A stretch of 727 nt of DNA, taken from Escherichia coli. Its GTDB lineage: Bacteria; Pseudomonadota; Gammaproteobacteria; Enterobacterales; Enterobacteriaceae. Made by a program: the position numbers and the translations under genes. Of the stretch, positions 1 through 727 are shown piece by piece. The stretch is from NCBI RefSeq assembly GCF_003334405.1, contig NZ_QOWM01000055.1, one strand, 5' to 3'. Below the pieces are notes generated by a model, which searched no databases, was not told where the DNA came from, and worked only from the letters and a program-made list of their open reading frames with translations. How positions within the stretch are numbered: position 1 is the first letter of the stretch; each line of letters starts with the position of its first letter.

Positions 1-684
1 ATCACAACTGATGCGATGGGTTGCCAGAAAGATATTGCAGAGAAGATACAAAAACAGGGAGGTGATTATTTATTCGCTGTAAAAGGAAACCAGGGGCGGC
101 TTAATAAAGCCTTTGAGGAAAAATTTCCGCTGAAAGAATTAAATAATCCAGAGCATGACAGTTACGCAATGAGTGAAAAGAGTCACGGCAGAGAAGAAAT
201 CCGTCTTCATATTGTTTGCGATGTCCCTGATGAACTTATTGATTTCACGTTTGAATGGAAAGGGCTGAAGAAATTATGCGTGGCAGTCTCCTTTCGGTCA
301 ATAATAGCAGAACAAAAGAAAGAGCCAGAAATGACGGTCAGATATTATATCAGTTCTGCTGATTTAACCGCAGAAAAGTTCGCCACAGCAATCCGAAACC
401 ACTGGCACGTGGAGAATAAGCTGCACTGGCGTCTGGACGTGGTAATGAATGAAGACGACTGCAAAATAAGAAGAGGAAACGCCGCAGAATTATTTTCAGG
501 GATACGGCACATCGCTATTAATATTTTAACGAATGATAAGGTATTCAAGGCAGGGTTAAGACGTAAGATGCGAAAAGCAGCCATGGATAGAAACTATCTC
601 GCGTCAGTCCTTGCGGGAGCGGGCTTTCGTAATCTTTCCCTGCTTTTTGTACTAAATAATTCGCATTTTATGTTTAAAAATTGA
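1..684 (+). CDS. ISAs1-family (H-repeat-associated) DDE transposase, C-terminal portion; 5'-partial, start codon upstream of window
   Basis: Seen in sequence: frame 1 is open from base 1 (ITTDA precedes the first ATG at 16) to TGA at 682..684, so the ORF runs off the 5' edge. The ATG at 16 is probably an internal Met, since the conserved 'TTDAMGCQ' block straddles it. Established knowledge, from memory: '[15 protein letters not shown]' (second catalytic Asp, codon 10..12) and '[44 protein letters not shown]' (catalytic Glu, codon 412..414) are characteristic of ISAs1/H-rpt transposases (DDE_Tnp_1-type). Full-length homologues are about 375-380 aa, so roughly 150 N-terminal residues are missing from the window. 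Confidence 0.85.
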
Positions 685-727
685 GATATTCCTTATTACC
701 TGAAGCTGTTTTTTATTGCTTATACAT
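1..727 (+). mobile_element. Fragment of an ISAs1-family insertion sequence (H-repeat-like element); right boundary not determinable from this window
   Basis: Inference from the transposase CDS filling 1..684. Elements of this family are about 1.2-1.4 kb with the transposase occupying most of the length, so the right terminal inverted repeat should lie within roughly 50-150 bp of the stop, either in 685..727 or just past the window. The left end is off-window, so the inverted repeat cannot be paired or located. Confidence 0.65.

Follow-up and report, generated by a model that had tools for sequence, protein, structure and literature searches.

A 727-bp Escherichia coli contig that very probably represents a collapsed join between tandem H-repeat (ISEc1) copies of the rhsC locus

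The stretch of DNA that was analyzed (hereafter: the window) is the entire 727-bp contig QOWM01000055.1 of the Escherichia coli draft assembly GCA_003334405.1. As the window equals the whole contig, the record offers no flanking sequence and the context of the locus was derived from relatives; a literature search on the assembly accession yielded no match. In frame +1 the window contains an open reading frame that is open at the 5' edge and runs from base 1 to a stop codon at 682-684, with a translation of 227 residues. At NCBI the product is named 'ISAs1 family transposase, partial [Escherichia coli]' (RCQ29563.1 / WP_114481673.1). The following features were recognized:

1-632, plus strand: codons 169-378 of 378 (the 3' 60%) of a ybfL-type transposase gene of ISEc1 (H-repeat), ISAs1 family; the 5' side is cut by the contig end.
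10-12, plus strand: GAT codon, the D of ITTDAMG, presumed second Asp of the DDE triad, within the DDE_Tnp_1 match.
412-414, plus strand: GAG codon, the E of HWHVEN, taken to be the catalytic Glu of the DDE triad; both the DDE_Tnp_1 and the NF033564 match cover it.
615-617, plus strand: GGG where all relatives examined have a run of GGGG; a one-base deletion that shifts the frame four codons before the normal stop.
623-642, plus strand: right-hand terminal inverted repeat, GCTTTCGTAATCTTTCCCTG, with which the element closes at 642; this repeat contains the canonical stop.
633-684, plus strand: read-through extension of the open reading frame, 17 extra codons plus a stop, which crosses the inverted repeat and the join and lies outside the canonical gene.
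643-727, plus strand: left-end leader of the H-repeat copy that follows in tandem (ybfD type), element positions ~25-109 according to the yhhI alignment.

The family assignment of the gene was confirmed by profile searches. The window fragment scored 201.3 bits against the NCBIfam ISAs1 equivalog model NF033564 (curated cut-off: 70 bits), with residues 1-176 covering positions 141-314 of the 314 in the model, and it matched no other IS family model at E ≤ 0.001. The intact homologue of strain CT29 reached 418 bits on the same model, while the next-best models (IS1380 and IS4) remained far under their own cut-offs. The Pfam domain DDE_Tnp_1 (PF01609) was recovered with E = 6.6e-16. An earlier reading, made from the sequence without database searches, had called the gene an ISAs1-family (H-rpt) transposase and had proposed a Pfam search of the translation as a check; both profile matches agree with that call and neither placed the protein in a different family. 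The product is identical in 206 of 206 residues (169-374 of 378) to YbfL of K-12 and to the intact CT29 copy WP_000420797.1. From our knowledge of the family motifs we take the Asp encoded at 10-12 and the Glu encoded at 412-414 to be members of the DDE triad; the first Asp (AIDGK motif) lies upstream of the window and is present in the identical relatives. A sequence search of the PDB with the intact homologue retrieved no relative for a structural check of this assignment.

The element is multi-copy: a megablast search of 5,426 complete E. coli genomes returned matches to the window in 5,343 of them. The median genome has 5 such places, and 28 of the places were on plasmids. The best DNA identity was 99.7%, and the best places corresponded to the ybfL pseudogene (H-rptC2) in the rhsC locus. 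The matching DNA carries the RefSeq label 'ISAs1 family' or 'ISAs1-like element ISEc1 family' transposase. Membership of the ISEc1/H-repeat group follows from the identity to ISEc1-annotated copies (99.3-99.7%) together with the linkage to rhs genes in relatives (rhsC material in 7 of 8, see below). The closest described counterpart is the stretch formed by ybfL and its join to ybfD in K-12 MG1655 (b0705/b0706), from which the window differs, in an alignment of 728 positions, by one substitution and one gap. The substitution (G at position 264 of the window, A in the K-12-derived ybfL) is synonymous; the gap corresponds to the one G fewer at 615-617 and gives the window its frameshifted C-terminus. 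The two do not differ in the right inverted repeat or in the join to the following copy, and the 5' 40% of the gene, which in K-12 ybfL includes a stop at codon 18, lies outside the window.

The end of the element was located at position 642. Read as its reverse complement, the right repeat starts with CAGGGAAAGAT, as does the left-end repeat in the ybfL and the yhhI copy; right and left repeats share their first 11 bases in the ybfL copy and 14 of 20 bases in yhhI. The latter gene (K-12 b3484, in the RhsB element) belongs to a solo copy of the same element and defines the full unit with both inverted repeats: it is bounded by CAGGGAAAGATCATCAAAAG (from position 9235 of the K-12 yhhI locus, L005) and, in reverse complement, CAGGGCAAGATTACGAAAGC (to L005 10525), which makes a unit of 1,291 bp. 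Its DNA identity to the window is 97.2% over positions 1-642, with two amino-acid differences in the shared part. In a BLAST comparison, window positions 1-642 aligned to the 3' part of the yhhI element, ending at L005 10525, and the similarity stopped at 642, whereas positions 643-727 aligned at 98.8% to L005 9259-9343, upstream of the yhhI start codon. In the solo yhhI copy the left repeat is complete and an unrelated flank (yhhJ) comes after the element; in the window another copy of the element comes after the right repeat. Base 643 corresponds to position 25 of this next unit, which lacks its initial 24 bp and with them the left inverted repeat. The sequence of the join is identical in K-12 and CT29, and in relatives the ATG of the next transposase gene is found 36 nt beyond the window end (for ET12567, locus L001: CDS start at 10764, window end at 10728).

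At the level of the element, ISAs1 members are recognized by short terminal inverted repeats that bound a single-ORF element of 1.2-1.5 kb. This feature is present here: short terminal inverted repeats surround the 1,291-bp unit with its one ORF of 378 codons, the right repeat being contained in the window and the left repeat being seen in the relatives. ISAs1-family elements are expected to make a target-site duplication, and old copies may lose such duplications through recombination. In K-12 no target-site duplication was found at the two flank pairs inspected, namely those of the solo yhhI copy (L005 9215-9235 and 10525-10560) and those of the outer ends of the rhsC array (locus L006, 11290-11303 and ~13928-13945).

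Tandem arrangements with this join were found at rhsC. Since the downstream unit lacks its first 24 bp, the period of the array is 1,267 bp and not 1,291 bp. In CT29 (NZ_CP032073.1, L004 8230-14056) the array comprises five tandem units with CDS starts at 8230, 9497, 10764, 12031 and 13298 and with four identical joins; three of these units encode the identical intact transposase WP_000420797.1. The K-12 array consists of a 5' fragment (ybfQ), followed by ybfL, which has a complete left repeat and an internal stop at codon 18, upstream of the part covered by the window, and then by ybfD. A side observation on the latter gene (H-rptC3, L006 13597-13928) is that it carries an internal deletion equivalent to window positions 266-576 (311 bp), which leads to the truncated YbfD of 253 residues. 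Three tandem H-rpt units at RhsC were reportedly described by the laboratory of C. W. Hill in the early 1990s. Copy number thus varies between strains, from ~2.3 units in K-12 (all defective) to 5 in CT29, and matches that cross the join occur in ~1,401 of the 5,426 complete genomes.

These observations suggest how the array may have been formed. An intact unit measures 1,291 bp. Its terminal inverted repeats, which are imperfect, begin with CAGGGAAAGAT, and its one DDE transposase of 378 residues is predicted to bind the element ends and to cut and join DNA. The downstream units lack their left end, which makes independent transposition, one unit at a time, an unlikely origin of the array. 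The size of the array most probably changes through unequal homologous recombination between the 1,267-bp units, the most economical account of the differences in copy number.

We then inspected the neighbourhood of the closest matches in eight complete E. coli genomes. The join was located just upstream of ybfD-ybgA-phr in all eight, and seven of them have, within ~1-9 kb upstream, complete or partial rhsC material together with ybfC and an orphan C-terminal fragment of rhs. The gene order kdp-ybfA-rhsC-ybfB-(orphan rhs core/tip, ybfO)-ybfC-ybfQ-ybfL-ybfD-ybgA-phr-dtpD was shared by four genomes (MG1655, ET12567, WP2-S18-ESBL-08 and BE2-5). The other four have retained the ybfL-ybfD-ybgA-phr end and differ upstream: i) KL53 is without an intact rhsC and ybfB, its ybfQ is unannotated, and a DUF6531 fragment and an rhs core pseudogene precede ybfC; ii) in CT29 rhsC is split by IS1 and a full-length copy occupies the place of ybfQ; iii) in 214-4 additional immunity-type genes separate ybfC from the array, and ybfQ is unannotated; and iv) in 720632 an IS1-bounded segment is found in place of rhsC and its neighbours, with ybfQ-ybfL-ybfD-ybgA retained. 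The prediction made from the sequence that a Rhs polymorphic-toxin locus would lie nearby is thus borne out at the orthologous site by the rhsC material upstream in 7 of the 8 relatives, and flanks made up of housekeeping genes only were not encountered in the relatives examined. On the right-hand side the relatives show another copy of the same IS, followed by the housekeeping genes ybgA and phr.

Some of the individual loci showed further particularities. The extra genes of 214-4 (NZ_CP025840.1, L008 4417-5798) encode an NTF2-fold immunity protein, a DUF6258 protein and a small RHS fragment, and look like additional orphan toxin-tip and immunity modules. In 720632 (NZ_CP025842.1, L009 1-5322) rhsC, ybfB, ybfO and ybfC are absent and the IS1A-bounded segment that abuts ybfQ contains a CRISPR repeat array, a gene for an FGGY kinase and a gene for an MFS transporter; this arrangement resembles the outcome of a rearrangement of the Rhs locus by IS1. 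In the laboratory strain ET12567 the 5' part of ybfL carries an insertion of an IS10-type element (annotated as ISVsa5, IS4 family; L001 8461-9669).

Taken together, the window is in all probability a collapsed-repeat contig that contains the 3' 642 bp of one H-repeat/ISEc1 copy, linked head-to-tail to the first 85 retained bases of the next copy, and that corresponds to the ybfL/ybfD join at the right edge of the RhsC element. That the copy of the source strain itself lies at rhsC we infer from the signature of the join and from the eight inspected relatives. The multi-copy nature of the element, with its plasmid-borne places, and the lack of a unique flank on the contig could also fit an origin from an H-repeat copy elsewhere, such as RhsB/yhhI, RhsE, an O-antigen cluster or a plasmid, rather than from the rhsC array. 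Such an origin is very unlikely: the solo yhhI copy has no more than 97.2% identity and past 642 continues into an unrelated flank, whereas the join in the window is identical to that between ybfL and ybfD and was found upstream of ybfD-ybgA in all eight inspected genomes.

The 3' end of the open reading frame deserves separate attention. In a pairwise alignment with the K-12-derived ybfL, the relatives read GCG GGG AGC GGG CTT TCG TAA (...AGSGLS followed by the stop) and the window reads GCG GGA GCG GGC TTT CGT AAT... One G is missing from the run at 615-617, by which the frame has moved past the canonical TAA at 630-632, now out of frame, and the apparent end of the open reading frame at 684 is therefore an artefact. 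The last four residues of the protein are replaced and 17 are added. The boundaries 1-684 that the sequence-only reading had given to the open reading frame hold in so far as no stop interrupts the frame before 682-684; the canonical gene covers 1-632 only, and the end at 684 results from the frameshift.

The deletion appears to be private to this contig. It was absent from the 5,426 complete E. coli genomes, in which the best matches to the whole window (99.7%) were all gapped at this site, and a 106-base probe over the deletion site gave best matches of 99.1% in which 107 bases of the record were aligned to the 106 bases of the query. The exact window protein was found on one 727-bp contig among ~15 billion proteins, and in its 90% cluster each of the eight members sampled has ...SGLS as its C-terminus. 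The loss of one base is either late decay of a pseudogene or a sequencing, homopolymer or assembly error in a collapsed repeat. We considered whether the reading frame of 1-684 could be a real variant transposase with a genuine, possibly functional, longer C-terminus, as might be supposed from its uninterrupted state in the deposited sequence and from its annotation by NCBI as the partial protein WP_114481673.1. This is very improbable, given that the extension is due to a single G lost from a homopolymer run, that it is encoded by the inverted repeat and the non-coding leader of the next copy, that no complete E. coli genome has the deletion, that the protein is confined to this single contig while the sampled cluster members end in SGLS, and that the orthologous ybfL of K-12 is already a pseudogene through its stop at codon 18.

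With respect to the join, it is conceivable that it is functional in its own right, as a hybrid promoter or transposase-binding site through which the downstream copy is expressed, or as a hotspot of array expansion (cf. the five units in CT29) that modulates recombination at the Rhs locus; we regard this as extremely unlikely. A scan for promoters did not recover a plus-strand promoter-like site at the join. In the whole window one promoter-like site was found (minus strand, 301-273), where 1.6 were expected by chance, and the consensus scan detected no terminator-like sites. Internal repeats within the window were limited to short pairs at chance level. Rfam returned 0 matches on both strands (E ≤ 1) and PADLOC returned 0 matches for the main ORF and for the ORFs at 345-584 (minus strand), 255-362 (plus strand) and 173-268 (plus strand). 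An RHS/YD-repeat core, a C-terminal toxin tip or an immunity protein was not found in the window, in which the family matches were to transposase models only and PADLOC found none; the Rhs genes are neighbours in the relatives and lie outside the window. The statement made beforehand that the transposase is the only supported gene, and that the window encodes no defence or toxin system, could thus be upheld. The ORF at 345-584 (minus strand) consists of 79 codons antisense to the transposase gene and showed no PADLOC match or supporting signal; antisense ORFs of this length over coding regions are common by chance and it is probably a chance ORF. A second function in or over the transposase gene (an antisense gene, a small RNA or a defence component), to which this ORF and the minus-strand promoter-like site might point, is hardly credible in view of the empty PADLOC and Rfam results, small ORFs included, and of a number of promoter-like sites at or below chance.

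The element is a member of the ISAs1 family. Like ISAs1 of Aeromonas salmonicida and IS1358 of Vibrio cholerae, it has a single ORF that encodes a DDE transposase, and short terminal inverted repeats; unlike these, the H-repeat copies of E. coli are mostly degenerate, form a tandem array and have truncated left ends. IS1358 flanks the wbe/wbf O-antigen clusters of V. cholerae and there marks the edge of a recombining accessory cluster (PMC9256687). For E. coli, the genome paper of strain W noted that the H-rpt regions are listed in ISfinder, yet that transposition has not been observed (PMC3032704), and in a study of the K-12 mobilome clear circular forms of ISAs1 were not found and rare circles were only speculated upon (bioRxiv 10.1101/2024.07.17.603846).

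The H-repeat/ISEc1 copies and their tandem order at RhsC are already known and have been part of the annotation of E. coli K-12 for decades; the private one-base deletion is the sole departure from that picture. In practical terms the value of the analysis is one of triage: the window is a repeat-collapse contig without cargo and without readable flanks, in which the end of an apparent ORF of 228 codons stems from a single-base indel. The content at the level of a system, i.e. the Rhs toxin and immunity modules, sits upstream in the relatives and has already been well described. Within this context the H-repeat at RhsC is an old, fixed and mostly degenerate part of the RhsC element and not a fresh insertion.

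Follow-up and report, generated by a model that had tools for sequence, protein, structure and literature searches.

The 727 bases of Escherichia coli DNA analysed here (the window) cover the 3' 60% of an ISAs1-family element, the ISEc1-like, RhsC-linked H-repeat that corresponds to K-12 ybfL. In all likelihood the copy is a decayed pseudogene, in which a 3' frameshift and a probable upstream TAA are combined with intact putative catalytic residues, D172 and E306. It is an allele of the ybfL pseudogene already known from E. coli and is not new. Its importance is low: a known H-repeat pseudogene appears here as a short repeat contig of a draft assembly. The window is the entire contig QOWM01000055.1 (GCA_003334405.1), and the upstream DNA is absent from the record. 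Its features are the following.

Positions 1-618, plus strand: 3' part of ORF-H in the native frame, codons 169-374 of a 378-codon ISAs1-family transposase gene, the ortholog of K-12 ybfL.
Positions 10-12, plus strand: GAT, encoding D172 (numbered on the full-length protein), the predicted second Asp of the DDE triad, in ITTDAMGCQ; at least 90% conserved and the first residue after beta4.
Positions 412-414, plus strand: GAG, predicted Glu of the DDE triad (E306), in HWxIENxLHWxLD; invariant in 115 sequences, on helix 304-316.
Positions 615-617, plus strand: G-run with a 1-base deletion, GGG in the window versus GGGG in the other copies aligned; a -1 frameshift.
Positions 619-684, plus strand: frameshifted, non-native tail of 21 residues and then a TGA stop, replacing the native SGLS and its stop.
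Positions 625-642, plus strand: right terminal inverted repeat TTTCGTAATCTTTCCCTG, partner of the K-12 left repeat; it encloses the native TAA at 630-632.
Positions 643-727, plus strand: 5' leader belonging to ybfD, the next H-repeat copy in tandem, and matching the leader that follows the ybfL left repeat (CTTTTTGTACTAAATAATTCGC...).

Frame 1 of the window is open from position 1 to position 681 (227 codons) and closes with a TGA at 682-684. An exact look-up of the 227-residue translation returned NCBI entry RCQ29563.1 / WP_114481673.1, named 'ISAs1 family transposase, partial [Escherichia coli]'. Against the NCBIfam model NF033564 (transpos_ISAs1) the translation scored 201.3 bits, for a cutoff of 70, and aligned to profile positions 141-314 of 314, and it matched Pfam DDE_Tnp_1 with E = 6.6e-16. 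These scores argue that the frame-1 ORF is not due to chance. With a score above the cutoff of the curated model, the window protein is a member of the ISAs1 family, which comprises 29,453 cluster representatives at E <= 0.001.

By megablast, 5,343 of the 5,426 complete E. coli genomes searched contain sequence matching the window, at a median of 5 sites in each. The top matches, at 99.7% identity, were the ybfL loci of KL53 and ET12567. The best-match locus lies between ybfC and ybfD, beside an RhsC remnant and upstream of ybgA and phrB, and the order in K-12 is ybfC - ybfQ - ybfL - ybfD - ybgA - phrB. In RefSeq the CDS at this locus is a pseudogene of an ISAs1 family transposase, with an 'internal stop' flagged in KL53, MG1655 and RM9513. 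RefSeq also flags the ET12567 ybfL copy as interrupted by an IS10-type element (annotated ISVsa5), and the ybfL-locus CDS of WEM25 as truncated at its 5' end, with IS1 adjoining. ET12567 is derived from K-12 (according to its record, by way of strain GM2929), and the inserted transposase gene occupies 2461-3669 of its locus (L002).

Searches of the window for features of other kinds found no Rfam family and no terminator-like site, and promoter-like sites were no commoner than in shuffled sequence. An antisense ORF on the minus strand (345-584, 79 aa), lying within the transposase gene, is probably spurious, as family, promoter and conservation evidence all fail to support it. We found no other notable feature on either strand of the window.

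Elements of the ISAs1 family have terminal inverted repeats that start with CAGGG (ISfinder). The right repeat in the window ends in ...CCCTG, and the left repeat, which is off-window here, was read as CAGGGAAAGATCACGTAA in the K-12 ortholog; the CAGGG ends of the family are therefore present. In K-12 the repeat pair (positions 2270-2287 and 3542-3559 of the locus, L003) is 89% complementary, and CAGGGAAAGATCACGTAA on the left and TTTCGTAATCTTTCCCTG on the right bound an element of ~1,290 bp, of which only the 3' 642 bases fall in the window. ISAs1-family elements measure about 1.2-1.5 kb and have one transposase ORF; the K-12 ortholog, at 1,290 bp with one ORF of 1,137 nt, is within this range.

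Insertion of ISAs1-family elements produces a target-site duplication of 8-10 bp, which marks insertion and not membership (ISfinder). No such duplication flanks the K-12 ortholog, where ...AGTTGTATCC precedes the element and CTTTTTGTAC... follows it. The K-12 element abuts other H-repeat fragments, an arrangement that would fit rearrangement via recombination. In the window, the leader of the ybfD copy is joined straight to the right repeat, without a left inverted repeat of its own, and in both KL53 and K-12 the start of ybfD lies ~37 bases past the window end.

A preliminary description of this DNA had assigned the Asp at 10-12 and the Glu at 412-414 to the catalytic DDE triad. We confirmed that both codons are present, and the assignment agrees with the conservation of the two residues, with a structural model and with a fold match to Tn5. 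Aligned across 115 family representatives (35-54% identity), E306 was invariant, and D172 and D109 were each conserved in at least 90% of the sequences. D109, in the motif IAIDGK, is the remaining triad candidate and lies off-window. An AlphaFold2 model of the full-length protein, built on the 115-sequence alignment, reached a pLDDT of 95 and a pTM of 0.92. The order of elements in the model is beta1 (105-113), beta2, beta3, alpha1, beta4 (168-171), alpha2, beta5, a beta-rich insertion (221-286) and helices spanning 292-316. D109 is placed in beta1, D172 right after beta4, and E306 past the beta-rich insertion, on the helix that carries the Glu motif. The predicted placement of the triad is thus the RNase H-like DDE layout. 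With acidic residues modelled on beta1, after beta4 and on the following helix, the first of them contributed by the off-window D109, the protein is predicted to belong to the DDE transposases. We conclude from conservation, topology and fold that D172 and E306 are two of its three predicted catalytic carboxylates, and that both are intact.

A Foldseek comparison of the model with the PDB gave Tn5 transposase chains as its top six matches (4dm0, 3ecp, 1muh; E 4e-9 to 7e-9, probability 1.00, TM about 0.5). The relationship to Tn5 was visible by fold comparison only, and the sequence and profile routes to characterised transposases gave nothing. The full-length protein searched by phmmer against solved DDE transposases yielded chance matches only (E > 0.4), and so did the 115-sequence profile searched against PDB sequences. 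The hhalign probability was 0.25% against the IS10 transposase alone and 0.35% against a 36-sequence IS10 profile. With Tn5 (IS50, IS4 family) the protein shares an RNase H-like core, a beta-rich insertion before the Glu-bearing helix and a match to Pfam DDE_Tnp_1; it differs in sequence, with ~10% identity and no detectable sequence or profile similarity. From the fold similarity to Tn5 alone, we infer that cut-and-paste chemistry may apply to this protein.

A review of the IS4 family, in which ISAs1 is not treated, gives Y-(2)-R-(3)-E-(6)-K as the family signature at the catalytic Glu (PMC2266710). This signature is absent around E306, where the Y, R and K positions are occupied by I299, H302 and L313. 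The window protein is thus IS4/Tn5-like by fold, yet it is not a member of the IS4 family sensu stricto. The missing signature fits the standing of ISAs1 as a separate family.

The region corresponding to full-length residues 171-218 (window about 7-150; TIDAMGCQ...LKGNQ) also matched YenC2, a toxin subunit of the Rhs type (4igl_B), weakly in the profile search (E = 0.73). The match is curious since H-repeats adjoin Rhs genes; with an E value that is not significant, we set it aside as chance.

The 227 codons had also been described as free of frameshift and internal stop. The frame is indeed open over 1-681; however, one G is missing at 615-617, and the last 21 codons are read-through. The window and K-12 ybfL have in common their locus, the right inverted repeat, and the way in which the ybfD copy is joined on. 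From K-12 ybfL, as from the copies of KL53 and ET12567, the window differs at two places over 727 bases: a G for A at 264, which is synonymous, and one G lost from GGGG. The native protein ends in ...VLAGSGLS, and its TAA stop lies within the right inverted repeat of the element. In the window, native coding ends at 618 and the frame shifts after window codon 206, so that 206 of the 227 open codons are native. The out-of-frame codons (619-681) traverse the right inverted repeat into the neighbouring copy and leave the native stop at 630-632 out of frame. The effect of the deletion is to rewrite the last 4 codons and to lengthen the ORF by 17 codons. An open frame in a window is therefore no proof that a frameshift is absent, as 21 of 227 codons here lie past the true end of the gene.

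The window copy had further been proposed to be possibly transposition-competent. A functional autonomous IS copy has an uninterrupted full-length ORF, and the 3' frameshift in the window already breaks that ORF. In other strains this locus also has an upstream lesion. In K-12 and KL53, ybfL has a TAA at codon 18 (PDYR-stop-AWKVEH). Exact matches to a 70-base query built on the 5' background specific to ybfL were found in 2,669 complete-genome records when codon 18 was TAA and in 5 when it was CAA. We inspected two of the CAA copies and found them to be ybfL/ybfD deletion recombinants annotated as truncated ybfD; we thus rejected these two non-stop versions as intact genes.

The 1-base deletion allele itself is rare. 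None of the 5,426 complete RefSeq E. coli genomes has it, and exact-pattern searches found it neither in GTDB species representatives nor in JGI metagenome contigs. Three longer contigs, from other NCBI assemblies, do carry the allele. Exact look-up of candidate products turned up gene calls that end in the frameshifted tail and begin at codons 26, 32 and 161 of K-12-type ybfL; another gene call with an identical tail is HAI1963400.1. Two of the carriers are clean, a 4.70-Mb contig of GCA_900607355.1 and a 44-kb contig of GCA_012530995.1 (L011 and L012). Upstream of the window region both have a sequence identical to K-12 ybfL, including the TAA at codon 18, the kind of upstream premature stop that the preliminary description had named as evidence against an active copy; K-12, KL53 and RM9513 have the stop at this locus as well. 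The third carrier, CP082330.1 of GCA_019884625.1 (L013), is too indel-rich to read. In this 4.78-Mb record frameshifts abound across the locus (2167-6524), with several interruptions of ORF-H and a photolyase gene in two pieces, which suggests an uncorrected, indel-rich long-read assembly whose deletion copy is weak evidence.

Judging from linkage in the genomes that share the rare allele, the window copy very probably carries the codon-18 TAA off-contig. We conclude that the copy is very probably not transposition-competent. One genome paper states that transposition of E. coli H-repeats has not been observed (PMC3032704). We propose that a copy of the ybfL lineage would first have had the TAA at codon 18 and would then have acquired the 1-base deletion as a second lesion, and that the deletion would have extended the ORF through the right repeat into the next tandem copy. 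A deletion on an allele that already had a nonsense codon is the pattern that neutral decay predicts. The encoded protein is placed in a DDE transposase family of predicted Tn5-like RNase H fold, and its gene here is very likely decaying.

The deletion, and perhaps the G at 264 as well, could instead be an artefact of assembly or sequencing, so that the true sequence would be a plain K-12-type ybfL ending in SGLS. We consider this improbable. The deletion sits in a homopolymer and is the allele that complete RefSeq genomes lack, a 727-bp contig is of the kind that repeats yield in draft assemblies, and one carrier, CP082330.1, is ridden with indels. Against an artefact, the same deletion recurs in independent assemblies, among them the otherwise clean 4.70-Mb and 44-kb contigs with K-12-identical upstream sequence. 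This recurrence points to a real, rare lineage allele. Whether the deletion is artefact or real, the copy is a pseudogene either way and our verdict is unchanged.

At position 264 the window has a synonymous G (GGG, Gly) in place of the A of ybfL-type copies, including K-12 ybfL and the contigs that share the deletion allele; the window thus matches no copy with a readable 5' end. G is the base of ISEc1/yhhI-type copies. Among complete E. coli genomes, no copy has both G264 and the bases typical of ybfL at 300 and 375. The G could be derived from a short gene-conversion tract, from a point mutation or from the mixing of reads in a repeat contig.

The intact H-repeat ORFs of the ISEc1 type (yhhI, ydcC; WP_000420797.1) share with the window copy the 378-codon architecture and the positions of D109, D172 and E306. 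They are uninterrupted, whereas the ybfL lineage has the codon-18 TAA and the window allele adds the 3' frameshift. In strain CT29 (NZ_CP032073.1, 2952-8778 of L009; also L007), we observed four tandem full-length ISAs1/ISEc1 ORFs without pseudogene flags. The ORFs of this array are intact at 378 codons, repeat with a period of 1,267 bp and are flanked by ybfC on one side and by the usual truncated ybfD on the other. At the 5' start copy 1 resembles ybfQ, and the 5' part of copies 2 to 4 is of ybfD/ybfQ type; every copy reads CAA at codon 18 and is ybfL-like in its 3' part. Over the window region these copies differ from the window by 2 to 4 substitutions and the deletion. All of them differ at 375, copies 2 to 4 also at 300, and copy 4 also at 78 and 102. 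Copies 2 to 4 have the G264 of the window and copy 1 differs there. K-12 ybfL, which differs from the window at 264, is identical to it at 78, 102, 300 and 375.

A second explanation for the contig would be an origin from an intact, CT29-like recombinant in which a ybfD/ybfQ-like 5' part is joined to ybfL-like 3' sequence; such a copy would have no stop at codon 18, only the C-terminal frameshift, and might be active. It would draw on the four intact copies of CT29 at the same locus, with their near-identical 3' half and, in three of them, G264, and on the position of the frameshift, which begins at residue 375, past the last predicted helix (365-373) and in the lowest-confidence stretch of the model, so that the fold need not be destroyed. 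We regard such an origin as very unlikely, because copies 2 and 3 mismatch the window at two positions (300, 375) and copy 4 at 78 and 102 in addition, all of them positions at which K-12-type ybfL matches; because the intact CT29 type is much rarer at >=99% (167 records versus 1,093 for the ybfL type), with most CT29-type records among the matches listed being at other loci (yhhI, ydcC); because both cleanly assembled deletion carriers have TAA at codon 18; and because internal array copies have no left inverted repeat, so that such a unit would not be mobilisable as a normal IS. We therefore retain the decayed ybfL-lineage pseudogene as the probable source of the contig.

The RhsC H-repeat array varies between strains. 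K-12 has ybfQ-ybfL-ybfD (L003, 2033-4438), KL53 has one ybfQ-position/ybfL copy only (L001, 3497-4633), and strains 357900 and MB50 have ybfQ and a ybfL/ybfD fusion (L004 and L005, 2972-3730). These differences fit frequent homologous recombination among tandem copies. The CT29 ORFs appear to have been regenerated from a stop-free ybfQ- or ybfD-like 5' part and the ybfL 3' half, and then amplified by unequal crossing-over. A more general suggestion, which we make tentatively and consider doubtful, is that ybfL (5' nonsense, intact 3' half) and ybfD (intact 5' half, truncated 3' end) are tandem copies with complementary defects, from which unequal crossing-over can regenerate and amplify intact genes. 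If this were true, the 3' half of the 'dead' ybfL, in which D172 and E306 are intact, would be a reservoir for resurrecting a working ISAs1 transposase.

Follow-up and report, generated by a model that had tools for sequence, protein, structure and literature searches.

The stretch of DNA analyzed here, referred to throughout as the window, comprises 727 nt of Escherichia coli sequence and contains the 3′ two-thirds of ybfL, extending across the junction with ybfD, the copy that follows in tandem. The first nucleotide of the window corresponds to codon 169 of ybfL in phase 0, and the window covers only the 3′ 642 bp of the ybfL element; all the features described below lie on the plus strand. 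Positions 1–614 encode, in the canonical frame, codons 169–373 (the latter by its first two bases) of a ybfL-type ISEc1/H-rpt transposase, as determined with the ISAs1-family model NF033564 (NCBIfam) and by alignment to ybfL, and include the C-terminal portion of the DDE domain as well as the conserved C-terminal helix. NF033564 gives the translated window 201.3 bits (cut-off 70) and covers its residues 1–176, leaving the final ~50 residues beyond the model, and the PF01609 (DDE_Tnp_1) domain is present in proteins near-identical to the window transposase. NF033564 stops about 34 residues short of the real C-terminus (window 529–632, translated residues 177–210), and by under-covering the conserved C-terminal helix it leaves late truncations and frameshifts invisible to the model.

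Among complete E. coli genomes, megablast matched the window in 5,343 of 5,426, at a median of five places per genome, and the top match (99.7%) is the ybfL pseudogene that adjoins ybfC and ybfD in the RhsC region. Pairwise alignment to two ybfL loci, from KL53 (L001) and from a K-12-type laboratory strain (L002), reveals exactly two differences. The first, a G instead of an A at position 264, affects the third base of a Gly codon and is synonymous. The second is a single 1-nt gap in a G-run, which reads GGG at 615–617 in the window and GGGG in both references. The G at 264 is private to the window: an A is found in the ybfL references and in ydcC (L004), and a T in yhhI, in SCU-301 and in the yafV-linked copies, all of them synonymous GGN codons.

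The ISAs1 family, whose members include ISAs1 from Aeromonas salmonicida and IS1358 from Vibrio cholerae, is described in ISfinder as comprising elements of ~1.2–1.5 kb with one ORF and short imperfect inverted repeats beginning with CAGGG. Both the CAGGG-type repeats and the element size of the family are found in the ybfL element, as seen in the right repeat of the window and in the reference copies. Like the E. coli K-12 ISEc1/H-rpt elements ybfL, ydcC and yhhI (the last two intact or nearly so), the window has the NF033564 DDE transposase and the CCCTG right end; with K-12 ybfL it also shares the tandem junction with ybfD, and it is 99.7% identical to ybfL loci. Judged by its sequence, the window holds a defective copy of ISEc1/H-rpt that is still a member of the ISAs1 family.

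The C-terminus of this transposase is well defined. Reference copies end in ...ASVLAGSGLS-TAA at residue 378: ybfL, yhhI and ydcC all comprise 378 codons and share the same end, coded ...CTT GCG GGG AGC GGG CTT TCG TAA, with tails that all read GCGGGGAGCGGGCTTTCGTAA and include the run GCGGGGAGC, and the annotated end of the ybfL CDS falls at the window equivalent of position 632. The same end point is shared by homologues of 372–378 residues in E. albertii, Salmonella, Citrobacter and E. fergusonii, which finish with either ...LAGSGLS or ...LAGCGVS. To reach larger evolutionary distances, a search with YdcC among 1.84 billion cluster representatives was followed by realignment of the 127 full-length matches at 36–54% identity. 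These representatives have ~370–390 residues and have in common a C-terminal motif, (A/G)(W/M)D..YL..(V/I)L, after which a few variable residues follow. Relative to YdcC residue 378, 126 of the 127 terminate between −4 and +6 (median −2). The window ORF ends at +17, that is, 17 residues past the usual end of ISAs1-family transposases as defined by anonymous cluster representatives. The window thus lacks the intact C-terminal end of the family (at about residue 378), its reading frame being shifted at codon 375, and the suspicion of an earlier note on this DNA that the tail might be non-canonical is borne out.

The ORF in question extends from 16 to 684 and closes with a TGA at 682–684. It contains a 15-residue conserved stretch, encoded by 574–618, and then runs on for 21 residues (619–681), much as the earlier note had described in reporting some 20 residues beyond the conserved region. 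K-12 ybfL ends with SGLS, whereas the window has 21 unrelated residues in place of those four. The cause is visible in the alignment to L001 and L002, in which the G-run at 615–617 carries a 1-nt deletion that constitutes a −1 frameshift point: the reference GCGGGGAGC, with four Gs, is replaced in the window by GCGGGAGC, with three. The four-G run makes up codons 373–374, and the G is missing from a run located 13–15 nt upstream of the TAA. As a result, GCG GGG AGC becomes GCG GGA GCG, with G374 kept (as GGA) and all residues from codon 375 on altered. The canonical TAA remains intact at 630–632 but out of frame, as the frame from 603 (...GSGLS*) and the CDS end annotated in L001 (locus position 3133) attest. 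The proposal that a mutation at the original stop had created the tail therefore came close to the lesion without hitting it, and a stop-codon mutation proper can be rejected.

Three-frame translation of 601–727 resolves the aberrant tail into two parts. The first, AGFRNLSL (619–642), reads the end of the canonical ORF (SGLS-stop) and the right repeat out of frame. The second (643–684) consists of 13 residues over 643–681 and the TGA, and reads as coding the leader of the ybfD copy. The ORF of the window, with three Gs, amounts to 395 codons, 17 past the canonical 378. At the base composition of the leader, a stop is expected to be preceded by at least 13 sense codons ~40% of the time (P about 0.4), and since the run-on matches chance, the length of the tail is not exceptional.

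The boundary between these two parts is the end of the element. The right terminal inverted repeat (IRR) of ybfL, TTTCGTAATCTTTCCCTG, occupies positions 625–642, as indicated by its match to the left repeat (IRL) and by a drop in conservation. Its reverse complement, CAGGGAAAGATTACGAAA, matches 16 of the 18 positions of the IRL, CAGGGAAAGATCACGTAA. The IRL itself is located at L001 1854 and L004 1481, beyond the limits of the window. In single-copy loci, homology among the copies stops at ...TCGTAATCTTGCCCTG, with unrelated flanks from the next base onward, and the reverse complement of this single-copy right end, CAGGGCAAGATTACGAAA, pairs with the left-end CAGGGAAAGATCACGTAA. The element measures 1,291 bp in ydcC (L004 1481–2771) and 1,290 bp in ybfL (L001 1854–3143), each with one ORF of 1,137 nt. 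The boundary was further sampled with 145 right ends, 62 of them distinct, among the matches listed by scans for the 4-G pattern. In the 62 distinct right-end contexts among those listed matches, conservation is at least 90% through CCCTG and falls to 20–40% at the following base. The tip of the element is window position 642.

It follows that the canonical TAA (630–632) lies inside the 18-bp IRR, 10 nt from the tip, and the earlier note was right to propose that the coding region overlaps the terminus of the insertion sequence. This is the normal, compact layout of an insertion sequence and no peculiarity of the window copy. The many distinct flanks of the element imply that it would have been mobile in the past, and no obvious direct repeats were found flanking the ydcC or yhhI copies. 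Exact ISEc1 right ends were also observed on contigs of metagenome-assembled genomes labelled Collinsella sp. and Candidatus Scatousia excrementigallinarum (L129, L130, L144), which are most likely mis-binned Enterobacteriaceae DNA.

Beyond the tip, positions 643–727 are the 5′ leader of the ybfD copy. They align to the left leaders of the single-copy yhhI (L003 1501–1585) and ydcC (L004 about 1504–1589), upstream of the start codons, and the ybfD CDS begins at the window equivalent of 763, its ATG lying ~36 nt past the window end. The ybfD copy begins at element position 24, and hence is without a left repeat of its own. In intact elements this leader DNA is AT-rich and non-coding, and in the window G+C content is 23.5% over 643–727 versus 42.7% over 1–642 (0.233 as a fraction over 641–700). 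The description of this region in the earlier note as AT-rich and of low complexity holds for its composition and only loosely for its complexity, the sequence being AT-rich with no simple repeat. Its suggestion of a readthrough into inverted-repeat sequence applies to AGFRNLSL only; for the AT-rich stretch (643–684) it is rejected, because the repeat ends at 642 and 643–727 belongs to the next copy. Simple scans for promoters and terminators in 560–727 returned none, which is still compatible with a weak ybfD promoter, and no structured RNA was detected in the same interval by Rfam match at E up to 1.

Several further observations concern the tandem array. The right repeat of ybfL directly abuts element position 24 of the ybfD copy (window 642/643; L001 3143/3144). 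In K-12-type loci, a 380-bp partial copy with its own IRL, ybfQ, lies directly upstream of ybfL (L002 1474–1853), and KL53 is without ybfQ. An origin of the tandem junction by insertion of ybfL into an older copy was considered and rejected, since excising 1854–3143 from L002 would join position 380 to position 24 and rebuild no element. One E. coli genome (H30, NZ_OZ197100.1 2038812–2038896) matches only 643–727, at 90.6% identity and with no annotated feature, and is apparently a solo H-rpt left-end remnant.

These coordinates outline a simple mechanism. One G is missing from the four-G run, presumably by homopolymer slippage, whether in the cell or at sequencing; the frame shifts by −1 from codon 375, the TAA is bypassed and the ORF continues for 21 codons, of which the first 8 derive from the canonical end and the inverted repeat, and the next 13 from the otherwise untranslated, AT-rich leader of ybfD.

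Other copies carrying the three-G allele bear directly on this mechanism. When complete E. coli genomes were queried with 45 nt spanning the deletion, one exact match was obtained, in SCU-301; the allele resides there in another ISAs1 copy, which is flanked by vgrG and an Rhs gene and labelled 'frameshifted' in RefSeq. Two further proteins, P0118 and P0120, are encoded at a yafV/ivy-linked H-rpt remnant (GCA_014857365.1, GCA_019583375.1) that has GCGGGAGC as well as additional substitutions and indels. All these frameshifted pseudogenes share GCGGGAGC and AGAGFRNLS with the window and differ from it in locus, in downstream DNA and by 7–12 substitutions, two of them having further indels. After AGFRNLS, translation continues as PAAGVHARPP... 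in L005, as TEGMGCTVP... in P0118 (L145) and as RKEWDARYP... in P0120 (L146). AGFRNLS is thus common to the three-G copies, which then diverge with the flank, so that the rest of the tail is whatever lies outside the element. Homologues ending with the same tail at the same position, which the earlier note had considered as a sign of an ordinary C-terminus, were not found: none has the full tail, and the sharers of AGFRNLS are frameshifted copies that diverge past the repeat. The comparison among loci points to the 21-residue tail being, very probably, an accidental by-product of the missing G, with its sequence set by the DNA beyond the element. Somewhat against this interpretation, the three-G allele is seen again in two or more other copy contexts, which may hint at something beyond noise, though the copies concerned are decayed or annotated as frameshifted.

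Related fusions were noted alongside these copies. P0036 is an H-rpt frameshift fusion that runs on in the other frame, and P0120 (L146 2501–3289) is fused to a fragment of an IS256-type (PF00872) transposase. P0085, a homologue of 388 residues that is 80% identical to the query, ends in ...RGAGFRNLALET, in the same alternative frame as the window. The three-G copies share some variants with one another, and all of them have a T at 637, as does ybfL; given these shared variants, the three-G allele may or may not represent a separate event in each copy.

Whether the missing G was lost in the cell or in the record is a separate matter. It is quite possible, if somewhat short of probable, that the deletion is a homopolymer error of sequencing or assembly, in which case the organism would have GGGG and ...SGLS-TAA, and the tail would exist only in the record. 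Consistent with such an error, both differences between the window and ybfL are private, and the exact sequence of the window across 570–690 is absent from the complete E. coli genomes searched, the best matches over that interval (MG1655 included) being 99.2% identical over a span of 122 nt, with the extra G of the four-G form present. An exact 28-mer with three Gs returned 0 matches in metagenome contigs and 0 in a collection of one genome per species, versus at least 120 metagenome contigs and 19 genome stretches for the four-G control 28-mer. SCU-301, moreover, has several genes annotated as 'frameshifted' or with an 'internal stop' in the same 5 kb, as is typical of indel-prone assemblies. 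Against an error, a run of three to four Gs is short for a systematic homopolymer artifact, the same allele appears at the yafV-linked copy in two independent NCBI assemblies, and a pseudogene is free to gather real indels. The three-G allele is rare, but among complete genomes its rarity is bounded, not measured: an alignment of 46 columns with a single gap and one of 45 with a single mismatch come out alike at 97.8% identity, so identity bands cannot separate four Gs from three Gs with one mismatch, and the single exact match in SCU-301 is a lower bound.

Gene conversion offers another route to the same deletion, whereby the three-G allele would have been copied into ybfL through a short tract from another H-rpt copy. 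Opportunity exists, in the form of a median of five related copies per E. coli genome, and the allele is present in other copies, all of which share the T at 637 with ybfL. The locus is prone to recombination between the two neighbours: in an evolved strain, a recombinational deletion of ~1.3 kb is reported to have fused ybfL and ybfD (PMC10044804). Known three-G donors, however, differ from the window at 588 and/or 600, which would restrict the tract to less than ~40–50 nt, nothing points to a three-G donor in the source genome, and donor-specific flanking SNPs appear to be absent. We consider this route improbable.

In a bolder reading, which we regard as highly improbable, the GGGG five codons before the stop would be a recurrent slippage hotspot of H-rpt/ISEc1. 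With the stop located inside the right repeat, such slippage would time and again generate fusions of transposase and flank whose C-termini vary with the context, some of which might perhaps modulate transposition or be co-opted by the host.

Weakest of all is the notion, which we judge barely credible, that the extended tail is a native or functional alternative C-terminus, reached by programmed frameshifting or through a phase-variable G-tract. Contraction of the G-run does recur in more than one copy, and the distant homologue P0085 adopts the same alternative frame; but intact homologues, both near and far, all stop at or near residue 378, the sequence past AGFRNLS is flank-derived and differs in every context, and four Gs are too few to act as an efficient contingency tract. 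Programmed frameshifting of the IS1/IS3 type relies on a slippery heptamer and two conserved overlapping ORFs that yield a fusion product in intact elements, whereas the window change is a genomic 1-nt deletion with no slippery heptamer and no conserved second ORF, and its carriers are pseudogenes. Intact homologues carry a single ORF ending at residue 378, with no conserved ORF downstream. The possibility, raised by the earlier note, that the tail is simply the native C-terminus is rejected on the reference copies, the cross-genus homologues and 126 of the 127 representatives, all of which end at or near residue 378.

The interpretation of the tail as an accidental by-product of the missing G also frames its likely consequence. 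In L001 and L002, the two ybfL reference loci, the gene is interrupted at codon 18 by a stop that precedes the region covered by the window, and it is annotated by RefSeq as a pseudogene. Because ybfL bears this premature stop in the closest relatives, the tail is most likely without function, and we infer that it is neither expressed nor functional. If the source of the window shares the codon-18 stop, which would lie outside the window, the late frameshift changes nothing. In K-12 engineering, the interval between ybfL and ybfD has been used as a neutral integration site (PMC7797564).

For annotation purposes, the ORF at 16–684 does not warrant a protein call with a novel C-terminus; the element should be closed at 642 and 643–727 assigned to the next copy. 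The element is well known. As a general caution, wherever a transposase stop codon lies inside the terminal repeat, any late frameshift yields an ORF that runs into the flank and mimics a 'variant tail'. In biological terms the finding carries little weight, representing a routine frameshift in a decayed copy of an insertion sequence.

Follow-up and report, generated by a model that had tools for sequence, protein, structure and literature searches.

An AT-rich tract at the very probable junction of two tandem H-repeat (ISEc1, ISAs1-family) copies in the RhsC locus of Escherichia coli

The stretch of DNA considered here (the window: 727 nucleotides, analysed whole) corresponds in its best E. 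coli matches to the junction between ybfL and ybfD in the RhsC locus, starting within the pseudogene ybfL and reaching the spacer ahead of ybfD. Over its whole length it is 99.7% identical to ybfL-ybfD in K-12-like and other E. coli chromosomes, and taken with the H-repeat/ISEc1 array of RhsC (ybfQ/ybfL/ybfD) it represents the same locus and the same junction, at 97-99.7% nucleotide identity. It differs from the best of these matches by a one-base deletion at 615-617 and by a single substitution at position 264. The features that matter for what follows are these:

1-632, plus strand: the 3' two-thirds of an ISAs1-family DDE transposase gene (ISEc1/H-repeat, ybfL-type), equivalent to ISEc1 649-1281 (NF033564, RefSeq, blastn).
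615-617, plus strand: a GGG run that reads GGGG in other copies, a one-base deletion (alignment with 24 other junction loci).
624-642, plus strand: the right terminal inverted repeat (IRR) of the first ISEc1 copy, CTTTCGTAATCTTTCCCTG (repeat pairing and end of inter-copy homology).
643-727, plus strand: the AT-rich 5' non-coding leader of the second tandem copy (ybfD), equivalent to ISEc1 25-109 (blastn at 98.8%, left-end alignment).
682-684, plus strand: the TGA that ends the frameshifted ORF 16-684, inside the leader of the second copy (ORF list).

The translated window ORF matches the ISAs1-family model NF033564 (transpos_ISAs1) at E 2e-59 and 201.3 bits, against a cut-off of 70, with window residues 1-176 aligned to profile positions 141-314, and the product carries the RefSeq name 'ISAs1-like element ISEc1 family transposase'. 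The domain architecture was read on the full-length homologue YhhI, in which PF13808 (DDE_Tnp_1_assoc, E 2e-33) is followed by PF01609 (DDE_Tnp_1, E 2e-29), and of which the window covers the C-terminal DDE part only. The ISEc1 reference copy, yhhI, is exactly 1,291 bp long – which we take to be the published length of H-rpt/ISEc1 – and is bounded by CAGGG...CCCTG, with its ATG at 145 and its stop at 1279-1281. Against this copy, blastn places window 1-642 on ISEc1 649-1291 (97.2% identity) and window 643-727 on ISEc1 25-109 (98.8%), and it is this near-identity to the K-12 H-rpt copies that assigns the window to ISEc1. Complete genomes with related copies number 5,343 of 5,426, with a median of five places per genome. 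We consider it very probable that the window is the head-to-tail junction of two tandem H-repeat copies in the RhsC locus. As such it is an ordinary finding: the element, the locus and the tandem arrangement are already known and annotated in RefSeq. The description of H-rpt and of the tandem H-rpts of RhsC goes back to Zhao et al. (1993, J Bacteriol 175:2799; cited in PMC3032704).

The ends of the element were set by loss of homology between the copies at yhhI (RhsB), at ydcC (RhsE) and in the RhsC array, aligned at both ends. Inter-copy homology starts at CAGGGAAAGATCA... in three independent left ends and stops at ...CGTAATCTTNCCCTG, with unrelated flanks beyond; in yhhI, ydcC, JNE082640, S21EC and the last copy of the array, it is lost right after ...CCCTG, which corresponds to base 642 of the window. 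Judged by this alignment, the first copy (ybfL) ends at base 642. The reverse complement of the 19 bases leading up to that point is CAGGGAAAGATTACGAAAG, and the IRR pairs with the left end CAGGGAAAGATCACGTAAC at 16 of 19 positions in the ybfL copy and at 12-15 of 19 in other copies, so that the left-end partner that the earlier note had expected to find upstream of the window does exist. As the left half of the source copy lies outside the window, the left inverted repeat (IRL) was taken from the near-identical genomes KL53 and MG1655; in the KL53 locus, a repeat search recovered GCAGGGAAAGATCACGTAA (left end) and TTTCGTAATCTTTCCCTGC (right end) as partners over 19 nt, at 89%. By extension, the left end of the first copy, CAGGGAAAGAT / CAGGGAAAGATCACG, would be placed ~650 bp upstream of window base 1. 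By analogy with the family, the 19-bp IRR is the putative site of binding and cleavage by the DDE transposase. It covers the end of the transposase gene, final codons and stop included. The ancestral TAA at 630-632 does lie inside 624-642, as could be expected from the earlier note's remark that the transposase stop of an IS usually falls within or next to its terminal inverted repeat.

That note, made from the letters of the window, had drawn attention to the strong AT-richness of 640-727 and had proposed this region as a candidate right terminus of the IS, in AT-rich DNA after the stop codon. The composition is borne out, with 25% G+C against 43% for 1-624 (by direct computation 0.25 for 640-727 and 0.226 for 644-727, versus 0.428), and the AT-rich string quoted by the note is found at 654-727. 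The G+C profile stays at ~40% along most of the window and drops to 25% in 641-720, and among all 88-nt sliding windows (mean 0.414, sd 0.052) none has a lower value than 640-727, which ties for the minimum at ~3 sd under the mean. The rest of the proposal survives in part. A right terminus does exist here, but it occupies 624-642 and shares only three bases (640-642) with the region proposed. The words 'after the stop codon' need qualifying: the ancestral TAA at 630-632 just precedes the AT-rich tract, whereas the TGA at 682-684 that ends the window's own frame sits inside it.

Could the AT-rich 640-727 nonetheless be the IS right terminus itself, with its inverted repeat lying within it or just downstream? 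The presence of AT-rich DNA directly after the ancestral stop is what speaks for this, but we regard it as extremely improbable considering that the copies named above lose homology after ...CCCTG and continue into unrelated flanks, that the left end pairs with 624-642 and not with a segment beyond 642, where inter-copy homology stops, and that 643-727 is, at 98.8% identity, positions 25-109 of the element – in other words the leader of a second copy, and not the AT-rich end of an IS. AT-richness is a property of the ISEc1 leader in every copy rather than of the IS terminus. The opposite suggestion, that 643-727 has nothing to do with the IS and is flanking or target DNA of the host, or an ordinary regulatory stretch between genes, might be drawn from two observations: RefSeq has no feature over 643-727, and in the genome search matches to the tract alone are listed as 'none'. 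We give it next to no chance: at unrelated loci, these 85 bases are found again, 97-100% identical, ahead of every ISEc1 transposase gene. In a search with 560-727 many genomes match 643-727 alone, and in both of the two such cases that were opened an intact ISEc1 transposase gene starts ~36 bp downstream of the tract.

The tract thus read as the leader of ybfD begins with TTTTTGTACTAAAT directly after ...CCCTG, and the ybfD ATG lies ~36 bases beyond the end of the window. From its position, the leader would presumably carry signals that drive or permit expression of the downstream transposase. When the leader and junction were scanned for promoters and terminators, promoter-like matches were no more numerous than in shuffled sequence, with one weak match at 721-749 extending past the window end, and no terminator was detected between ybfL and ybfD. 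Folded as RNA, the leader has z = +0.98, with no stable structure, and the array as a whole matches no Rfam family at E<=1. A CTCCTTA...TAAGGAG inverted repeat is present at element positions ~119-138 (stretch L003, 6353-6372), its 3' arm coinciding with the transposase Shine-Dalgarno AAGGAG, and in the ybfD copy it lies just past the window end (stretch L002, 4736-4757). By analogy with some other IS, this repeat is a candidate that could occlude the ribosome-binding site in read-through transcripts.

Since the second copy starts at element position 25, with 1-24 missing, it is without a left inverted repeat, and in the reference genomes the ybfD copy also carries an internal deletion of positions 914-1224. 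The absence of the left inverted repeat, together with this deletion, means that the ybfD copy cannot move on its own. The same absence bears on a further reading of the junction. A direct tandem of two copies, in which the join falls exactly after the last base of the right terminus, recalls (IS21)2, (IS30)2 and the circles of the IS3 family (e.g. IS911), and one might see here a reactive IRR-IRL head-to-tail junction of the type found in IS circles and tandem dimers, that is, an active transposition substrate with a junction promoter. Unlike in those systems, the abutting left inverted repeat is deleted here (1-24 missing in this junction, 1-15 in the only other variant found), so that the junction cannot serve as a paired-end substrate; a junction promoter was not detected either. 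In a pattern scan of metagenome contigs and species-representative genomes, no intact IRR-IRL arrangement with a 0-30 base spacer was found, and the IRR-leader pattern returned no junction from the species-representative genomes. Likewise, none of the 20 metagenome matches or of the genome loci examined holds an intact IRR + IRL junction, the metagenomes having yielded two truncated types only. There is, in our judgement, hardly any likelihood that the junction is of the reactive type, and we retain the head-to-tail joining of a complete right end to a truncated second copy.

Members of the ISAs1 family are ~1.2-1.5 kb long, with one ORF and short terminal inverted repeats starting with CAGGG. 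ISEc1 conforms to this description in size, ORF and CAGGG inverted repeats (1,291 bp in the reference copy), and resembles ISAs1 of Aeromonas salmonicida and IS1358 of Vibrio cholerae in its single DDE transposase (PF13808 + PF01609, NF033564), its length of ~1.3 kb, its short CAGGG-starting inverted repeats and a stop codon placed in the IRR. Unlike the family, H-rpt shows no target-site duplication at five contexts. Indeed, a short direct repeat flanking both ends, which the earlier note had suggested looking for, failed to appear: no abutting direct repeats of at least 2 bp were found at the five independent genomic contexts. A short (8-10 bp) target-site duplication is an accessory feature of the ISAs1 family and not a defining one. 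As membership rests on the transposase, it is unaffected by the missing duplications; their absence in old, rearranged copies argues against recent transposition, not against belonging to the family. To our knowledge, no transposition of H-rpt has been reported. That H-rpt transposition has not been observed is also stated in PMC3032704.

How, then, did the tandem array arise? The junction of the window, in which position 1291 is joined to position 25 (1291/25), is found in 1,578 of the 5,426 complete genomes, and 19 contigs from metagenomes have it as well. A second type, 1291/16, is rare by comparison, being known from one contig of a gut metagenome and from E. coli O121 RM8352 (ydcC locus); it reads CCCTG followed directly by AGGAGTTCAC... 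(stretches L008, RM8352, 3067-3107, and L020, 2080-2120), and in RM8352 the transposase genes on either side of it both look intact. At RhsC of K-12 MG1655 there are three H-rpt pieces, namely 1-381 (ybfQ), 1-1291 (ybfL) and 25-913 + 1225-1291 (ybfD), and in this array (stretch L005, 8303-10926) position 381 of ybfQ is joined directly to position 1 of ybfL. All three junctions, 1291/25, 1291/16 and 381/1, have an exact IS terminus on one side. A recent simple tandem duplication was considered as the origin of the array and is not supported, given the divergence of the tandem copies C1, C2 and C3 by 5-7%, which is like that between copies at other loci, and their mosaic identity; the same two observations imply that the array is old or was assembled from different lineages. 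The full RhsC copy (ybfL, 'C2'), compared with the JNE082640 copy, is 99.4% identical over 914-1224 and 94.9% over 25-381. Mosaic identities, segment by segment, among the copies of stretches L002-L008 suggest gene conversion or recombination among H-rpt copies.

The exact termini at all three junctions suggest past transposase-mediated end joining. We could go one step further and speculate that the junctions are fossils of one-ended strand transfer, in which the transposase would have joined a cleaved H-rpt end to a sister or neighbouring copy, preferably in its AT-rich left subterminal region. We hold this idea tentatively and rate it as rather unlikely. Illegitimate recombination would also be compatible with 1291/25, which shows 1-2 bases of microhomology with the right flank of the array. 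If one-ended transfer did take place, it would explain the rise of tandem arrays and would be a sequence-level sign that the supposedly inert H-repeat was once enzymatically active. Exact-terminus junctions do hint at past activity of the transposase in an element for which transposition has not been observed (PMC3032704).

The window adds to this picture a one-base deletion of its own. The run at 615-617 is GGG, and GGGG in the two reference genomes aligned and in all 24 other junction-bearing loci examined; none of the complete E. coli genomes matches 560-727 at 100%. Because the deletion shifts the frame, the ORF bypasses the TAA at 630-632 and ends at the TGA at 682-684, a read-through that extends it by 17 codons. 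The GGG is either a homopolymer sequencing error or a recent pseudogene lesion. Perhaps, one could argue, the deletion is real and the transposase has gained a functionally meaningful 20-residue C-terminal tail in place of the ancestral ...GSGLS. The ORF 16-684 is indeed open in the window, but such a gain of function is highly unlikely: the deletion is unique against the 24 other junction copies and 5,426 genomes, it falls in a homopolymer, as is typical of sequencing error or of recent decay, and in the closest genomes the ybfL copy is already a pseudogene. That is how these reference genomes are annotated; KL53 has an internal stop, in a region of ybfL that falls upstream of the window. The array is a decayed fossil, to which the window adds its private frameshift. 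A 79-aa ORF on the minus strand (345-584), antisense within the transposase gene, is most likely spurious.

The main value of these results lies in annotation: the first element ends at 642, the AT-rich tract belongs to a truncated second copy, and the long ORF running to 684 is best treated as a frameshift artefact or a pseudogene lesion. H-repeat arrays are long-known parts of Rhs loci, and this picture is unchanged. Other H-repeat loci show some variety. In ET12567, a K-12 derivative, ybfL is interrupted at ISEc1 ~425-431 by an IS10-type element annotated as ISVsa5 (stretch L001, 2461-3669). In S21EC (stretch L006, 2481-3771), the ydcC copy of ISEc1 lies between ansP and yddH, with flanks unlike those of MG1655, and no Rhs gene is annotated within the ~5-kb stretch; H-rpt is thus not always accompanied by an Rhs core. 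Directly upstream of ydcC in MG1655 lies yncI (stretch L004, 5594-6218 and 6532-6592), a divergent ISAs1-like pseudogene with 67-77% identity to ISEc1, so that the RhsE locus also bears two ISAs1-type elements in tandem orientation.

Follow-up and report, generated by a model that had tools for sequence, protein, structure and literature searches.

Some stretches of the Escherichia coli chromosome are much poorer in G+C than the rest of it, and this locus raises the question of whether such a composition marks DNA that entered from elsewhere. The window (the whole stretch of DNA that was analysed, 727 nt long) had been estimated by eye in the first-pass annotation at roughly 40% G+C, with A/T-rich codon choices throughout its open reading frame, and a foreign origin had been suggested on the assumption that the host genome has a substantially higher GC content. 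Exact counting (A 241, C 125, G 169 and T 192) gave 40.44% G+C, in agreement with the estimate, and 100-nt windows ranged from 36 to 50% GC with no sharp internal boundary. Over nucleotides 1-612 of the reading frame, GC1, GC2 and GC3 were 50.0%, 33.8% and 41.7%, respectively, and the A/T-rich codon choices are thus borne out along the frame.

The K-12 genome has a GC content of 50.78% (PMC3032704, Table 1), and the host GC is indeed substantially higher, 50.8% for E. coli versus 40.4% for the window. Two stretches of MG1655, 89 kb in total, had GC contents of 49.7% and 51.5%, and 727-nt windows taken from a 50-kb RhsC-region locus outside the Rhs element had a mean GC of 52.1% (sd 4.9), with 2.2% of them at or below 40.4%. 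The comparison set consisted of 55 non-ribosomal, non-Rhs K-12 genes from the 89 kb, and the codon adaptation index (CAI) was referred to 33 genes (ribosomal-protein genes and those of EF-Tu, EF-G and RpoA). Total GC of the window frame (nt 1-612) was 41.8% versus 51.1% in the 55 genes, below all of them (z = -2.4), GC3 was 41.7% versus 54.1 +/- 6.2% (z = -2.0, with two genes as low), and CAI was 0.30 versus 0.40 +/- 0.10, with four genes lower. The deficit amounts to 10 points in GC and 12 points in GC3. Judged against a background sample of 89 kb only, the compositional deviation of the window is real and beyond local scatter; the deviation in CAI is modest, about 1.1 sd. The comparison of GC and codon adaptation that had been proposed therefore places the window below its host, and E. 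coli did not turn out to be a host of similar GC content and codon usage.

When 5,426 complete E. coli genomes were searched by Megablast, 5,343 matched the window, with a median of 5 and a maximum of 15 places per genome, and the best matches had 99.7% identity across all 727 nt. The best K-12-type match was ybfL (b0705), a pseudogene annotated as 'ISAs1-like element ISEc1 family transposase', with rhsC-ybfB-ybfO-ybfC-ybfQ upstream and ybfD-ybgA-phr downstream in K-12; the equivalent of the window in MG1655 is 737,329-738,056. The window is insertion-sequence DNA, made up of the 3' half of the ybfL copy of H-rpt/ISEc1 and the leader of the ybfD copy, at the distal end of the RhsC element (Table 1).

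Table 1. Features of the 727-nt window (positions in nt from its first letter)
Feature	Position	Strand	Details and basis
3' half of H-rpt/ISEc1 copy (ISAs1 family), ybfL	1-642	+	Element positions 648-1290; GC 42.7%
Transposase frame, C-terminal 227 codons	1-684	+	Open at base 1, TGA stop at 682-684; ORF list and translation
GAT codon, putative second catalytic Asp, D172 (YhhI numbering), motif DAMGCQ	10-12	+	14-sequence alignment
G, versus A in K-12 and KL53 ybfL	264	+	Pairwise and paralogue alignment
GAG codon, putative catalytic Glu, E306, motif HWxVENxLHWxLD	412-414	+	14-sequence alignment
GGG run, GGGG in reference copies	615-617	+	1-nt deletion by alignment
Right terminal inverted repeat	621-642	+	Paralogue similarity ends exactly after ...CCCTG
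Non-coding left-end leader of next tandem H-rpt copy (ybfD, b0706)	643-727	+	Aligns with RhsB, RhsE and ybfL left-end interiors

The frame of the window matched the NCBIfam equivalog model NF033564 (transpos_ISAs1) with 201 bits (cut-off 70, E = 2e-59), residues 1-176 aligning with profile positions 141-314 of 314, and also matched Pfam DDE_Tnp_1 (E = 6.6e-16). Only the C-terminal 60% of the transposase lies in the window. In the alignment, the second Asp and the Glu of the DDE triad did not vary among 14 homologues, some with as little as 42% identity; the window starts downstream of the first Asp (D109, motif IDGK). The Asp codon is probably catalytic because the frame matches DDE_Tnp_1, and we likewise assign a putative catalytic role to the Glu codon. 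In K-12, ybfL is already interrupted by a stop codon upstream of the part that the window covers, so activity is not expected of this copy, and the ybfL copy in the window is a defective copy of H-rpt/ISEc1. In ET12567, a K-12 derivative, an IS4-like ISVsa5 (IS10-type) element sits inside ybfL, also upstream of the part covered by the window, so that the pseudogene is split in a strain-specific manner (locus L001, 10461-11669).

Scans of the window for other features gave little. Nothing in Rfam matched it at E <= 1, no terminator was found, and the promoter scan returned a single promoter-like site, on the minus strand, versus 1.6 expected by chance. The largest minus-strand open reading frame (345-584, 79 aa) most likely arose by chance; the minus-strand frames were all taken as such, being antisense within a strongly conserved transposase frame and without support of their own.

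The ends of the element were set by aligning the K-12 paralogues and their flanks, namely those of RhsB (yhhI), RhsE (ydcC and yncI) and RhsC (ybfQ, ybfL and ybfD); K-12 has H-rpt copies in RhsB, in RhsC (three in tandem) and in RhsE (two). Similarity among the paralogues begins CAGGGAAAGATCA... and ends ...GCTTTCGTAATCTTNCCCTG, which gives an element of 1,291 bp for the RhsB and RhsE copies and 1,290 bp for the ybfL copy, with about 40% GC. Read as its reverse complement, the right inverted repeat is CAGGGAAAGATTACGAAAGCCC, and it matches the ybfL left end (CAGGGAAAGATCACGTAACGCT) at 17 of 22 positions; the right repeat overlaps the last transposase codons and the stop codon. In transposase, ends, length and copy number, H-rpt/ISEc1 was found to conform to the ISAs1 family. 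No direct repeat that could be a target-site duplication was seen beside the ends of the RhsB, RhsE or ybfL copies, perhaps because the insertions are old or because rearrangement came after insertion. ISfinder has an entry for H-rpt, and no transposition of it has been observed (PMC3032704).

Aligned with ybfL of K-12 and KL53, the window has two differences, at 264 and at 615-617. The A-to-G change at 264 is silent, in the third base of a Gly codon (GGG for GGA), and the paralogues yhhI and ydcC also have G at this position. The deletion at 615-617 shifts the frame five codons ahead of the normal stop (TAA at 630-632, ...LAGSGLS*), replacing the last five residues and adding 18 more as the frame runs on to the TGA; the last 23 residues of the window frame are a frameshift artefact. 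A 71-nt query spanning the deletion had no exact match in the 5,426 complete E. coli genomes, the best match being 98.6% identical. The deletion is either a private mutation of the source strain or a homopolymer sequencing error, and has no bearing on composition.

Downstream of the right repeat, the ybfD copy is joined directly to ybfL without its own first ~23 nt, including its left inverted repeat. This part of the window (643-727) has a GC content of 23.5%, and the ATG of ybfD lies 36 nt past the window end. The junction (window 621-727; locus L004, 22951-23092) was present in 1,411 of the 5,426 complete E. coli genomes. This head-to-tail fusion may have come, for example, from aberrant transposition or from a deletion between tandem copies.

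The surrounding RhsC element corresponds to 729.4-739.0 kb of MG1655 (locus L004, 14400-24000), and ends right after the ybfA terminator hairpin on one side and ~45 nt before the ybgA start codon on the other. For an empty-site query, the final 300 nt through ybfA were joined to the opening 300 nt of ybgA, and this composite was covered as one place in 1,310 of the 5,426 complete E. coli genomes. In two empty-site genomes, ybfA and ybgA were 100-101 nt apart, and the ybfA terminator hairpin led straight into the sequence that in K-12 lies ahead of ybgA. The flank alleles of these genomes are 99.2% and 93.5% identical to K-12, and the empty-site boundaries were identical in the two alleles even though they differ by ~6%. 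The whole RhsC element, ~9.6 kb with three H-rpt copies, is thus an island that is either present or absent between precise boundaries, by insertion or by deletion. Within the island the GC content is a mosaic, with 57-66% in the rhs core, 31-38% in the core tips with ybfB and ybfC, and 35-42% in the H-rpt copies, relative to 51% in the chromosome. This internal mosaic agrees with the classical Rhs literature.

H-rpt/ISEc1 as such is present in 98% of E. coli genomes and also occurs in E. albertii, E. whittamii and other Escherichia. Being near-universal in E. coli and present in its sister species, the element must have been acquired long ago. Carriage on plasmids was rare (30 of 72,556 plasmid records, among the 30 several multi-megabase ones that resemble mislabelled chromosomes), as was carriage by phages (2 of 50,697 phage records); plasmids and phages were set aside as transfer vehicles, since carriage is essentially absent.

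To place this composition within the ISAs1 family, we collected relatives with YhhI as the query and one genome per species. This gave 278 relatives, of which 80 loci were kept and 60 had at least 3 kb of flank; the GC of the flanks stands in for host genome GC at a local level only, several of the flanks (L012, L015 and L016) being low-GC islands in their own right. Over the 60 ISAs1-family loci, transposase-gene GC ranged from 35% to 58% and tracked flank GC (r = 0.48), gene GC was on average 1.2 points below flank GC (1.3 points when averaged per organism), and 38% of the genes were GC-richer than their flanks. An AT bias common to the whole family is ruled out as the source of the deficit, because gene GC follows flank GC over these loci. 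Distant ISAs1 relatives roughly match their hosts, at 35-58% GC.

The ISEc1 clade (at least 69% identity) behaves in another way. Every member has 39-43% GC, while the flanks range from 36% to 57%, and wherever the flanks exceed 46% GC the copies lie 6-17 points under them. The hosts belong to seven enterobacterial genera (Escherichia spp., Pseudocitrobacter, Entomohabitans, Cedecea, Enterobacter, Citrobacter and Erwinia). Since gene GC tracks the flanks family-wide and is constant in the ISEc1 clade, the deficit is peculiar to this clade and holds from host to host. Such a constant deficit looks like that of a lineage whose composition is foreign to the Enterobacteriaceae.

Outside the ISEc1 clade, the nearest relatives (54-58% identity) came from Endozoicomonas and Vibrio; their genes have 41-45% GC and their flanks 37-47%. 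Some relatives at 57-58% identity and 37-38% GC lie on 2.6-3.5-kb MAG contigs assigned to Sporosarcina, Bacillota, Planococcaceae and Flavobacterium (L072, L073, L075 and L076); if these assignments are real, the sub-clade at 57-58% identity crosses phyla, the contigs being too short for trusted binning. Within the clade, copies lie beside Rhs-core or YbfC-like coding sequences in Entomohabitans, Enterobacter, an Escherichia sp., Pseudocitrobacter and a Citrobacter MAG (neighbours at L013, 300-2870, 8655-9002 and 11180-11431; L026, 2708-5221; L011, 15695-17383; L008, 11252-11815; and L034, 1660-2223). With Rhs-like neighbours in other genera, the association of H-rpt with Rhs elements thus reaches beyond E. 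coli.

Intact ISEc1-clade transposases are under purifying selection (yhhI, L005, 7379-8515; ydcC, L006, 6817-7953; and the copies at L009 and L013). Between yhhI and its E. coli paralogue ydcC, dS was 0.05 and dN/dS 0.19; for yhhI and the E. whittamii copy the values were 0.28 and 0.09, and for yhhI and the Entomohabitans copy dS was about 2.2, which is saturated, with a dN/dS of 0.03. GC3 stayed at 37-41% across these comparisons, and a GC3 of 37% persists across the saturated divergence between E. coli and Entomohabitans. Purifying selection on an element whose transposition has never been observed would be compatible with rare transposition or with a function retained for the host. If the synonymous divergence arose inside the enterobacteria, the low GC3 would have been maintained there; if it arose elsewhere, several independent entries would be implied.

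The window is H-rpt/ISEc1 DNA with a low GC content common to its whole lineage, and it is probable that this lineage was introduced in ancient times from a donor of lower GC. H-rpt/ISEc1 is a 1.29-kb ISAs1-family element that has a single DDE transposase gene and is bounded by imperfect terminal inverted repeats of 22 nt, and the ~40% G+C belongs to the ISEc1 lineage in general and not to the copy in the window alone. This composition fits genomes of ~40-45% GC and not the enterobacterial hosts of 50-57% GC, which is consistent with an outside origin, and the lineage would have kept it since its entry. The foreign, mobile origin is favoured because of the insertion-sequence identity, the clean empty site and the clade-wide GC of 39-43%, and from these we infer horizontal transfer from a lower-GC donor. 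No donor was found in the one-genome-per-species scan, where the closest non-enterobacterial relatives were 54-58% identical.

The same composition could have come about in other ways. One of them is decay, in which the pseudogene ybfL has drifted toward AT as a dead gene; K-12 ybfL does have an internal stop and the window adds a frameshift, but the intact genes yhhI and ydcC are 95-99% identical to it with the same GC (41.5-41.8%) and GC3 (40.7-41.5%), and whole ybfL, at 42.0% GC, is not below them. Decay was rejected on this equal composition of the intact paralogues and is the least credible of the explanations. Hardly more probable is a low GC imposed by a transposase protein rich in Lys, Asn, Ile and Glu. 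It would account for a GC2 of 33.8% versus 40.2% in neighbouring genes; however, GC3, which is free of that constraint, is equally low (41.7% versus 54.1%), and homologues of the same fold and motifs in Oceanisphaera and Zobellella, at 49-54% identity, have 56-58% GC and a GC3 of 69-70%. The non-coding tail at 643-727 is lower still than the coding part. The protein constraint was rejected on GC3 and on these high-GC homologues.

A more serious alternative, though an unlikely one, is that the AT-richness is actively maintained in a resident element and not inherited from a donor, in which case GC is silent on origin. The candidate causes would be AT-biased mutation with weak codon selection in a barely expressed gene, or selection by H-NS-type silencing. 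Mutation in E. coli is AT-biased, and mobile and accessory genes are reportedly AT-richer, as a tendency, than their hosts (Rocha and Danchin 2002; Daubin et al. 2003). The persistence of a GC3 of 35-41% across synonymous saturation, with dN/dS of 0.03-0.19, speaks for maintenance, as does the near-universal presence of the element in E. coli, which makes it a long-term resident. A low GC3 that survives saturated synonymous divergence need not be a donor signature passively retained without amelioration; such a signature should have eroded if the divergence between E. coli and Entomohabitans happened inside the enterobacteria. On the other hand, the other ISAs1 members do not share this bias over the 60 loci, so that the mechanism would have to be specific to the clade, and maintenance is compatible with a foreign origin: it removes only GC as evidence, and the insertion-sequence identity and the empty site stand. 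We regard it as rather doubtful that the ISEc1 clade is a long-term resident of the Enterobacteriaceae whose ~40% GC (GC3 35-41%) is kept by an active process at 10-17 points less than in its hosts. If it is, the composition would point away from a fading donor signature and to a clade-specific force, for example selection for xenogeneic silencing, an Rhs-associated function taken on by domestication, or a low-GC reservoir, as yet unseen, that constantly re-seeds the clade.

Returning to an ancient introduction from a lower-GC donor, the decisive evidence is the insertion-sequence identity, the empty site in a quarter of the genomes and the constant composition of the clade. The GC argument flags atypical DNA, gives neither a date nor a donor, would not by itself have sufficed to show a foreign origin, and is the weakest of the supporting lines. 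The foreign origin suggested by the first-pass annotation is therefore supported, provided that the acquisition is taken to be ancient, and it is backed by these further lines as well as by GC. Mildly interesting is that the ISEc1 clade keeps a low GC3 over saturated synonymous divergence under purifying selection. Otherwise the window offers a textbook example of how a mobile element within an E. coli Rhs island can be atypical in composition, and the value of the analysis lies mainly in its correct annotation.

This DNA is already known, as reportedly is the argument from its low GC to a foreign origin, and nothing here is new. H-rpt is discussed nowhere in Jackson et al. 2009 (PMC2935791). 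The closest known system is the H-rpt/ISEc1 of the Rhs elements (ybfL b0705 and the start of ybfD b0706), with which the window shares the position, the right end and the tandem junction; it differs from all the complete genomes searched by the silent change at 264 and the 1-nt deletion in the G run. H-rpt was reportedly described together with the Rhs elements by the group of Hill in the early 1990s (Zhao et al. 1993; Hill et al. 1994), and the divergent GC contents of the Rhs components, H-rpt included, are said to have been taken as a sign of separate foreign origins. At the level of the ISAs1 family (prototype ISAs1 of Aeromonas salmonicida, and IS1358 of Vibrio cholerae), ISEc1 shares the single ~370-aa DDE transposase, the DAMGCQ and HWxIENxLHWxLD motifs, the ~1.3 kb length and the short imperfect terminal inverted repeats. 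It has only ~49% amino-acid identity to the Aeromonas representative (L036) and, unlike most members sampled, its composition is decoupled from that of its host. With the low-GC islands of E. coli in the sense of Lawrence and Ochman, the window shares the deficit in GC and GC3, the low CAI, the association with a mobile element and the polymorphism among strains; however, it is not a recent strain-specific acquisition, the insertion-sequence family being present in 98% of genomes, and the Rhs element around it is itself a GC mosaic, with 60-66% in the core and 31-42% in the tips and H-rpts.
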